Source: a virus
Taxonomy: Duplodnaviria > Heunggongvirae > Uroviricota > Caudoviricetes
Virus record (IMG/VR): IMGVR_UViG_3300031758_000002
Strand: one strand, 5' to 3'
Length of the DNA: 64,000 bases
This document shows positions 1-64,000 of this stretch, piece by piece; positions within the stretch are counted from its first letter, which is position 1; every line of letters starts with the position of its first letter. The notes beneath the pieces are model-generated. The model had not been told where the DNA came from and did no database searches. It worked only from the letters and a program-made list of their open reading frames with translations. A program made the translations under genes and the position numbers.

Positions 1-1305
1 TTGTCCTGTTGTATCATCAGGATTTGCGGAATCATATGGTTCTAGCGCAAATTTCTCTCCATAGAAGAAGTCAATGGTTTGATTTGTATAATGTATTATT
101 GCAATTGCTTTTTGTTCTTCAGGTTGTACCGTAATCTTTTCATCAAATGAATTGTAGTAATATACCGAACTAGTGTCTTTTTGTCCCAAACTTGATGCGT
201 ATCCAAAATATTCTTTTGTCCCAAGATAATCTATTGATCCAAAATATTCATATCCCTCATATGTTGCAGGATATAAACCTGCAGGATTTTCACTCCAAGG
301 AATATTCATGTTCCATATTTTAACATCAAACTCATCAATATCACAAACAGTTTCAAAATTAATAACATCACTACTCCAATGAGGTGCCGGTGTTATACTA
401 TCATAAAGTGTTGTCATATTTGGTGGATAGATTAATGTTCTTGAATAACATGACCCAGAAAATGATGAAAAGTCAGGTAAATTCCTATCAACAGTAATAA
501 CATTGTTACAGTACGCAATAATTCTATATGTCATCATTGGATAACAACTATTAATTGACATATAACAATCCGCCATAGGTGGTGGAGGACACGCAGGTGT
601 GTTTGATGGTGTTAAACAAGGTGTCTTAGTTGGTGTTGGCGTTGGTGTTGCCGAACACACAAATGTATACGTTGAACTTGGTGTTGGGGTTGGTGTCGGT
701 GTTGATGCGACGGACGCTGATGGTGTTGGGGTTGGTAAATTATAACAAGTGTTATTTATATCCCATTTACCGTCATAATATATTGTAATAAAATCACCAA
801 CTGAAGGTATTCCCTCATTAATTAAATTAGAACCAGAATATATTAATTCAACTTGGTTTGTTCCACTTAAAGAACACATATTTACAACATAGTTTGAGCT
901 AACTACATAATTATTGTTAGTTAAAGCACTCCAACTAATTGTGGTTGCACTAGTATTTCCTGAAAAAAATCCTCTTAAAGGAGCTCTATTAAATACAGGT
1001 TCAATAACCGAATCCATATAAGGAATTCCATATGTATTACCGGCAGAACCATCTACATAATAAGGGTATTTAACATTTTGTCTATTTGATTGTGGTGAAC
1101 CAGCACTATTTTGACTATTAAATGGTGGTTCCAATACCATACTATATGGTTGATTATATGTTGACGATAATGCATTGTACGATACTTCACTATCCCCAAC
1201 TTGGAAATACGCAATGTTAAAGTTACCTTCAGATAATTTTTGTCTACCTGTATCAGTAACTCTTGTATTGATTAAACCAGATGTATTTTTGAGTATATAT
1301 GCCAT
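1..1305 (-). CDS. Putative virion structural protein with Pro-Thr linker (runs off the left edge; absent from the ORF track)
   Basis: ATG at 1305 reads MAYILKNTSGLINTRVTDTGRQKLSEGNFNIAYFQVGDSEVSY and appears open to position 1. TPTPTP/Cys-rich stretch at about 600-740. Upstream TATTTATA at 1312-1319. Confidence 0.8.
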   Translation of the reverse strand, partial: MAYILKNTSGLINTRVTDTGRQKLSEGNFNIAYFQVGDSEVSYNALSSTYNQPYSMVLEPPFNSQNSAGSPQSNRQNVKYPYYVDGSAGNTYGIPYMDSVIEPVFNRAPLRGFFSGNTSATTISWSALTNNNYVVSSNYVVNMCSLSGTNQVELIYSGSNLINEGIPSVGDFITIYYDGKWDINNTCYNLPTPTPSASVASTPTPTPTPSSTYTFVCSATPTPTPTKTPCLTPSNTPACPPPPMADCYMSINSCYPMMTYRIIAYCNNVITVDRNLPDFSSFSGSCYSRTLIYPPNMTTLYDSITPAPHWSSDVINFETVCDIDEFDVKIWNMNIPWSENPAGLYPATYEGYEYFGSIDYLGTKEYFGYASSLGQKDTSSVYYYNSFDEKITVQPEEQKAIAIIHYTNQTIDFFYGEKFALEPYDSANPDDTTGQ

Positions 1306-1311
1306 TTGTTA

Positions 1312-1319
1312 TATAAATA
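1312..1319 (-). promoter_or_regulatory. TATTTATA upstream motif
   Basis: 6 nt upstream of the ATG at 1305. Member of a recurring strand-oriented motif. Confidence 0.6.
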
Positions 1320-1338
1320 CTATGTTTGATATTTTATT

Positions 1339-2925
1339 TTACCCTACTTTTCCTATCGGTTTATTTATTACGGTTACCGAACAACAAGGACAGTTAGTTA
1401 ACTTTACATCATTTAAATATAAATTATATGAATGTTTTTCAGATAAACAGTGAGTTTCTAAAGGTAGATTCAATATTGGTGTTGGATTACTAATTGTACC
1501 ACTAACAGTGTCTCCCTGTACCATAGTTATATTATCCCAAGTAAATGTTGTAAGTGACTCAACAACAACACCTCCAATACACACTTTATCAGGTAAAGCA
1601 TTTGATGACCCACTATTAGTGGTTGTACTATATGGAACAGGAATCATATTTTTATTTACTGTAACCACATTATTCCAAGTGTACGCATTAAATTGAGGTT
1701 GTTCTGTAAAATATTTCTCATGTACTAAATCAAATGAAAGAGTAGTACCTACAGGTAATTGTGGTGAAACCGTAACATTAAATGCGGTTGACGTGGCGTT
1801 TAGTGATAATGTTAGTGCATATATTTGAGGTGCTGCCGGTTGTATTAAATTCACAATTTGACTAAATGTTTGTCCTGAAGAGTCTGTAACAATTGTTGTG
1901 TATAACCCAGGACATAGACTTTGGAAGATAGGTTGGTTAGGGAAGAAGTTGAATCCATCTATACTATACTCATATGGTGGAACTCCATCAATAATATTAA
2001 ATATTATACTTCCGTCACTAATACATCCACCTAAACCATCTTTACGAACACAAGTAGGTTGGTTAACTGTTAATTCATATCTCAATATGTCTTGACTTGC
2101 ACAAGTTCCTTCACTCATTTGTACCGATAATATTGACGGATTTGGTGGTACTGAACCAATAGATTGCCATCCAGCAATAGGTGGTGTAGCTGGATTTAAA
2201 TTAACTAAACTACCGTATGTCCATCCTGACACTTCCCACTGACTTGTACCACTCATCCATACCACATCATAACCTGAAGGTGTTGATGTCCAAGTTGGTT
2301 TTCCATTATAATACCCATTATAACCAAAATCAATTAATTCAAGATAAGGATCTTTACCTATTCTACCTTCAACAATTAAACATAAACCACTAAATGCCGG
2401 TATCGGTGTAGGAGTTGGTGTAGGAGTTGGTGTTGGTGTCGGACTTGGTGCGGTTAAATAACAAGTTGTTCTTGCGGTAAAGTCACCATAAAAATCGGTA
2501 ACAACCGCATCATATTCTCCTGAACCCAAATTTGTTAATGTTTGAGAATAATTACCATTTTCCCATGATATAAAATATGGTGGTGTACCTCCTGTAATAT
2601 ACAAAGATGCCACACCGTCAAAACTATTACTTGTTGTTGGATTTTCAGTTAAACATTGTACTCCCAATGGGAATATTGTTATTACATCGCATTCATTTTG
2701 ATATTTAAATAATCCACCAGGGCAAACTCCATTAACACAGAGTCCTTTAACTTCAAAATCAATATCTAAACAATTTGTTATTGGATCAAAATTTTCACTA
2801 CATATATTGTATGTTGTACCACTTTGGAATGTTTCTGTTACAGTGTTTCCACTACAATCTTGATAGGTTAAATCATACTGATTAACCTTTGCAAAACTAA
2901 ATTCTAAACAATAACAATTGGACAT
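1339..2925 (-). CDS. Putative virion surface protein with SprB-like repeats and PT linker
   Basis: 528 aa. Two ITGGTPPY/IDGVPPYEYS..G.Y...VTD..G modules (SprB repeat pattern), a (PT)n linker and many Cys. Confidence 0.7.
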   Translation of the reverse strand: MSNCYCLEFSFAKVNQYDLTYQDCSGNTVTETFQSGTTYNICSENFDPITNCLDIDFEVKGLCVNGVCPGGLFKYQNECDVITIFPLGVQCLTENPTTSNSFDGVASLYITGGTPPYFISWENGNYSQTLTNLGSGEYDAVVTDFYGDFTARTTCYLTAPSPTPTPTPTPTPTPIPAFSGLCLIVEGRIGKDPYLELIDFGYNGYYNGKPTWTSTPSGYDVVWMSGTSQWEVSGWTYGSLVNLNPATPPIAGWQSIGSVPPNPSILSVQMSEGTCASQDILRYELTVNQPTCVRKDGLGGCISDGSIIFNIIDGVPPYEYSIDGFNFFPNQPIFQSLCPGLYTTIVTDSSGQTFSQIVNLIQPAAPQIYALTLSLNATSTAFNVTVSPQLPVGTTLSFDLVHEKYFTEQPQFNAYTWNNVVTVNKNMIPVPYSTTTNSGSSNALPDKVCIGGVVVESLTTFTWDNITMVQGDTVSGTISNPTPILNLPLETHCLSEKHSYNLYLNDVKLTNCPCCSVTVINKPIGKVG

Positions 2926-2941
2926 TTATATTCTCTTTTAC

Positions 2942-2949
2942 TATAAATA
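2942..2949 (-). promoter_or_regulatory. TATTTATA upstream motif (second copy at 2979-2986)
   Basis: Upstream of the ATG at 2925. Confidence 0.6.
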
Positions 2950-3014
2950 ATCAACTTACCATTTTTTAGTAAATTAATTATAAATAAAGATATTATAGTA
3001 TTGTAAAAAGTGAA

Positions 3015-4466
3015 TTATGGAACATAGTAAATACCACAACCTGTCGTACAATAATAAACAGAACCTGAAGGTAATGGTAATGACGATTCATTTGGTAAAT
3101 CCATAATTGATAAACAATTCATATATGTCGTATTAGGACAAGAAGTTGCTATTCCATTACCAACAATAAATGAACAATCGTGTATAACCGTATTTCCAGA
3201 ACCACCTAATATTGACGAAGATATTCCAATTGATGTGTTACATATACCACCACTTATTGTTGAATATGTAGATCCTGTTAATATTGTATTTTGATAACCA
3301 CCACCAATTGTTGTACTTGTTGATCCTGTTAAAATTGTATTACAATACCCACCACTTATTGTTGAATACGAAGCACTTGATGTGTTACTACGACCACCAC
3401 CTATTATTGAATATGTTGACCCCGTTAATGTTGTATTTCTATATCCACCACTTACGGTTGAGTAACAAGCACTTGATGTGTTGTATTTTCCCCCACCAAT
3501 TGTCACATAATAAGAACTTGATGTGTTACCCGCACCTCCTACAACTGTTGAAAAATTATTAGTTGATTTGTTAAATGATCCGCCACCAACAAATGAACCA
3601 TTACCACTTGATGTGTTACCTCTACCTCCACCTATGGTTGAGCAATCTCCACTTGATGTATTATTTAGTCCTCCACTTACGGTTGAATAATAACTACTTA
3701 AAACATTATTAATAGTTAATGTAACATCATTTGATGATGTACCACCAGGAAAAGTTGTTCCTGTAATAAAAATAGTGTCACCATTACTATATCCAAAACC
3801 TCCATTTGTGATTGTAACTCCAGTTATTGTATTACCACTAACATCAAATGTAAAATCCGCACCAACACCATAACCACTTGTTGTTGTTTGAGAATAAGGT
3901 CCGTAAGTCGCATCTGCAAGACCTAATCCAGCACTTGGAGTATATGAACTTAGAGTTGAGATAACACCTGTTGGTCCTGTTAAATTATTTGCACCACCCG
4001 ATATAACACTTCCACAAGAACTATTATTATTGAAGGATCCTCCACCAATAAATGAATAAATACCGCTTGATGTGTTGTTACGACCACCACTTACCGTCGA
4101 ATAAACACAACTAGATGTGTTAGCCGCTCCACCACCAACTGTTGAGTAATAACTACTCGATGTATTAAGGTATCCACCACTTACAGTTGATTTATTTCCA
4201 CTTGAGGTATTACAATAACCTCCACTAACTGTTGAATAACTTCCCGACGCTTCATTATTATTATCACATCTCATTGTTGATCCAATTCCTGCATCCAAAA
4301 CCATAATTGTGGAACCACTTATAGTGTCCATCATCTGACTAACGGTTGCTTTATATGATGAACCCGCAGGATCGTCAGTTATATCTGTCGGAATTACAAT
4401 ATGAATTAAATCATTTAATGTGACTCCCGTTGCCAATACTCTGTCTGTAAGTTTTTGATTTGCCAT
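3015..4466 (-). CDS. Short fibre/adhesin-like protein with YadA-head-like 15-aa repeats
   Basis: 483 aa with 17 ST(V/I)(S/G)GGxxNTSS repeats and an inserted beta-rich domain. N-terminus is paralogous to 5703..8810. Confidence 0.7.
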   Translation of the reverse strand: MANQKLTDRVLATGVTLNDLIHIVIPTDITDDPAGSSYKATVSQMMDTISGSTIMVLDAGIGSTMRCDNNNEASGSYSTVSGGYCNTSSGNKSTVSGGYLNTSSSYYSTVGGGAANTSSCVYSTVSGGRNNTSSGIYSFIGGGSFNNNSSCGSVISGGANNLTGPTGVISTLSSYTPSAGLGLADATYGPYSQTTTSGYGVGADFTFDVSGNTITGVTITNGGFGYSNGDTIFITGTTFPGGTSSNDVTLTINNVLSSYYSTVSGGLNNTSSGDCSTIGGGRGNTSSGNGSFVGGGSFNKSTNNFSTVVGGAGNTSSSYYVTIGGGKYNTSSACYSTVSGGYRNTTLTGSTYSIIGGGRSNTSSASYSTISGGYCNTILTGSTSTTIGGGYQNTILTGSTYSTISGGICNTSIGISSSILGGSGNTVIHDCSFIVGNGIATSCPNTTYMNCLSIMDLPNESSLPLPSGSVYYCTTGCGIYYVP

Positions 4467-4485
4467 TTTTTAATCTATTTTTATT

Positions 4486-5706
4486 TTATAAATAATATAA
4501 TACTTCTGCGGTTCCCAAAAATGTTGCACTTGCACTTAATGGTGTTATACATACCCACATTTCATCAAGTGTTCCATCAACATTAGAACCAACTCTAATT
4601 TGATTATCATCCACTTTAATTGTTGAAAGTGCTGATGATCCTGATTCACCAATTAAAGACGACATAATGTGACCTGGTGATGTTATCGTTGTTGTAACAG
4701 TCCCATTATATATTGAATATTGAAATGGTGAATTTGGTATATCTGTCCAACTTGGAGTTGCAGATAATGTAGGATTAAATTCAATAGTCACTAAGTAATT
4801 ATCATTTGAGGTATTTAAAATACTCAAACTACTATATTGCGATGTCACTGATTTATAACTTGGTTTAAGTCTATAACCAATATATGGATATTTTGTACCT
4901 GACGAATTTAAATCTGCAGTGGTTGAGTTTATAACTCCTACAGTGGAATATAGTCCGTTTAATGCTCCTTCGGTTGATACTTGTGAACATATCATATCAA
5001 AACTTCCTGAACCAACACCAACTTGTCTTATTTCATACCTTATTGGTTGATTTGGTGATGACATATAAACATTTGGTTCGTTATTAGCACAATTATGTTC
5101 GGTAAAATAAATTAATATTCCATCTAAATCCAAACCAAATCTCATTCTACCAACACCTAACCATTGATAATCAACTGACATTAAATTAGTGTTAGACCAA
5201 TCTAAACCTATTGGGTTAAATTCATTAGTGTTCCATACGGTTGTTGCCGCACTATAAACCGTAGTTCCCGATCTCCATATTTGAAAACTTATTTCGTTTG
5301 TTACCCCATTACTTTCTAAAAAGAACCCATCAAAAACCGAATTATATGTAGATGCCGTTGTTGAGGTGAATCCTCCCACCCTTTTTATGACATTTGTTTC
5401 TAACTGAAAATTTGAGAAACTTGCTTGGAATAATTGACTTTTTCCTGGTTGGTAAATAGGGTGTGTTTTTGATTGTCTTATAACTAAATCATTATTTGCC
5501 GCAGTTGACATTCTAACTCTCGCAAATTGTTGATTAAAAATTGACGTTGCAGTTCCTGCGGTAACCTCATTTACTTGTAATGGATTTTTATCGTATACGT
5601 GTTTAATGTCCAATAAATTTTGGACTGCGGCAGTTCTTAACCTACCAAATGCATCTAAATTTGCACTGTCACTATAAGATACTTGATTATTAAAAATAAA
5701 ACTCAT
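4486..5706 (-). CDS. Putative virion structural protein (beta-sandwich/lectin-like), phage DAFGRLR family
   Basis: Begins MSFIFNNQVSYSDSANLDAFGRLR. Start moved to the ATG at 5706, which forms an ATGA overlap with the upstream stop. Lies within the fibre cluster. Confidence 0.55.
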   Translation of the reverse strand: MSFIFNNQVSYSDSANLDAFGRLRTAAVQNLLDIKHVYDKNPLQVNEVTAGTATSIFNQQFARVRMSTAANNDLVIRQSKTHPIYQPGKSQLFQASFSNFQLETNVIKRVGGFTSTTASTYNSVFDGFFLESNGVTNEISFQIWRSGTTVYSAATTVWNTNEFNPIGLDWSNTNLMSVDYQWLGVGRMRFGLDLDGILIYFTEHNCANNEPNVYMSSPNQPIRYEIRQVGVGSGSFDMICSQVSTEGALNGLYSTVGVINSTTADLNSSGTKYPYIGYRLKPSYKSVTSQYSSLSILNTSNDNYLVTIEFNPTLSATPSWTDIPNSPFQYSIYNGTVTTTITSPGHIMSSLIGESGSSALSTIKVDDNQIRVGSNVDGTLDEMWVCITPLSASATFLGTAEVLYYL

Positions 5707-8700
5707 ATTATATACCAATTTCCGTTTCTCACCATAACAGTAAGAGACATATAGTTTATATTCATATCAACATATGAATTACCATCAATCAATCCTGATG
5801 CTGGCGTTAATCTTATTCTGTATGAACCAGAAGTTCCTGCTTCATCTTTTATCAATAAATAATAACCATCTTTCGATGTTGTTGTCGGTAATGTTAAATC
5901 AACATTTGATGAACCACTAACCCCCCAATAACTTTTATCCCAAGTTAATGTTTGTGATGATGTTATTGCGGAGGTCGCATAATTCAACGGTAATGAAATA
6001 TCTCTTGATTTAACGACACCTGTTGATGTATCTCTCACCAAGAAATTTGTATTTGACGGATCAGTATCTGGTGTATTTTGTAATGTTAAATAATTTGTAT
6101 GGAATGTACACGCTGAAACCGATGTAATACCAACACCAAAAGCCGATGAACAATTATGTGTTACGGTATTTCCTGAACCTCCTAAAATTGAAGAATAATT
6201 TCCTATTGAGGTGTTAAATACTCCACCTAAAATTGAGGAGTAGTTTCCTGTTGTTGTGTTATTACTTCCTCCACCAATGAAATTATTACTTGCCGTTGTA
6301 GTTCCCGATATTCCACCACTTATTACCGAATAATCTCCACAAGCAGTATTGTTAGAACCACCACCAATTGATGCTCCGTTACCTATAAGTCTATTACATA
6401 TACCTCCAGATAAGGTACCCCAAACACCATTATTTGTATTTTGTAGTCCTCCACCAACAAACGAAAAATAATTTGATGCAGTATTACGACAACCACCACC
6501 TACGGTTGATCCATTACAATTTGATGTATTACTAATTCCTCCTAATATTGACGAACAATTACCACTTGTTATATTTTGCAATCCACCACCTATTGTTGAT
6601 CCAACACCTAAAGATCGATTCAAACATCCACCACCTATTGTCGAATAACACCCACTTGATGTGTTACCTCTACCTCCACCAATAAATGTAAAATAATTTG
6701 ATGCGGTATTAGTTCTACCCCCACTTATTGTTGATACTACACCATTACTTTTATTTTGCGTTCCCCCACCAACGGTTGAATAACACCCACTTGATGTGTT
6801 ACCTCTACCACCACCTACGGTTGAGCAATCTCCGATTGATGTGTTACAATAACCTCCACTTACGGTTGATATAAAACCGATTGACACATTTCTTCTACCA
6901 CCACCGATAAATGAGTATCCCCCACTTGACGTGTTTAAACATCCACCTACTACGACTGATGAAAAACTACTTATTGTGTTACCACTACCTCCACCAATGG
7001 TTGAGTTTGCTGCTGATGCTAATATTGTATTTTGTTGTCCACCACCAATGGTTGAACTTGTTGCTCCAGCTAATATTGTATTACAATAACCTCCACTAAC
7101 TGTTGAAGCTTTACCGTTAACTTTATTAAAATAACCTCCAACTACTAAACTATAAACATCACACGAAGTATTTCCACAACCTGATCCTATAAAACCACCC
7201 GTAGACATATTTGTATTACAAACACCCCCACCAATTACTGAGCACGCTCCTAATGATGTATTACCTATACCCCCACTTACCGTTGAGGTATCACCAACCG
7301 ATGTATTTTGACGACCACCACTTACTGTTGAACACACACCATAAGATGTGTTACTGAATCCACCTCCAACAGTTGATGCATAACTACTTGACGTATTAGC
7401 GTTTCCACCACCGACTGAACTATATGTTCCACACGAAATATTTGCTCGCCCCCCACTTATTGTTGATATTTGACCACACGCCCTATTAAATTGACCACCA
7501 CCTACGGTTGTAGAATCCCCTAACGATCTATTACATCTACCACCACCTACGGTTGAATAATATCCACTTGATGTACTACTTGCTCCCCCACTTATGGTTG
7601 ATCTACCTCCACTTGAAGTGTTGTTTGCACCACCACCTACGGTTGAATAATAATCGCTTGAAGTATTACTCACACCCCCTCCAATTGTTGAATGTGTTGA
7701 TCCTGTTAAGATTGTATTACATTCACCACCACCAATTGATGAACTTGTTGATCCTGTTAAGATTGTATTACATTCACCACCACCAATTGATGAACTTGTT
7801 GAACCAGTTAATATTGTATTATTACACCCACCACCTATGGTTGATGTGTCACTATTTGTTTTGTTACTAAGACCACCACTTATGGTTGAATCCGCACCAA
7901 TTGATGAGTTACAACGTCCTCCACTTATAGTTGAATAGTAACCGCTTGAGGTATTAAAACGCCCCCCACCTATGGTTGATTCACTACCAATTGATGTATT
8001 ACGATATCCTCCACTTATAGTTGAGTAATAAGTACCTGATGATGTGTTACATTTACCACCACCAACGGTTGAGTAACACCCACTTGATGTGTTACTTCTA
8101 CCACCGCCAATTGTTGAAAAATAATTACTTGATGTATTCCCACTACCACCGCCAATTGTTGACCAGTCACCACTTGATGTATTATAATAACCTCCACTTA
8201 CGGTTGAGTTAGCCCCATTTGATTCGTTACTTTGACCACCACCAACTGTTGATCCACCACCACTTGATGTGTTACCAACACCACCACTTACGGTTGATCT
8301 AGAACCGCTTGATGTATTCAAACCACCACCACCAATCGTTGTTAAAGTTGATCCTATTAGTATTGTATTGGAGTTCCCTCCACCTATAGTTGAGTTTGTT
8401 GCTCCTGTTAAGATTGTATTACAATACCCGCCACTTACAGTTGAATTATTAGATGTTGAACCATTTTGTTGTCCGCCACCTACTGTCGAATAACACCCAC
8501 TTGATGTGTTACAATACCCCCCACTTACAGTTGACCAATTACAACTTGATGTATTTACTCTACCACCACTTACAGTGGAGTAGTTCCCACTTGCATCATT
8601 ATTATTACCACATCTTTCAACCGAACCAATTCCAGAACCAACTATCATAACAGATGTTCCACCCGTTAATGCTCCAAGTACTTGCTGAAAACACGCTTTA

Positions 8701-8810
8701 TATGATGATCCAGCAGGATTACCTTGTGATAAATCATTAGGATCCACTATGTGAAATAAATCAGTTAAATTAACCCCGGTTGCTGGTATTTGATCCGTTA
8801 AAAATGCCAT
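5703..8810 (-). CDS. Long tail-fibre/adhesin-like protein with about 53 YadA-head-like repeats
   Basis: 1035 aa. 53 counted 15/17-aa GG-N repeats. C-terminal LTLP...IKDE.G...IDG...N.N..S.T....NWYII domain resembles T4 gp9/gp10-type fibre domains. Confidence 0.75.
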   Translation of the reverse strand: MAFLTDQIPATGVNLTDLFHIVDPNDLSQGNPAGSSYKACFQQVLGALTGGTSVMIVGSGIGSVERCGNNNDASGNYSTVSGGRVNTSSCNWSTVSGGYCNTSSGCYSTVGGGQQNGSTSNNSTVSGGYCNTILTGATNSTIGGGNSNTILIGSTLTTIGGGGLNTSSGSRSTVSGGVGNTSSGGGSTVGGGQSNESNGANSTVSGGYYNTSSGDWSTIGGGSGNTSSNYFSTIGGGRSNTSSGCYSTVGGGKCNTSSGTYYSTISGGYRNTSIGSESTIGGGRFNTSSGYYSTISGGRCNSSIGADSTISGGLSNKTNSDTSTIGGGCNNTILTGSTSSSIGGGECNTILTGSTSSSIGGGECNTILTGSTHSTIGGGVSNTSSDYYSTVGGGANNTSSGGRSTISGGASSTSSGYYSTVGGGRCNRSLGDSTTVGGGQFNRACGQISTISGGRANISCGTYSSVGGGNANTSSSYASTVGGGFSNTSYGVCSTVSGGRQNTSVGDTSTVSGGIGNTSLGACSVIGGGVCNTNMSTGGFIGSGCGNTSCDVYSLVVGGYFNKVNGKASTVSGGYCNTILAGATSSTIGGGQQNTILASAANSTIGGGSGNTISSFSSVVVGGCLNTSSGGYSFIGGGRRNVSIGFISTVSGGYCNTSIGDCSTVGGGRGNTSSGCYSTVGGGTQNKSNGVVSTISGGRTNTASNYFTFIGGGRGNTSSGCYSTIGGGCLNRSLGVGSTIGGGLQNITSGNCSSILGGISNTSNCNGSTVGGGCRNTASNYFSFVGGGLQNTNNGVWGTLSGGICNRLIGNGASIGGGSNNTACGDYSVISGGISGTTTASNNFIGGGSNNTTTGNYSSILGGVFNTSIGNYSSILGGSGNTVTHNCSSAFGVGITSVSACTFHTNYLTLQNTPDTDPSNTNFLVRDTSTGVVKSRDISLPLNYATSAITSSQTLTWDKSYWGVSGSSNVDLTLPTTTSKDGYYLLIKDEAGTSGSYRIRLTPASGLIDGNSYVDMNINYMSLTVMVRNGNWYII
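7695..7802. repeat. Exact 51-nt tandem duplication inside the long fibre gene
   Basis: 7695-7745 is identical to 7746-7796 (tgttgatcctgttaagattgtattacattcaccaccaccaattgatgaact). Encodes STSSSIGGGECNTILTG twice. Confidence 0.95.
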
Positions 8811-8824
8811 TATTCTTTTTTATA

Positions 8825-8832
8825 TATAAATA
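8825..8832 (-). promoter_or_regulatory. TATTTATA upstream motif
   Basis: Upstream of the long fibre ATG at 8810. Confidence 0.6.
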
Positions 8833-8844
8833 CACTTTAATTCA

Positions 8845-9147
8845 TTATTGGAACTGATAAATGCTATAATCCATAAAGAAGAAGTAATCTCCGTCTTGGA
8901 ATTGTTTTCCTACAGGTGGTAAATTAACGCAATTTAAAACAATAAATCTTTCACAATATAAATCTTTTACTAATACTCCTATTGCTGGTGACATATTAAA
9001 TTGTGATGGTAATGTAATTGTAACCATTGGTGGAATTACAGTATTTACAGTTGCAACTATTGTACAATTATTACCATAAACATCACAAACATATATTTGA
9101 TATGGTATTGTTAATCCTGTAACATTACTTATCACCAATTGTGTCAT
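8845..9147 (-). CDS. Small putative virion protein (single beta-domain plus FQD tail motif)
   Basis: 100 aa ending GKQFQDGDYFFFMDYSIYQFQ. TAATG overlap with the upstream gene. Confidence 0.65.
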   Translation of the reverse strand: MTQLVISNVTGLTIPYQIYVCDVYGNNCTIVATVNTVIPPMVTITLPSQFNMSPAIGVLVKDLYCERFIVLNCVNLPPVGKQFQDGDYFFFMDYSIYQFQ

Positions 9148-11408
9148 TACTGTCCTTGGAATATATAACTATTATCATCTTGGAATACAAACTCAAAGTC
9201 GTCTTGGAAAACTTTTTGATATACTCCACATTCCACACAAGATATGTCATAATCTATTAACAAATTAATTATTACTCTTGTGTCATCCAATTGTGTTGTT
9301 ACCGTAGGTTGACAAGTTGTGCCTCCAGTTAAACAACCACTCTTAATTATTATTTTATTAGTTTCAATATTGGTTTCAACCGAAGTAATTCCCGAAAAAC
9401 CATATAAAGAAGTTTTAATTTCATTAACCCATTCCTCATCTGTTGGGTAATCATCAAGTCCTGTTGATGTATAAAATACGGTTTGAGAATTAACACCATT
9501 TACTGTCACATCAAGCGTAAAAATAGCAGAATTTAATATACAATTAGTATCTCCCGATGTTAAATCAAAGAAACCTTCATTTAACATTTGTTGTATACCT
9601 CTTCTACCAAGAGTACCACTATTTTGGAAATTATTAGAACATACTCTATATGTTTGATAACTACTATATAGTACTGTTCCAAATAATTCAATCGTTTTAA
9701 TTAATGCACATCCATTATCATCAATTACCTCTAATGAATATGTTCCCGCAGTTAAACCAGTCACGGTAGTTCCTGTTTGTCCATTAACATTAGAACTCCA
9801 ATTTAAAATAAACGGTGGCTCCCCACTTGTTATTAATACATCAAGTTCTCCATCATTCCCACTTATAGGTTGTGTAGCAAAAAAATCAAAATACACTGGA
9901 GACGATCCTGTAATATATACCGTTTCAATTTGTTGACAACCTCCTGAATCCGTTACAGTTACATCATAAAATCCTGGAGATAAATTACTAAATGTTGATA
10001 CGGGTCCAGGTGGAAATCCGGTGATTTGATAGGTATATGGTAGTGTACCCCCACTTGACGCTAAAATCTGTATTGTCCCATTATTAAAACCACAAGTTGT
10101 ACCTGTGGTATTTGCGGTAATTGTATATAAATTAGTATTATTTATTATTGTTGTTGCGGTAAATACACAAGAACCTCCACTAATCAAAATAGTATATGTA
10201 TCCGATGATAATGGTGGCGAATGATAATTATTACCTTCAGTTGATGTAGATACAGTATTACCTAAAGAATTTATTAAAGTGTAAACATATGTACCAACAT
10301 TAGAACCACCATTTAATTCAATAAAAATTTGTCCGTCACTATTATTACAATTTGAATTAACCGTACTAAGATTAAGAATTGAGAATCCGTTAGGTGTTAA
10401 TAATGTTGTTGTTTGTGAGCTAGTACATAATCCAGCATCGGTAACATTAACAGTAAAATCACCTGAAGATAACCCCGTAAATGTATAACTATCTGAGAAT
10501 GAAATTGCGACACTACCATTTGATCCTGAATAATAGAAAGGTGATGTCCCTCCTGTAAGTTGGACTGTAACCTCCCCGTCATTTGAGAAACAACTTGGTG
10601 ACACAATAGTAAAATTAACAATACCAACAGGTAACACTTGGTTCACCGTAATATTTGTTAGTGTTTTTGAACATCCTAACGAATCCGTCATAGTCACACT
10701 ATAAACACCGCTCGTTAATCCTGTAACTGTAGAACCTGTTTGTCCATTCGCATTACTACTCCAACTATATGTATATGGTGATGTTCCCGTCTGTCCTGTA
10801 ACAATTATCTTCCCACTTCCATCAAGTGCAACACAACTACCATCATTTATAACATAAACACCAAAATCAACCGTTGTTGAGGATTTTACAATACAACTTT
10901 CACTTTTCCCAGTACATCCACCTCCATCATTTCCGATAACATAATATGTACCACCTGATAATGAATTAAAAGTATAACTACCAAGGGTTGTTGCACCACT
11001 TGATTGATACCCATTTGTTGTTTCATATAGAAAAACTTCTCCACCCCCATAATCAACTGAGAATGTTGAGGTTAAAGATCCGTTATTATTACCACAAGTT
11101 GTATTTGTTGTTGACGATATTGATAAACAACTACCTGTAGATATATTAAAATTTATTATTGCGGATGAAGGTCCTGGACTTAAACAAGAATCCGTAATTT
11201 CCAAACTATATGAACCACCAGTTAAACCACTAAAATAATATGAAGTAGTAGACGCAGAAGTCGGTAACAAACCTGATGTGGTTAATTCCATTACAGAATA
11301 TGGAGGAGCGGTACTTCCTGTAATATCAAATGATACTACTCCAGCACCTATATTAGAGCAATCTCCGCTTACAAAATAATTATACACATATGGTAAACCA
11401 CAACTCAT
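9147..11408 (-). CDS. Virion surface protein with multiple SprB-like repeats
   Basis: 753 aa. Repeated G.I.V...GGT.PY.YSWS.......GLT.G.YSVT.TD.GC units. Ends KVFQDDFEFVFQDDNSYIFQGQ. Confidence 0.75.
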   Translation of the reverse strand: MSCGLPYVYNYFVSGDCSNIGAGVVSFDITGSTAPPYSVMELTTSGLLPTSASTTSYYFSGLTGGSYSLEITDSCLSPGPSSAIINFNISTGSCLSISSTTNTTCGNNNGSLTSTFSVDYGGGEVFLYETTNGYQSSGATTLGSYTFNSLSGGTYYVIGNDGGGCTGKSESCIVKSSTTVDFGVYVINDGSCVALDGSGKIIVTGQTGTSPYTYSWSSNANGQTGSTVTGLTSGVYSVTMTDSLGCSKTLTNITVNQVLPVGIVNFTIVSPSCFSNDGEVTVQLTGGTSPFYYSGSNGSVAISFSDSYTFTGLSSGDFTVNVTDAGLCTSSQTTTLLTPNGFSILNLSTVNSNCNNSDGQIFIELNGGSNVGTYVYTLINSLGNTVSTSTEGNNYHSPPLSSDTYTILISGGSCVFTATTIINNTNLYTITANTTGTTCGFNNGTIQILASSGGTLPYTYQITGFPPGPVSTFSNLSPGFYDVTVTDSGGCQQIETVYITGSSPVYFDFFATQPISGNDGELDVLITSGEPPFILNWSSNVNGQTGTTVTGLTAGTYSLEVIDDNGCALIKTIELFGTVLYSSYQTYRVCSNNFQNSGTLGRRGIQQMLNEGFFDLTSGDTNCILNSAIFTLDVTVNGVNSQTVFYTSTGLDDYPTDEEWVNEIKTSLYGFSGITSVETNIETNKIIIKSGCLTGGTTCQPTVTTQLDDTRVIINLLIDYDISCVECGVYQKVFQDDFEFVFQDDNSYIFQGQ

Positions 11409-14400
11409 TAGTTACATAGTAAATTAAAATTTATTCCAACATTAAGTTCAAAACTTTGAACTACGCTTAATGGGATACAAGTACTATTAAATACAGTAAA
11501 ACTTGTTTCATCATCATTTAAATAATAACTTAACCCATATGTTTGTAAATCAACAAAACTTGTTTGTATTGCATCAACCCAAGTTTGTCCGCTTGGTACA
11601 GATAATGGGTTATTATATCCAACCCCATTGAAGAATGGGTAGTTAATAATATCATTTCCATTAAATTTAACATTCACATACCAAGTAGTTTGTAACGTAT
11701 TCATATCACAATCACCAAATGTTAAACCGTTTGATGATAGATAACCATTTAACATATCACCAAGAACATTACCAAATGAATTAATATAAGGATTTGTATC
11801 CCAAGGATACACTGAACAACTTACCGTTTGGATTGGACAATCGTAGGTAAATAATTGCCCCACTAATGTACATGGGTTACAAGGTACAAGTACTAATTGA
11901 CAACCCATCTGTCTTCTCCACACATATTTTTGCCTGTGGAATATTGAATTTTCGTACTTTGTACCGGCATTCCATATTGTTGTTGCCGGAACCATTTGTT
12001 CAATTAATCTAATCCAATAATCCCCAATACCATTTACATAATCTATCATTGTCTGATAAGTAAAATTGTCGTTTTTAATTCCCGCCAATTCTAGTGATTC
12101 AAGATATTTCCAATAAATTGACTGAAGTGTCGGATAACCTCCCGTCTTTCCATCAGTAATAAATTGTCTATTTCTAACATTAATTGTGTTATGCCAAAAA
12201 CTTTGAGCAAATTCAAAAAATGTTTTTTGTTTTGGTTTTGGTATAATTTCAGTCCAATCTATTCCCCCTCTTTGTGGGTATGGTGTGTTAGGATTTGGGT
12301 TACAGTATGTTGGTGCAATATAATTCAATCCTTCTTCAGGTATTGGGTAATTATATTGTCGTGACATATTCCAAACATCGTAAACAAGTCCCTGAGCTGG
12401 ATTCATAAAAATGTCAATATTTTTAACATTCAACACTAATCTATCATCATCAGTAGGGTAATAAGCTGTAAATCCACCATCAGTACTTCTCCTAATAATT
12501 TCATTATTTACCACCCAACTTTTTTTATTATCCGCAGTTTTTCGTAATTTAAAACCTAAATCCATATATGGAAATTGTTTAAATCTCTGTAAATATTCTT
12601 CCCCGTAATTGAATGGTTGTAAAGTTGTTTGATAATTTGGGTTTGCACCTGTAAATACACTAGTCGTCAAATCAACTTGTGCCGGCATTCTATGTTGTGG
12701 TGTAGATTCTATCCATCCTCCCCCAATTTGGAAGAAGAAATTATCACTGTCTACAGGCATACTTGGATAACCAAAACTATCTATAGGGTAATCAACTTTG
12801 GTTACTGTAATATCTTGAGTTACAGTATTTGTTGTGAATCCCGTATACTGAACACCCATAATTGAATATATGTCGGTAGTATCCAATACAGGTATATCCT
12901 GTACATATGTACCTCCCGATATTTGAGTATATTGTTCCCCAAATTGAGTTAAATTTATTCTCTGATCAGCAACATACACATATTCATTAAATTCGGTAAT
13001 GGCATCAGGAGCACCAATCAATCTCAACAACATTTCAATTGATTTTCTTGTTCCTTTTGACTTAAATAGATATGCGGAATTTAATATTAAATTTCTATAA
13101 TATTGATAATTAATTTCTTCAGGAGTTTGTCCTTTAGAAAGTCCTGTAAATGTATTTTCCCCACTTGAGAATACAGAATCTAATAATTGTTCGTTAGTGA
13201 TTGGTGAAATATTATCTTTCCACCCTAAAGTTTGTGCTAAATTTTTTAAAAGTTGTGATGGGATATCATTTTTAACGGTATAATGAACTGAATTCATATA
13301 CGCTAAAGCACCTATGAATTTTTTTGTTTCATCAAAACTTCTACCATATATTTGTAATATTTTTTCTACTTTTTGATCCGATGTATCAAATTCTTTTATC
13401 GCACCTGTAGTTAAAAATCTAGAAATTAAATTTGTTCTATATTCATCTAAATTTTCCGCAACACTACTTAATTTTAATAGATAACTATTAAAATCATTAC
13501 CACTAATACTTAAATTCCAAATACCACTTAATGGGAAAATTACAACTTCTTGAGTGATAGTATAAGTACCATCATCATTTTCAATTGGTTTATTAAAATA
13601 AGCACTATATTTTGGTGAAATTTCTCTATTTAATAAAAAGTTTTCAACTTGATCAAACTCCTCATTGAAGACTTTGTTAACATAGAAGTCTGTTGGTCTT
13701 ATTATTATTGTTTTAAAAATCTCGGATTGTCCATTAAACGGGTTTCCTTCAATATACAATTTTAATGTTGTATCTGTGTCTGTTGTTGGTACTACTGTAT
13801 TAATTGGGTAATTTACCCCATCAATAATAACCGTATATTTTGAGTATTCCACCGTTAAATTTCTCAATGGAGATACTGTAATCTCTCTTAATTGTAAGTT
13901 TCTTGTTGCATTAATACTAAAATCAATGTCAAACGGATTACGAATAAGATATAATGGAATTTCAAAATATGTCTCATTTTCAATAACATCATACGATGAG
14001 GTTGTAACTGTTTGTCCTGTTACAAATCTTGTTGTTGATGAAAATATCTCTAACGCCGCAGGAAAGTAATTAATAATTTTAGTTATGGATACTGAAAATC
14101 TTTTAGCCAAAGAACCATAAATTGTAAAATTAGTAATTTCACTTAAATCATAATTTGGGTATACTTGAAAATTTTTATTTACCAATAATTTTGATTGTTC
14201 AATATCGGTAATATTCATTGATTCCAAAGAAATTGGATCGGAAAATGATCCAATTGAGAAATTTCTATTAACTTTTTCGGTCACATTGGTAGTGAACTCA
14301 AAATTTGCTTGAGTAAAACCTCCACCGTCAACTAATTGAAATCCGACAAGATTGTCAGAAAAACTTCCTTCTCCGCTAGCCTGTGGTGGGCAAGTATACT

Positions 14401-14413
14401 TAATAATTGCCAT
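11408..14413 (-). CDS. Baseplate wedge subunit, gp7/P2 gpI-like (expanded)
   Basis: 1001 aa. LKNLAQTLGW...YRNLILNSAYLFKSKGTRKSIEMLLRLIG matches the gpI/gp7 KGT motif. Downstream of gp6-like gene. Confidence 0.6.
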   Translation of the reverse strand: MAIIKYTCPPQASGEGSFSDNLVGFQLVDGGGFTQANFEFTTNVTEKVNRNFSIGSFSDPISLESMNITDIEQSKLLVNKNFQVYPNYDLSEITNFTIYGSLAKRFSVSITKIINYFPAALEIFSSTTRFVTGQTVTTSSYDVIENETYFEIPLYLIRNPFDIDFSINATRNLQLREITVSPLRNLTVEYSKYTVIIDGVNYPINTVVPTTDTDTTLKLYIEGNPFNGQSEIFKTIIIRPTDFYVNKVFNEEFDQVENFLLNREISPKYSAYFNKPIENDDGTYTITQEVVIFPLSGIWNLSISGNDFNSYLLKLSSVAENLDEYRTNLISRFLTTGAIKEFDTSDQKVEKILQIYGRSFDETKKFIGALAYMNSVHYTVKNDIPSQLLKNLAQTLGWKDNISPITNEQLLDSVFSSGENTFTGLSKGQTPEEINYQYYRNLILNSAYLFKSKGTRKSIEMLLRLIGAPDAITEFNEYVYVADQRINLTQFGEQYTQISGGTYVQDIPVLDTTDIYSIMGVQYTGFTTNTVTQDITVTKVDYPIDSFGYPSMPVDSDNFFFQIGGGWIESTPQHRMPAQVDLTTSVFTGANPNYQTTLQPFNYGEEYLQRFKQFPYMDLGFKLRKTADNKKSWVVNNEIIRRSTDGGFTAYYPTDDDRLVLNVKNIDIFMNPAQGLVYDVWNMSRQYNYPIPEEGLNYIAPTYCNPNPNTPYPQRGGIDWTEIIPKPKQKTFFEFAQSFWHNTINVRNRQFITDGKTGGYPTLQSIYWKYLESLELAGIKNDNFTYQTMIDYVNGIGDYWIRLIEQMVPATTIWNAGTKYENSIFHRQKYVWRRQMGCQLVLVPCNPCTLVGQLFTYDCPIQTVSCSVYPWDTNPYINSFGNVLGDMLNGYLSSNGLTFGDCDMNTLQTTWYVNVKFNGNDIINYPFFNGVGYNNPLSVPSGQTWVDAIQTSFVDLQTYGLSYYLNDDETSFTVFNSTCIPLSVVQSFELNVGINFNLLCN

Positions 14414-15321
14414 TATCCTGTTATATTTGTAAAGTTTTTAGTAAAATCAATATTATTACCTCTGTCTTGTCTAACTTCATAAAGAAGTTCATTAAACTGA
14501 TCTCTAATTTCGTATAAGTTGTATTGTTTGTATATATTATTTTCACTGTCGTAAATAGTGTAAATACCATCATCAATTGACTTAGTTTGATTCCCATAAA
14601 GAGCAAGTGCCAATGTTGATATATCGTGCTCAACAATCTCAATTTCAGTGGTTACCGGATTAAAATATGTATTACTAATAACAATATCTTGATTTGGTTG
14701 TCCAATGAATGGTGTTGCGTTTGGTTTATTAGTTGGTGATGATGATGGTGAAAGCGTACAAAAAATTAAATTAGTTGTTCCTTCAGTATATCTATATCTA
14801 ATTGATTTTTGTGATGTATTTGTAAGATTTTGTATTACTGGCTCACAATAAAAAGATGAGGTTATCATCCTAAAAAAGTTCGGTATCTTTGTTCCATCAG
14901 AATTTAAATATTCAACTCTAAATCCAATTAAACCTTGATTAATAAAATTATTCCTAAATTGTGTTGGGACATTATTAACATCAATAACAATCCCTTTAAC
15001 ATTTGGTAATGCCGATAAAATACCACAATCTGTAATTCTAGTTCTTATCTCTGCCGGTCTAATATATAATGTATATATCCCTAATTTATTGAATACATCC
15101 GCAGGAAGTTTTAAGTTGTATAATCCACCTAAAATCTCAACATCCGCATTACCACCAGTATTGTTATTATTAAAATAAGGTCGTAATATTGTTTTTGCAT
15201 CCAATTTTGTTAAAACGAAATTATCAGTATCGTCTCTACTTGGAGTGTAATTCAAAATGATGTCTACATCATCAGGACTAACATCTGCCGGTCTAATTGT
15301 TCCGTAACTACCTGTTGCCAC
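14413..15321 (-). CDS. Conserved hypothetical protein, probably baseplate-associated
   Basis: 302 aa, GTG start, TAATG-coupled to the next gene, upstream TATTTATA motif. Confidence 0.55.
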   Translation of the reverse strand: MATGSYGTIRPADVSPDDVDIILNYTPSRDDTDNFVLTKLDAKTILRPYFNNNNTGGNADVEILGGLYNLKLPADVFNKLGIYTLYIRPAEIRTRITDCGILSALPNVKGIVIDVNNVPTQFRNNFINQGLIGFRVEYLNSDGTKIPNFFRMITSSFYCEPVIQNLTNTSQKSIRYRYTEGTTNLIFCTLSPSSSPTNKPNATPFIGQPNQDIVISNTYFNPVTTEIEIVEHDISTLALALYGNQTKSIDDGIYTIYDSENNIYKQYNLYEIRDQFNELLYEVRQDRGNNIDFTKNFTNITG

Positions 15322-15355
15322 TATTAATATCTTTTATATTGTTTATCGTTTTAAA

Positions 15356-15363
15356 TATAAATA
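15356..15363 (-). promoter_or_regulatory. TATTTATA upstream motif
   Basis: Upstream of the GTG at 15321. Confidence 0.55.
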
Positions 15364-15370
15364 CTTAAAA

Positions 15371-16543
15371 TCATTGTTTTTCCACATTAAAAAACCCATA
15401 TCCATATTTGGTTAAGTCACCAACATTATCAACTTCACCAAGTCTTTCAATATATTCTAATGCAGACATTTTACCTCTTTCTATGAATATATTGGACTGT
15501 ATTTCGGGTTGATCAATGACATTAATTAATGCCTCATTTTTTGTTAATGCCGACAATACCAAATCATCTTGAGTGAAACCTGAAGACTGTATTACATATA
15601 ATGTTGTACCATCAGGATAGTCATAATAATCAACACCATCTATCGTATATGAAACATAAGTTCCACTTGGGTCAGGACCCCAATATGTACCAACACTATT
15701 TGATGTTCCTGTCACTTGAATGCCAGGTTTAAACTTCCCTTCAGCTAATAAATATTTAGGTCCATACTGAGCTAAGTCATTTATAGATGATTGGGTATAT
15801 CCTGTGATTGTGAATGGTACTGTGGTGTAATTATAACTATAGAAATCATCTATATTTGTATTAGAATCACCACTAAATATATAATCATAATTAAATGAAG
15901 TTGCCGACCAATTACCACCCGCAGGTGTAAATGTTGCGACACCAAACGGATCTAAATTAGGTACAAAAACAAACGGTACAGTTATTGTTTTTGATACTTG
16001 GGATATTCCCCAAGGTGATGTCGCAGTCATCGTTATTGTGTACTGACCATTACCTATTGGGTAACTATGTGATAATGGTGCCGTTCCTGTTATTGTCTGA
16101 ACTGTTGACCCATCACCCCAATCTACCTTAAATGTTGTTAATTCTAAAAACTTTTTTAACTCTAAATCTGAAGTATTATAAAAGTAATAGGTGTATGGAC
16201 TACCTGTCGTTGCAGAGAACATAAAGTTGGTGATAACTTCTTTTTGTAATATCGCACCATCAAAAACAGAATAATAACCGTAATCCACTCCTGTTTGAGT
16301 TAAGAGAATCGGTATAGTTAATCCTGTTAAAATTGATGTTCCTCCAGACGCTCCTGACAGAACATATGTCATTCCCGTATAAACACCTGTTGATCCTGTT
16401 AATGTATTCTCAGTTATTGCAGTTATTGGGCAACAAGGATCAACATCATAAATATAATCAGTACCACCAGTATAATTTACCGTAATTAAATCCCCTTTTA
16501 TATTTTCGGGTGATATTTTAAAATAATACTTTTGCTCAACCAT
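15371..16543 (-). CDS. PKD-domain virion protein
   Basis: 390 aa. FKVDWGDGSTVQTITGTAPLSHSY...YTITMTA is the PKD signature. Confidence 0.65.
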   Translation of the reverse strand: MVEQKYYFKISPENIKGDLITVNYTGGTDYIYDVDPCCPITAITENTLTGSTGVYTGMTYVLSGASGGTSILTGLTIPILLTQTGVDYGYYSVFDGAILQKEVITNFMFSATTGSPYTYYFYNTSDLELKKFLELTTFKVDWGDGSTVQTITGTAPLSHSYPIGNGQYTITMTATSPWGISQVSKTITVPFVFVPNLDPFGVATFTPAGGNWSATSFNYDYIFSGDSNTNIDDFYSYNYTTVPFTITGYTQSSINDLAQYGPKYLLAEGKFKPGIQVTGTSNSVGTYWGPDPSGTYVSYTIDGVDYYDYPDGTTLYVIQSSGFTQDDLVLSALTKNEALINVIDQPEIQSNIFIERGKMSALEYIERLGEVDNVGDLTKYGYGFFNVEKQ

Positions 16544-16544
16544 T

Positions 16545-17363
16545 TTATACAGGATTTACATATTCAAACCAAATAATTGGGTTATTTTCCAACCCCACTC
16601 TTTGTACATTATTATCAGGTCGGTAAACCTGATAAGTTTTATTGTTATAATTTAAATTAACTTTATAATAAAAATAATTATCACCATTAAATGTGTACGG
16701 ATTTGGTATTTGGAACTGTGGTTGATTAACCATAGTTGCGTAAGTCCCTGTTCTTCCATTAAAGAACTTTGCCGACATATAAAATTCTGTTAAATCTATA
16801 AAGTCTCTCTTTCTTAACCAATATATAAAAAACCCTTCCTTATCACCAATAAAATCCAATCTCATTGTTGGTTTTTTAACATCAACATTTGGTAATAATG
16901 TAGATATTGAAACCGACTCTGTAAACCCTTGTTGTACAGGTAAAATTATGGTAAAATATATTTTTTGACTTATTGGATCCGCAGTGTCATAAAAATCTAA
17001 TTTAAAAAATGATTTAGTGAACGGATTACTATAATAGTATATTTCTTTCTCAGTAAACCCAACTGTAGTATAACTACTCACATAGTTAGAAATATTTGCC
17101 GATGGTATATTTTGAGGTAGCCCGTTATAAAAATAAAACTCATAATTTAACGAAGTTTTTAAAACATTTAATATATCGTAATTATCATGTGAAAATCTAT
17201 CAACTTCAAAATCATTTGGTATTCCAACTATCTCACCTAAAATGGTTTTTTCATAATCTTCAATACCACCATCTCTTCCTCCAAAGTCCCACTTAAGTTC
17301 AATTGGAATGTCAATTTGTTTGTCATTTGCGGGGATTACTATCTTATATTTATTCACACTCAT
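16545..17363 (-). CDS. Hypothetical protein in baseplate operon
   Basis: 272 aa, tightly packed between structural genes. Confidence 0.55.
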   Translation of the reverse strand: MSVNKYKIVIPANDKQIDIPIELKWDFGGRDGGIEDYEKTILGEIVGIPNDFEVDRFSHDNYDILNVLKTSLNYEFYFYNGLPQNIPSANISNYVSSYTTVGFTEKEIYYYSNPFTKSFFKLDFYDTADPISQKIYFTIILPVQQGFTESVSISTLLPNVDVKKPTMRLDFIGDKEGFFIYWLRKRDFIDLTEFYMSAKFFNGRTGTYATMVNQPQFQIPNPYTFNGDNYFYYKVNLNYNNKTYQVYRPDNNVQRVGLENNPIIWFEYVNPV

Positions 17364-19098
17364 CTATTGTAGGTTCTGCAATTTCGTTTATGAATTGGTT
17401 ACCAATTTGACTACCTTCAGGTATTAATCTAAATATGTTTTCAACAAACGGATAATGTTTTCCATTAATAAATGGGAAGTCAACACCAATACCACTTGCA
17501 TCAATATATCCAAAAGGATATAAATCTCTCCATCTAAAACTATTTGATAAATTTGAATAGAACGAATAATCGGGTACCCCAACGATTAATTGAGCATCAC
17601 CTTCTTCAATATAATCAGAAAATCTTCTGATTACTACAGTTTTATGTGGTTGATAATAGTATCCTAATTGATTTGTATTATTAGATGTAGTATTACCAGT
17701 TAAATTAAAATATGTTGGGTTAAATGTAAATTTGTGTAGAATATTTGATATTACTCTTTCTTCTTGGTTGTATGCATTAAATTCACAGTAATCTCCGTCA
17801 ACTATATCACCTATTTGTAAATTTTCATTATAAACAAAAGGTCCAACAGGTGGTGTAGTTTGACTAAAATAAATACCTATTGGTAAATTAGCATCTGACG
17901 ATACATTATTTATATCCCACCAAGGTGAAGGTTCATTATTAACTAATGGTAGGTTGAATGTAAATCCTTCCTTTAATGGGTTTGTCCACCCAAAATAACC
18001 TTTCCATATAGTAGTGAAGTATAATTCACTTAAAGGTCGTTTTTGATTATCAATTAATCCTGTTATATCAATGTCAGAATTAAATGTTAATGTGTAAGAT
18101 TGATTACCTTCCTTAACAGATGTTCTTACAAGATTATTTGGGGTTAAAACTGCAGGTTCTAACTTACTTTTTGATGTAAATATATTTTGTTCAAATCCGG
18201 CTTTAACCAACACTGCGTTATCAGAACTTGTGAGTATTTTATGTCTTCTCACATAATAAGTTGACATTGTTTCCCCTGAATTCGCATCATCCAATACTTT
18301 TTTAAAAGTACCAGTAACTCCCTGATTAAATGTTGTACCGATATAACCTATGTTGTCTATGTTGAAAATGTACTCTTCACTACCAAACCCCGTATCACCT
18401 AAACTAGATACTAAAAACAACTGATCTCCAAAATAATCAAAAGATAAATAAACATAATCCCCTATATTTAACCCATGTGGCATAACACATCTAAAAGATA
18501 TAACTCTTGTATTGTCATTACTTCCAACAACAATAATAAATGGGATACCATCAGATGCCACCCACGACCAAGATGTTGTTGTTTGTTGATCAACCGCTTC
18601 TAATTGTTTGTTTGGGTTATTATCATAAGCATAACTCATGTAATGAGTCCAATTATATGTAGTCGCACTTTTATTAACAAAAGTCAAATGATTATTTGGG
18701 GGTTGTGTGTATCCAGGATTATTATTATCCGTTCTAATAAAATCAAATTCAAAATACTGAGGATAACCATCCCAAGGTAAATTTGGGTTTACAGTTGCGG
18801 TAACCGCATTTTGTATTGCGTTTGCATAAAACATATTATTTTTAAACGGAGTATAGTTTGTAGATCCAACATAATTATTTTTAAATATGAATGAAAATTT
18901 ACAAGTAGGTCTAAAAATTTGAGACGCTTCCCTTTCATTAATATAAAGTTGTTGTAAATTTACATCCGCAGTTCTATCAAATTCAATATTTTCTCTTTGT
19001 GTCTGTTCTAATGTTATATTAGATAGCATATCAACATTAGGAGAAACTTTATTTCTCAGAGATCCTAAAATAATTCTTGTTTCGTTATCAATACCCAT
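17350..19098 (-). CDS. Hypothetical structural protein in baseplate operon
   Basis: 582 aa, TAATG-coupled to the upstream 1754-aa gene, beta-rich and aromatic. Confidence 0.55.
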   Translation of the reverse strand: MGIDNETRIILGSLRNKVSPNVDMLSNITLEQTQRENIEFDRTADVNLQQLYINEREASQIFRPTCKFSFIFKNNYVGSTNYTPFKNNMFYANAIQNAVTATVNPNLPWDGYPQYFEFDFIRTDNNNPGYTQPPNNHLTFVNKSATTYNWTHYMSYAYDNNPNKQLEAVDQQTTTSWSWVASDGIPFIIVVGSNDNTRVISFRCVMPHGLNIGDYVYLSFDYFGDQLFLVSSLGDTGFGSEEYIFNIDNIGYIGTTFNQGVTGTFKKVLDDANSGETMSTYYVRRHKILTSSDNAVLVKAGFEQNIFTSKSKLEPAVLTPNNLVRTSVKEGNQSYTLTFNSDIDITGLIDNQKRPLSELYFTTIWKGYFGWTNPLKEGFTFNLPLVNNEPSPWWDINNVSSDANLPIGIYFSQTTPPVGPFVYNENLQIGDIVDGDYCEFNAYNQEERVISNILHKFTFNPTYFNLTGNTTSNNTNQLGYYYQPHKTVVIRRFSDYIEEGDAQLIVGVPDYSFYSNLSNSFRWRDLYPFGYIDASGIGVDFPFINGKHYPFVENIFRLIPEGSQIGNQFINEIAEPTIDECE

Positions 19099-22000
19099 TA
19101 GTCTAATTCTGTATCTATATATATTTTTATAAATCTATTTAATGCGGTTTTTCCGTTTTTTAATCCAAAATAGAAATGGTTTGGTGAACCAACTAAAACT
19201 CCATTAGCCGATGGTAATACGGTAGATGGGTTAGGTTGTGCGGGTGGTACTGCGGGTGGTATTGCGGGTGGTGCTGGCGGTACCGCAAAATTTGTAATAA
19301 ACCCATAATAAATGTTAGGGAATGTCTGAGACATATCAGAAGTCTTAAAATAATCGTCCGATACTGCGTCTAAATCTTGATATCCTCTTTTATAAAAACC
19401 ACCACCACTACTATCGGTATACCATGTATTGTCTTGATTTCCAAAAATACTATTGGCGTTACTTGTGTCAATTTTCCATTTATATAATGGAACTTCTTGT
19501 GTATCAGGGTATCCTATATATGTTTGTAATGGAGGATTGGTTTGGAAACTGTAAATATTATACCCAGGTGACAATGCTCTCCTATTTCTATATTCGTTTT
19601 CACTTGTATTATAGAATATCCCAAAAACAGGTTCCCCATTTGTATTTTGTGCAACCCATATATAATCATCAGGATAGTTACCACCGATAAACGGATTGAC
19701 TTGATATTCCGAATTTATTGAGAAGGATTGTGCAATATCTCCATCAATTCTATCTCCAGGTCGATTAAAGAATTGTTCAATACCACCATTTTGGATAGAT
19801 AGTACTTGTTCTAAGAATGTTGAGTTTACTATTCTTGAGATTATTGCTAACTGTAATACATCTGAACTATCTTGATATGAAGTACTTTTTATTGTATTCG
19901 CTAAATATTTACCACTGAAGTCCGGATCCCCACAAATCTCTGATATAAATTCGTCTCTTTTTCCTAAATCCATAATTGTAGTTGGGAATAGAATTTGTCT
20001 TGTATTTTGTGAATCATCTTGTGGTTGATATCCTGTCAAATTAGTGAAGAAGTTACTTATGGTTGGTTGAGGTCCACCAATAAATTCACCTATATTATCC
20101 GCATATGGAGTACTTCTATAATAGAAGTTATTACTAATATCATTAAACATTACAATATCTTCACAGAAATTATAATTAGGTTGTCCTATTATATTATACG
20201 TTGTTTGTTTATTGAATGTTGGCATATATAATGTACCGTTAATCCAATTGTTTTGGAACATATGCCCAAACACTCCTCTACAAGCTCCAAATATGATTCT
20301 AAATCTTGTTCTCCATTCCGCTAAATACTTAATGTCATCTTTAATAGTTTTCACTAATTTGTCATCAACAAAATAATAACATCCACCATTAACTCTTTTA
20401 TTTACACCATTTTCTCCTGTTTGATTAAAAGTACAAGGATCTGAAACACCAAAATTAATTCCCGCACCTGAATAACATTTTAATGGAACCATTCCTTCAC
20501 AACTAAATGTTTCCACAATTGTTGACGTAGATCCTGTTCCTAATTCACTAAACGCATCTAAATCATTTAATCCTTGTACTCCATCACCTGAAGCGTTAAA
20601 GTTAGTTACCTGTCCTTGTTCATCAATTGCGTAGAATGTAAAGTTATTATTTTGATGTAATGGGAATGAGTTATATCCAACAGTATCTGTTGAGTCAGAT
20701 GTAGGTAACCTATCTGATCTAAATATTAAATTTTGACTTGGGGTTATATTTGTTGTTAATGGTATATTACCATTTGCACTCACATGATATGCAGGTGCGT
20801 AACATCTTGCTAATGGGCTGGTTGTTGAGAATACCGGTGGACCAATAAGTCCAAGTCCTCCATCATAACAAATATAGTTAATTGCATTTGTAACCGTAAA
20901 TGAGCCACCATCAACTCTACCTATAAAATCACTTAATATTGTTGTTGCACCAATAGTACTTTTCCATCTAAAAATTTGAGGTAGTCCATTACCATTCTCA
21001 ACTCTACCATTTGCCTCTATCCAGTTTGACATAGGATACCCCGCATCATACGAACCGTGAATATAAGATATTGTTGATTTATCTGTTGATATGTAATATC
21101 GTGGTGAATCGGTTGTGAATGCAGTAAACGCCGAGGTATCTACCGTAAATCCTATTGGTTGATGAAATAAAAATGTATTTGAGTTTGATGTTGCTAAACT
21201 ATGTGATTCAGGTGTTTGTTGATCATAATAATATGTCGGGTTACCAGAATTTTGTTGTATCGGAATATTTAAAAAATATTCTCCCGTAACTGTTGTGGTA
21301 CCCAATGGTTGTCCAAATAATTCAGATAAATCGTATTTTATTTCTTGTTTTTCAGTATATGGATCAACACCTCTAACTAATATTAAAATTTCTTGTTGTT
21401 GATAATCATTAAACCAAAACCAAGGTGGTGTGTGAGAACTTGCCGTTGGATTTAAATAGCTTATTTTATTTTGAAAGAAGTACTTCCACAACACTCCTGA
21501 ATTAGTTACTGTTGATCCAACATAGGTACCTTGTGGTTGTAATGGACCTGTGGATACAAGTTCATCCCATGTATATCCGGCAACTACTTGGAAATACTCT
21601 ATACCTGATTTATATAAATATTCCTTTTCACTTTCAGTACCAACAACAGTTATATCTGATGTTATATTAACACCTAAGTCATTCATATAAGTTAAAGGTA
21701 CTGTATATGTGCCAACCCCTAATGTAGTCCCTGTTATTGCATTTCCCCCAAATTGATTTTCGGTACCACCTGTAACATTAAAGTCATTAGTATTCACCGG
21801 ATTAGTAAAAGAAATTACTTTACCCACTAACTGACTAATTGTGCCCTGATCCGCTAACATTATCATTGATAAATCTTGATATGAATTACCACCAACACCT
21901 AAAGTTGTTGTACCAACCAATGTTGGGTTTGGTGTTACTGTGATTCTGTTTCTAGCGGTAATATCAAAGTATCTCGATCTAAGATTAGCCATGTTCATTG

Positions 22001-24362
22001 ATTGAGCCAATGTCATACCATCACCAAATCTTTTAAACAATTGTCCCGAATTAGCACTAGCACCATCAGGACCTAATTCCTCCCATATTGGTACTTTATA
22101 ATAAACTCTAGCGGGATTAACTGCCCCAGCAAATAATTGTTGAGAACCTTGATCCCAAGCCGTTTGGTCCGGAGTTGAGGAAAAGGTTAATCCGCAAGGA
22201 TTGTTTGTGGGATTCAATGTCCAAGTACTATAACTACCTAAAGTACCTAAATCACTTAATATTGATATATTAATACCTAACGCCGCGGCATTCCAAGAAC
22301 CCGCAACAGAACTTGATGTTACCAAACTCTCATCAGGACAAGAACAAGCCTCACAATCAGGATATGTCATCATTGGTAATGATAACCTTTTGAATGGGTT
22401 ATCTTCACTCATTGGTTCTAATGTTTCTTTTTTACATTCAACATTACCTCCTAAATTTTTAACAATTTTACATATGTTATAAACAATACCATTAACTAAT
22501 TTTATAACAAAGTTAGCTATTGCAACTATTATTGGATATATTAATGCCAATACGTGATTTACAACTATTATAATAACAATCATTGGTGATACTATTGCAA
22601 GTAACAAAGTGAATAAGAAGAATATGAAGTCAAAATTCCTAACTAAATCATTAACAGGTAATTTGTTATTTTCACTCTGACAAGTTCTATTTGTAATTTC
22701 TTTAATCCCAAGATGTCTGGCTCTATTGCTACCATTTTTATACCTATCAATAAATGAACTTACGGTATAAACTTTATTGTAATGAAATTTATAAAAACTA
22801 TCCTCACAATCAATTGCCGCTTGAGTATCATAATAATCATCCCAATCTAAACTGAATGCGTAAGATCTTAATAGGTTAAATAGTGGTTCGTCATATATTG
22901 TGAACACAATATCAATAGGTTGTGTATTATCTATTGGTATTGCATTAAATGTAATTATATTGTTGACATTGGGTAATGGTACACTATCCAAACTACCATA
23001 ATATGGAACTCCGTTTACTTCAATTGTTAATTGTTGTGTATTTACCACACTATTAAGAAAGAACCCCCCTCTAGGTATTGGTCCAACAGACAATGATGTT
23101 GATCCAACAGGTATTGACGCTTGATATTCACTTGTATATGTATCAGAATTTTTAAATGGATCATTATTCTCATCAGTACTATTCCATCCGTGTTCTTTAA
23201 TATTAGGTACCAAATAGTTACCTCTCATAAAGTTATTTTGCAAACCCTCTTCGTTTTGCCACTTAATTTTAAATCTGTACTTTGAAGTGGTTGGTATTCC
23301 CACTTTTGGATCGTTAGATAATACCTGTTCACCAAATTCATTTGTTGTTACATAATCCAAATTCATTGGTAAATTAACCAACCAAGTACCCTCACCATCA
23401 ATTATCTTACCATCCTGTTCTAATCTATATTGTTCAAGAACAGGATATCCATTATCATCAGTATTAATTGTTTGTCTAATTGCCAATATTTGTCCAGGAC
23501 CCGCAATTAGTTCACACATATTTCCTGTGTTAATCTTTGGTTTACAACTTTTCTTAACCGCATCCTCATTTGTTGTTGAGAACATTGAACCCATAAACAC
23601 AGAAGTCGGTTGTATGTTTACATTAGCAGATGCCGTTAAATCAAAATCAACTCTTGTGATACCCAATAAACAAATTTCAGGTTCACCCCATAATGGTTGT
23701 ACTTGAACTATTTTATTTAATGTTTTAACTTGTGGTAATTCTCGTAAGTTGGTTGAAGTTTTGAACTTGTTCCCATCAACTTGAGTTTCTGTTGCTAATC
23801 CTGAGTTAATTAAATCTTGTGGTGATAATGAGAAACACCCAATATCGGATAAATCAACATCCATAAATATTGTTTGTTCTCCAGTTGGTACCCCAAATAT
23901 CATATAGTCACCACTTTCATTTGTTTTTACAGTAAACTTATAATATTTGTCGTATACCTCAACTAATGCTGCATCGGTTAAAACATCCTCTCTACTTGGA
24001 AATGTACCTGTTGCTGAATGTCCTTGATATGAAGGTTCATAAGGTAATAAATTATATCTATAACCATCGTCATTTAAATCATCAATGTTTTTATATGGAT
24101 ATAATTGAGAAATAATTGGGTTTTGTTCATCTTCGTCAGTTATTGGGATGAACACCGATACTTTAGCGTTTGGTACCCCAAAACCTCCGTTAACTAATAC
24201 TCTACCTACAACAACACCGTAATCAGAACACATACGAGTGTATATATCATTTTGAAATATCTTCAAAGATAAAATCTCCAAGTATTCAAAATCCTGATCT
24301 AATTGTATTTTTATGGATTTATCTACACCTGGCTCGGTTCTAATTCTATATGATTTTGGCAT
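19098..24362 (-). CDS. Large baseplate-associated protein with N-terminal carboxypeptidase-regulatory-like fold and an internal hydrophobic helical segment
   Basis: 1754 aa. YGVVVGRVLVNGGFGVPNAKVSVFIP...TNESGDYMIFGVPTGEQTI fits a transthyretin-like sandwich. About 55-aa hydrophobic stretch and a Pro-rich C-terminal region. Confidence 0.55.
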   Translation of the reverse strand: MPKSYRIRTEPGVDKSIKIQLDQDFEYLEILSLKIFQNDIYTRMCSDYGVVVGRVLVNGGFGVPNAKVSVFIPITDEDEQNPIISQLYPYKNIDDLNDDGYRYNLLPYEPSYQGHSATGTFPSREDVLTDAALVEVYDKYYKFTVKTNESGDYMIFGVPTGEQTIFMDVDLSDIGCFSLSPQDLINSGLATETQVDGNKFKTSTNLRELPQVKTLNKIVQVQPLWGEPEICLLGITRVDFDLTASANVNIQPTSVFMGSMFSTTNEDAVKKSCKPKINTGNMCELIAGPGQILAIRQTINTDDNGYPVLEQYRLEQDGKIIDGEGTWLVNLPMNLDYVTTNEFGEQVLSNDPKVGIPTTSKYRFKIKWQNEEGLQNNFMRGNYLVPNIKEHGWNSTDENNDPFKNSDTYTSEYQASIPVGSTSLSVGPIPRGGFFLNSVVNTQQLTIEVNGVPYYGSLDSVPLPNVNNIITFNAIPIDNTQPIDIVFTIYDEPLFNLLRSYAFSLDWDDYYDTQAAIDCEDSFYKFHYNKVYTVSSFIDRYKNGSNRARHLGIKEITNRTCQSENNKLPVNDLVRNFDFIFFLFTLLLAIVSPMIVIIIVVNHVLALIYPIIVAIANFVIKLVNGIVYNICKIVKNLGGNVECKKETLEPMSEDNPFKRLSLPMMTYPDCEACSCPDESLVTSSSVAGSWNAAALGINISILSDLGTLGSYSTWTLNPTNNPCGLTFSSTPDQTAWDQGSQQLFAGAVNPARVYYKVPIWEELGPDGASANSGQLFKRFGDGMTLAQSMNMANLRSRYFDITARNRITVTPNPTLVGTTTLGVGGNSYQDLSMIMLADQGTISQLVGKVISFTNPVNTNDFNVTGGTENQFGGNAITGTTLGVGTYTVPLTYMNDLGVNITSDITVVGTESEKEYLYKSGIEYFQVVAGYTWDELVSTGPLQPQGTYVGSTVTNSGVLWKYFFQNKISYLNPTASSHTPPWFWFNDYQQQEILILVRGVDPYTEKQEIKYDLSELFGQPLGTTTVTGEYFLNIPIQQNSGNPTYYYDQQTPESHSLATSNSNTFLFHQPIGFTVDTSAFTAFTTDSPRYYISTDKSTISYIHGSYDAGYPMSNWIEANGRVENGNGLPQIFRWKSTIGATTILSDFIGRVDGGSFTVTNAINYICYDGGLGLIGPPVFSTTSPLARCYAPAYHVSANGNIPLTTNITPSQNLIFRSDRLPTSDSTDTVGYNSFPLHQNNNFTFYAIDEQGQVTNFNASGDGVQGLNDLDAFSELGTGSTSTIVETFSCEGMVPLKCYSGAGINFGVSDPCTFNQTGENGVNKRVNGGCYYFVDDKLVKTIKDDIKYLAEWRTRFRIIFGACRGVFGHMFQNNWINGTLYMPTFNKQTTYNIIGQPNYNFCEDIVMFNDISNNFYYRSTPYADNIGEFIGGPQPTISNFFTNLTGYQPQDDSQNTRQILFPTTIMDLGKRDEFISEICGDPDFSGKYLANTIKSTSYQDSSDVLQLAIISRIVNSTFLEQVLSIQNGGIEQFFNRPGDRIDGDIAQSFSINSEYQVNPFIGGNYPDDYIWVAQNTNGEPVFGIFYNTSENEYRNRRALSPGYNIYSFQTNPPLQTYIGYPDTQEVPLYKWKIDTSNANSIFGNQDNTWYTDSSGGGFYKRGYQDLDAVSDDYFKTSDMSQTFPNIYYGFITNFAVPPAPPAIPPAVPPAQPNPSTVLPSANGVLVGSPNHFYFGLKNGKTALNRFIKIYIDTELD

Positions 24363-24376
24363 TAAATTCTTTTTTT

Positions 24377-24384
24377 GATAAATA
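24377..24384 (-). promoter_or_regulatory. TATTTATC upstream motif
   Basis: Upstream of the ATG at 24362. Confidence 0.55.
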
Positions 24385-24434
24385 GTTTATTTCCTATTTT
24401 CAAAAAATAATTCTTTTATTCTAAAAATAAATCA

Positions 24435-26273
24435 TCAAGAGAAATTCACCGTTTTTAAATTAAGAACTCTAACATTAATATCTTTATTTGGATATCTAAT
24501 TTGGTAAATTTGAGTTGGTTCTGCAAATATAGTGTCAGTAATTAATCCAATCTCTTTAGTTGCCGAATCAGAGTAAGGTTGTGATGTTTGTGATGATGAA
24601 TATTGTCCTCCAACATTATTAATAAAACTTATATCGGAAATACTAATAACCCCATTTTCATTTTGAATTAATCGTCTTATTTCGGATACATAAACATTCT
24701 CACCCATCTGTCTTTGTAATGGACTAAAATAGTTTGATATAATATCAATTATTTTAGTAACTACCGCACCTTGATTTTGACTCGCATCTAATACTACATC
24801 AACATTAACACTTAAGTCAATAACATTTGCAGTTTCAATTGAGATATAGTCATTTATCATTCTATAATTAGAAAGGTAATTGGCGACATTATTTTTTAAT
24901 GTATTTGATATTACTTCAGTTAATTTACCTTCAGCGTCGTAAGATAACATTTTAATTTTAATTTTGTTGTTTTCTTCCGTAATTGCAACTTTACCAGGTG
25001 CCCCAAATTGTGACGGCATATTTCTTAAAATGGATTCATAATCATTTATAGTTACCGCTCTATTTTGTGCGGCAAAATTATATGTCACATATTGTCTAAC
25101 TTCTTCTGTTGATGGAGCATTTGCCCCTCCAATTGCCGCAGTAACATTATTACATGATAATGAATTAATAACAGTAGTATTTACGGATTGTGACGGTCCA
25201 TTCACATAAAATGAAACGGTACCTATTTGATTTATAATATTAACACCTAAATTCGTTCCTTGTCCACCACCGACTCTATATTGTATGAATAGTGTTGAGT
25301 TAGATTTTAAAGCCGCACCCAAAGCTAAATTATTAATATATTTACTTAAATCTAATTGATATCCATTTCTTGCAAAATCTCTTAATTGTTCGTCTGCAGA
25401 AACATTACCACCACCAAAAGTTAATTTCATAAACCCTTCAGGTGTATATTCAGTAATTAATTTATTATCTGTGGTTATGTATTTACCGACTTTAACTCCT
25501 GGTTGATCAGATACCTTTGTAGGGTCTTCAATAAACACTCTATTCTCAACTAAAGCAGGTACTTCATACCATCTATTTTCTAAACCTAAAAACTCCTGTG
25601 GACTTGGTACCGTAGAATATTGTGTACCATCTTTTAATAATACACTTGTGATTCCCAATACATTTTTTTCAGGTAAGAAAAGTTCAAAGAATGGTTTAAC
25701 ATCATTTGGAGTTACAACTCTTCTAAATACTTTTGTTACTCCATTAACTACCACTTCTCTTTTTACAATTGTATAGTTAACTAATTTACCACTACCATCA
25801 AAATTAGGTATTTTTAATCTATTTGGTGATCCTTCAGCATTAATTGCCGATGCAAAATCAATATCATATACAGTTTCAAAAGGTTGTCCAGCACCATTAA
25901 CTTGTGAACCTCTTCTCAAAATACCACAATATCTTAAATCTTCTCTATCCCCAAACGCAGGAACTGTAATTGAGAAGTCAACCAATGCAACTGAAGGTCT
26001 CAACCCAGGTATTTTTAAACCATAAGTTCTTGCAATATTATAGATTGATGATTTTTGTTGTGCGTATTGTAATACGGTTTCTTGGATACTTCTATCAATA
26101 TTAAAATGTAGGTTGTCGGTTACTGCGGCATTTAAGTCTAACATTACCGAAAATATTCCAGCATCATTAAAATTCTGAACTAAATCAGGATAATAAGTTC
26201 TTGTAAAATTTATTAACTCAGTTCTTATCCCCTGAAAATCTCTCGTTGTGTACGATATTTTTTTATTTGCCAT
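24435..26273 (-). CDS. gp6: Baseplate wedge subunit, T4 gp6/baseplate J-like
   Basis: 612 aa. YTTRDFQGIRTELINF N-terminus and AIGGANAPSTEEVR...QNRAVTINDYE motif. Directly follows gp25-like gene. Confidence 0.85.
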   Translation of the reverse strand: MANKKISYTTRDFQGIRTELINFTRTYYPDLVQNFNDAGIFSVMLDLNAAVTDNLHFNIDRSIQETVLQYAQQKSSIYNIARTYGLKIPGLRPSVALVDFSITVPAFGDREDLRYCGILRRGSQVNGAGQPFETVYDIDFASAINAEGSPNRLKIPNFDGSGKLVNYTIVKREVVVNGVTKVFRRVVTPNDVKPFFELFLPEKNVLGITSVLLKDGTQYSTVPSPQEFLGLENRWYEVPALVENRVFIEDPTKVSDQPGVKVGKYITTDNKLITEYTPEGFMKLTFGGGNVSADEQLRDFARNGYQLDLSKYINNLALGAALKSNSTLFIQYRVGGGQGTNLGVNIINQIGTVSFYVNGPSQSVNTTVINSLSCNNVTAAIGGANAPSTEEVRQYVTYNFAAQNRAVTINDYESILRNMPSQFGAPGKVAITEENNKIKIKMLSYDAEGKLTEVISNTLKNNVANYLSNYRMINDYISIETANVIDLSVNVDVVLDASQNQGAVVTKIIDIISNYFSPLQRQMGENVYVSEIRRLIQNENGVISISDISFINNVGGQYSSSQTSQPYSDSATKEIGLITDTIFAEPTQIYQIRYPNKDINVRVLNLKTVNFS

Positions 26274-26279
26274 ATACTA

Positions 26280-26738
26280 TTAAATATTAATAATAACAAA
26301 ATCACTTGATTCAAAAGCGGTATTAGTCGTTTTATAATCAATTCTAATTTTTGCCGTGTGTTCTAATTGTGATATATTTGAGACAGTATATTCTCTTTTA
26401 TCCTCACCATTTATGTATGTTCCTTTATTTTCTTCTTCCATTGAGGCATCTGTTATTTTAACATTAGTAACAGTTAAACCTGGCATATAAGTTGATACCG
26501 AATCTCTAATCTCTGATTCTATTTCCGAAAATGTAGGTCCATCCAATGGTTCAAAAATATATTCATATAGTCTAGTACCAAAATCAGGTAAAAAATACCT
26601 AGTACCTTTTCTTGTTAAAAGTAAATGAATAAGATTACTCCTCACTTCTTCATCTGTTGTATCAGAACAATCTAAATACTTTCCCACATACGAATTTTGA
26701 AAGGGGAAATTTATTCCATATGTTACTCCATTTGCCAT
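26280..26738 (-). CDS. gp25: Baseplate wedge subunit, GPW/gp25 family
   Basis: 152 aa. VRSNLIHLLLTRKGTRYFLPDFGTRLYEYIFEP motif. Confidence 0.9.
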   Translation of the reverse strand: MANGVTYGINFPFQNSYVGKYLDCSDTTDEEVRSNLIHLLLTRKGTRYFLPDFGTRLYEYIFEPLDGPTFSEIESEIRDSVSTYMPGLTVTNVKITDASMEEENKGTYINGEDKREYTVSNISQLEHTAKIRIDYKTTNTAFESSDFVIINI

Positions 26739-26742
26739 ATCT

Positions 26743-26776
26743 AATAAATATAATGTTGGGAAGTTTTATATAAATA
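26743..26776 (-). promoter_or_regulatory. Two TATTTAT motifs upstream of gp25-like gene
   Basis: Copies at 26743-26750 and 26769-26776. The latter overlaps the nrdA terminator U-tract. Confidence 0.55.
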
Positions 26777-26801
26777 AAAAATCCCAACATAAGTCGGGAT
26801 T
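26772..26801 (-). terminator. Rho-independent terminator after nrdA
   Basis: Minus-strand RNA AAUCCCGAC-UUAU-GUUGGGAUU followed by UUUUAUUU. Confidence 0.8.
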
Positions 26802-26806
26802 ATATT

Positions 26807-29236
26807 TTAGGATGAACATCCAAAACAATCAAATTCACTATTTTCAGGTTTTGGTGGTAGATTCATGTTTGAATAGTCCACTTTGGGAACAAATGGTGTT
26901 GCTTTTGGTTTTTCTACTTTTGACATATCAACCGCCAAGTGTTTTGCCCCTGTGGAAATTGCCTTGGTTCTAACATAATAACAAAGAGTTTTCAAACCTT
27001 TTTCCCACGAGTGGAAATGTGATGATGTAATCTTTGACAATGTTGGGTTCGCCATATAGATATTCATTGATTGTGATTGATCAATAAATGGTGCTCTGTC
27101 TGCCGCCATATCAATCAATTCTCTTTGTGAAATCTCCCAAATTGTTTTATACTTTGGAATCAAATGCTCAATTCGTTTAACTTTCTTATTGTAGTGTTTA
27201 TCTTCAGTATCTAAATAATTGTTAAAGTTAATGTTTTGAATCGATCCCTCATTGATAATAATTTCATTCTTCAAATCCTCAGACCAAATACCCATTTTTT
27301 CAAAGTCATTAATGAGGTATTTATTCACAATCATAATTTCACCACCTACCACTCTTCTGTTAAACAATGCTGAATGTGCGGGTTCTGTCATTTCAAATGA
27401 ACCTGTAATTTTCGCTGAAGATGCTACAGGCATTTGTGCCGTGAATAATGAATTACATACCCCAAATTCTTTTACATCTTCTTTAAGTTGGTTCCAATCC
27501 CAGTATCCTGATAAATCACTTTCATTCAATCCCCACATATCAAATTGGAATATACCTTGTGACATTGGCGATCCTTCAAAGAATTTATATGGTAGATACT
27601 CCCCATTTTTACAAAGTTTATTACTTTCATAGATAGCACCGTAATAAATGGTTTCAAAAATTTGTTTATTTAAGATTCTTGCTTCTTCTTCGGTGAATAT
27701 TAAATCAAGTAGATAAAATACATCTGCCAATCCTTGAGTTCCAATTGCAATTGCTCGTTGTTCTAACCCACCTTTTAACCCTTTGTCTGTTGAGTAACTA
27801 TTAATGTTAACGACTTTATTTAACGCTCTAACCACTTTTCTAACTTCAGTAAAAAGTAATTGGAAATCAAACTTATTACCTTGAATGAAGTTCTTCAATA
27901 CCATTGAGGACAATGTACAAATTGCAGTAGTCTCTTCGTCAGTATATTGGTATATTTCATTACACAAGTTTGACTGTTTAATCACACCGATATTTTGGTG
28001 GTTAGTCTTTCTATTAGCACTATCTTTAGAACATAAATAAGGAACACCAGTCTCAACTTGTGATTCAATAATTTTAGTCCAAACATCTTGAGCTTTAACT
28101 TTTTTACCTAAACCAAGTGCCACCGCTTCACGATAAACACTTTCATATTCATCACCATAACATTCTTGTAATGGTTTAAGTCCAGATTTATTAATGTCGT
28201 TAGGACAGAACAAATACCAATCACCATTATTTTTAACGGCTCTCATAAAGTTATCAGGAATCCAAAGTGCGGTAAACAAATCTCTCGCTCTTAATTCTTC
28301 AGCACCTGTATTCTTTTTGATGTCAAGAAGATCCATAATATCTTTATGCCAAGGTTCTAAATAAATTGCTGCCGACCCAGGTCTTCTACCTTGTTGATTA
28401 AAGAATCGTAAAGATTCGTTAACAATTTTAAGGTATTTCAATAAACCACCAGCATAACCACCTGAACTATTAATACGACTTTCTTTACTTCTTTGATTTG
28501 ACATACACAATCCAATACCCGCAGCATCCGCAGAATAAGTTGAGATATCATTCAATGTTTCCAACAATCCCATTCTTGAGTCAGAGTTGTTGTAATGTAA
28601 CACACAAGACGCCAATTGAGGAATTTTTGTTCCTGAATTAATCATAATTGGTGTTGCGGGTGATATACGTTGTTCAGACAACGACTTATAATAATCAAAA
28701 GCCTCTTCCATTGTATTGGTTACCCACAACGCAACTCTCATATACATATGTTGTGGTCGTTCAATTACCTTACCTGTTGGTCGTTTCAACAAATACATTT
28801 CTTGTAATGATCTCCAAGCAAAATAATCAAAGTTATAGTCGTTATCGTGATTGATTACCGCATCAATAATCTCAGCACCATATTCATTAATTGTGTTAAT
28901 TAATTTTTCATTAACCACTCCATCATCATACAACAATTCCATAGTTTGTGAAAAACTATCATTAGTTTCTTTATGATATGAAGATATTGCAACTGAAGAT
29001 GCTAACCTTGAATAGTCGTGGTGACTACCAGTATAAGCCGCAGCAATCTCATATACAAGTTTATCTAATTCTTTTGTTGTTATTTCTCCTTCAGTTGGTA
29101 CCGAGGTAATAACCTTAATGAATATTTCGTCCGAATTAACATTCAAACCTTTTGATGCTCGTTTTACACGATTGTAAATTTTTTGTGGGTTAAATGCAAC
29201 CGAATCCCCACCTCTTTTAATAATTTTTAATGACAT
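26807..29236 (-). CDS. nrdA: Class Ia ribonucleotide reductase alpha subunit with ATP cone
   Basis: 809 aa. N-terminal IIKRGG ATP cone, QLASC, SNLCNEI, AICTLSS, CYYVRT and C-terminal CFGCSS. Confidence 0.97.
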   Translation of the reverse strand: MSLKIIKRGGDSVAFNPQKIYNRVKRASKGLNVNSDEIFIKVITSVPTEGEITTKELDKLVYEIAAAYTGSHHDYSRLASSVAISSYHKETNDSFSQTMELLYDDGVVNEKLINTINEYGAEIIDAVINHDNDYNFDYFAWRSLQEMYLLKRPTGKVIERPQHMYMRVALWVTNTMEEAFDYYKSLSEQRISPATPIMINSGTKIPQLASCVLHYNNSDSRMGLLETLNDISTYSADAAGIGLCMSNQRSKESRINSSGGYAGGLLKYLKIVNESLRFFNQQGRRPGSAAIYLEPWHKDIMDLLDIKKNTGAEELRARDLFTALWIPDNFMRAVKNNGDWYLFCPNDINKSGLKPLQECYGDEYESVYREAVALGLGKKVKAQDVWTKIIESQVETGVPYLCSKDSANRKTNHQNIGVIKQSNLCNEIYQYTDEETTAICTLSSMVLKNFIQGNKFDFQLLFTEVRKVVRALNKVVNINSYSTDKGLKGGLEQRAIAIGTQGLADVFYLLDLIFTEEEARILNKQIFETIYYGAIYESNKLCKNGEYLPYKFFEGSPMSQGIFQFDMWGLNESDLSGYWDWNQLKEDVKEFGVCNSLFTAQMPVASSAKITGSFEMTEPAHSALFNRRVVGGEIMIVNKYLINDFEKMGIWSEDLKNEIIINEGSIQNINFNNYLDTEDKHYNKKVKRIEHLIPKYKTIWEISQRELIDMAADRAPFIDQSQSMNIYMANPTLSKITSSHFHSWEKGLKTLCYYVRTKAISTGAKHLAVDMSKVEKPKATPFVPKVDYSNMNLPPKPENSEFDCFGCSS

Positions 29237-29250
29237 AATTTTTTATTTTT

Positions 29251-30201
29251 TTAGAAATCGTCTGTAAATGAAATTGTTTCGTTCAATTTTGCTTTTTGGT
29301 ATTCCATTGTTCTTGATTCAAAGAAGTTACCTTTTGTTTCAACCGCAATTTGTTCCATAAACTTGAATGGTTGTTCAACATTAAATTGTTTCTTACATCC
29401 AAACTTAACCAATAATCCATCAACAACAAACTCAAGGTATTGTTTCATCAAGTTAGAGTTCATACCGATAAGTGATACTGGTAGTGATTCTGTGATGAAT
29501 TCTTTTTCAATTTCAAGTGCCGATAATAAAATCTCTTTAATTCGTTTTTCAGACGGTTTGTTTTCGCAATGGTTATTCAACAAGTGAATTGCAAAATCAC
29601 AATGTAAGTTTTCATCTTTAAAGATTAATGAATTCGCATTACATAATCCTTGCATGATACCTCTTGATTTCAACCAAAAGATTGAGCAGAATGAACCTGA
29701 GAAGAAAATTCCTTCAACCGCTGCGAATGCTACCAATCGTTCTTGGAATGACGCATTTTCAATCCAATCCAACGCCCATTTTGCTTTCTTCTGAACTGCA
29801 GGTAATCTGTCAATTGCATTGAAACATTCGTCTTTTTCTTTAGCGTTACTGATATAGGTATCAATCAACAATGAGTACATTAGTGAGTGAATATTTTCCA
29901 TTGCCAACTGGAATCCGTAGAAGAATTTTGCTTCAGGATATTGTACTTCTCGGTAGAAATTTTCCGCCAAGTTTTCGTTAACAATACCATCAGATGCTGC
30001 AAAGAATGATAATACATTTTTAACAAAATATTTTTCATTATCAGTTAATTTTTCCCAATCACGAATATCATTGGTTAAATCAACTTCTTCAGCAGTCCAA
30101 AATGCCGCTTGATGTTGTTTGTAATATTCCCAAATATCGTTGTGCTCAATAGGGAATATAACAAATCTTGAGGGGTTAGTTTTTAAAATTTTCTCTTCCA
30201 T
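29251..30201 (-). CDS. nrdB: Class Ia ribonucleotide reductase beta subunit
   Basis: 316 aa. [37 protein letters not shown] di-metal ligands. Confidence 0.97.
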
Positions 30202-30207
30202 TTTTTT

Positions 30208-30939
30208 TTAATTTACATATTTCCATAAAAATCCACCACATTTATTTCTTTTACCTTGGCAGACCATAACAATGTTACCTTTATTTTTTATATTATTTTC
30301 TTTTGCTGCTATTTCTAAAGACATATATGTTTCAATAATATTACCAGTTTCTAAACATATTTTATTAACCGATTTAATATTTTTAGCCGGTTTACCCTTA
30401 TTAGGACTTAAAACGCTTAATTTTAATTTATGTTCTTCAGAAAGTTTTCTTCCTTTTAACGACTCACTTATATTTTTTTTAGTTTTATCACTTCTTTTTT
30501 TCCCAACTAAAGATTTGCCGATATTATCTTTATGTTCTTTACTTAATTTTTTATTTTTCCAATAACTATGTTTGCCAATATTATTTAATGAAATTTTTTT
30601 TCTTGTCTCTTCATTAGGTATGTAATTAAGATTTGATTCCCCACCATCGGTTAAATTTAATAAATTATTAGTTTTTTTATATTTTTTTATCCAAAAAATC
30701 TCTTTATTGGCCCATTCTTTATTATTTGTTTCCTCAATTATTATTATTTCAGGTTTTTTATTCTTTTTCAATAATTTATTTATCCACAAATATAACGGTC
30801 TTTTAACTTTTTTTTCACCTAAATAAATGTGTTCTTTTAATCTTTTATTAACATTTTTTTTAGTTTTACCGACATATCTTATTATTTCAGGTTCATCAGG
30901 GTTATATATCCCATATATAAATATTTTTTCCATATCCAT
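30208..30939 (-). mobile_element. Free-standing GIY-YIG homing endonuclease with NUMOD3 and NUMOD1 DNA-binding motifs
   Basis: 243 aa. IYGIY...YVGKT, E..WI catalytic region, repeated KLSKEHK..I...L.GKK, C-terminal NIVMVCQGKRNKCGGFLWKY. Very Lys/AT-rich, between dnaB and nrdB. Confidence 0.9.
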
Positions 30940-30999
30940 AGATTTTATAATATAAATACAGGTAAATATATTTTTAATATCACTAACTTACTTAAATTT

Positions 31000-32379
31000 T
31001 CAATTATTTTGTTCTTTTTGTTTTCTTTTCTCCATCAACTCTTTAACACGCTGACGCTGTCTTTCTTCTTTTTGTTCCTCAACTCCTAAGAAAGTCATTG
31101 AACTTTCGGTATCAATTTCTAACATACCGTTATCAAATTTACAGTTTTCAAATACGATACCGTCATCACCAATTCTTGATTTAGTTATGGCGATTGTTGC
31201 TAATTTCATTTCTTTTTGTTGTAATGTCTTAGCCACAGAAATAATAACATGACCTACTTGTGCCTTTTTAATAGAACCACCCATTTGATCAGTTGTTACA
31301 ACTTCAGAAGAAATGGAATTTCTATTACCTTGAGTAGCAGTCCATCCTACAATGTTAAGTTCGTGACACATCGCCTCAAAACCTCTCATTACAGAACCCT
31401 CACTTTTCCACTCATCACCTAAATTTTTGTCAGGTACAACACAATCAATATAATCTAATAAAATCATATCAATTTTTGTCCCATCAGCAATCATTTTCCT
31501 AACTTGATTTTTAATTTGCAACATCGTCACAGTATCTGATGGCAATTTTTTCATAATTAGTTTGTTAGGCATAGTCTCTTCAATTTCCCTAACCCTAGAT
31601 GTTACCTCATCTCTTTTTTCTGACAAATCGTCAGGATGTATTTTAGTCCAAAGAGTAAAATGTTTTCTTTGAATTATCTTTGGGTTGTCTTCAAAAAATA
31701 TTTGAAGTACACTGTTTCCCATGTTAAATGCATGGTTCGCAATCTTAGTTAAAAGGGTTGATTTACCAACACCAGTTGGTGCCAAAACAACACCGATTTC
31801 GCCTTTTGCTAAACCTCCTTTTAACAGTCTGTCAATACCAGGAATTCCCATTGGGATTGGATGTCTATAGTCGTCATCCAAGACTTGATCCAAGTTACTA
31901 AAAACACTTGAAGTACTTGTGTCTTTCTCTCCTACTTGAATCGCTCCTCTAAACATTTCTTCAATGGTGTCATAGTTTTCAAATTCACCACCGTCAATGA
32001 TTTTTTGAGCCTTACTCATTACTTTTACTACCTCTTGTTGTTTACAAAACTTAAGAGCCTTCTCTTGTACAAAATCCCCTCCCTCGATAGGTGCATCCTT
32101 AATTTTGGTAATCATATCCAAAACAACTTTAGATGCCATTTCTTGTTGTAGTTCTGATTTTGTAACTTGTTCTAATGTATCAAATGATGGTGTATGATTG
32201 TATTTTTTATAATACTCTTTCACCATTTGAATGATGATTTTGAAATACTTGTTTTCAAAATAACTTGGTTCAATCACATCAATAATTGAGTGTGAAAAAT
32301 CCTTGTCTAAAATAATTTGATTCAGCAATTGAATCTGAAAATTGTTACCTAAATAATCAAAGTTTTTGTGTGTCGCCAT
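31000..32379 (-). CDS. dnaB: Replicative DnaB/gp41-like helicase
   Basis: 459 aa. GEIGVVLAPTGVGKST Walker A, ILLDYID Walker B, WTATQGNR, KSRIG. Confidence 0.92.
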   Translation of the reverse strand: MATHKNFDYLGNNFQIQLLNQIILDKDFSHSIIDVIEPSYFENKYFKIIIQMVKEYYKKYNHTPSFDTLEQVTKSELQQEMASKVVLDMITKIKDAPIEGGDFVQEKALKFCKQQEVVKVMSKAQKIIDGGEFENYDTIEEMFRGAIQVGEKDTSTSSVFSNLDQVLDDDYRHPIPMGIPGIDRLLKGGLAKGEIGVVLAPTGVGKSTLLTKIANHAFNMGNSVLQIFFEDNPKIIQRKHFTLWTKIHPDDLSEKRDEVTSRVREIEETMPNKLIMKKLPSDTVTMLQIKNQVRKMIADGTKIDMILLDYIDCVVPDKNLGDEWKSEGSVMRGFEAMCHELNIVGWTATQGNRNSISSEVVTTDQMGGSIKKAQVGHVIISVAKTLQQKEMKLATIAITKSRIGDDGIVFENCKFDNGMLEIDTESSMTFLGVEEQKEERQRQRVKELMEKRKQKEQNN

Positions 32380-32412
32380 AGTTTTTTAATTTGTTTGTTA
32401 AGATAAATAGTA

Positions 32413-32862
32413 TCAAACTAAACTAAATCCAGCATACTCAATATTAAATTTTTTACCTGAAAAAATGTCAGTTAGGTCGGATAATATCCCTTTTAGTTGT
32501 GGGCGTAGGTCCACGGTATATCTTACCTTCGGAGGGTATACTTTAGCCTCAAACACTCTATGACAAATTGTCATATCTCCAACTCTAATTATCATGTGAA
32601 AGTTCTCATCACCATCAGTATTTGATGTGTTAAGAACATCAGGATTCTCCTGAATTTCATACTGATTGTCTAACATATAAACAATCGTTCTCATCTTTAA
32701 ATCGCTTTTCAATTTGTCACACAAATCTCCAATGTATTCATATACATTAAACGAATTTCTTGACTTAGGATTAAATCCCCTAACATTAAAGAATCTCTGA
32801 ACGATAATGTTTTCGTTACATTTCAATAGGAATTCCACTTTTGTAAAATCTAAATCTTTCAT
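32413..32862 (-). CDS. Conserved hypothetical protein in replication block
   Basis: Probable start MKDLDFTKVEF at 32862 (ATGA overlap with the exonuclease stop). The track's longer start at 32940 lies inside the upstream gene. Confidence 0.65.
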   Translation of the reverse strand: MKDLDFTKVEFLLKCNENIIVQRFFNVRGFNPKSRNSFNVYEYIGDLCDKLKSDLKMRTIVYMLDNQYEIQENPDVLNTSNTDGDENFHMIIRVGDMTICHRVFEAKVYPPKVRYTVDLRPQLKGILSDLTDIFSGKKFNIEYAGFSLV

Positions 32863-33875
32863 AAATTTGTTTTTTTGTTTCTGTAATTTGTTTTTTCTTT
32901 TCTTGTTAATTTTAAAAATGGTTTTAAGAAATTTACCCAAGCATCATCACCCTTTGGTAGATACCTAAAGAATCCATCTTCCATCATCATCTTTATTAAG
33001 TTTCTGTATCCTCTCCCATCAGGATCCAAAGTTTCTGAATAATATAATTCAACTAACTTTTTCCCTTCTTCATTTATTAACGGGTTGGATAAATCAACTA
33101 ATATTTGATTCACGCTGAAGAACTTTTCCCCAAGTACCCCTTCTTTGGTTTTTCCACTTGATAGATTATTCAAAACTACACTTTTATTTTGATTCTCTAA
33201 CAACTTCCTACCTTTGTTTAAAATATCGGTAAATGATACTTGCGAATCAAGTATCTCAGGAAATAATTTGACTAAAGTTTTCTCACCAAGTAAACTGATA
33301 CCATCAATATTATCTGAGGTGTCACCAGCAACTATCTTAAATGTCATTATGTTATAATGTGGAATACTATAATCTTTGATTTTTATTTTATCCCCATTTT
33401 TATAGTATTTTTTTTGTTGTGGTGAATATATTGTCACCTTTTCGGAAATAAGTTGTGTAAGATCCTTATCTGATGAAAATATTGTTTTATCCTCATCTTC
33501 AGATATTTGACAATAATAAGCAATTAAATCATCCGCTTCAGAATTATCAACTTCTAATTGTCTAACAAACATCTCTTCAAGATATTGTTTTACTCTCTGT
33601 TTTTGGGTATTAAATGAATATGTTTTTTCTTCAGTATAAGATGATTTTCTATTACCCTTATATTTCGGATAAAGTAATTTTCTTTGGGACGAATTTTCAT
33701 CACCGTCCCAAAAAACAACTACTTTGTTAAAATTGGATTCTTCTAAGAATTTGCGCAAAGTATTAAGAAAATGCCAAGTTCCTCCAATGTGTTCTCCTTC
33801 ATTAAAGAAATCTTTAACTCCGTGAAAACCTATTTTTAATAAATTGTTACCATCAACAATAAGTGTCTTGGTCAT
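32859..33875 (-). CDS. 5'-3' exonuclease / flap endonuclease (T4 RNase H, Pol I N-terminal type)
   Basis: 338 aa. LIVDGNN, FWDG, YKGNR, EADDLIA, SSDKDLTQL, GDTSDNIDGI..LGEKT (H3TH). Confidence 0.93.
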   Translation of the reverse strand: MTKTLIVDGNNLLKIGFHGVKDFFNEGEHIGGTWHFLNTLRKFLEESNFNKVVVFWDGDENSSQRKLLYPKYKGNRKSSYTEEKTYSFNTQKQRVKQYLEEMFVRQLEVDNSEADDLIAYYCQISEDEDKTIFSSDKDLTQLISEKVTIYSPQQKKYYKNGDKIKIKDYSIPHYNIMTFKIVAGDTSDNIDGISLLGEKTLVKLFPEILDSQVSFTDILNKGRKLLENQNKSVVLNNLSSGKTKEGVLGEKFFSVNQILVDLSNPLINEEGKKLVELYYSETLDPDGRGYRNLIKMMMEDGFFRYLPKGDDAWVNFLKPFLKLTRKEKTNYRNKKTNL

Positions 33876-33903
33876 TTTAATACGATTAATTCGTTCTACA
33901 ATA

Positions 33904-34893
33904 TTACTCTACTTCTTCATCATATGCAACAGACTCATCTAATGTATAGTTTGAATCCCCCATTTTTTGTACCCAATAATCCGAATATTCTTTTTTATAT
34001 TTATCCAAAGAATCTTTTGTATCGGTTATATATCCATGAGGTACTGCAATTATTTTACCATCTTTATATCCAATACCATTAACATGGTTTTTCAAAATAG
34101 AGATTTTTGTTCTAATTGCAAATGATACTTTTCTACCATTTTTAGTTGCATCAATATGACTGATACCCGCTTTCTTTTGATTACCAAATAAGAATACTAA
34201 ACTACTTGCTAACCATACTGCAGTTCCTCCTTTTGCTTGAATCTCAGGTTGTCCGAATGGATTATCGGGAAGTAGTACCCAAGGTTGATTTAACACCACT
34301 AAAGTGTTGTAATATGGGTAATCTTCTTTTTTTGATTTAGAGATACGAGAATGGATTCCCATACCAATTTTGTCCGCTAATACTTTCGCATTGTGCATTC
34401 CACCACCTTTACCATCAAATGTCATTTGACAAGGGATTGATCCGATACTATCCCAAAGGAATAATAAACTATAAGGGATGTCACCTTTTTCTTGTGCGTC
34501 AAGGATATCATTAATGAACTCAGTTGCTTGTTCAATCACATCAAAAGAATCGTTAAAAATGAACATACCATCATATTCACCATCTTCAGTTTTTTCAACT
34601 TGTAATCCAAGTTCAATTGCGTGTTCCCATGACCATTTCTTTTCAGTAATAATAAGAACAGGTAAATGTCCTTTTCTTTGAGCATCAGCAGCAGCAAGAA
34701 TCATTGCCGTTGTTTTTGATGTGTTTGAGTGTCCCAAGAACATATTAATACCTCCCATTACAGGACCTGGTAATCCACAAGCCTCCATAAACGCCTCACC
34801 ACAGTTATAAAAACTTTCAGGTTTGTATTTTGTCTTTGTAGAAAATTTACTTTTGATACTATCAAATGATACTTCTTTCTTTTTAATTGCCAT
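33904..34893 (-). CDS. recA: RecA/UvsX-like recombinase
   Basis: Probable start MAIKKKE at 34893. P-loop GHSNTSKTT, LFLWDSIGS, VLNQ, KGG motifs of the RecA fold. Confidence 0.8.
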   Translation of the reverse strand: MAIKKKEVSFDSIKSKFSTKTKYKPESFYNCGEAFMEACGLPGPVMGGINMFLGHSNTSKTTAMILAAADAQRKGHLPVLIITEKKWSWEHAIELGLQVEKTEDGEYDGMFIFNDSFDVIEQATEFINDILDAQEKGDIPYSLLFLWDSIGSIPCQMTFDGKGGGMHNAKVLADKIGMGIHSRISKSKKEDYPYYNTLVVLNQPWVLLPDNPFGQPEIQAKGGTAVWLASSLVFLFGNQKKAGISHIDATKNGRKVSFAIRTKISILKNHVNGIGYKDGKIIAVPHGYITDTKDSLDKYKKEYSDYWVQKMGDSNYTLDESVAYDEEVE

Positions 34894-34914
34894 AATAGTT
34901 TGTTTTGTTAAAAG

Positions 34915-34949
34915 ATAAAAAAAGGTAGTGACTTTGTAAATCACTACCT
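34915..34949 (-). terminator. Rho-independent terminator between ssb and recA
   Basis: Perfect 9-bp stem AGGUAGUGA/UCACUACCU followed by a U-run on the minus strand. Confidence 0.75.
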
Positions 34950-34968
34950 ACACTATAGGTTCTTTTTT

Positions 34969-35832
34969 TTAGAATGGTAACTCTTCGTCAATTTCCTCAT
35001 TTTGTTGAGGATCAACAACAGGTGTTGGTTTTGATTTAGTACCTCCGATAGAAGTTTCAGCAACCTCATCATTAGCATAAACATACCCACCTTTATCAGA
35101 ATCCCATCTTGGTGTTTCTCCACGAGAAATTGCTTCAAGATATTCTACAGGTTTTTTAGAGTAGACATCCTCCCAAGTCAATTCATCACTAACCCATTCT
35201 TTCATAGTGTCCGTGTCTTCGTGAAGTGGTGCTGGATCATCATACATAACAGTTTGAATTACAGTATAGTTAATTCCCGCATTTGTTTTTGCCTTTGTCA
35301 ACTCCAAAATCAAATCTCTACCTTTATCAGCATCGGTAACATCACCTTTTGCTTTCCAAATAGGAATGATTTTGTCAAGAATACCTTCTTGTTTGTAATT
35401 GTGTTTAAATCTCCAAAATTTAACACCGTCTTGTTCGTTGTCACGATCAATAACTTTAACGATATAAAATTTACGAGCTTTATATTGTTTGGCAATTTCC
35501 TTATCGGAATCTTTACCTGTTGACATTAAATCATCGTGAACTTCATTTAATGGTGAACGCTCATTGTCGTTTTTACCTGGATCGTAAAGTTTAACCCATT
35601 TTCCATCTACTTTAACTTCATGAAACCAAACCTCTTTAAAAGGAGATGATCCATCGGTTGTTGGTAGAATTCGTAGTCGTTTCTGACCTTGTTTTTCACT
35701 GTCTTTAAGAATTGCAGCAAAATATTTTTTCATTCTCTCATCTTGTGTCATTTTTGAGGTAGAAGATGAACTACCTTGTTTTGAGTTCTCGTACTGAGCC
35801 AAAACTGCATCTAAAACATTGTTTGTCGCCAT
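34969..35832 (-). CDS. ssb: Single-stranded DNA-binding protein, T4 gp32-like
   Basis: 287 aa. KRLRILP...PFKEVWFH, aromatic OB core, DADKGRDLILE, acidic C-terminus EEIDEELPF. Confidence 0.85.
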   Translation of the reverse strand: MATNNVLDAVLAQYENSKQGSSSSTSKMTQDERMKKYFAAILKDSEKQGQKRLRILPTTDGSSPFKEVWFHEVKVDGKWVKLYDPGKNDNERSPLNEVHDDLMSTGKDSDKEIAKQYKARKFYIVKVIDRDNEQDGVKFWRFKHNYKQEGILDKIIPIWKAKGDVTDADKGRDLILELTKAKTNAGINYTVIQTVMYDDPAPLHEDTDTMKEWVSDELTWEDVYSKKPVEYLEAISRGETPRWDSDKGGYVYANDEVAETSIGGTKSKPTPVVDPQQNEEIDEELPF

Positions 35833-35863
35833 ATATTTGTGTTATTAAAAGTTTACAATAGGA

Positions 35864-35892
35864 AGTATAAATTAAAAAAGTGTCGCAGTCAA
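35864..35892 (-). promoter_or_regulatory. Sigma70-type promoter for the replication block
   Basis: TTGACT (35892-35887), 17-nt spacer, TATACT (35869-35864), about 30 nt upstream of ssb. Confidence 0.7.
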
Positions 35893-35912
35893 TATGTATT
35901 CAAAAATTTTGA

Positions 35913-35932
35913 GAGGGACACGGATGTCCCTC
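35913..35932 (-). terminator. Stem-loop after 221-aa gene (possible terminator or processing site)
   Basis: Perfect 8-bp GC-rich stem GAGGGACA-UCCG-UGUCCCUC. U-tract not adjacent, so function is uncertain. Confidence 0.45.
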
Positions 35933-35938
35933 CCTTAA

Positions 35939-36595
35939 TTAAGGCATCATATCATCGTCATCGTATGTATCAAAAGTATCTTTAATTTGTTTTGGTGAAA
36001 AATCTTCAGCCTCATCAGTTGTTAGAATATATTCTTCTCTACCTTGTTTTTCAAACTGATCTTCTTTATCTTCAAAATAATCAGATAGTTTTTGATTAAA
36101 AGGACCAGAATCTAAACTTCTTAATTCAAGTTTTTCTTCAGGTGTTTTAGGTCGATATTTTTCAATTTTTTGTTCTAATGAATTAACCGCAGACATTAAA
36201 TTATCCATTTCACCCAATTTACTTTCTAAATTTTCAAGTTGTTTAAATAGATTGTCAAAATATTCATCTTGTTTTGTTTCAATATTTTTTTGACTATTTA
36301 CTAAGTCAGTGATTTCAAGTTCTTCTTTATCCTCTTCATCTTTACCAACTTCTTCAACATCAGGGTCTTGCGCCACATCAATTGGTTGTGGTGTCTCAGC
36401 TTCAGGTGCGGGTGGTGGAGGTAAAGCTCCGGGAGCAGGTGTCTCAGCTCCAGGTGCAGGTGGTAATCCAGCATCAGGTGCCGGTAGTGGAGCCGCCGCA
36501 GGGTCTGGTTCAACAGGAGCGTCTTGTTCCATTATATAATTATTAATTGACTTATATCTGTTAATTTCTTCTAATATTTTTTTATCTATTTTCAT
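35939..36595 (-). CDS. Pro-rich, acidic coiled-coil protein (possible internal head/scaffold-like protein)
   Basis: Probable start MKIDKKILEE at 36595. PAP-rich disordered region, then acidic coiled coil. Confidence 0.6.
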   Translation of the reverse strand: MKIDKKILEEINRYKSINNYIMEQDAPVEPDPAAAPLPAPDAGLPPAPGAETPAPGALPPPPAPEAETPQPIDVAQDPDVEEVGKDEEDKEELEITDLVNSQKNIETKQDEYFDNLFKQLENLESKLGEMDNLMSAVNSLEQKIEKYRPKTPEEKLELRSLDSGPFNQKLSDYFEDKEDQFEKQGREEYILTTDEAEDFSPKQIKDTFDTYDDDDMMP

Positions 36596-36596
36596 A

Positions 36597-36824
36597 TTAA
36601 CCATTTAATAATTGTTTTATACCTGTTTTGGTTTCCACTTGGATTTTTTTATTAGTGTTCATTGTATTATCAACTCTTTCTATTAGTCCGTCTTTCATTC
36701 TGATAGTATAACAGTCTCCAGTATCCAAATCACAAACTTCTTTATACCCATTTCCTTTATCTTTCTCCGTAACTCTTGTGTTTTTACCCAAGTAGTTATC
36801 CAAAATTAATTTAGTATTACTCAT
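36597..36824 (-). CDS. Small hypothetical protein
   Basis: 75 aa with own upstream TATTTATA motif. Contains EVCDLDTGDCY. Confidence 0.7.
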   Translation of the reverse strand: MSNTKLILDNYLGKNTRVTEKDKGNGYKEVCDLDTGDCYTIRMKDGLIERVDNTMNTNKKIQVETKTGIKQLLNG

Positions 36825-36833
36825 ATCTATTTT

Positions 36834-36845
36834 TATTTATAAATA
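36834..36845 (-). promoter_or_regulatory. Palindromic TATTTATAAATA motif
   Basis: Upstream of the ATG at 36824. The same 12-mer occurs at 52697-52708. Confidence 0.55.
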
Positions 36846-36863
36846 TCATAACATTATGAAAAA

Positions 36864-39800
36864 TTAAAGAAGACATTTAATTAAAAACGATTGTGGAACT
36901 ATTGCTCTTGTCGTATCCGTAGTAATTCCATCTTCTAATACTGGAATAGAGTTAACATTGAATTGAATGTTGTATGATCCATTTTGGGTACATCCTATCG
37001 TAGTAAGTAAATCTTGTGCTGTCATTGTAAACGACTGTTTATTCGTCGCAATGAATGTTGGTACATTAATTTTTACACCTATTGTTGCAGTACATTCTTC
37101 AGGTTTTTTATTAAATATAATTTCAGCCGAATCAATATTCCATTTTCCTGAATTAGGTGATATTACTATTTGCATTTGAATTAACTGATCACCATTGGCT
37201 TGGACAACTTGTTTAGCAGGTTTTGGTGTGGTAGTACTTGATTGTGATGTAAATTGTCTTTGTGAACTAACATAATCAGTATAAGCATTACCAAAAAGTT
37301 TTTCTAATTTATTTTTATTTTCTTCAATTAAAGTATCAAATAATGATTGTCCCTCATTGGTTGGGTAATTGTCCATATAGAATGTTGCAAATGCCTTACC
37401 ATATTTGATTTGATCGGAAATATTATTATTTGTTGATACATAATTTTTTATGGTACCTAATTGAGGTCCATACTTGGCAATCATAAAATTCACAAATTGA
37501 TCAAATGATGAAAATACCGCCATAGGTATGTTCTTACTATTACAATAGTATTTGTTTTCAAATAAAACAAAAGAACCACCATAATTAGTATTCAAAGGTA
37601 TTAACCCATAATTATTACCATAAGTCTTAAAAATCTCAGATGGTTTTGTGGCAACCGTCATAATACTATATATAAATGATGCCAAAGTTTTTGAGTCATT
37701 ACTATTATAAGAACCGTTCGCAATAATTAATTCGTTTATTTTATTTGCCGCATCTTTTTTATTTATTTCACTAGAACTCATTATCATTAATGGATCACCA
37801 GTAGCATTTGTAAAGTTTTTATATGACTCATTAAGTGCCGAAGAACAAGCTTGATTAACATTAAGAGTGGTATTAGTTTCACTAACATTATCCAATTTAG
37901 TTGCCGTTTGAGATAATGTATTCACAGATTGTTGTGTCTTTGTTTCTTCATTCTGTTTAATCCTTTCTTGAATATCTTTTAGTATTTTAGTACTGATTGA
38001 TTGTATGAAACTTTCTATTTTAGGTATACTATAAAAAGGTTGTCTTTGCCCTTCAAATGTCGTGTCAAACCCATTTTGAGAAATTCTATGACTTACTTTT
38101 AATATCATATAAGGTCCACTAAATAAAGGAACATTTCTTAAATTAAAGTACATCATAGGTTGTATCAACGCATTACCCATCATATCAATAGAACATTTAT
38201 AACTTCTATTTTTATATAGATTATATAATGAAACACTTTGAGTATAACTACCTCTGTTTCTATCCTGATTAGCCATTTGGTTTAGAACTTCCAATGATTC
38301 GGTAGTTGGTAATCCAGGATCTTGAGATACATCAATTTGTTTAAAAATTTGTTGATTTTGTGGTCCAATATCAACATTGAATCCAACAACTTTATTTGAT
38401 GTTGCCCAATTTGTTTTGTTTTCTTGATTTTCTAATAACGGATTGTCAGTTGCTCTTCTCAAATCAAACGCATCATCTCTATATCTGTAATCAACATTAT
38501 CGTTAAGTGCTAAATGTTCACTTGGTTTATTAGCATATAAACAAACAAACTTTGAACCTGTTTCTCTATAATCAACATTTAAATAAGTACCAAATAAAGT
38601 ATTGGCAAATTCTAAAGTGCCTTCAGGTCTTGGTACCGCATTTTTACTAACATCTCTAACATTATAAAAATTCGCAAATGCGGGAATAACAAAGTTAACA
38701 AAATTATTTTCAGTCAATATTGTTTGTACAATATCCAACATATTATTTTTAACAAGAGAACTATCAATTAATGTTTTTAATTTGAAGATGTCCACATATA
38801 TTTGTTGTCCTACATCTCTACTGGCTCTGTCCATTAAAAGTACATCTTCAAATAAAGTCTTACTTTTAAAGTCGGTACCTGAAATCCATGTGTCGTTAAT
38901 GGTTTTAAATAATTCCCATAATTCATATCTAGTTTGATCACCTTCATAATCCGCCCTAACTTTAGTGTTTGTTTGACTAATATTAACATCAGGAAGTTCT
39001 TTCCTCAATCTAGTCATTTCTAAATCTAATAAAGTATTAATATATGTATTACTTTTATTAATATAACCATCCATTAAAGTCCTAAACTTTGTGGAATTAA
39101 AATTGTTGTCTTCTAATTTTTGAGTGGCATATATTTTAATTAACGGTGATAATGTCTTAATTGAATTTTCAGTAAATTCAATATTCATATCTAAAAAGAA
39201 ATCGGTAATGTATGAACCGTTATCACTATAAACTAATTCCGGTATCTCAGAAAATCCTACATAAGTTTCTAAAGTTTTCCAAGTTTCAGGATTTTGTGCT
39301 TTAGACTGTGATAAAGTTATTGACCCGCCAGCACTTGGTAAACTATTTGGTGAACCGACATTATACCCTTGGAAACTATATGTATCAATTAAGATTTGAT
39401 TTGAATATGTGTAAAACAATTTCTTATCAAAATTTGATGGGTTACCGTATTTCATGGTAACTTTATAATCCATAAATGTTCCTAACACTTGTTTGAAGTT
39501 ACTAATTTGTGATTCTTGTATTTCATTAATAACAACCGATCCATTTATGTTATCTTTTGGTTTTGGAACTTTCATTAACGATCTCATTAGAGATTGGAAA
39601 TTATTGTTTGTAATTTCAGTGTCAGTATCAACCCCAAGAGTTGATTTTATATTTGAGTTATAATCATATACAGAACGGCTAAAATTTAAAAACTCGTTCT
39701 CCATTATGTCTAAAATATCTTTTTCAAATGTTGTAAATAACTCACTTATTTTTGTATATTCAGACGATACCCCATTAATTGAGAATGCCTGTTGTATTGA

Positions 39801-42800
39801 TTCGTCATTTTTAATATGTTTTAAATAACTGTTTGGTGATGGTTTAATTAATCTATCATTATCAAAATATCCATAATTTGGTGCTTTCCAAAATAATCTA
39901 ACTGAACCATTATAAACTGCGGGGTTATCAACAACTTCTGTTGCTAAATCACCATTAATTTTAAAACATTCATCTTTAGTTTGATTCACTGAAGATCCAA
40001 ATGATGGTATTGGGAATATATTGTTACCATCTGATGTTGTAACAAAACAACTCCAAGATTTCAAACTTAAAGAACGATTTAAATTACTTAAATCAAATCC
40101 TGGTAATTTATTTATTGTTGATCCTGCTGCGGATTTTAAATATAAAATATTATCATCTAAAACACTTTGTATCTCACTATTTGAATATGACTGTGCCGGT
40201 GGGTTAGTGACATAAAAACTAATTGCCGTTGTTGCGGTTTGTGGTATATTAATACCGTAAACACCAACACCACCCAAAGTACCGCTAGTTTGTCCCGTAA
40301 TTGTGGTGCCTAAAGTAATACCATTACCTGATAGAATAGCACCATCAAATAAATCATTACCACTAACCGTACTAACAGTTAATACATTACCCAATATTGT
40401 TGCAGTACCTGAAATTTGTACTTGAGTTTCAAATACTCTTTTACCTTGGTAAAATACATTAAAGTCATCAATTAACTTAGGATAAAATCCTGTATTAATT
40501 CTTGTTTGTTCACTTAACCCATTAATAATAGTGTCTTGTAAAACGATGTCTTGTGGTATTCCATCAATAACTAATGAATATGTTTTAGTAACCGCACTAT
40601 TTTGGGGATCATAATTATCTGAATAATTAAAATTAGTCCACGCATCATCAAGAATATCAACCCCATCTTCTGTCCAAGTTTTATATCTATGCCAGATAGA
40701 TCCATATTTAAGTACCCACGCATATGGTATTTTATGGATTCCACCATATTTTTTAAATGTGGATATAATGTAATTTAAATCTGAAAAACTACCATCATTA
40801 TCTTCTTTATATTTTTCTCTTAAAGTTGCCAATGGTAAACTATTCAAGAATAGATATGATGCGGATTTAAACGGATATAGGTTATCTGTATATCTAAAAT
40901 CATACACCCCTTTTTGAATTGCATTAATAAAATAAGGTGTATTTAGAATTGATGTCGTTTGTTCTGACACCAATTTATTGTCATAATCAAAATATGAAAT
41001 GTTACCTTCAGTAGTGTATTGATTTTTTATTGTTCTCGTATTATAAAAAGTTTTTAAATCCGCCAAAATAATTGGTTGATTAAATGTCCCACTATTGTTT
41101 GATTTATAATTAAAACTTGTTACAGGTTGTTTGTCTTTAGCATCTACAGTATCATCATAATTTGTTATACTTTTTATAATTGTATTATATTCTAAAACTT
41201 GATTAGTTTTAAAAACATCTTCTTTCTTTTGAATGTCCTTTCCGTCCGCTAAATAATTTTTTATCCAACTCAAATTAGTTATTGGATATGTGTCAGTAAA
41301 ATCAAAATTCTCTACAATGTTTGCATTACCAAAATATTCTTTAGCATATGAATTATCTTTAATGGATAATAATGGTTGTGATTTTTCATTAGTTAGAATA
41401 TCTTGATTGTACAACTTGAATGATGTACTAACATCATTTTTAATATATGATGTGTTAAATTCTCCTCTGATATAATTTTGCCAAGATTCTCCAGTTCCCC
41501 CATTTGAAATGTGTCTTAAAAATGATAAGTAAATTCCTGAGTTTAAATTATATTCTTTTAACTTCTTAGTTAGGAATGGATTATCATCACCTAATGATTC
41601 TAACATATTTAACACTTCTGACTCAGAATAATATTCAGTCATATTAAATGTTTTATTAGAATCCCTACTTAATTTACTATAGAAAGCATTAATTAATAAT
41701 CTTTCATATATTTCATAGAAAAATTTAACTTCTTCAACATTTTGATATACTTGATTATTAATTGGAAATTCAATTGCATTAAAACTTAATCTATTTGGTT
41801 TAAGTTGTTGATTGTTAGTGTCGGTTGGGAATTTTTCAGGAACTTTTCTTTCGTATGTCGCCTTTATAAAATCTTCAACAAATTCTACTTCCGGCCATAT
41901 TTCAGGTTGATAAGCCCTAATTTTAGTTGCAATACTCGTATCTCCAGGGTATTTCAATTCATATCGTTCACCTTCTTTTAGATTGTTCTCAACAATAACT
42001 TGAGGCCAAGGATATATTGGTGTTTCTAAAACTGTTAAATCTTTTAAATCAACACTATTCGCACCTGATGAGGTTGATAAAACCGCAGCCTTTCTAATTG
42101 TATCATCTCTTAAGTCCCAAGCTTTTGCATGAACCTCATCAAGTAATCTTAAAAACGCCTCTCCTTGAGCAAAAAATACCGCTAATACATTTCTTATTGT
42201 TGGTGAAAATCCAATTCCACCTTCACTAGCACTTTTACTTATATTTAAGATTAAATCTTTAGATAATTGTTCTTCTATTGCCTGTTTTTTTGTTTGATAA
42301 TTTTCTCTTATTGTAGTTGTTTTATCAATAAAAGATGCCGTACCCTTAAAAAAGAATTTTGGTGAGGAATCAAACTGTGTTCTTATTTGGTTCTGAACTG
42401 AAGTGGTTGCGGTAAATGATATTTCTTTACCGTTTCTCTGAGCATAAGTTTTATTTATATCAATATTATTTACATCAGTATTATAAAAAAATGTACTAGT
42501 ATTTTTTTGTAAATCTACAAAAATATCTACAGGTATACTGTTTGGTTTACCATCACCTAAAACAGTATTACCTCTCAATGATTCGTTATTTCTTTTAACA
42601 ATACCCGATAATTCGGTTAATGCTTCTTGTTGTTTTTGAGATGATTTATATTCTTCTTTAAATTGGTATAACACATACCCGTCTTTTTGTCCCGTAGGTG
42701 GGAATGTAACAAATGGGTTTTTGGTGTCCAAATATTTTCCATACCAAGAATCCACACCCGAATACAAATAAACTTCTTGTTCATATCTATCTAATACTTT

Positions 42801-43823
42801 TGAGTAGTCAGATAAACTATTAAGAGTGTCTAAATTAGTTTTAGGGTAATTATCAATGATATTTTTTAAAAAAGTATTTAAATTTATCTGTAGTTCCTGA
42901 ATGGTTATTTCAGGAAAATTATCTGATATCAACCCTTTTGATTTATACTCAGCATACAATTCTTTTATTTTAGAATATCCTTTACTTGACCAACCACTTT
43001 CAACTTTGTCATTTTTGTTTCCGTTTCCTGTTGTTGTTTGTGGTACTGTCTCTATTGCTGACTGGAACATCAATGGAGTTGACATCATCGCCTGCCAATT
43101 CACTGAAGATAATATCGTGTACTTATATGTGTACATTTGTAGTTGAACCCTAAAATTCCCACTGCTAGGATCAAAACTTGCATTAAAGGTTCTTAACATC
43201 AATGGTAATCTAACCGCTTTACCTAAGTATCCTTTTATTGTTAGATAAAATAATGGATACGGTAATTGGAAGAATGCGGCATATGGTGAATTACTACCTG
43301 CTTCAAATAATGCTCTACCCTTAACATCTTCCATTGTAATATCAATAACAGGTAAGAAGTCCGTACCATAAGAGATATTAATTTGAGTTATACCTAACAT
43401 TCCTGTATCTGTTGAACCAGGATTACCATTAGTTAATGTTGTTTGTCTATAAAAATAGTCATCACTCTGATTAGGATTAGTAATTTTATCTATTTTTTGT
43501 TGATTAATACCTTTACCCTGTAATGAATCTTTACCTGTTATTTCATCAACATAAATTTCTTCTAAAAATTTACTATCTCCAGGATTCAAAAAATTAATTT
43601 TACCCACAGATATTGTTCTAACAGAATCTTCCAATGGAACACCTATCGCCAATTTTGTTCTCGGTAAAACCGAACATTCTAAATTTGCATAGAACACCAA
43701 GTCTTCTTGATTGACAAGTCGTTCTCTAGCCATACCATTTTCATCAATCACTTTGTTTGGATCAATTACCGATATGTTTTGGTAGTCAAATTCTACCAAT
43801 ATGTTTTCTCCGTTATCTACCAT
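36864..43823 (-). CDS. Giant baseplate hub protein (gp27/P2 gpD-like ends with very large insertion)
   Basis: 2319 aa. N-terminal GITQINISY...IDITMEDVKG and late SIDMMGNALIQPMMYFNL...GPYMILKVSHRI...TTFEG fit the gpD/gp27 fold. Follows LysM/gp53-like gene. Confidence 0.6.
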   Translation of the reverse strand: MVDNGENILVEFDYQNISVIDPNKVIDENGMARERLVNQEDLVFYANLECSVLPRTKLAIGVPLEDSVRTISVGKINFLNPGDSKFLEEIYVDEITGKDSLQGKGINQQKIDKITNPNQSDDYFYRQTTLTNGNPGSTDTGMLGITQINISYGTDFLPVIDITMEDVKGRALFEAGSNSPYAAFFQLPYPLFYLTIKGYLGKAVRLPLMLRTFNASFDPSSGNFRVQLQMYTYKYTILSSVNWQAMMSTPLMFQSAIETVPQTTTGNGNKNDKVESGWSSKGYSKIKELYAEYKSKGLISDNFPEITIQELQINLNTFLKNIIDNYPKTNLDTLNSLSDYSKVLDRYEQEVYLYSGVDSWYGKYLDTKNPFVTFPPTGQKDGYVLYQFKEEYKSSQKQQEALTELSGIVKRNNESLRGNTVLGDGKPNSIPVDIFVDLQKNTSTFFYNTDVNNIDINKTYAQRNGKEISFTATTSVQNQIRTQFDSSPKFFFKGTASFIDKTTTIRENYQTKKQAIEEQLSKDLILNISKSASEGGIGFSPTIRNVLAVFFAQGEAFLRLLDEVHAKAWDLRDDTIRKAAVLSTSSGANSVDLKDLTVLETPIYPWPQVIVENNLKEGERYELKYPGDTSIATKIRAYQPEIWPEVEFVEDFIKATYERKVPEKFPTDTNNQQLKPNRLSFNAIEFPINNQVYQNVEEVKFFYEIYERLLINAFYSKLSRDSNKTFNMTEYYSESEVLNMLESLGDDNPFLTKKLKEYNLNSGIYLSFLRHISNGGTGESWQNYIRGEFNTSYIKNDVSTSFKLYNQDILTNEKSQPLLSIKDNSYAKEYFGNANIVENFDFTDTYPITNLSWIKNYLADGKDIQKKEDVFKTNQVLEYNTIIKSITNYDDTVDAKDKQPVTSFNYKSNNSGTFNQPIILADLKTFYNTRTIKNQYTTEGNISYFDYDNKLVSEQTTSILNTPYFINAIQKGVYDFRYTDNLYPFKSASYLFLNSLPLATLREKYKEDNDGSFSDLNYIISTFKKYGGIHKIPYAWVLKYGSIWHRYKTWTEDGVDILDDAWTNFNYSDNYDPQNSAVTKTYSLVIDGIPQDIVLQDTIINGLSEQTRINTGFYPKLIDDFNVFYQGKRVFETQVQISGTATILGNVLTVSTVSGNDLFDGAILSGNGITLGTTITGQTSGTLGGVGVYGINIPQTATTAISFYVTNPPAQSYSNSEIQSVLDDNILYLKSAAGSTINKLPGFDLSNLNRSLSLKSWSCFVTTSDGNNIFPIPSFGSSVNQTKDECFKINGDLATEVVDNPAVYNGSVRLFWKAPNYGYFDNDRLIKPSPNSYLKHIKNDESIQQAFSINGVSSEYTKISELFTTFEKDILDIMENEFLNFSRSVYDYNSNIKSTLGVDTDTEITNNNFQSLMRSLMKVPKPKDNINGSVVINEIQESQISNFKQVLGTFMDYKVTMKYGNPSNFDKKLFYTYSNQILIDTYSFQGYNVGSPNSLPSAGGSITLSQSKAQNPETWKTLETYVGFSEIPELVYSDNGSYITDFFLDMNIEFTENSIKTLSPLIKIYATQKLEDNNFNSTKFRTLMDGYINKSNTYINTLLDLEMTRLRKELPDVNISQTNTKVRADYEGDQTRYELWELFKTINDTWISGTDFKSKTLFEDVLLMDRASRDVGQQIYVDIFKLKTLIDSSLVKNNMLDIVQTILTENNFVNFVIPAFANFYNVRDVSKNAVPRPEGTLEFANTLFGTYLNVDYRETGSKFVCLYANKPSEHLALNDNVDYRYRDDAFDLRRATDNPLLENQENKTNWATSNKVVGFNVDIGPQNQQIFKQIDVSQDPGLPTTESLEVLNQMANQDRNRGSYTQSVSLYNLYKNRSYKCSIDMMGNALIQPMMYFNLRNVPLFSGPYMILKVSHRISQNGFDTTFEGQRQPFYSIPKIESFIQSISTKILKDIQERIKQNEETKTQQSVNTLSQTATKLDNVSETNTTLNVNQACSSALNESYKNFTNATGDPLMIMSSSEINKKDAANKINELIIANGSYNSNDSKTLASFIYSIMTVATKPSEIFKTYGNNYGLIPLNTNYGGSFVLFENKYYCNSKNIPMAVFSSFDQFVNFMIAKYGPQLGTIKNYVSTNNNISDQIKYGKAFATFYMDNYPTNEGQSLFDTLIEENKNKLEKLFGNAYTDYVSSQRQFTSQSSTTTPKPAKQVVQANGDQLIQMQIVISPNSGKWNIDSAEIIFNKKPEECTATIGVKINVPTFIATNKQSFTMTAQDLLTTIGCTQNGSYNIQFNVNSIPVLEDGITTDTTRAIVPQSFLIKCLL

Positions 43824-44136
43824 AGTAGAAGAAATGTGTTTCTAATGTTGATTTATAGTCTTGTAATGAAGTTAGTAAAGGATACGGTATAGTCAATATA
43901 GCAGCATCAGGTATGTTGAATTCAAACCCAGTAAACTGTGGATTCGCCAACATTATTAACCACCCAAACAGTGGTGAACCATAAAATTGTTGTGATACTT
44001 TATCCAATCTTGATGTACCAACTTTATAGATATATGTTTTATCAGAAGTTTTTACGGGTAATTCTACATAAGGAACAACTGTTTGTTGTCCATTTTGTAA
44101 AAACTGATTATATCTGTTATAGTATTGTAATGCCAT
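43813..44136 (-). CDS. LysM-like baseplate protein (gp53/P2 gpX-like)
   Basis: 107 aa. RLDKVSQQFYGSPLFGWLIMLANP...IPDAAILTIP. Canonical position after tube initiator. Confidence 0.75.
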   Translation of the reverse strand: MALQYYNRYNQFLQNGQQTVVPYVELPVKTSDKTYIYKVGTSRLDKVSQQFYGSPLFGWLIMLANPQFTGFEFNIPDAAILTIPYPLLTSLQDYKSTLETHFFYYGR

Positions 44137-44138
44137 AA

Positions 44139-47100
44139 TTAAGTGAAAGTTACTTTTCCATTATAAGTTTTATTACTTGTTTTTACATTTACATCTAAAT
44201 ACAAATCTTTTAATCTATTCTTCTTTTGTAGGTTGTTACCAACATTATCCGTTGTGTATTGTACTTTGGAATCAAATTCAGTTATCTCATATTTTTCATA
44301 TGTTTGATAATCACTACCATTCATTAAAGTATCAAAGAATTTTAATTCGGCATCATATTCTTCTTTACATTTCCCTTTAAATTCATTTGATATTTTTTTA
44401 ATACCATCAATTAATTTTTGATTTTTAGATATTTTAGGCCCAGAAGTTAAATTAGTGACAAAAGCGTTAAATTTATTATCATCCAAAAATATTGGGGACA
44501 TAGTCATATAGAACCTTCTAGTTGCCGTATCATCACCAAAACCAGAGAAAACTTTAGTTATTGGATCAAAATTATTATCCTGATAGTTAATCTTTTTTAA
44601 GATACTATTAGAATCAACATCTAATATTTTATTATTATAATCCGTTAATTTAAATCCTACGGAAACAGGATTTGTATTAGTGGTATATACTTTAATAATA
44701 TTATCAATGTTGTCACCACTTAATGTGTAAACTTTGTAATCTCCGGTACCTAATTTGATACCATCAATTTTACCACAAATCATATCCATTTTTCTTAAAG
44801 TATAATTATAGTTTTCTTGATATGAAGTCATTGTGTTAGCAGGTTCAATAACAATATTATTTATTTCAGTTTCCATTTTGGTTACCTCTTCTTCTAATTT
44901 TGCTCTTAATTCTCTTAACTCAGAATTTACCGCACTATATTGGTTAGAATCCTTATTAACATAATATGAAATTGGATCCTTATCATTTTTAACATCTGAT
45001 AATGTTTCTTTAATTAATTTACTTACATTTTTTTCAATTTCTAATGATCTACCATACAATGGAACATCAGGTAATGGTACATCATATTCATTTAACTCAC
45101 CATTATTAAATTTTCTTTCACTACTTGCTAATCCGACAATACCCATATTAGTTGTACTTGTCATTGTTTTAAGTTGATTTGTTATTGTTGTAAAATAATT
45201 TTTAGTCCCTTCAGATAATTCTTTAATTAATCCTGAATAGTCCATGTCACCAACTTCAACTTCATTATTATTTTCGTAGTTTGTTGACAATATAGTTCCA
45301 ATAGTTCCTCCACCTTTTTGTGATTGTTGGTTAGCAACCGTATTAGATCCAACCGTAGGTGTTGATGTTCCCGCACCTTTAACTATTTTAGCAACCATTT
45401 GTTTATCTCTTTCTTCTGTACTTTCTGTTGCAACTGATCTTTCATCATATATTTCAGTATTCGCATAGTAATTGAATGATAATGCGTTCTGTAATTGTTT
45501 AACTGGTCCAGCTAATCCATGTCCACCAATAAAGTCAAATCCTAATGAAATTTTGGCTAACATTGGTTGTACCCCAATTCCTTCAGGATTTATATCAAAA
45601 ACCAAAGGATCATATTGTATACCTAATGTATTAGGAATTATTTTTGTGTGATAAAAATCACCAATTCTTAATACCAATACAGGTGGTGCTCCAAACGCAG
45701 TATTTTGAGCATCATTATATTTTGGTTTACCATCAGGTCCAATAACAGGAATTGTTTGTCCCGGTCTCATACATTGTTGTAAGAATGTAAGTCTTGCATT
45801 TAATCCTTCAGGTGTTATTGAGTGAAATGCCGGTGTAAAGTATTTTATCCTATCTTTAATACTTTCAAATACCATAGGATCACTTTCTTTTAACACATCA
45901 AAATAATCACATTCAGAAAATAGATGTCTTAATATTTTTTTGGAAATACCGTCTTTAACCTTTTGAATCGGATCTGGTTGTTCTATAATTTTAAGTGGAG
46001 GTATTTCAATAGTTGTTGTTCCTGTTGTTCCTGACTGATTAGGTATCACAACAACATCTATTATTGGTTCTTGAATTGGATCTTCAGGTTTAACTTCTTG
46101 TACATATGTTGCAATTATTGACGCAATTCTAACTTTTCTACAAGCCATTGCGGGTACTGAATACCATTCACCACCATAATCATTAGTCTTAGCAGTTGCT
46201 AAAGTAGCTCCATCAAGTATGTTTACATTACAGTTTATTGAGAAATTTGTACCATCTTTACTTTTTGGTGAAACTTGAGCAACTTCACCTAAAGATGCTG
46301 ATTTAACAATTAATTTTCCTTCATCAAAAAACTTTTGGAAATTTTCTCCAGCAACATTTTGTTTTTTAAACCATTTTACAACAGAATCAATTCTTCTATC
46401 AGAAAGATATTCATTATATTGTAAACTAGCTTGTATTGGTGATGCTGAACCAACTAATTCAATTGTTATTTGTCCTTTTTTGTCAACAATAAATTCTTTA
46501 ATTTTTGGTAATAACTCATTTTTAATTACACTAAAATTGTCCACAACAACATTATCAAAAAAGTTTTGTACTCCTTCCTTTAAGAAAGGATCAGTTTGTC
46601 CTTGAGCAAAACATTTTGCAGGTGCATTAGTTACATATTTTTGATTTCTTAAACCTATATAAAAATCGTAATAATTATCATAATCCCAATTTGCATTATT
46701 ACCTAAATTAGGGAAATCTCTTGATGCCGCACCCGCAACTTTCCATTCCGCAGGATCTGAAGGATTTTTTATTGGATTATTAAAATATGGTGAATCGTTT
46801 TCAAAATAAAACGCATATTCTGAAAAATTATCATTAAGTTCTGAAGAAGTAACAACCTCTTCAACTGTAGGTCCGGGTTTAACATCATTTGTGGTGTTAG
46901 TTGTTTGACTAACCTCAGCATCTCCTTGAGTACCTGTACTATTACCCCCAGGTATTGAATTGTCGACTGGGATTTTTGTTAATATATTTTGAAGTTCTTC
47001 TTGAGTTTTTCTTGGTTCATTTAAAAGTTGTTGGTATGTATATAAATCAGATGTTGGTATGTTATTAAACTTTATTGCCAAATCATATATGTCATATTTA

Positions 47101-49277
47101 ACACAACCCGCAAAAAATGAATCCATTATTGAATTAATTTCTTGTGGTGTTCTAGTTTTAAGTTGTTCTCTAATAATTGTATTCATAACTGATGGATGAT
47201 CCACAATTATTGTCCAACTTAATGAACCCGTTCTTGTACTATCTTTATATGTATATATTGGTTCAGGTCTACCTAAAAATGATGTAGGGTTCCAACCTGC
47301 CTTACTGTCTTCACTGAATGTTATATTATATGGTGGAAACCACATAATTCTACCACCATTCGGTCCTTTCTCACAAACAGGTAAATCATCATATCTAAAC
47401 CCAGGTTCACTTGATGTTCTCCAAGCTAAATTTTCAAGTGAGAACATATATTTTTTCACTTTATTATCAACAATGTTAGTTGATCCAGGGTTTCTTAAAG
47501 GTGCAATATTTAAATTGTAAGTATTATCAAATACTGAATTATTAAATCTTCTACCTGAAGTAGTTATACCATCAGTTTTTTGTAAATCAGCGTAAGTGTA
47601 ATATGGAGTATCTTTTTGGAAGATTCTACAATATTCTCTACCAACTTCAAATCCACTTTCACCAATTACATTACTACCTGTACTTGAGTCGTAATATGCA
47701 ATTACTTGAGAACCTTTTGTTAATTCTTTATAACCATCATTAAAAACTTTTGACACTTGATTTATTGCGTTACCGACGTGTTTAAGTCGTTTTGCCCCTT
47801 GAACATTATCGGCAGCATTAATAATTCTTTGCGTATTATCTAATATAGAACCCCCCTTAAATTCAACATCAATTGATTGATCTTGACTGTATTGAGCCTC
47901 AACAATATTAAATTCAGCGTCCTGTTGGAAGGTTTCTCCACCTCTACCTACTTTGAATCCCGCATTTGGTCTATACTTTGGTGATGTCCAAACGAATCTA
48001 CCATCTATACCATCACCATCGTGATGTGATTTACCACCTAATCCAAAATTAAGTTTACCATCATTACCTTCATACAATTTACCTAACTCGTCAGGTCCAT
48101 AAACAAGTGTTCCTTGTTGTTTACCAAATCTATCGGTTGCAACCTCATTAGATGGGTTTGTTATTAATCCAGGTTCCGCATTTTCACTACCGATATAATA
48201 ACCTCCTCCACCGTTATCCCCGTTGAATAGGTTATTAATTGCTTGTGACGCTCCTTGTATTAGATTTTTTTGATATACAGGTCTATATAAGTTATAATTT
48301 AAGTTACCAAATAAAACTGATTGTTGTCCATTACCTGTATTTGCCAAAAATAATTCAGAAGGATTTCTAAATTTATTTAAAATTCCACCTAATGCACCTG
48401 CCGTTAAATTGTTTGCGGTATTTAATGCTCCCGATACATTACCTTCAGGATTGTTTTCATCAAAATAATCACCAGGAATAAATGATACAGGAAAATAAGT
48501 TCCTGATAATCTATTTGCAAACGATACCGCAGCTAATAAAGGATTTTCAGGTACAGTAATTTTCCAATTCTTAATAAAGAATGGTTGTTGTCCTGATGCT
48601 AATAAACTCGCACTAAATGGATCAGATAATGTATCAAGGTTAATAGAACCTATTGTTAACTGTTCTAACTCTGATGCAATTCTATCTTCAAAATATCCTT
48701 TAAGTTGTGCCGCACCAATCTTAGCTAAATACGAATCTTGTGATAAAGAACCATCAGATCCTGTTGGGTTGGTACTTGTTAATATCTCATACGGACTATA
48801 AAATGATGGTACAAATATTGATGGATCCCAATAAGGTTGGTACATCTTATTTGATGTGATTACATCTGTAATAACATATAAATCTTTAAACCCACTCTCA
48901 GGTCCGTATTTATTTTGTATATATGCCGCATCAATATAGAATTCATTAACCAAATCTAAAATTGTGTCTCCTGGGTCATAAGGTCCTTTATTTGATTCAA
49001 CGGGATATGGAGCTCCAGGTATAGTATATTTACCAATGAAACCACCTTCAGGTCCGTATTCATTTAATGAATAAAGTTGATTAGCACCTTGATTTGTAGA
49101 TATTAATGTATCAGGTGAATCAATTACATTACTGTTACTAAGTGGTGATACTTCATATGTTACATTACCTGCAGGAGGTGTGTACACACCTTGTACTTGA
49201 TAAGGTGCTAAATTTCTAGCAATTAAAGTATTTCTAAATGTAGATGACGATGCAAATGATAATACACTCTCTGACAT
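44139..49277 (-). CDS. Tail tube initiator-like protein with inserted OmpA-like domain
   Basis: 1712 aa. Split tube-fold motifs (FPPYNITFSED...FLGRPEPIYTY and LRIGDFYHTKII...AKISLGFDFIGG) flank ITIELVGSAS...YNEYLSDRRIDSV...LGE...RKVRI. Confidence 0.6.
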   Translation of the reverse strand: MSESVLSFASSSTFRNTLIARNLAPYQVQGVYTPPAGNVTYEVSPLSNSNVIDSPDTLISTNQGANQLYSLNEYGPEGGFIGKYTIPGAPYPVESNKGPYDPGDTILDLVNEFYIDAAYIQNKYGPESGFKDLYVITDVITSNKMYQPYWDPSIFVPSFYSPYEILTSTNPTGSDGSLSQDSYLAKIGAAQLKGYFEDRIASELEQLTIGSINLDTLSDPFSASLLASGQQPFFIKNWKITVPENPLLAAVSFANRLSGTYFPVSFIPGDYFDENNPEGNVSGALNTANNLTAGALGGILNKFRNPSELFLANTGNGQQSVLFGNLNYNLYRPVYQKNLIQGASQAINNLFNGDNGGGGYYIGSENAEPGLITNPSNEVATDRFGKQQGTLVYGPDELGKLYEGNDGKLNFGLGGKSHHDGDGIDGRFVWTSPKYRPNAGFKVGRGGETFQQDAEFNIVEAQYSQDQSIDVEFKGGSILDNTQRIINAADNVQGAKRLKHVGNAINQVSKVFNDGYKELTKGSQVIAYYDSSTGSNVIGESGFEVGREYCRIFQKDTPYYTYADLQKTDGITTSGRRFNNSVFDNTYNLNIAPLRNPGSTNIVDNKVKKYMFSLENLAWRTSSEPGFRYDDLPVCEKGPNGGRIMWFPPYNITFSEDSKAGWNPTSFLGRPEPIYTYKDSTRTGSLSWTIIVDHPSVMNTIIREQLKTRTPQEINSIMDSFFAGCVKYDIYDLAIKFNNIPTSDLYTYQQLLNEPRKTQEELQNILTKIPVDNSIPGGNSTGTQGDAEVSQTTNTTNDVKPGPTVEEVVTSSELNDNFSEYAFYFENDSPYFNNPIKNPSDPAEWKVAGAASRDFPNLGNNANWDYDNYYDFYIGLRNQKYVTNAPAKCFAQGQTDPFLKEGVQNFFDNVVVDNFSVIKNELLPKIKEFIVDKKGQITIELVGSASPIQASLQYNEYLSDRRIDSVVKWFKKQNVAGENFQKFFDEGKLIVKSASLGEVAQVSPKSKDGTNFSINCNVNILDGATLATAKTNDYGGEWYSVPAMACRKVRIASIIATYVQEVKPEDPIQEPIIDVVVIPNQSGTTGTTTIEIPPLKIIEQPDPIQKVKDGISKKILRHLFSECDYFDVLKESDPMVFESIKDRIKYFTPAFHSITPEGLNARLTFLQQCMRPGQTIPVIGPDGKPKYNDAQNTAFGAPPVLVLRIGDFYHTKIIPNTLGIQYDPLVFDINPEGIGVQPMLAKISLGFDFIGGHGLAGPVKQLQNALSFNYYANTEIYDERSVATESTEERDKQMVAKIVKGAGTSTPTVGSNTVANQQSQKGGGTIGTILSTNYENNNEVEVGDMDYSGLIKELSEGTKNYFTTITNQLKTMTSTTNMGIVGLASSERKFNNGELNEYDVPLPDVPLYGRSLEIEKNVSKLIKETLSDVKNDKDPISYYVNKDSNQYSAVNSELRELRAKLEEEVTKMETEINNIVIEPANTMTSYQENYNYTLRKMDMICGKIDGIKLGTGDYKVYTLSGDNIDNIIKVYTTNTNPVSVGFKLTDYNNKILDVDSNSILKKINYQDNNFDPITKVFSGFGDDTATRRFYMTMSPIFLDDNKFNAFVTNLTSGPKISKNQKLIDGIKKISNEFKGKCKEEYDAELKFFDTLMNGSDYQTYEKYEITEFDSKVQYTTDNVGNNLQKKNRLKDLYLDVNVKTSNKTYNGKVTFT

Positions 49278-49291
49278 ATTTTATCTTTTCC

Positions 49292-49299
49292 TATAAATA
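49292..49299 (-). promoter_or_regulatory. TATTTATA upstream motif
   Basis: Upstream of the ATG at 49277. Confidence 0.6.
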
Positions 49300-49313
49300 C
49301 ATAAAATATGTTT

Positions 49314-51146
49314 TTATGTTGTTGTTAATCCGGCATTTATTTTTCCTGCCGCCATTACCATTGCAAGAGCATTTTGAGAATTTTGAGTATATTCTTTTAA
49401 TATTCGTTCAACCTCAGTTGATGTTACATAACTTGGCATATTTGAAAAATTAAATGTGTGGGTTATGTTCATATTTGTTGGTTGTGTATTGGTTGAGGCG
49501 GTTTCAGTACCTCCTCCACCTACTGTTGTTGTTGCAGTTGATGATACCACATTTGATGCCGATGGTGTTGCAGTTGATGTTGCGGAGGAAGTTGTTGTAC
49601 CAATAACAGAATTATAAATATCTTTAATAGTTGTTGCAGCATCACTAAACCAATTATATACAACATCTTTAGCCTTCCCAAATTCTTCAATTACAACTCC
49701 AAAATCAACACCTAAATCTTTTAATATTTCTCCCACTTTTTTTTCAACATCTTCTATGGTTTTAATATAAACCATAGGGTCGGTTGGGAGTTCTTTTACA
49801 AGATCTCTTGTTTTAGATAATGCACCGCTATAAATAGGTTGAGCAGCTCCTTGTGCCATACCATATTGATACGCTGCCAATCTCTCATTAAGTATTGCAT
49901 TTGTTTTTGACATTTCACTTAATTGATCAACCGCAATTTCTTCCATGGTTTTACCTTGTAATGCTTGTTCCGCCTTAAGTGATTCTATTTGTTCCGCAGT
50001 TAATTTACTAACATCAACTAATTCTTCGTCACCTGTTAATTTACCTGTTGTTTCATCAAATGTTTTAACTTTAACCTGAGCAACGCCACTTTTACTAAAC
50101 TGAGCCATTGTCGCCACCAATTCTCTATCGTCTTCATTTACTTCAGGACTAAATTTAATCTTTTTTAATTTTTCATCAAATGATGCGGCGTTGATTGCCA
50201 TTTTTGAGAATTCAGCCGCAGACATACCTAATTCAGTCGCAACTTCCCTCATTCTCCTTTTTGCACCAGGTAAAATTTCAAATTGATTATTTTGTTCATT
50301 AAATCTAACAAAATCTTTACTTAAATTAACAATTTGATTTTGTAACTCAACAGGATCATTTTGAGCCAAATCCATTGCTCTTAACGGATCTAATAACTCA
50401 CTTGAGGTGACTCCTAATCTTTGTAATGATGCTGCGAAATCAATTGCTTTTTCGGGACTTAATAGGTCTTCAGATTTGGCAAATATTTTTTCCATATCAA
50501 CACCTAATCTTGATGCTTGCGCCGCCATTTTAGCAAGTCCTTTAACACCATTATCAAAATTAAACAAATTAAGTTTTTCAAGGTTTTTACTTACCGCACC
50601 CGCAACACTAGCGACGGTAACCCCCGCTTGATTAGCAATTTTTGCAACCTCCAACATATTGTCACCAACAGATTCAATACTAAAACCAACATCTTTAAAA
50701 TTAAGTGCTAATTCATCAGCCGCAACACCAGTAACTTTACTTGTCGCCGCCAACTCAACTAATTGTTTGTCACTTAGTTTTAAATTAATATTGAATTTTT
50801 TAATTAGGTTTTCATAAAGAGCAGATGCATCATCCGCCTTCAAACCCATCCCAACAAATTGTGGGATTGCAAGTGTGAGAGTTCTTTGAAGTTCTATACT
50901 TCTTTCGAATCCAGTCCCTAATGTTTTTACGATATCCGCACTCTTTTTATCTAAGTCAGTTGCTGCTCTAAACATTGCAGTTAAACCTAAATTAGTACTA
51001 ATTAACGAACCTATTTGAGCAGGTATTCCTGATAAATCTTTGGCGGCAGTAGATAATTGTGTGGCAACATCAATACCTGTAAACCCGTAACTACCCGCAC
51101 CTGTTTCTTCTTTATCTACATCACCAGAATCGTTTGTTGCTAACAT
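49314..51146 (-). CDS. Tape measure protein
   Basis: 610 aa, Ala/Leu-rich and helical, directly after the tail chaperone, Thr/Ser-rich C-terminus. Confidence 0.75.
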   Translation of the reverse strand: MLATNDSGDVDKEETGAGSYGFTGIDVATQLSTAAKDLSGIPAQIGSLISTNLGLTAMFRAATDLDKKSADIVKTLGTGFERSIELQRTLTLAIPQFVGMGLKADDASALYENLIKKFNINLKLSDKQLVELAATSKVTGVAADELALNFKDVGFSIESVGDNMLEVAKIANQAGVTVASVAGAVSKNLEKLNLFNFDNGVKGLAKMAAQASRLGVDMEKIFAKSEDLLSPEKAIDFAASLQRLGVTSSELLDPLRAMDLAQNDPVELQNQIVNLSKDFVRFNEQNNQFEILPGAKRRMREVATELGMSAAEFSKMAINAASFDEKLKKIKFSPEVNEDDRELVATMAQFSKSGVAQVKVKTFDETTGKLTGDEELVDVSKLTAEQIESLKAEQALQGKTMEEIAVDQLSEMSKTNAILNERLAAYQYGMAQGAAQPIYSGALSKTRDLVKELPTDPMVYIKTIEDVEKKVGEILKDLGVDFGVVIEEFGKAKDVVYNWFSDAATTIKDIYNSVIGTTTSSATSTATPSASNVVSSTATTTVGGGGTETASTNTQPTNMNITHTFNFSNMPSYVTSTEVERILKEYTQNSQNALAMVMAAGKINAGLTTT

Positions 51147-51162
51147 TTAAATTGTATTTCTA

Positions 51163-51170
51163 TATAAATA
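51163..51170 (-). promoter_or_regulatory. TATTTATA upstream motif
   Basis: Between the frameshift-ORF stop (51175) and the tape measure ATG (51146). Confidence 0.6.
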
Positions 51171-51174
51171 TTAA

Positions 51175-51333
51175 TTATTCACTTTTATGTTCCTCAATAA
51201 TTTTATTAATTAAATATCTTCGGATATATGTTGGCATAGATAGAAAGTCTGAATATGATGTTCTCAGAATTTTTGCAAGGATATAATATTCGTCAAGTAA
51301 AATTTTTGTGTAATCAGAAAAAAGGCCGAAAAA
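51175..51333 (-). CDS. Frameshift extension of tail assembly chaperone (gp51/GT-like C-terminal helix); not in the ORF track
   Basis: 52 codons FFGLFSDYTKILLDEYYILAKILRTSYSDFLSMPTYIRRYLINKIIEEHKSE in the +1 frame overlapping the end of 51314..52078. No ATG before the conserved core. Confidence 0.75.
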   Translation of the reverse strand, partial: FFGLFSDYTKILLDEYYILAKILRTSYSDFLSMPTYIRRYLINKIIEEHKSE

Positions 51334-52078
51334 ATTCAACCCCAAACGCAATGTTAACCATTACCTTTTCTCCTGACGGGGCTATTACTTGTTTTGTTAA
51401 GTCTAATCTTGGTTCATTATCTAAAACAAACTTTTTAATATGTTTTGAATCCATAATTGGCATTGACTCAATAAACTTAGAAATGTGACTTCTATCTTCA
51501 TTTCCGTCAATGGAAACAATCATTTTATTCAATCTAATTGTTTGTGACGGTGGTATTCTACCTGCAGGGTATTGATCAATAATTTCTTCAATTTCAATTA
51601 AATCTCTAACATTTAAAAATTTAAGTTTAACGGAATTACCGCTTCTTGGTAATGTTGTTGTAACATACCCATTTTCATCAGGATCAACATCTGTTTTTTT
51701 AATGTTTAATTCATCTAATAAAATAGTTGTTTCAAATCCTTTGTTTGTTGCAGGATCCTTTATTGATATGTTATATTCAGGTCCAAATGAAGTGTTCCTT
51801 AAAAATATCATTAACGCTTCAATATCACCATCTAATAATTCATCAGGTCTTAAATCAGGTTCGTAAATTTTATTTCTTAATAAAGGTAGAATAATACTTT
51901 CCCTAATTGATTTATTAGGATTAATATTTGACAAAATGTTTTCGTCAGACGCAGTTAAATAACCAACTTTAACACTCTTCTTTTTAGATTTATAAAAAAT
52001 TCCTCCTGATGGTAATTTAACCACATCGTGTGGTAAGTTAAAATCCATTTGTCCATATTGTGCAACATTGTTTTCCAT
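51314..52078 (-). CDS. Tail assembly chaperone / T4 gp26-like baseplate hub assembly protein
   Basis: 254 aa. VKLPSGG.FY, YLTASDENIL, L.GDIEALMIFLR..SFGPEY. Between tube and tape measure genes. Confidence 0.75.
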   Translation of the reverse strand: MENNVAQYGQMDFNLPHDVVKLPSGGIFYKSKKKSVKVGYLTASDENILSNINPNKSIRESIILPLLRNKIYEPDLRPDELLDGDIEALMIFLRNTSFGPEYNISIKDPATNKGFETTILLDELNIKKTDVDPDENGYVTTTLPRSGNSVKLKFLNVRDLIEIEEIIDQYPAGRIPPSQTIRLNKMIVSIDGNEDRSHISKFIESMPIMDSKHIKKFVLDNEPRLDLTKQVIAPSGEKVMVNIAFGVEFFRPFF

Positions 52079-52119
52079 AATCTTTTTTATTATAAAGATA
52101 CTTTACTTATATTTTTTGT

Positions 52120-52155
52120 AAATAAAAATCCCATACGGAATAAACCATATGGGAT
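52120..52155 (-). terminator. Rho-independent terminator after tail tube gene
   Basis: AUCCCAUAUGG-UUUAUU-CCGUAUGGGAU followed by UUUUAUUU. Confidence 0.8.
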
Positions 52156-52177
52156 GTATTTCATATAAAATATATTT

Positions 52178-52666
52178 TTAGTACACAAGGATACAACGAT
52201 CCATACGAAGTGTTGCCGAAATATCTGCCAACGCATCTTGTGAATAAGACAATGAACCAAAGTTTACATCAGTCATAAATGTACCTTCCAAAATCCACTT
52301 CTCAACAACAACACCTGTTGGATCTAACATCTCAATGTCAACATTCTTTTTGTAACCAGCAGCATAACCCATACGACCTGTTACAGACTCCGCACATAAA
52401 CGAACCCACTCCATTAATGCTTGTGATGCAGATGGTCCGATAGGGTCACGGAATTTAACTGTAATTGGATCCCAGTTGAATCTACCTGCAACGAATGTTG
52501 AAGTATTTAAGAACTGTATCTCAGTTGAACCGATTTTGATAGATGGTCTAGACGCACTCTCTACAAACCACTCATTTATACCCAATGAAGATGGGAATCT
52601 TAATATAAATCGGTTCTGTCTTTTCGGTTCGTAAGGAACTGGCATTTTCATTAACAAATCAGCCAT
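52178..52666 (-). CDS. gp19: Tail tube protein, T4 gp19-like
   Basis: 162 aa. YEPKRQNRF, AGRFNWDPITVKFRD, WVRLC..SVTGRMGY..GYKK, LDPTGVVVEKW, ISATLRMD. Confidence 0.9.
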   Translation of the reverse strand: MADLLMKMPVPYEPKRQNRFILRFPSSLGINEWFVESASRPSIKIGSTEIQFLNTSTFVAGRFNWDPITVKFRDPIGPSASQALMEWVRLCAESVTGRMGYAAGYKKNVDIEMLDPTGVVVEKWILEGTFMTDVNFGSLSYSQDALADISATLRMDRCILVY

Positions 52667-52696
52667 AATTTTTTCTTTTAAATTTTTGTTTATTTT

Positions 52697-52708
52697 TATT
52701 TATAAATA
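52697..52708 (-). promoter_or_regulatory. Palindromic TATTTATAAATA motif upstream of tube gene
   Basis: Upstream of the ATG at 52666. Confidence 0.6.
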
Positions 52709-52731
52709 TATCGTTGTAAAATTTTTTCTAT

Positions 52732-53631
52732 TTACTTTGATTTAATTTTCAATATTGTTCTTTTAACTAGTTGCTCCATCATAGTTTTTTCATCATCTTT
52801 TGTATGATAAGTTCTTAATATATTATCTGGTTTCTTTTCAAAATGTTTTTTCATTACTTCTACATTTCTTATATCATCATCTGAAAAACCTACCATAGGC
52901 ATTTTAGGAACAAAGTTATTACTTACATCATTTATGAATTGATATTCTTTTTTCTGTAATCTAATTGACATTCTTTTAACATAATTAATAAATTCCTCCA
53001 TTGCTTTAACTTTACCTTCTTCAGGATTAGTCGCGGAACCCGCACCATAACTCACAGGGTAAAATTTACATCTATCAAGATAATCTCTGATTAACCAATT
53101 TTCATCTTTAATTGGTTTTAATCCCATAATCTCCCTGTATCTAATAAGACTCTCCACAAGTTTTTCTTTATCAAGTCCACCTCTACCCATCAAAATTAAT
53201 TTTAACACACCTTTTTTAAGTGTATTTGGGTGATGTCCTCTTGCGGTAATGATTGAAAATACTGAACCGTTATTAATTGCCTCAATAAAATCCGACCAAG
53301 GTCCTCTAACTAACGGGGCGTTTTCAATATCCCTCATAAACTTTGAATCCCCTTGAGTTCCAAAAAATCTGAACGGGTTTTCAGCAAAACCAACAATAGT
53401 CTCCCCGTCATATTCAAAAGGAGTTTTTCCAATGTCAGTTCTATATTCCGCAAAATCTTCAGTTGACATACCAACCTCATCACCACCTTCACTCATTAAA
53501 ATAATTTGAGTTGGCATTTTCATAAGATTATCATCCCAGTCAAATGCATAATATTTCACACCGTATTTTTTTTCCTCAACTTCGTTAACCATCTCTTTGA
53601 TGATTTGTCTTGTTAAAACACTATAATTCAT
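52732..53631 (-). CDS. HAD-superfamily hydrolase
   Basis: 299 aa. Motif I FDWDDNL, motif II IITARG, motif III K, motif IV GFSDDD. Confidence 0.7.
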   Translation of the reverse strand: MNYSVLTRQIIKEMVNEVEEKKYGVKYYAFDWDDNLMKMPTQIILMSEGGDEVGMSTEDFAEYRTDIGKTPFEYDGETIVGFAENPFRFFGTQGDSKFMRDIENAPLVRGPWSDFIEAINNGSVFSIITARGHHPNTLKKGVLKLILMGRGGLDKEKLVESLIRYREIMGLKPIKDENWLIRDYLDRCKFYPVSYGAGSATNPEEGKVKAMEEFINYVKRMSIRLQKKEYQFINDVSNNFVPKMPMVGFSDDDIRNVEVMKKHFEKKPDNILRTYHTKDDEKTMMEQLVKRTILKIKSK

Positions 53632-53652
53632 ATTAATAAATATTCAATAAAT

Positions 53653-53681
53653 AAAAAAAGGGAGAATTTATCTCCCTTTTC
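53653..53681. terminator. Bidirectional Rho-independent terminator after sheath gene
   Basis: AAAAGGGAGA-ATTTA-TCTCCCTTTT inverted repeat flanked by A and T runs. Confidence 0.8.
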
Positions 53682-53697
53682 TTTTATTATTCTTTTA

Positions 53698-56600
53698 TTA
53701 GATATTCTCAAACGACGCTCCTGTTGGGGTAATGTAGAATGTGATATCAATAAATTCAAGTGAACGAGTAGGTTTCACATAAATCTTACCTGTTAACTGA
53801 TTTCTATCTAAGTCTGCAGTATCACTTGAAACTGTCACACGGAAATCATATAAACCTCTGTCTCTTCTGATTGAATCCAAGATAGGGTTAACCGCATTTA
53901 AGAAGTCTTGTCTAACTTGTTCATCGTTTTGATCGAACAACAATCTCACAGAAACCGCTGAAATCAATTTACGAGCTTGTAGTAACAATCGTCTAACATT
54001 GATTCTGTCAAGTGCTGACTCTCTAACTTGTAGAGTTTTGTTACCCCAAATTACTGTACCAACATCAGAGAAGGTTGCGATTGGGTTGATTCTACCTACA
54101 TATAATGTGTCTCTATCTTCTTGAGTCAACTTCTTACGAGCTTTGATTGAGTTAACAATACCACGAGTGTAACCCGCCGCGGCGAACCAAGGGAATGCGA
54201 TATTATCTGTCAACGCCAAGTTTCTAGTTACCTCAGCTGTTGCTGGGATATAGATTTGTGTGTTATTAACAGTATCACGAGTTAATACCCAAGGATAGTA
54301 AGTACAAGTATAGTTAGAGTCAATTCCCGCAGTCTCCAAATTATCAACCGCTTCAGTAGGATAGATTAAACCATCAGTTCCTGTCGTTGTCGGTAATAAT
54401 AAATCGTAGTCAGGTGTTGTTGTAATATACAATGAATCAGCTCTCTCAAACTCAATCATCTCAACCGCATCACCAACCAAGTCTGAATTATTTACATAAT
54501 CAATACCAGGAGTTACGAATACATTAATGTTTACCGCTTCAGGGTTAGAGAATGTTCTAATACCCAACAAATATGCGTAGTAGTCAGTATTTGCCCAAGT
54601 TCTTGTACCGTCACCGATAGAAATTTGTTTAAACGCTCCCCATCCTTTAGCATCAGGATATCTATCTGTAGGACAAGAACCATTTAAGAATCCGATTCTA
54701 CCTAAAACATATCTATCACTATTTGTTCTTCTTTCTCTATATATGTCCCATCCATCAAACCCTCCTTGTACAAACAAAGTGAATTTTCTTGAGAACAATC
54801 TGTAGTAAGGACTTGTTTCATTTATAGGTTCTGAAGCAAACGGTGCATCACCTACATAGAATCTTGGTGTTCCACTTGTTGAGAACGCACTTCCGATAGT
54901 AATACCACTTGCGTTTTTATCCATGTGGAATCCTCTTGTTCTGTAAGACCACTGTCCTCCCTCAATGTCGCAAGTAGAAATTGGATTTCTTTTACCAACA
55001 TACTCAAAGAAGTCAGGATCGTAACCCCAGAAATTAGACATACCCAAATATGTTCTTCTAACATTATCACCACCTGTTGTAGTTGCGTTATCTCCTCCTG
55101 TTGGTAAACCAAATGGTGGGTTATAAATTACTTCACCAGGGAAATCGTATTTTGTTTTAAAGATTGGGAATGGAGATCTAGCACCTGAGTACTCTCTGAA
55201 GTTAAACCCTTCAAATCCACAAGGTAGTGAATCAATAGGAGCATCCTCATTCATTTCAACCATAACATATTTAGAGTTCAATTCGTATTCACCATCTAAT
55301 GTACCAATTTTTTTAGCAATAAAACTATTTTGACTTGGATCCATTGAACAGTTAGTGAATTTCTCAAGAACTGTAGGTGCAGAATCTGTATCAAAATAAT
55401 CTCTAACTAACACTGTAAATGTTTGATTAGCGAATGAAATATCTGTAATTGAAAGTTTTACACTTGTGTTTGCATCATTACCGTCAGCAATTGTATAGAA
55501 TTTGAATAAGTTATAAACTTTACTACCTCTTACTTCGGATACAACCCAAGGGGAACTTGGTGATTGATATCTATCTAAGTACCACCCAATAGATGTAGAA
55601 CTTTGACTTTGAGCGGAATCAAGTGAAATTAACTCAGAATTTAATCCTCTAATATAACCTTTTCTATATGCGTAATTTAATAATGATTGGAATCTTTCCT
55701 CAACCATTAATGGAACTGTTGTTCTAGGTTTACCAAAATTACTAGTACCAAATACTTTAGTTACATATTTAGCGTCTGATATACTCATTGATGTTTCAAA
55801 CGAGAATGAATCTCCTTGGTAGTTGGTAACATTAACCACAAATGGTAAATAAGGATTTTTAGAAACCCCTGAATAAGGTCCTGTCATATCAAGAGTTACG
55901 TCAGTAATTCCTGTCACTTCCCAAGTTGGGTTATTTCCATCAGTATAATTAGATACACCTCTTGATCTTAATGTTGTTACGACTAAATCATCGTAATCAG
56001 TGAATGAATTACCTGTGTAAAGATAAATTTTACCAACGACATTACCTGAATAACAAGTTGTAAATTCACCAACATTTTGTGATCCACCGTTAGAACCAGG
56101 ACAAGTTAAACAAGGATCGTATTCATAAACATTTACAGTCCAAGTTGTTGTAACTGATCCATCTCCCGATGTTAACACATATTCCACAGTACCTGCTGAG
56201 AAGTTTACCACTGTGGAATTACTTACCTGTGTAACACTATTAACACTAACCCCTGTTGTACACGCACTGAATGTCGGAGTTAATGCCGATAAATTACCTG
56301 TAAACCCTGATGGTAAACAAACACTAATAACATTAGTATTATAGTTTATACTTGCGGATGTTCCACTAATTGAATAGTCGTAGAATGATGCACAATTACT
56401 TGTTGTTGTAGTTGCAGTAACTCCTGTTACATATGAGTAAAATGAGAATCCTGTGTAATTACCATTACCTGTATTATCAAATAAAGCGTAATACCAAGAA
56501 TCATTTAATGGTGATGTTAAATCAGTTTGAGCTAAATCAACTGAAGGTACATCAAATCTATTGTTTTGAGTTCCCGCAGAAAAAGTAGGATTAGTAAATC

Positions 56601-57270
56601 CTGAATAATCATCAGGATCAATAGAACCAAAATAATCAATTACTGTCTGTCCTGTAGTTGGATCATCTAAAGAGATAATACTAAAAATTGTACTTGTAAT
56701 ATCAGCATCTATTGATGAGGTTCCTCCGTCAAATTGTTGGTATGATTCTGTTAACATACTTTGTATTACTGTAGGAAAATCACTTAAAAAGTTAACTGTC
56801 CCGTCAGTACTGTTACATCCACTAAAAGGTACCGTAAAATCAATAGTATTAGCTGAAGTACATTCAAAAACACAATCAACGGTTACACCACTTGCACAAT
56901 CAAACCCAACAGTCGTTGGATCAACATTTGCAACTGTAACTACTGACCAAGATGGTCCCGCATCATAACCCGATAATCCAAGGATTCTTGTTACAAATAA
57001 TTGATTTGATTGTTGTAAATACGCCTTTGCGATGTATGCTGCTTCATATTTAGGAATTTGAGTATTTACAAATTTTTCAGGAGAAGTACCACCGAAGTAT
57101 GTCGTGAATTCATCGAAGTTTCTAATGAATATCGGTTCGAATGCAGGTCCTTTTAAAGTCTCTCCCGCAATACCCAATGTGGTAACACCCACACTTTGAG
57201 CAACGAAACTCAAATCAACTTCTGAAGTATAGACACCTGGTGATACAAATACTTTACTGTTAGTTGCCAT
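53698..57270 (-). CDS. gp18: Contractile tail sheath protein with large insertion
   Basis: 1190 aa. FVSPGVYTSEVDLS N-terminus. C-terminal YYPWV, FPWFAAAGYTRG, RINPI, VIWGNKTL, DRINVRRLL, IYVKPTRSLEFI. Confidence 0.95.
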   Translation of the reverse strand: MATNSKVFVSPGVYTSEVDLSFVAQSVGVTTLGIAGETLKGPAFEPIFIRNFDEFTTYFGGTSPEKFVNTQIPKYEAAYIAKAYLQQSNQLFVTRILGLSGYDAGPSWSVVTVANVDPTTVGFDCASGVTVDCVFECTSANTIDFTVPFSGCNSTDGTVNFLSDFPTVIQSMLTESYQQFDGGTSSIDADITSTIFSIISLDDPTTGQTVIDYFGSIDPDDYSGFTNPTFSAGTQNNRFDVPSVDLAQTDLTSPLNDSWYYALFDNTGNGNYTGFSFYSYVTGVTATTTTSNCASFYDYSISGTSASINYNTNVISVCLPSGFTGNLSALTPTFSACTTGVSVNSVTQVSNSTVVNFSAGTVEYVLTSGDGSVTTTWTVNVYEYDPCLTCPGSNGGSQNVGEFTTCYSGNVVGKIYLYTGNSFTDYDDLVVTTLRSRGVSNYTDGNNPTWEVTGITDVTLDMTGPYSGVSKNPYLPFVVNVTNYQGDSFSFETSMSISDAKYVTKVFGTSNFGKPRTTVPLMVEERFQSLLNYAYRKGYIRGLNSELISLDSAQSQSSTSIGWYLDRYQSPSSPWVVSEVRGSKVYNLFKFYTIADGNDANTSVKLSITDISFANQTFTVLVRDYFDTDSAPTVLEKFTNCSMDPSQNSFIAKKIGTLDGEYELNSKYVMVEMNEDAPIDSLPCGFEGFNFREYSGARSPFPIFKTKYDFPGEVIYNPPFGLPTGGDNATTTGGDNVRRTYLGMSNFWGYDPDFFEYVGKRNPISTCDIEGGQWSYRTRGFHMDKNASGITIGSAFSTSGTPRFYVGDAPFASEPINETSPYYRLFSRKFTLFVQGGFDGWDIYRERRTNSDRYVLGRIGFLNGSCPTDRYPDAKGWGAFKQISIGDGTRTWANTDYYAYLLGIRTFSNPEAVNINVFVTPGIDYVNNSDLVGDAVEMIEFERADSLYITTTPDYDLLLPTTTGTDGLIYPTEAVDNLETAGIDSNYTCTYYPWVLTRDTVNNTQIYIPATAEVTRNLALTDNIAFPWFAAAGYTRGIVNSIKARKKLTQEDRDTLYVGRINPIATFSDVGTVIWGNKTLQVRESALDRINVRRLLLQARKLISAVSVRLLFDQNDEQVRQDFLNAVNPILDSIRRDRGLYDFRVTVSSDTADLDRNQLTGKIYVKPTRSLEFIDITFYITPTGASFENI

Positions 57271-57305
57271 TTTGTTTTTTTTTGTTTATAGATTTATTTT
57301 TTATA

Positions 57306-57357
57306 TATAAATATTGGTGAATTAGGCAAAAACTTTACTTCTGATAAAGTATTTATA
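57306..57357. promoter_or_regulatory. Back-to-back TATTTATA motifs for sheath (minus, 57306-57313) and RHH gene (plus, 57350-57357)
   Basis: Motif orientation matches each divergent gene. Confidence 0.6.
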
Positions 57358-57392
57358 CTTTGGTGAGATTTTATTCTGCCTTTATTCTACCT

Positions 57393-57554
57393 ATGAAAGA
57401 AACACCTAAAAAAATAAAGAATCTTAAGATTTCTGTTGAGGTTCACGATATACTAAAAAAGTATTGTGATAAGCGCGGAATTAAAATGTATAGATTTTTA
57501 GAAAATCTAATTACAGAAAAGTGTAAAGAAAAAAAGGATATATACGGGGAGTAG
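57393..57554 (+). CDS. Ribbon-helix-helix (CopG/Arc-like) DNA-binding protein
   Basis: 53 aa from ATG 57393: KNLKISVEVHDILKKYCDKRGIKMYRFLENLI (beta strand, helix, G-turn, helix). Divergent from the sheath gene. Confidence 0.7.
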   Translation: MKETPKKIKNLKISVEVHDILKKYCDKRGIKMYRFLENLITEKCKEKKDIYGE

Positions 57555-58592
57555 TTATAATAATGTTTGAGTATATGATATTCTACTCTCTTCCAATGGA
57601 TTAATTTTATTCACTAATAAGGTTAAAATGTCATTAGTATTTATTTGAAATTCCTCCAAAGTATCACCATAATAATCACCATTTATATACACACTAAAAT
57701 TATCAACATTATAAGTATCGGTTAAATATAGGTTTGCAGTGTACTCAAAAGTTTGTATCGTTTCAGTGACTCCGTCAGGATATGTTGTTGTATATAATGA
57801 AGGTGGTGCCGGTTCTTCTCTTCTTGGTTTTCGTTTTCTTGTTTGAGTGTCCACTTCAAACATTTGGAATATCCTTGTAACCGCAGGTTGTACTTCAAAT
57901 TCCTCTTCATCAATAAGAAATCCTAACATAGTGAATGAATACTTCTGAATATAAACTTTTCTTTTCTCAAGATCTAAAACTGATTCATCAGTAATATCAT
58001 CATTAACAATTGGAATATAATGTCCTTTAATATTTTGATACGCTTGTCTTGATGAAAACTTCTCAAGTATAATCTGATTAAACTTATTTAGTTCTCTCAT
58101 TCTGTTACAAATGATCGCAACCGTATATTTTATATCAACAGGTACTGGTTGTGGAATTTTATAAATGTCCATTCCGTGTCGTTGTCCATCCCATGTTGGT
58201 ACTTGAGCATAATAATATTGTCTTCTATTTGGAATGTTCCATCTTAATGCAGGATTTGATCCGTATTTAACTTCAGGTGTTCTAATTACTGTAATAAATG
58301 GGGGTTCCGCATTTTTATCAATGTTTTGGAAATCCCATGTTTCAACAAACTGACTCCAATTTTGAGTTGAGATTAGTATATCAACCATTGGTACCGTTTT
58401 ACCCTCAACGACACATTTTAATTCATCTCGTACAAAATCTAAAAAACCTCTATCCAAATCCGCATGGAGTAACGACTTTGGTAGGTAAGTACCATCCCTT
58501 TCAATCATTTCTTTAAGTTCCTCTCTTCTTGGATATAAAGTTTTAGATTGAGTAAGTGGTAATGTTTTTTTTATTTTTTTAGGTATCGGCAT
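57555..58592 (-). CDS. Tail terminator / sheath stabiliser, gp15-like
   Basis: 345 aa. PQPVPVDIKYTVAIICNRMRELNKFNQIILEKF resembles tail-completion proteins. Upstream of sheath, downstream of neck gene. Confidence 0.65.
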   Translation of the reverse strand: MPIPKKIKKTLPLTQSKTLYPRREELKEMIERDGTYLPKSLLHADLDRGFLDFVRDELKCVVEGKTVPMVDILISTQNWSQFVETWDFQNIDKNAEPPFITVIRTPEVKYGSNPALRWNIPNRRQYYYAQVPTWDGQRHGMDIYKIPQPVPVDIKYTVAIICNRMRELNKFNQIILEKFSSRQAYQNIKGHYIPIVNDDITDESVLDLEKRKVYIQKYSFTMLGFLIDEEEFEVQPAVTRIFQMFEVDTQTRKRKPRREEPAPPSLYTTTYPDGVTETIQTFEYTANLYLTDTYNVDNFSVYINGDYYGDTLEEFQINTNDILTLLVNKINPLEESRISYTQTLL

Positions 58593-58593
58593 T

Positions 58594-59598
58594 TTATTTT
58601 ACTATTTTTGGTTGTTCATTAAAAGTTGCTTTTGATCTTGAGTTAACAGAATAATTTTTATTATCAAATATTAGTATTTCTTTATTATTTGCAAAAATTA
58701 TTTTATTTACCATTTTTTTAGATGAATAATCTCTCATACCGTAAGTATAAACGGTATAAACTCCATCTTTTTCAAAATATGATGTTAATGGTTTAACTTG
58801 ACAATTAATCCCGTTAATTGTTACATCAATACCGTACCATCTATCCATTTTAGAACCGTGAGGATAAAAAGTAATAGAAGCACTTTTAAGTTTGGTTAAA
58901 AGGTATTTAACGGAATCCCTCTCTAATTTTAACCCATTTTCAATTGACTGCCATTGTCTATCAACTAAAAGTTGTGTGAATGCATCATCATTTTTAAATA
59001 AATTTATCATCCAATCAATAATATCTTCATTACTGTCTTGTTCTTTATATCTTAAAAATATCAAATCATGAATTTCGGGCTTGGTATCAAAATAATTCAT
59101 AATAGACCAATCTTCTGTTTGATCATTAATTTTATCACCAATAGTGTAAACACCTCTTAAACCCGCACTATATATATCATCCTCAGACATCCAATTATTA
59201 GGAAACGCCAAACTCAATGCCTTTCTAATATTATTCGGAGTAATTCCCATATTTTGAGGTTCATTAGCGCCTTCCCCCAAATTAAAATCTTTATCTAATA
59301 ACCATTGATCAACACTTATGGTTTCTTTTTCAACATTAAATCTTAAATCACTTTTATTGAAAATAAACTCCCCACGGTTACCAACCAATTTAATTTTTCC
59401 TGGTATTGGTGATTTATCAGGTACTGATCTTACCTTATTAAAAAAATATTTTTTGGTAGTTCCTTTCTGCCAAGGATTCACACTCAAATAAGTATATTTT
59501 GTTGGTTCATCAATGATATCAATTTCTTCTTCTTCATTCACTAACCTCATCACTTTAAAATATTGTGACTCAGACAACATTATTTTCATTTTTCTCAT
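58594..59598 (-). CDS. Hypothetical protein with possible C-terminal PD-(D/E)xK nuclease motif
   Basis: 334 aa. MDRWYGIDVTINGINCQVKP fits a D..GID-x(n)-QxK core. N-terminal MKIMLSESQY leader. Confidence 0.5.
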   Translation of the reverse strand: MRKMKIMLSESQYFKVMRLVNEEEEIDIIDEPTKYTYLSVNPWQKGTTKKYFFNKVRSVPDKSPIPGKIKLVGNRGEFIFNKSDLRFNVEKETISVDQWLLDKDFNLGEGANEPQNMGITPNNIRKALSLAFPNNWMSEDDIYSAGLRGVYTIGDKINDQTEDWSIMNYFDTKPEIHDLIFLRYKEQDSNEDIIDWMINLFKNDDAFTQLLVDRQWQSIENGLKLERDSVKYLLTKLKSASITFYPHGSKMDRWYGIDVTINGINCQVKPLTSYFEKDGVYTVYTYGMRDYSSKKMVNKIIFANNKEILIFDNKNYSVNSRSKATFNEQPKIVK

Positions 59599-60107
59599 AA
59601 TCCTCTAAATTCATTAGGTCCAACAGGAGATGCCGATATTGTACGATAAAAAGGTTTATACCCACCGTATGTATGTTTATTATCAGAAACTACACGACCA
59701 TCGTTATTAACCGTATAATATCTAACCAAAGTTTCACTTTCATAGTAACCTATATAATCACCAAAATTTATATCAATTTCCAAATCATCTAATGTTTTTT
59801 GATAAACAGACACTCTAATATTACCAGGTTCCATCTGATCAATTCTTGTAGTTCCCATCATTTTATTTTCAGGTGCCGATACTTGTACAAACGCATTGAA
59901 CTCAACAGGAGGTAAGAATTTAATTCCGTCCTCAACAGTCTCACCATAAACATCATCAGTTTTTGTTTTATATCTATCAATACGATAAAGAACACAAGTA
60001 AAGTTCATATCCCCGACTAACCATTCTTCTCCCATTGAGATATCAAGGTTAAAATCATTTTCTCCGAAAAACTTACCCAGTCTTGTAATAGGTACTTTAT
60101 TTGACAT
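59595..60107 (-). CDS. Neck / head-closure protein, gp14-like
   Basis: 170 aa. DDVYGE....IKFLPPVEFNAFV, IDINFGDYIGY, YYTV motifs. Near gp13-like and gp15-like genes. Confidence 0.7.
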   Translation of the reverse strand: MSNKVPITRLGKFFGENDFNLDISMGEEWLVGDMNFTCVLYRIDRYKTKTDDVYGETVEDGIKFLPPVEFNAFVQVSAPENKMMGTTRIDQMEPGNIRVSVYQKTLDDLEIDINFGDYIGYYESETLVRYYTVNNDGRVVSDNKHTYGGYKPFYRTISASPVGPNEFRGL

Positions 60108-60120
60108 AAAAACAGTTTTA

Positions 60121-60149
60121 TTGATAAATATCTAAATATTGATTATTAT
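60121..60149 (+). promoter_or_regulatory. Sigma70-type promoter for SNF2 helicase
   Basis: TTGATA (60121-60126), 17-nt spacer, TATTAT (60144-60149). Overlaps the divergent TATTTATC motif at 60123-60130. AT-rich context lowers certainty. Confidence 0.5.
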
Positions 60150-60167
60150 TATAAAAAACTAATTAGT

Positions 60168-61931
60168 TTGGATATTCTAACGAAAACGATAGAGCAAAAA
60201 GCATTAGAAGTACTTGAGGTATATTCAGGTGCGAATAACTATATTTTATCTTTAAAAACTAAAAAAGAAAAGAGTAAAAAATTCTTTCCTACTAGATCAC
60301 AATCAGATTATATAAATACTTATCATGATGTAAAACCAAAAGTTGCTCGTAAATGGGTTGACTTGGATTCATACTTCGCAAAGAAATTTGCTGAAGAAAA
60401 ATATCTATTAGAAGTTCCTGAAACTGTTTATGTTGAGAAACTTTTAGTGGAAAAAGAAAAGTCATATCATATTTGGGGTAAATTTTTTGAGAAGGATGAT
60501 TTAACTGAATTTTGGGTTCCTAAATCCGCATTAATTAAAACCCACACAATAGAGAAAGTTGATATTGATTATTCTAAATACGAACATAGACCACCACTTA
60601 CCCACCAAAAAGAAGCGATTGAGAAATTAGTTGGTTCTAAAAGATTTATTCTTGCGGATGATATGGGACTTGGTAAAACAACTTCCACAATAATTGCCGC
60701 TTTAGAAACAGGTGCAAAAAGAATTTTAATTGTATGTCCCGCATCATTAAAAATAAATTGGCAACGAGAGATTGAAAATTATACTGATCGTAGTGTTTAT
60801 ATTAGTGAAGGTAAAAAATTCTCTACAGAAGAAGACTTTACGATTGTTAATTACGACATTCTTAAAAATTTCTACGATACAAAAAATAAAGACAATTCAA
60901 TCATACATAATTCAAATTTTGACTTGGTTATTTTGGATGAGGCACATATGATATCAAATCCACAAGCTCAACGAACTAAAATTATTAATTCATTCGTTAA
61001 AGATATTAAACGAGTGTGGTTGTTGACAGGAACACCAATGACATCTCGTCCCATGAATTACTATAATCTTTTGAGTATCATCGAAAGTCCCGTAGCACAG
61101 AATTGGATGGCTTATGCTATCCGATACTGTCAGGGATATCAATTCATGGCAGGGAAAAGAAAAGTATGGAATGTACAAGGAGCATCAAATCTTGAGGAAT
61201 TAAGAGACAGGACTTCAAAACAGATGTTAAGACGATTGAAAGAAGATGTCCTTGATTTACCAGATAAAATTATTTCACCAATATATCTAAGATTAGTTTC
61301 TAAAGACTACGAAGAAATGATGGGAGAATATTATGATTGGTATGAAAACAAATCTGACGAATCATCATCTTTGACTATTCAGTTTAGTAAATTGATGAAA
61401 GTTAGAAAAATTATTGCAAACGAAAAAATCAAACACACAATTGAATTTGTTGAGAACATAATTGAACAAGGTAAAAAGGTTATCATATTCACAAATTTTA
61501 CGGATACATTACAAATGATACATAATCATTTTGGGAAACAGTCTGTTTACTTGGATGGTAGTTGTACTAAACCTCAAAGACAATATGCCGTAGATCAGTT
61601 TCAAGATAATGAAAAAATTAAAGTATTTGTAGGTAACCTTAAAGCGGCAGGTGTTGGTTTAACATTAACATCGGCAGAAGTGGTAATAATGAATGACTTA
61701 TCATTTGTCCCTGCGGAACACGCACAGGCTGAGGATAGAGCGTATCGTTACGGACAAAAAAATAATGTTCTTGTTTATTACCCATTATTTGATAACTCAA
61801 TTGAGGGCGCAATATATGATATTCTTACTAGAAAAAAACAAATCATAAATACCGTGATGGGTGATGACTTACTTGAAAATGGTGGAGATGTTGTAGAGGA
61901 AATACTCAATTCAATTAACAAGAGAAGATAA
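60168..61931 (+). CDS. SNF2-family (SMARCAL1/HARP-like) helicase
   Basis: 587 aa, TTG start. ILADDMGLGKT, VCPASL..NW..EI, DEAH, LLTGTP, GVGLTL, QAEDRAYRYGQ. Confidence 0.92.
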   Translation: MDILTKTIEQKALEVLEVYSGANNYILSLKTKKEKSKKFFPTRSQSDYINTYHDVKPKVARKWVDLDSYFAKKFAEEKYLLEVPETVYVEKLLVEKEKSYHIWGKFFEKDDLTEFWVPKSALIKTHTIEKVDIDYSKYEHRPPLTHQKEAIEKLVGSKRFILADDMGLGKTTSTIIAALETGAKRILIVCPASLKINWQREIENYTDRSVYISEGKKFSTEEDFTIVNYDILKNFYDTKNKDNSIIHNSNFDLVILDEAHMISNPQAQRTKIINSFVKDIKRVWLLTGTPMTSRPMNYYNLLSIIESPVAQNWMAYAIRYCQGYQFMAGKRKVWNVQGASNLEELRDRTSKQMLRRLKEDVLDLPDKIISPIYLRLVSKDYEEMMGEYYDWYENKSDESSSLTIQFSKLMKVRKIIANEKIKHTIEFVENIIEQGKKVIIFTNFTDTLQMIHNHFGKQSVYLDGSCTKPQRQYAVDQFQDNEKIKVFVGNLKAAGVGLTLTSAEVVIMNDLSFVPAEHAQAEDRAYRYGQKNNVLVYYPLFDNSIEGAIYDILTRKKQIINTVMGDDLLENGGDVVEEILNSINKRR

Positions 61932-61947
61932 AACTTTCATTTGAAGA

Positions 61948-61955
61948 TATTTATT
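61948..61955 (+). promoter_or_regulatory. TATTTATT upstream motif
   Basis: A few nt upstream of the ATG at 61960 (peptidase-SOD). Confidence 0.55.
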
Positions 61956-61959
61956 GTTA

Positions 61960-63051
61960 ATGAAAGTTTCAATAAAATATCTTAAATCGGATATCCCAAA
62001 AAAAGATTACAAATTATTTGAGGATTTTATAAAATTCTTAAGTAAAAAATTGCCGTTGGTTGATGATATAGAAATAGTTTTTACGGGTGAAAGATATGGT
62101 AAAATGAGTACTGGTAGTAGGACTAACAAACATATATTAAAGATACTCGCAAAAAATAGATTAAATAGAGATATTATGAGAACTCTTGCTCACGAATGGG
62201 TTCACGAATATCAACACGGAGTTTTAGATAGAGATAAAGGTCCGGACATTGGTGGGAAAAATGAAGATGAAGCAAATGCGTTTGCGGGTCAAATTGTTAA
62301 AATGTTTGAGAAAGACTATCCAAATTATGAAAAAACAATATTTGAGGGGTTTAAATCAATATCCAATAAATTAGATATCATATCAGAACAGATAGTCCTT
62401 AAAGAAAAAGAAAACATCCAAAAACAGTTTTTAACTGAAATGAAAAAAATAGGTATTGAGAAATTACCTTATTCATATTCAGCAATTAAAAAATTTGTAG
62501 ATCCTGAGACAATGGATATTCATTATAACAAACACTACAAAGGATATGTAAAAAAATTAAACGACGCTTTATCAAGTAGAAAAGGTGATATGGAACTTGA
62601 GGACATTGTTAAATCCATTAGTAAATTTGATACTAAAGTTAGAAACAATGCTGGAGGAGCTTTCAACCATGCATTATTTTGGAAAATGTTATCCCCAACA
62701 AAACAAACACCTAAAGGTATTGTTTTTGAGAAAATAAAAAAACAATACGGTTCATTTAACAAATTTAAAGAAGAATTTAATAAAACCGCATTAGATAGAT
62801 TTGGTTCAGGGTGGGCTTGGTTAGTATTAACTAAAACAGGTAGATTAAAAATTATGTCAACCCCAAATCAAGACAATCCATTAATGAATGTTGTTGAGGG
62901 TGGTGGTTATCCACTTCTTGGACTTGATGTTTGGGAACATGCTTATTATTTGAGATACAGAAACAAGAGGGATCAGTACATTAAAAACTTTTGGAATTGT
63001 GTTAATTGGGAATTCGTCAATGAGTTATACGAATTAAGAATGAAGAAATAA
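61960..63051 (+). CDS. sodA: Fusion: N-terminal IrrE/ImmA-like HExxH metallopeptidase domain + C-terminal Mn-type superoxide dismutase
   Basis: LAHEWVHEYQH...EDEANAFAG, then from M161 (62440) KLPYSY...IHYNKH...NNAGGAFNH...FGSGWAWL...NQDNP...DVWEHAYY. Confidence 0.85.
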   Translation: MKVSIKYLKSDIPKKDYKLFEDFIKFLSKKLPLVDDIEIVFTGERYGKMSTGSRTNKHILKILAKNRLNRDIMRTLAHEWVHEYQHGVLDRDKGPDIGGKNEDEANAFAGQIVKMFEKDYPNYEKTIFEGFKSISNKLDIISEQIVLKEKENIQKQFLTEMKKIGIEKLPYSYSAIKKFVDPETMDIHYNKHYKGYVKKLNDALSSRKGDMELEDIVKSISKFDTKVRNNAGGAFNHALFWKMLSPTKQTPKGIVFEKIKKQYGSFNKFKEEFNKTALDRFGSGWAWLVLTKTGRLKIMSTPNQDNPLMNVVEGGGYPLLGLDVWEHAYYLRYRNKRDQYIKNFWNCVNWEFVNELYELRMKK

Positions 63052-63052
63052 A

Positions 63053-63060
63053 TATTTATA
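63053..63060 (+). promoter_or_regulatory. TATTTATA upstream motif
   Basis: Upstream of the ATG at 63075 (gp13-like). Confidence 0.6.
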
Positions 63061-63074
63061 ATAAAACTATTACT

Positions 63075-64000
63075 ATGGGAATTATACCAGAACCACAAAG
63101 AAGTGAATTATACACTAAAATTAGACACATACTCGGAGCACCGTTAAGGAGTGTTGAATTAGAGGACGAACAAATGGATACCCTTCTTGAATTCTCAATA
63201 GATGAGTATTCTCAAAAAGTTAATGATTGGTTGATTGAATCTCAATGGACAAGTTTATGGAATTTGAATCTTGAAACTCAATCGTTATCAAGAGCCTTTG
63301 TAACAAAAAGTTTAGATTACGAAACAAGATACACATACGCATATTCTAAAATCGTTGGGTTACAAGCGGGTGGAGAGTGGGAACTTAAAAAGGATTACAT
63401 CCAATTAGTCAAAAACCAACAAATATACGAAATACCTGAAGGAAGAGAAATTAATGAACTACTATGGTTTACTCCTGCAACACTAAACAACACAATGTTT
63501 GATCCATGGTCATTTGGTTCATTAGGATATGGTGGAGGTCTTGGTGGAGGTGGAGGTCTCGCACAAATGGGTGGTAATATGGCAGGTTCATATTTTATGA
63601 TGCCGGCTTTTGATATGTTATTGAGAATGCAAGAAATAAACATTCAAAGAAGAATTATTGCTGGTGATTTAACATATAGAATTACCGCATTACCAGGTGG
63701 TAAAAAAGCTATACATTTAATGAACACTCCTGGTGGTAAGTTTGATTTTGGTAATGGAACAATGACTAAAGGAAAAGTATGGTATTGGTACTATGATACT
63801 ACTGAAGGAGGTAGAGACAAATGTTTAAAAGATAATCCTGATATTATTAAATTACCATCTGATGTTCCGATTGATAAACTTTCTTGGGTTGATTTAAATC
63901 ATCCCGCACAAGTTTGGGTTAGAAATTGGTTTATCGCAAGTTGTAAAGAAACTCTATCAAAAGTTAGAGGTAAATTTAGTGGTAATATCAAAACACCGGA
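63075..64000 (+). CDS. Neck / head-tail adaptor, T4 gp13-like (truncated by right edge; absent from the ORF track)
   Basis: ATG at 63075 reads MGIIPEPQRSELYTKIRHILGAPLRSVELEDEQMD and stays open to the window end. LGAP...VEL..EQ and late WVRNWFIASCKETLSKVRGKFS fit the gp13 pattern. Confidence 0.8.
   Translation, partial: MGIIPEPQRSELYTKIRHILGAPLRSVELEDEQMDTLLEFSIDEYSQKVNDWLIESQWTSLWNLNLETQSLSRAFVTKSLDYETRYTYAYSKIVGLQAGGEWELKKDYIQLVKNQQIYEIPEGREINELLWFTPATLNNTMFDPWSFGSLGYGGGLGGGGGLAQMGGNMAGSYFMMPAFDMLLRMQEINIQRRIIAGDLTYRITALPGGKKAIHLMNTPGGKFDFGNGTMTKGKVWYWYYDTTEGGRDKCLKDNPDIIKLPSDVPIDKLSWVDLNHPAQVWVRNWFIASCKETLSKVRGKFSGNIKTP

Follow-up and report, generated by a model that had tools for sequence, protein, structure and literature searches.

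A zincin–superoxide dismutase fusion in T4-related freshwater jumbo phages, proposed as head-packaged cargo

Phage superoxide dismutases (SODs) are usually classed as auxiliary metabolic genes expressed during infection. Several described systems bear on the phage SOD reported here. The T4 prohead protease gp21 cleaves after L/I-X-E, removing capsid-targeting propeptides from internal proteins (PMC9026906; PMC9958956), and the T4 capsid-targeting sequences are N-terminal and 10–19 amino acids long. Iyer et al. (2017; PMC5512222) described phage polyvalent proteins, in which an HExxH-plus-Glu zincin is strung to unrelated enzymes in changing combinations. These proteins are thought to be packaged and processed, autoproteolysis is the role proposed for their zincin-like peptidases, and SOD goes unmentioned in that account. 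Among stress-activated zincin proteases, IrrE and CapP carry HTH and GAF domains (10.1101/2022.04.27.489752). For SODs, a C-terminal Gln combined with a Gly two residues before the Asp ligand is tied to Mn preference (PMC10172142).

The fused gene and its setting

The window analysed is a 64,000-nt portion of a partial, 118.6-kb virus record that contains sheath, baseplate, neck and replication genes. Its source is an uncultured, T4-related freshwater jumbo phage. Close matches to the DNA come from lake and freshwater metagenomes, among other datasets; those listed contain no RNA dataset, which does not bear on expression. Near-complete relatives that bear the fusion measure 257–296 kb. A Peptidase_S77 prohead protease is encoded in 5/5 of the near-complete relatives tested, and a gp23-type capsid protein is also present in near-complete fusion carriers; the gp21-type protease and gp23-type capsid are known from these relatives, the phage's own 118-kb contig being partial. 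The locus comprises the following features.

60168..61931 (+): SNF2-type helicase gene, directly upstream, a constant neighbour (phrog_62, E 4e-114; synteny)
61948..61954 (+): TATTTAT motif, 12 nt ahead of the start, a putative late-promoter element, conserved upstream of fused and unfused genes
61960..63051 (+): whole open reading frame, zincin–linker–MnSOD (frame, homologues, junction bridged in independent assemblies)
63075..64000 (+): neck (head–tail adaptor-like) gene, directly downstream, a constant neighbour (phrog_211, E 4e-4; synteny)

The 363 codons form a single open frame that encodes a zincin domain, a 35-residue linker and a Mn-type SOD. The protein carries two intact predicted catalytic sites, formed by H78, E79, H82 and E102 in the zincin and by H188, H237, D323 and H327 in the SOD, joined by a peptide that corresponds to the leader found on unfused SODs. 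The fusion is genuine and occurs widely, with hundreds of independent fused sequences; 120 full-length homologues occur among the matches listed, and contigs from two independent runs span the junction without a gap (X10, 61700–62690; X11, 61700–62543). When 80 loci were fetched through the neck gene, 57 carried the fusion, 18 an SOD without the zincin and five no SOD. The fusion or SOD gene always lies between the SNF2 helicase and neck genes, and complete genomes that carry the fusion have one copy each. A standalone zincin gene was sought in five genomes with unfused SODs (12–28% complete), and none was found.

These results uphold the original prediction of a continuous fused frame in a phage head/neck region. 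They also answer its concern that the fusion might be confined to one assembly, since many genomes and two assemblies contain it, and its proposed comparison of related phages returned both fused and split arrangements. The prediction knew of no fusion of this kind, and it does appear to be undescribed: the literature searched, of which coverage was incomplete, yielded no description, and papers on MIJ3, bS21-phage and moraphage and a jumbo-phage review do not mention the SOD.

Of 84 distinct fused genes, 83 have the TATTTAT motif 11–14 nt ahead of the start codon, and 14 of 16 unfused genes also have it upstream. Across the genome it precedes 28% of genes, mostly structural, compared with 2.4% of random 60-mers; the neck gene has its own copy at 63053–63059. 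It may therefore be a late-promoter element, which would imply late expression of the fusion. A scan for sigma-70 promoters and terminators gave nothing beyond shuffled sequences.

Further genes were noted in the window and in related genomes. In three relatives (L015, L017 and L023), tandem paralogous genes of 147–151 amino acids with leaders lie between the fusion and the neck gene, and their domain recurs as the C-terminal extension of two longer fusions (P0004 and P0013). Another genome (L169) has a standalone zincin gene two genes past the major capsid gene and close to the prohead protease gene. Elsewhere in the window (30208–30939, minus strand), a gene flanked by those for the helicase and ribonucleotide reductase encodes 243 amino acids, the N-terminus of which, judged by eye, resembles a GIY-YIG homing endonuclease.

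Two predicted catalytic domains

61960..62346 (+): small zincin domain, residues 1–129, with a three-stranded sheet, HExxH helix and Glu helix (AF2 pLDDT 93.5)
62191..62205 (+): HExxH motif HEWVH (H78, E79, H82), 98–99% conserved in 120 homologues and invariant in a 59-row alignment
62263..62265 (+): E102, predicted third zinc ligand, 20 residues past H82, invariant in the 59-row alignment
62440..63048 (+): Mn-type SOD, residues 161–363, with ligands H188, H237, D323 and H327 and second-sphere residues Y196, Q304 and G321 (Pfam, conservation)

The N-terminal domain is confidently modelled as a zincin, so the prediction's own counter-case, failure to model in this way, did not arise. The model shows the superfamily features defined in PMC5512222, namely an HExxH helix, a Glu on the next helix and a three-stranded sheet with an N-terminal helix. 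E102 is proposed as a zinc ligand because its position fits this zincin pattern; it opens modelled helix 100–119 within the stretch EDEANAFAG and is 98–99% conserved in the 120 listed homologues. The zincin-type metal site originally predicted is therefore borne out by conservation and model. Its 'E..AN.FA' signature stands for the Glu and fails for the Phe, which just 37% of homologues retain. A single-sequence fold of the full 363-residue protein reached a pLDDT of 47, and that model was set aside.

In fold comparison of the zincin model every top match was a protein of zincin fold, with middling Z values throughout: YbeY 9.8 (rmsd 2.8, 108 aligned), lugdulysin 9.3, aminopeptidase N 9.0 and Wss1 8.9, with PprI at 6.5 (rmsd 3.3, 84 aligned) and CapP at 5.4 further down. 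Fold alone is no proof of peptidase activity, because the top match, YbeY, is a nuclease. A profile of the domain had no significant match among PDB sequences, and NCBIfam and PHROGs searches gave weak matches alone. The family numbers 1742 representatives, which are viral wherever the taxa are known, and the domain occurs alone or fused to kinase-like, nucleotidyltransferase-like and other domains.

The SOD domain was matched by Sod_Fe_N (74.5 bits, cut-off 27; E 9.6e-21) and Sod_Fe_C (141.5 bits, cut-off 20.9; E 1.1e-41), as a profile search suggested with the original prediction was expected to show. Its four ligands (codons at 62521, 62668, 62926 and 62938 for H188, H237, D323 and H327, respectively), the gateway residues H192 and Y196, the water-binding C-terminal Q304 and G321 are each present in 120/120 listed homologues. 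The NCBIfam Mn model scored 204 bits and the Fe model 171, both beneath their own cut-offs, and the best solved-structure match is a MnSOD (PDB 5a9g). Together, these features indicate an intact SOD of predicted Mn type, and the earlier description of a complete Mn-type domain with all its ligands holds.

The phage SODs share the ligands and Mn-type second-sphere residues of Bacteroidota MnSOD (SodFM1) and of phage Fe/Mn SODs such as PA5oct gp261, and are 48–57% identical to Bacteroidota enzymes. In a quick tree, however, they form one branch apart from cellular SODs with support 100. Fused and unfused SODs interleave within it; the strong branches are compatible with a single origin and force no more than that, so the order of fusion and loss events is not fixed. 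Among the matches listed in a pattern-seeded search, 62 of the 82 nearest cellular SODs carry a twin-arginine export signal, and phage SODs have an (I/L)-x-E leader in that place. Most of these nearest cellular sequences (L172–L249) are twin-arginine-signal, partly lipoprotein-like Bacteroidota enzymes. Descent of the phage SOD from a Tat-exported Bacteroidota enzyme is accordingly a lead suggested by sequence comparison.

The host is probably a member of the Bacteroidota, because the nearest cellular SODs are mostly from that phylum; the neighbours of the capsid protein, though, include both Flavobacterium and Microcystis phages. One contig labelled as a Polynucleobacter MAG (L170) has the phage order SNF2 helicase, SOD with nuclease-like domain, neck gene, and is probably a mis-binned phage contig.

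The linker and its (I/L)-x-E motifs

62335..62439 (+): linker/leader, residues 126–160, with (I/L)-x-E at E129, E143, E149 and E160 (motif enrichment; homology to unfused leaders)

The two domains of a real fusion had been recognised originally, and the (I/L)-x-E-rich linker, the informative part, had been overlooked. Unfused SODs of this locus begin with a leader of 27–30 residues that aligns with residues 131–160 of the fusion; the leader is thus N-terminal in the unfused proteins and internal in the fusion. In the simplest history, a zincin gene would have come to be read through into an SOD gene with its leader, or the zincin would have been lost.

Linkers contain 212 (I/L)-x-E motifs compared with 102 ± 8 after shuffling (z 13.5, or 9.4 without the last site), a density of 9.7 per 100 residues that is twice the shuffled value. 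Unfused leaders are also enriched (z 5.2), as is the segment immediately behind the SOD in proteins that go on to a third domain (z 10). The residue immediately ahead of the SOD is Glu in all representatives, fused (73/73) and unfused (9/9), and Ile or Leu lies two places ahead of this Glu in 79 of 82; a distant unfused SOD (L170) lacks the final Glu. Zincin relatives without an SOD show the same distribution, with enriched borders (z 5.3 and 3.8) and a depleted core (z −8.1); some standalone zincins (P0126 and P0146) have no leader. The observed/expected ratio is 0.47 in the phage zincin and 0.72 in the phage SOD, both depleted, compared with 1.23 in cellular SOD and 1.06 in 15 non-virion enzymes of the same phage. 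All of these values concern a short motif that is common in Glu-rich helices, in related, non-independent sequences, and the shuffles used to gauge enrichment ignore helical periodicity.

By analogy with T4, from which the protease specificity in the source phage is assumed, the linker motifs are predicted prohead-protease sites and the linker a predicted capsid-targeting leader. The gp23-type capsid protein of the relatives has a LINE motif at residues 57–60, just before the part that aligns with T4 gp23 residue 80. In the alignment it stands 14 residues away from the T4 cut, so positional homology is not claimed.

The modules around the leader are swappable: the zincin occurs alone, the SOD with its leader, the SOD with a nuclease-like domain, and all three together. 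Elsewhere in the window, the gene at 58594–59598 (minus strand) encodes a protein that opens with an (I/L)-x-E leader and has a PD-(D/E)xK-like region at its C-terminus; its homologues are fused behind the SOD in five relatives (L016, L063, L086, L120 and L139), and it is probably a further swappable cargo module. Two other proteins, encoded at 52732–53631 and 35939–36604 (both minus strand), have short N-terminal leaders with (I/L)-x-E and few such motifs elsewhere, and are candidate head cargo.

Proposed head cargo and alternative explanations

It is proposed, as a fairly probable explanation, that the fusion is packaged in the head and cut by the prohead protease into a zincin and a MnSOD. 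The fusion would be a cargo precursor made late, in which both enzymes share one promoter and one loading signal. The leader would direct this precursor to the prohead core in the manner of a T4 capsid-targeting sequence, and a gp21-type protease would then cut after (I/L)-x-E, above all at E160, to yield two products, a mature SOD that begins at residue 161 and a zincin whose end lies near E129. Both would be ejected with the DNA, after which the SOD would clear superoxide early in infection and the zincin would cut a host or phage protein; their activities need no chemical coupling.

This explanation is favoured because the linker, the unfused leaders and the post-SOD stretch are enriched in (I/L)-x-E, and because the borders of zincin relatives are enriched while folded cores are depleted. 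It is further favoured because relatives encode the Peptidase_S77 protease and gp23-type capsid, and because the modules swap, TATTTAT is common to structural genes and the gene adjoins a neck gene. It is weakened because the leader is internal here and N-terminal, at 10–19 residues, in T4, because the two standalone zincins are leaderless and the L170 SOD has no final Glu, and because, in a crude test over the whole genome, TATTTAT was not associated with genes that have leaders (Fisher p 1.0).

Among the closest known systems are T4 IPI–III and Alt (PMC9026906; PMC9958956). Both cases involve a phage lineage that has a T4-type capsid and a T4-type prohead protease, a leader ending in L/I-x-E directly ahead of the mature domain, and non-essential, variable cargo. 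Here, the leader is about 30 residues long and internal in the fused form, and the predicted cargo is SOD plus zincin. As head cargo, the fusion would work like the T4 internal proteins and resemble polyvalent proteins, with a cargo described in none of the literature searched. A possible parallel for a virion SOD, and a weak one, is PA5oct gp261 (EST35_0261, L081:4956–5504), an SOD-like protein annotated as hypothetical with an I-x-E leader; it carries a flag for ESI-MS/MS detection in virion preparations, in a list that also includes non-virion enzymes.

It is unlikely, if still worth weighing, that the fusion is an auxiliary protein, made late, that stays in the cytoplasm and never enters the head, its SOD buffering superoxide during virion assembly and the linker being a leftover helical spacer. 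The intact SOD site and the late-type motif fit this equally well, and absence of the SOD from 5/80 loci of relatives resembles the behaviour of an accessory gene. Left unexplained are the invariant Glu of (I/L)-x-E at the SOD border, found in fused and unfused proteins and repeated after the SOD, and a depletion of the motif that affects the folded cores but not cytoplasmic phage enzymes.

Improbable, too, is self-cleavage by the zincin, whether inside the head or once injected, to free the SOD as in a polyvalent-type protein. Autoproteolysis is what PMC5512222 proposes for such peptidases, and this zincin likewise joins many partners. The junction motif, however, is kept in SODs with no zincin in cis, and the zincin is often standalone. 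Compared with polyvalent proteins, the present protein is small and its junctions point to a prohead protease rather than self-cleavage; the likeness seen to those proteins, whose zincins fall into 12 MPTase clades (PMC5512222), is one of architecture.

The original prediction placed the N-terminal domain with IrrE, ImmA and CapP and envisaged a stress-responsive protease, coupled to superoxide removal, that cuts a repressor, the RHH protein.

57360–57554 (+): Arc-like RHH gene, transcribed divergently from the sheath gene (phrog_582, E 7e-5)

This switch is very improbable. With IrrE/PprI, CapP and ImmA the domain has in common the zincin fold, HExxH and a Glu in the next helix; nine of 59 family members match Peptidase_M78 weakly (PF06114; best E 0.0098), M78 proteins make up 14% of one look-alike Atlas cluster, and PprI is a fold match at Z 6.5. 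Distant kinship with Peptidase_M78 is likely, and the modelled fold appears to suit other zincins at least as well as IrrE. However, the proposed search of the N-terminal part against Peptidase_M78 returned 13.3 bits against a gathering cut-off of 22, the His-to-Glu spacing is 20 rather than the 29 of CapP, and the HTH and GAF domains of IrrE and CapP are missing, residues 130–363 comprising linker and SOD only. An adjacent cognate HTH repressor was sought at the locus and not found, the neighbours always being the SNF2 helicase and the neck gene. The RHH gene lies 4.4 kb from the fusion and stays by the sheath gene even in loci without the zincin (L128 and L149). A lytic-type structural context and a late-type upstream motif also argue against such a switch, and the proposed coupling is unsupported, the two domains also occurring apart and with other partners.

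Joining of two genes through a lost stop or mis-assembly is refuted by the independent fused sequences and bridging contigs, and independent initiation of the SOD at Met161 (62440) is scarcely credible: a Met does stand exactly at the SOD start here, as originally described, and in 84/84 distinct fused IMG/VR genes examined, but the position varies (among 120 homologues, 80 have Met and 40 Ile; certain unfused SODs have Ala) and TATTTAT precedes the internal Met in 0/84.

Were the protein simply cytoplasmic, it would amount to a modest joining of two known folds. If instead it is head cargo, a widespread lake-phage lineage has SOD as capsid cargo, and superoxide would matter either to virion survival or during the opening minutes of infection; (I/L)-x-E leaders with motif-depleted cores would then provide a simple sequence rule by which injected proteins could be catalogued in uncultured jumbo phages. 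Tentatively, a large freshwater jumbo-phage group may have taken a Tat-exported Bacteroidota MnSOD, swapped its export signal for a capsid-loading leader, and come to inject the enzyme ready-made with a zinc-protease effector, quenching superoxide in the host envelope or cytoplasm before phage gene expression. Such ready-made injection, if true, would amount to a virion-delivered antioxidant counter-defence.
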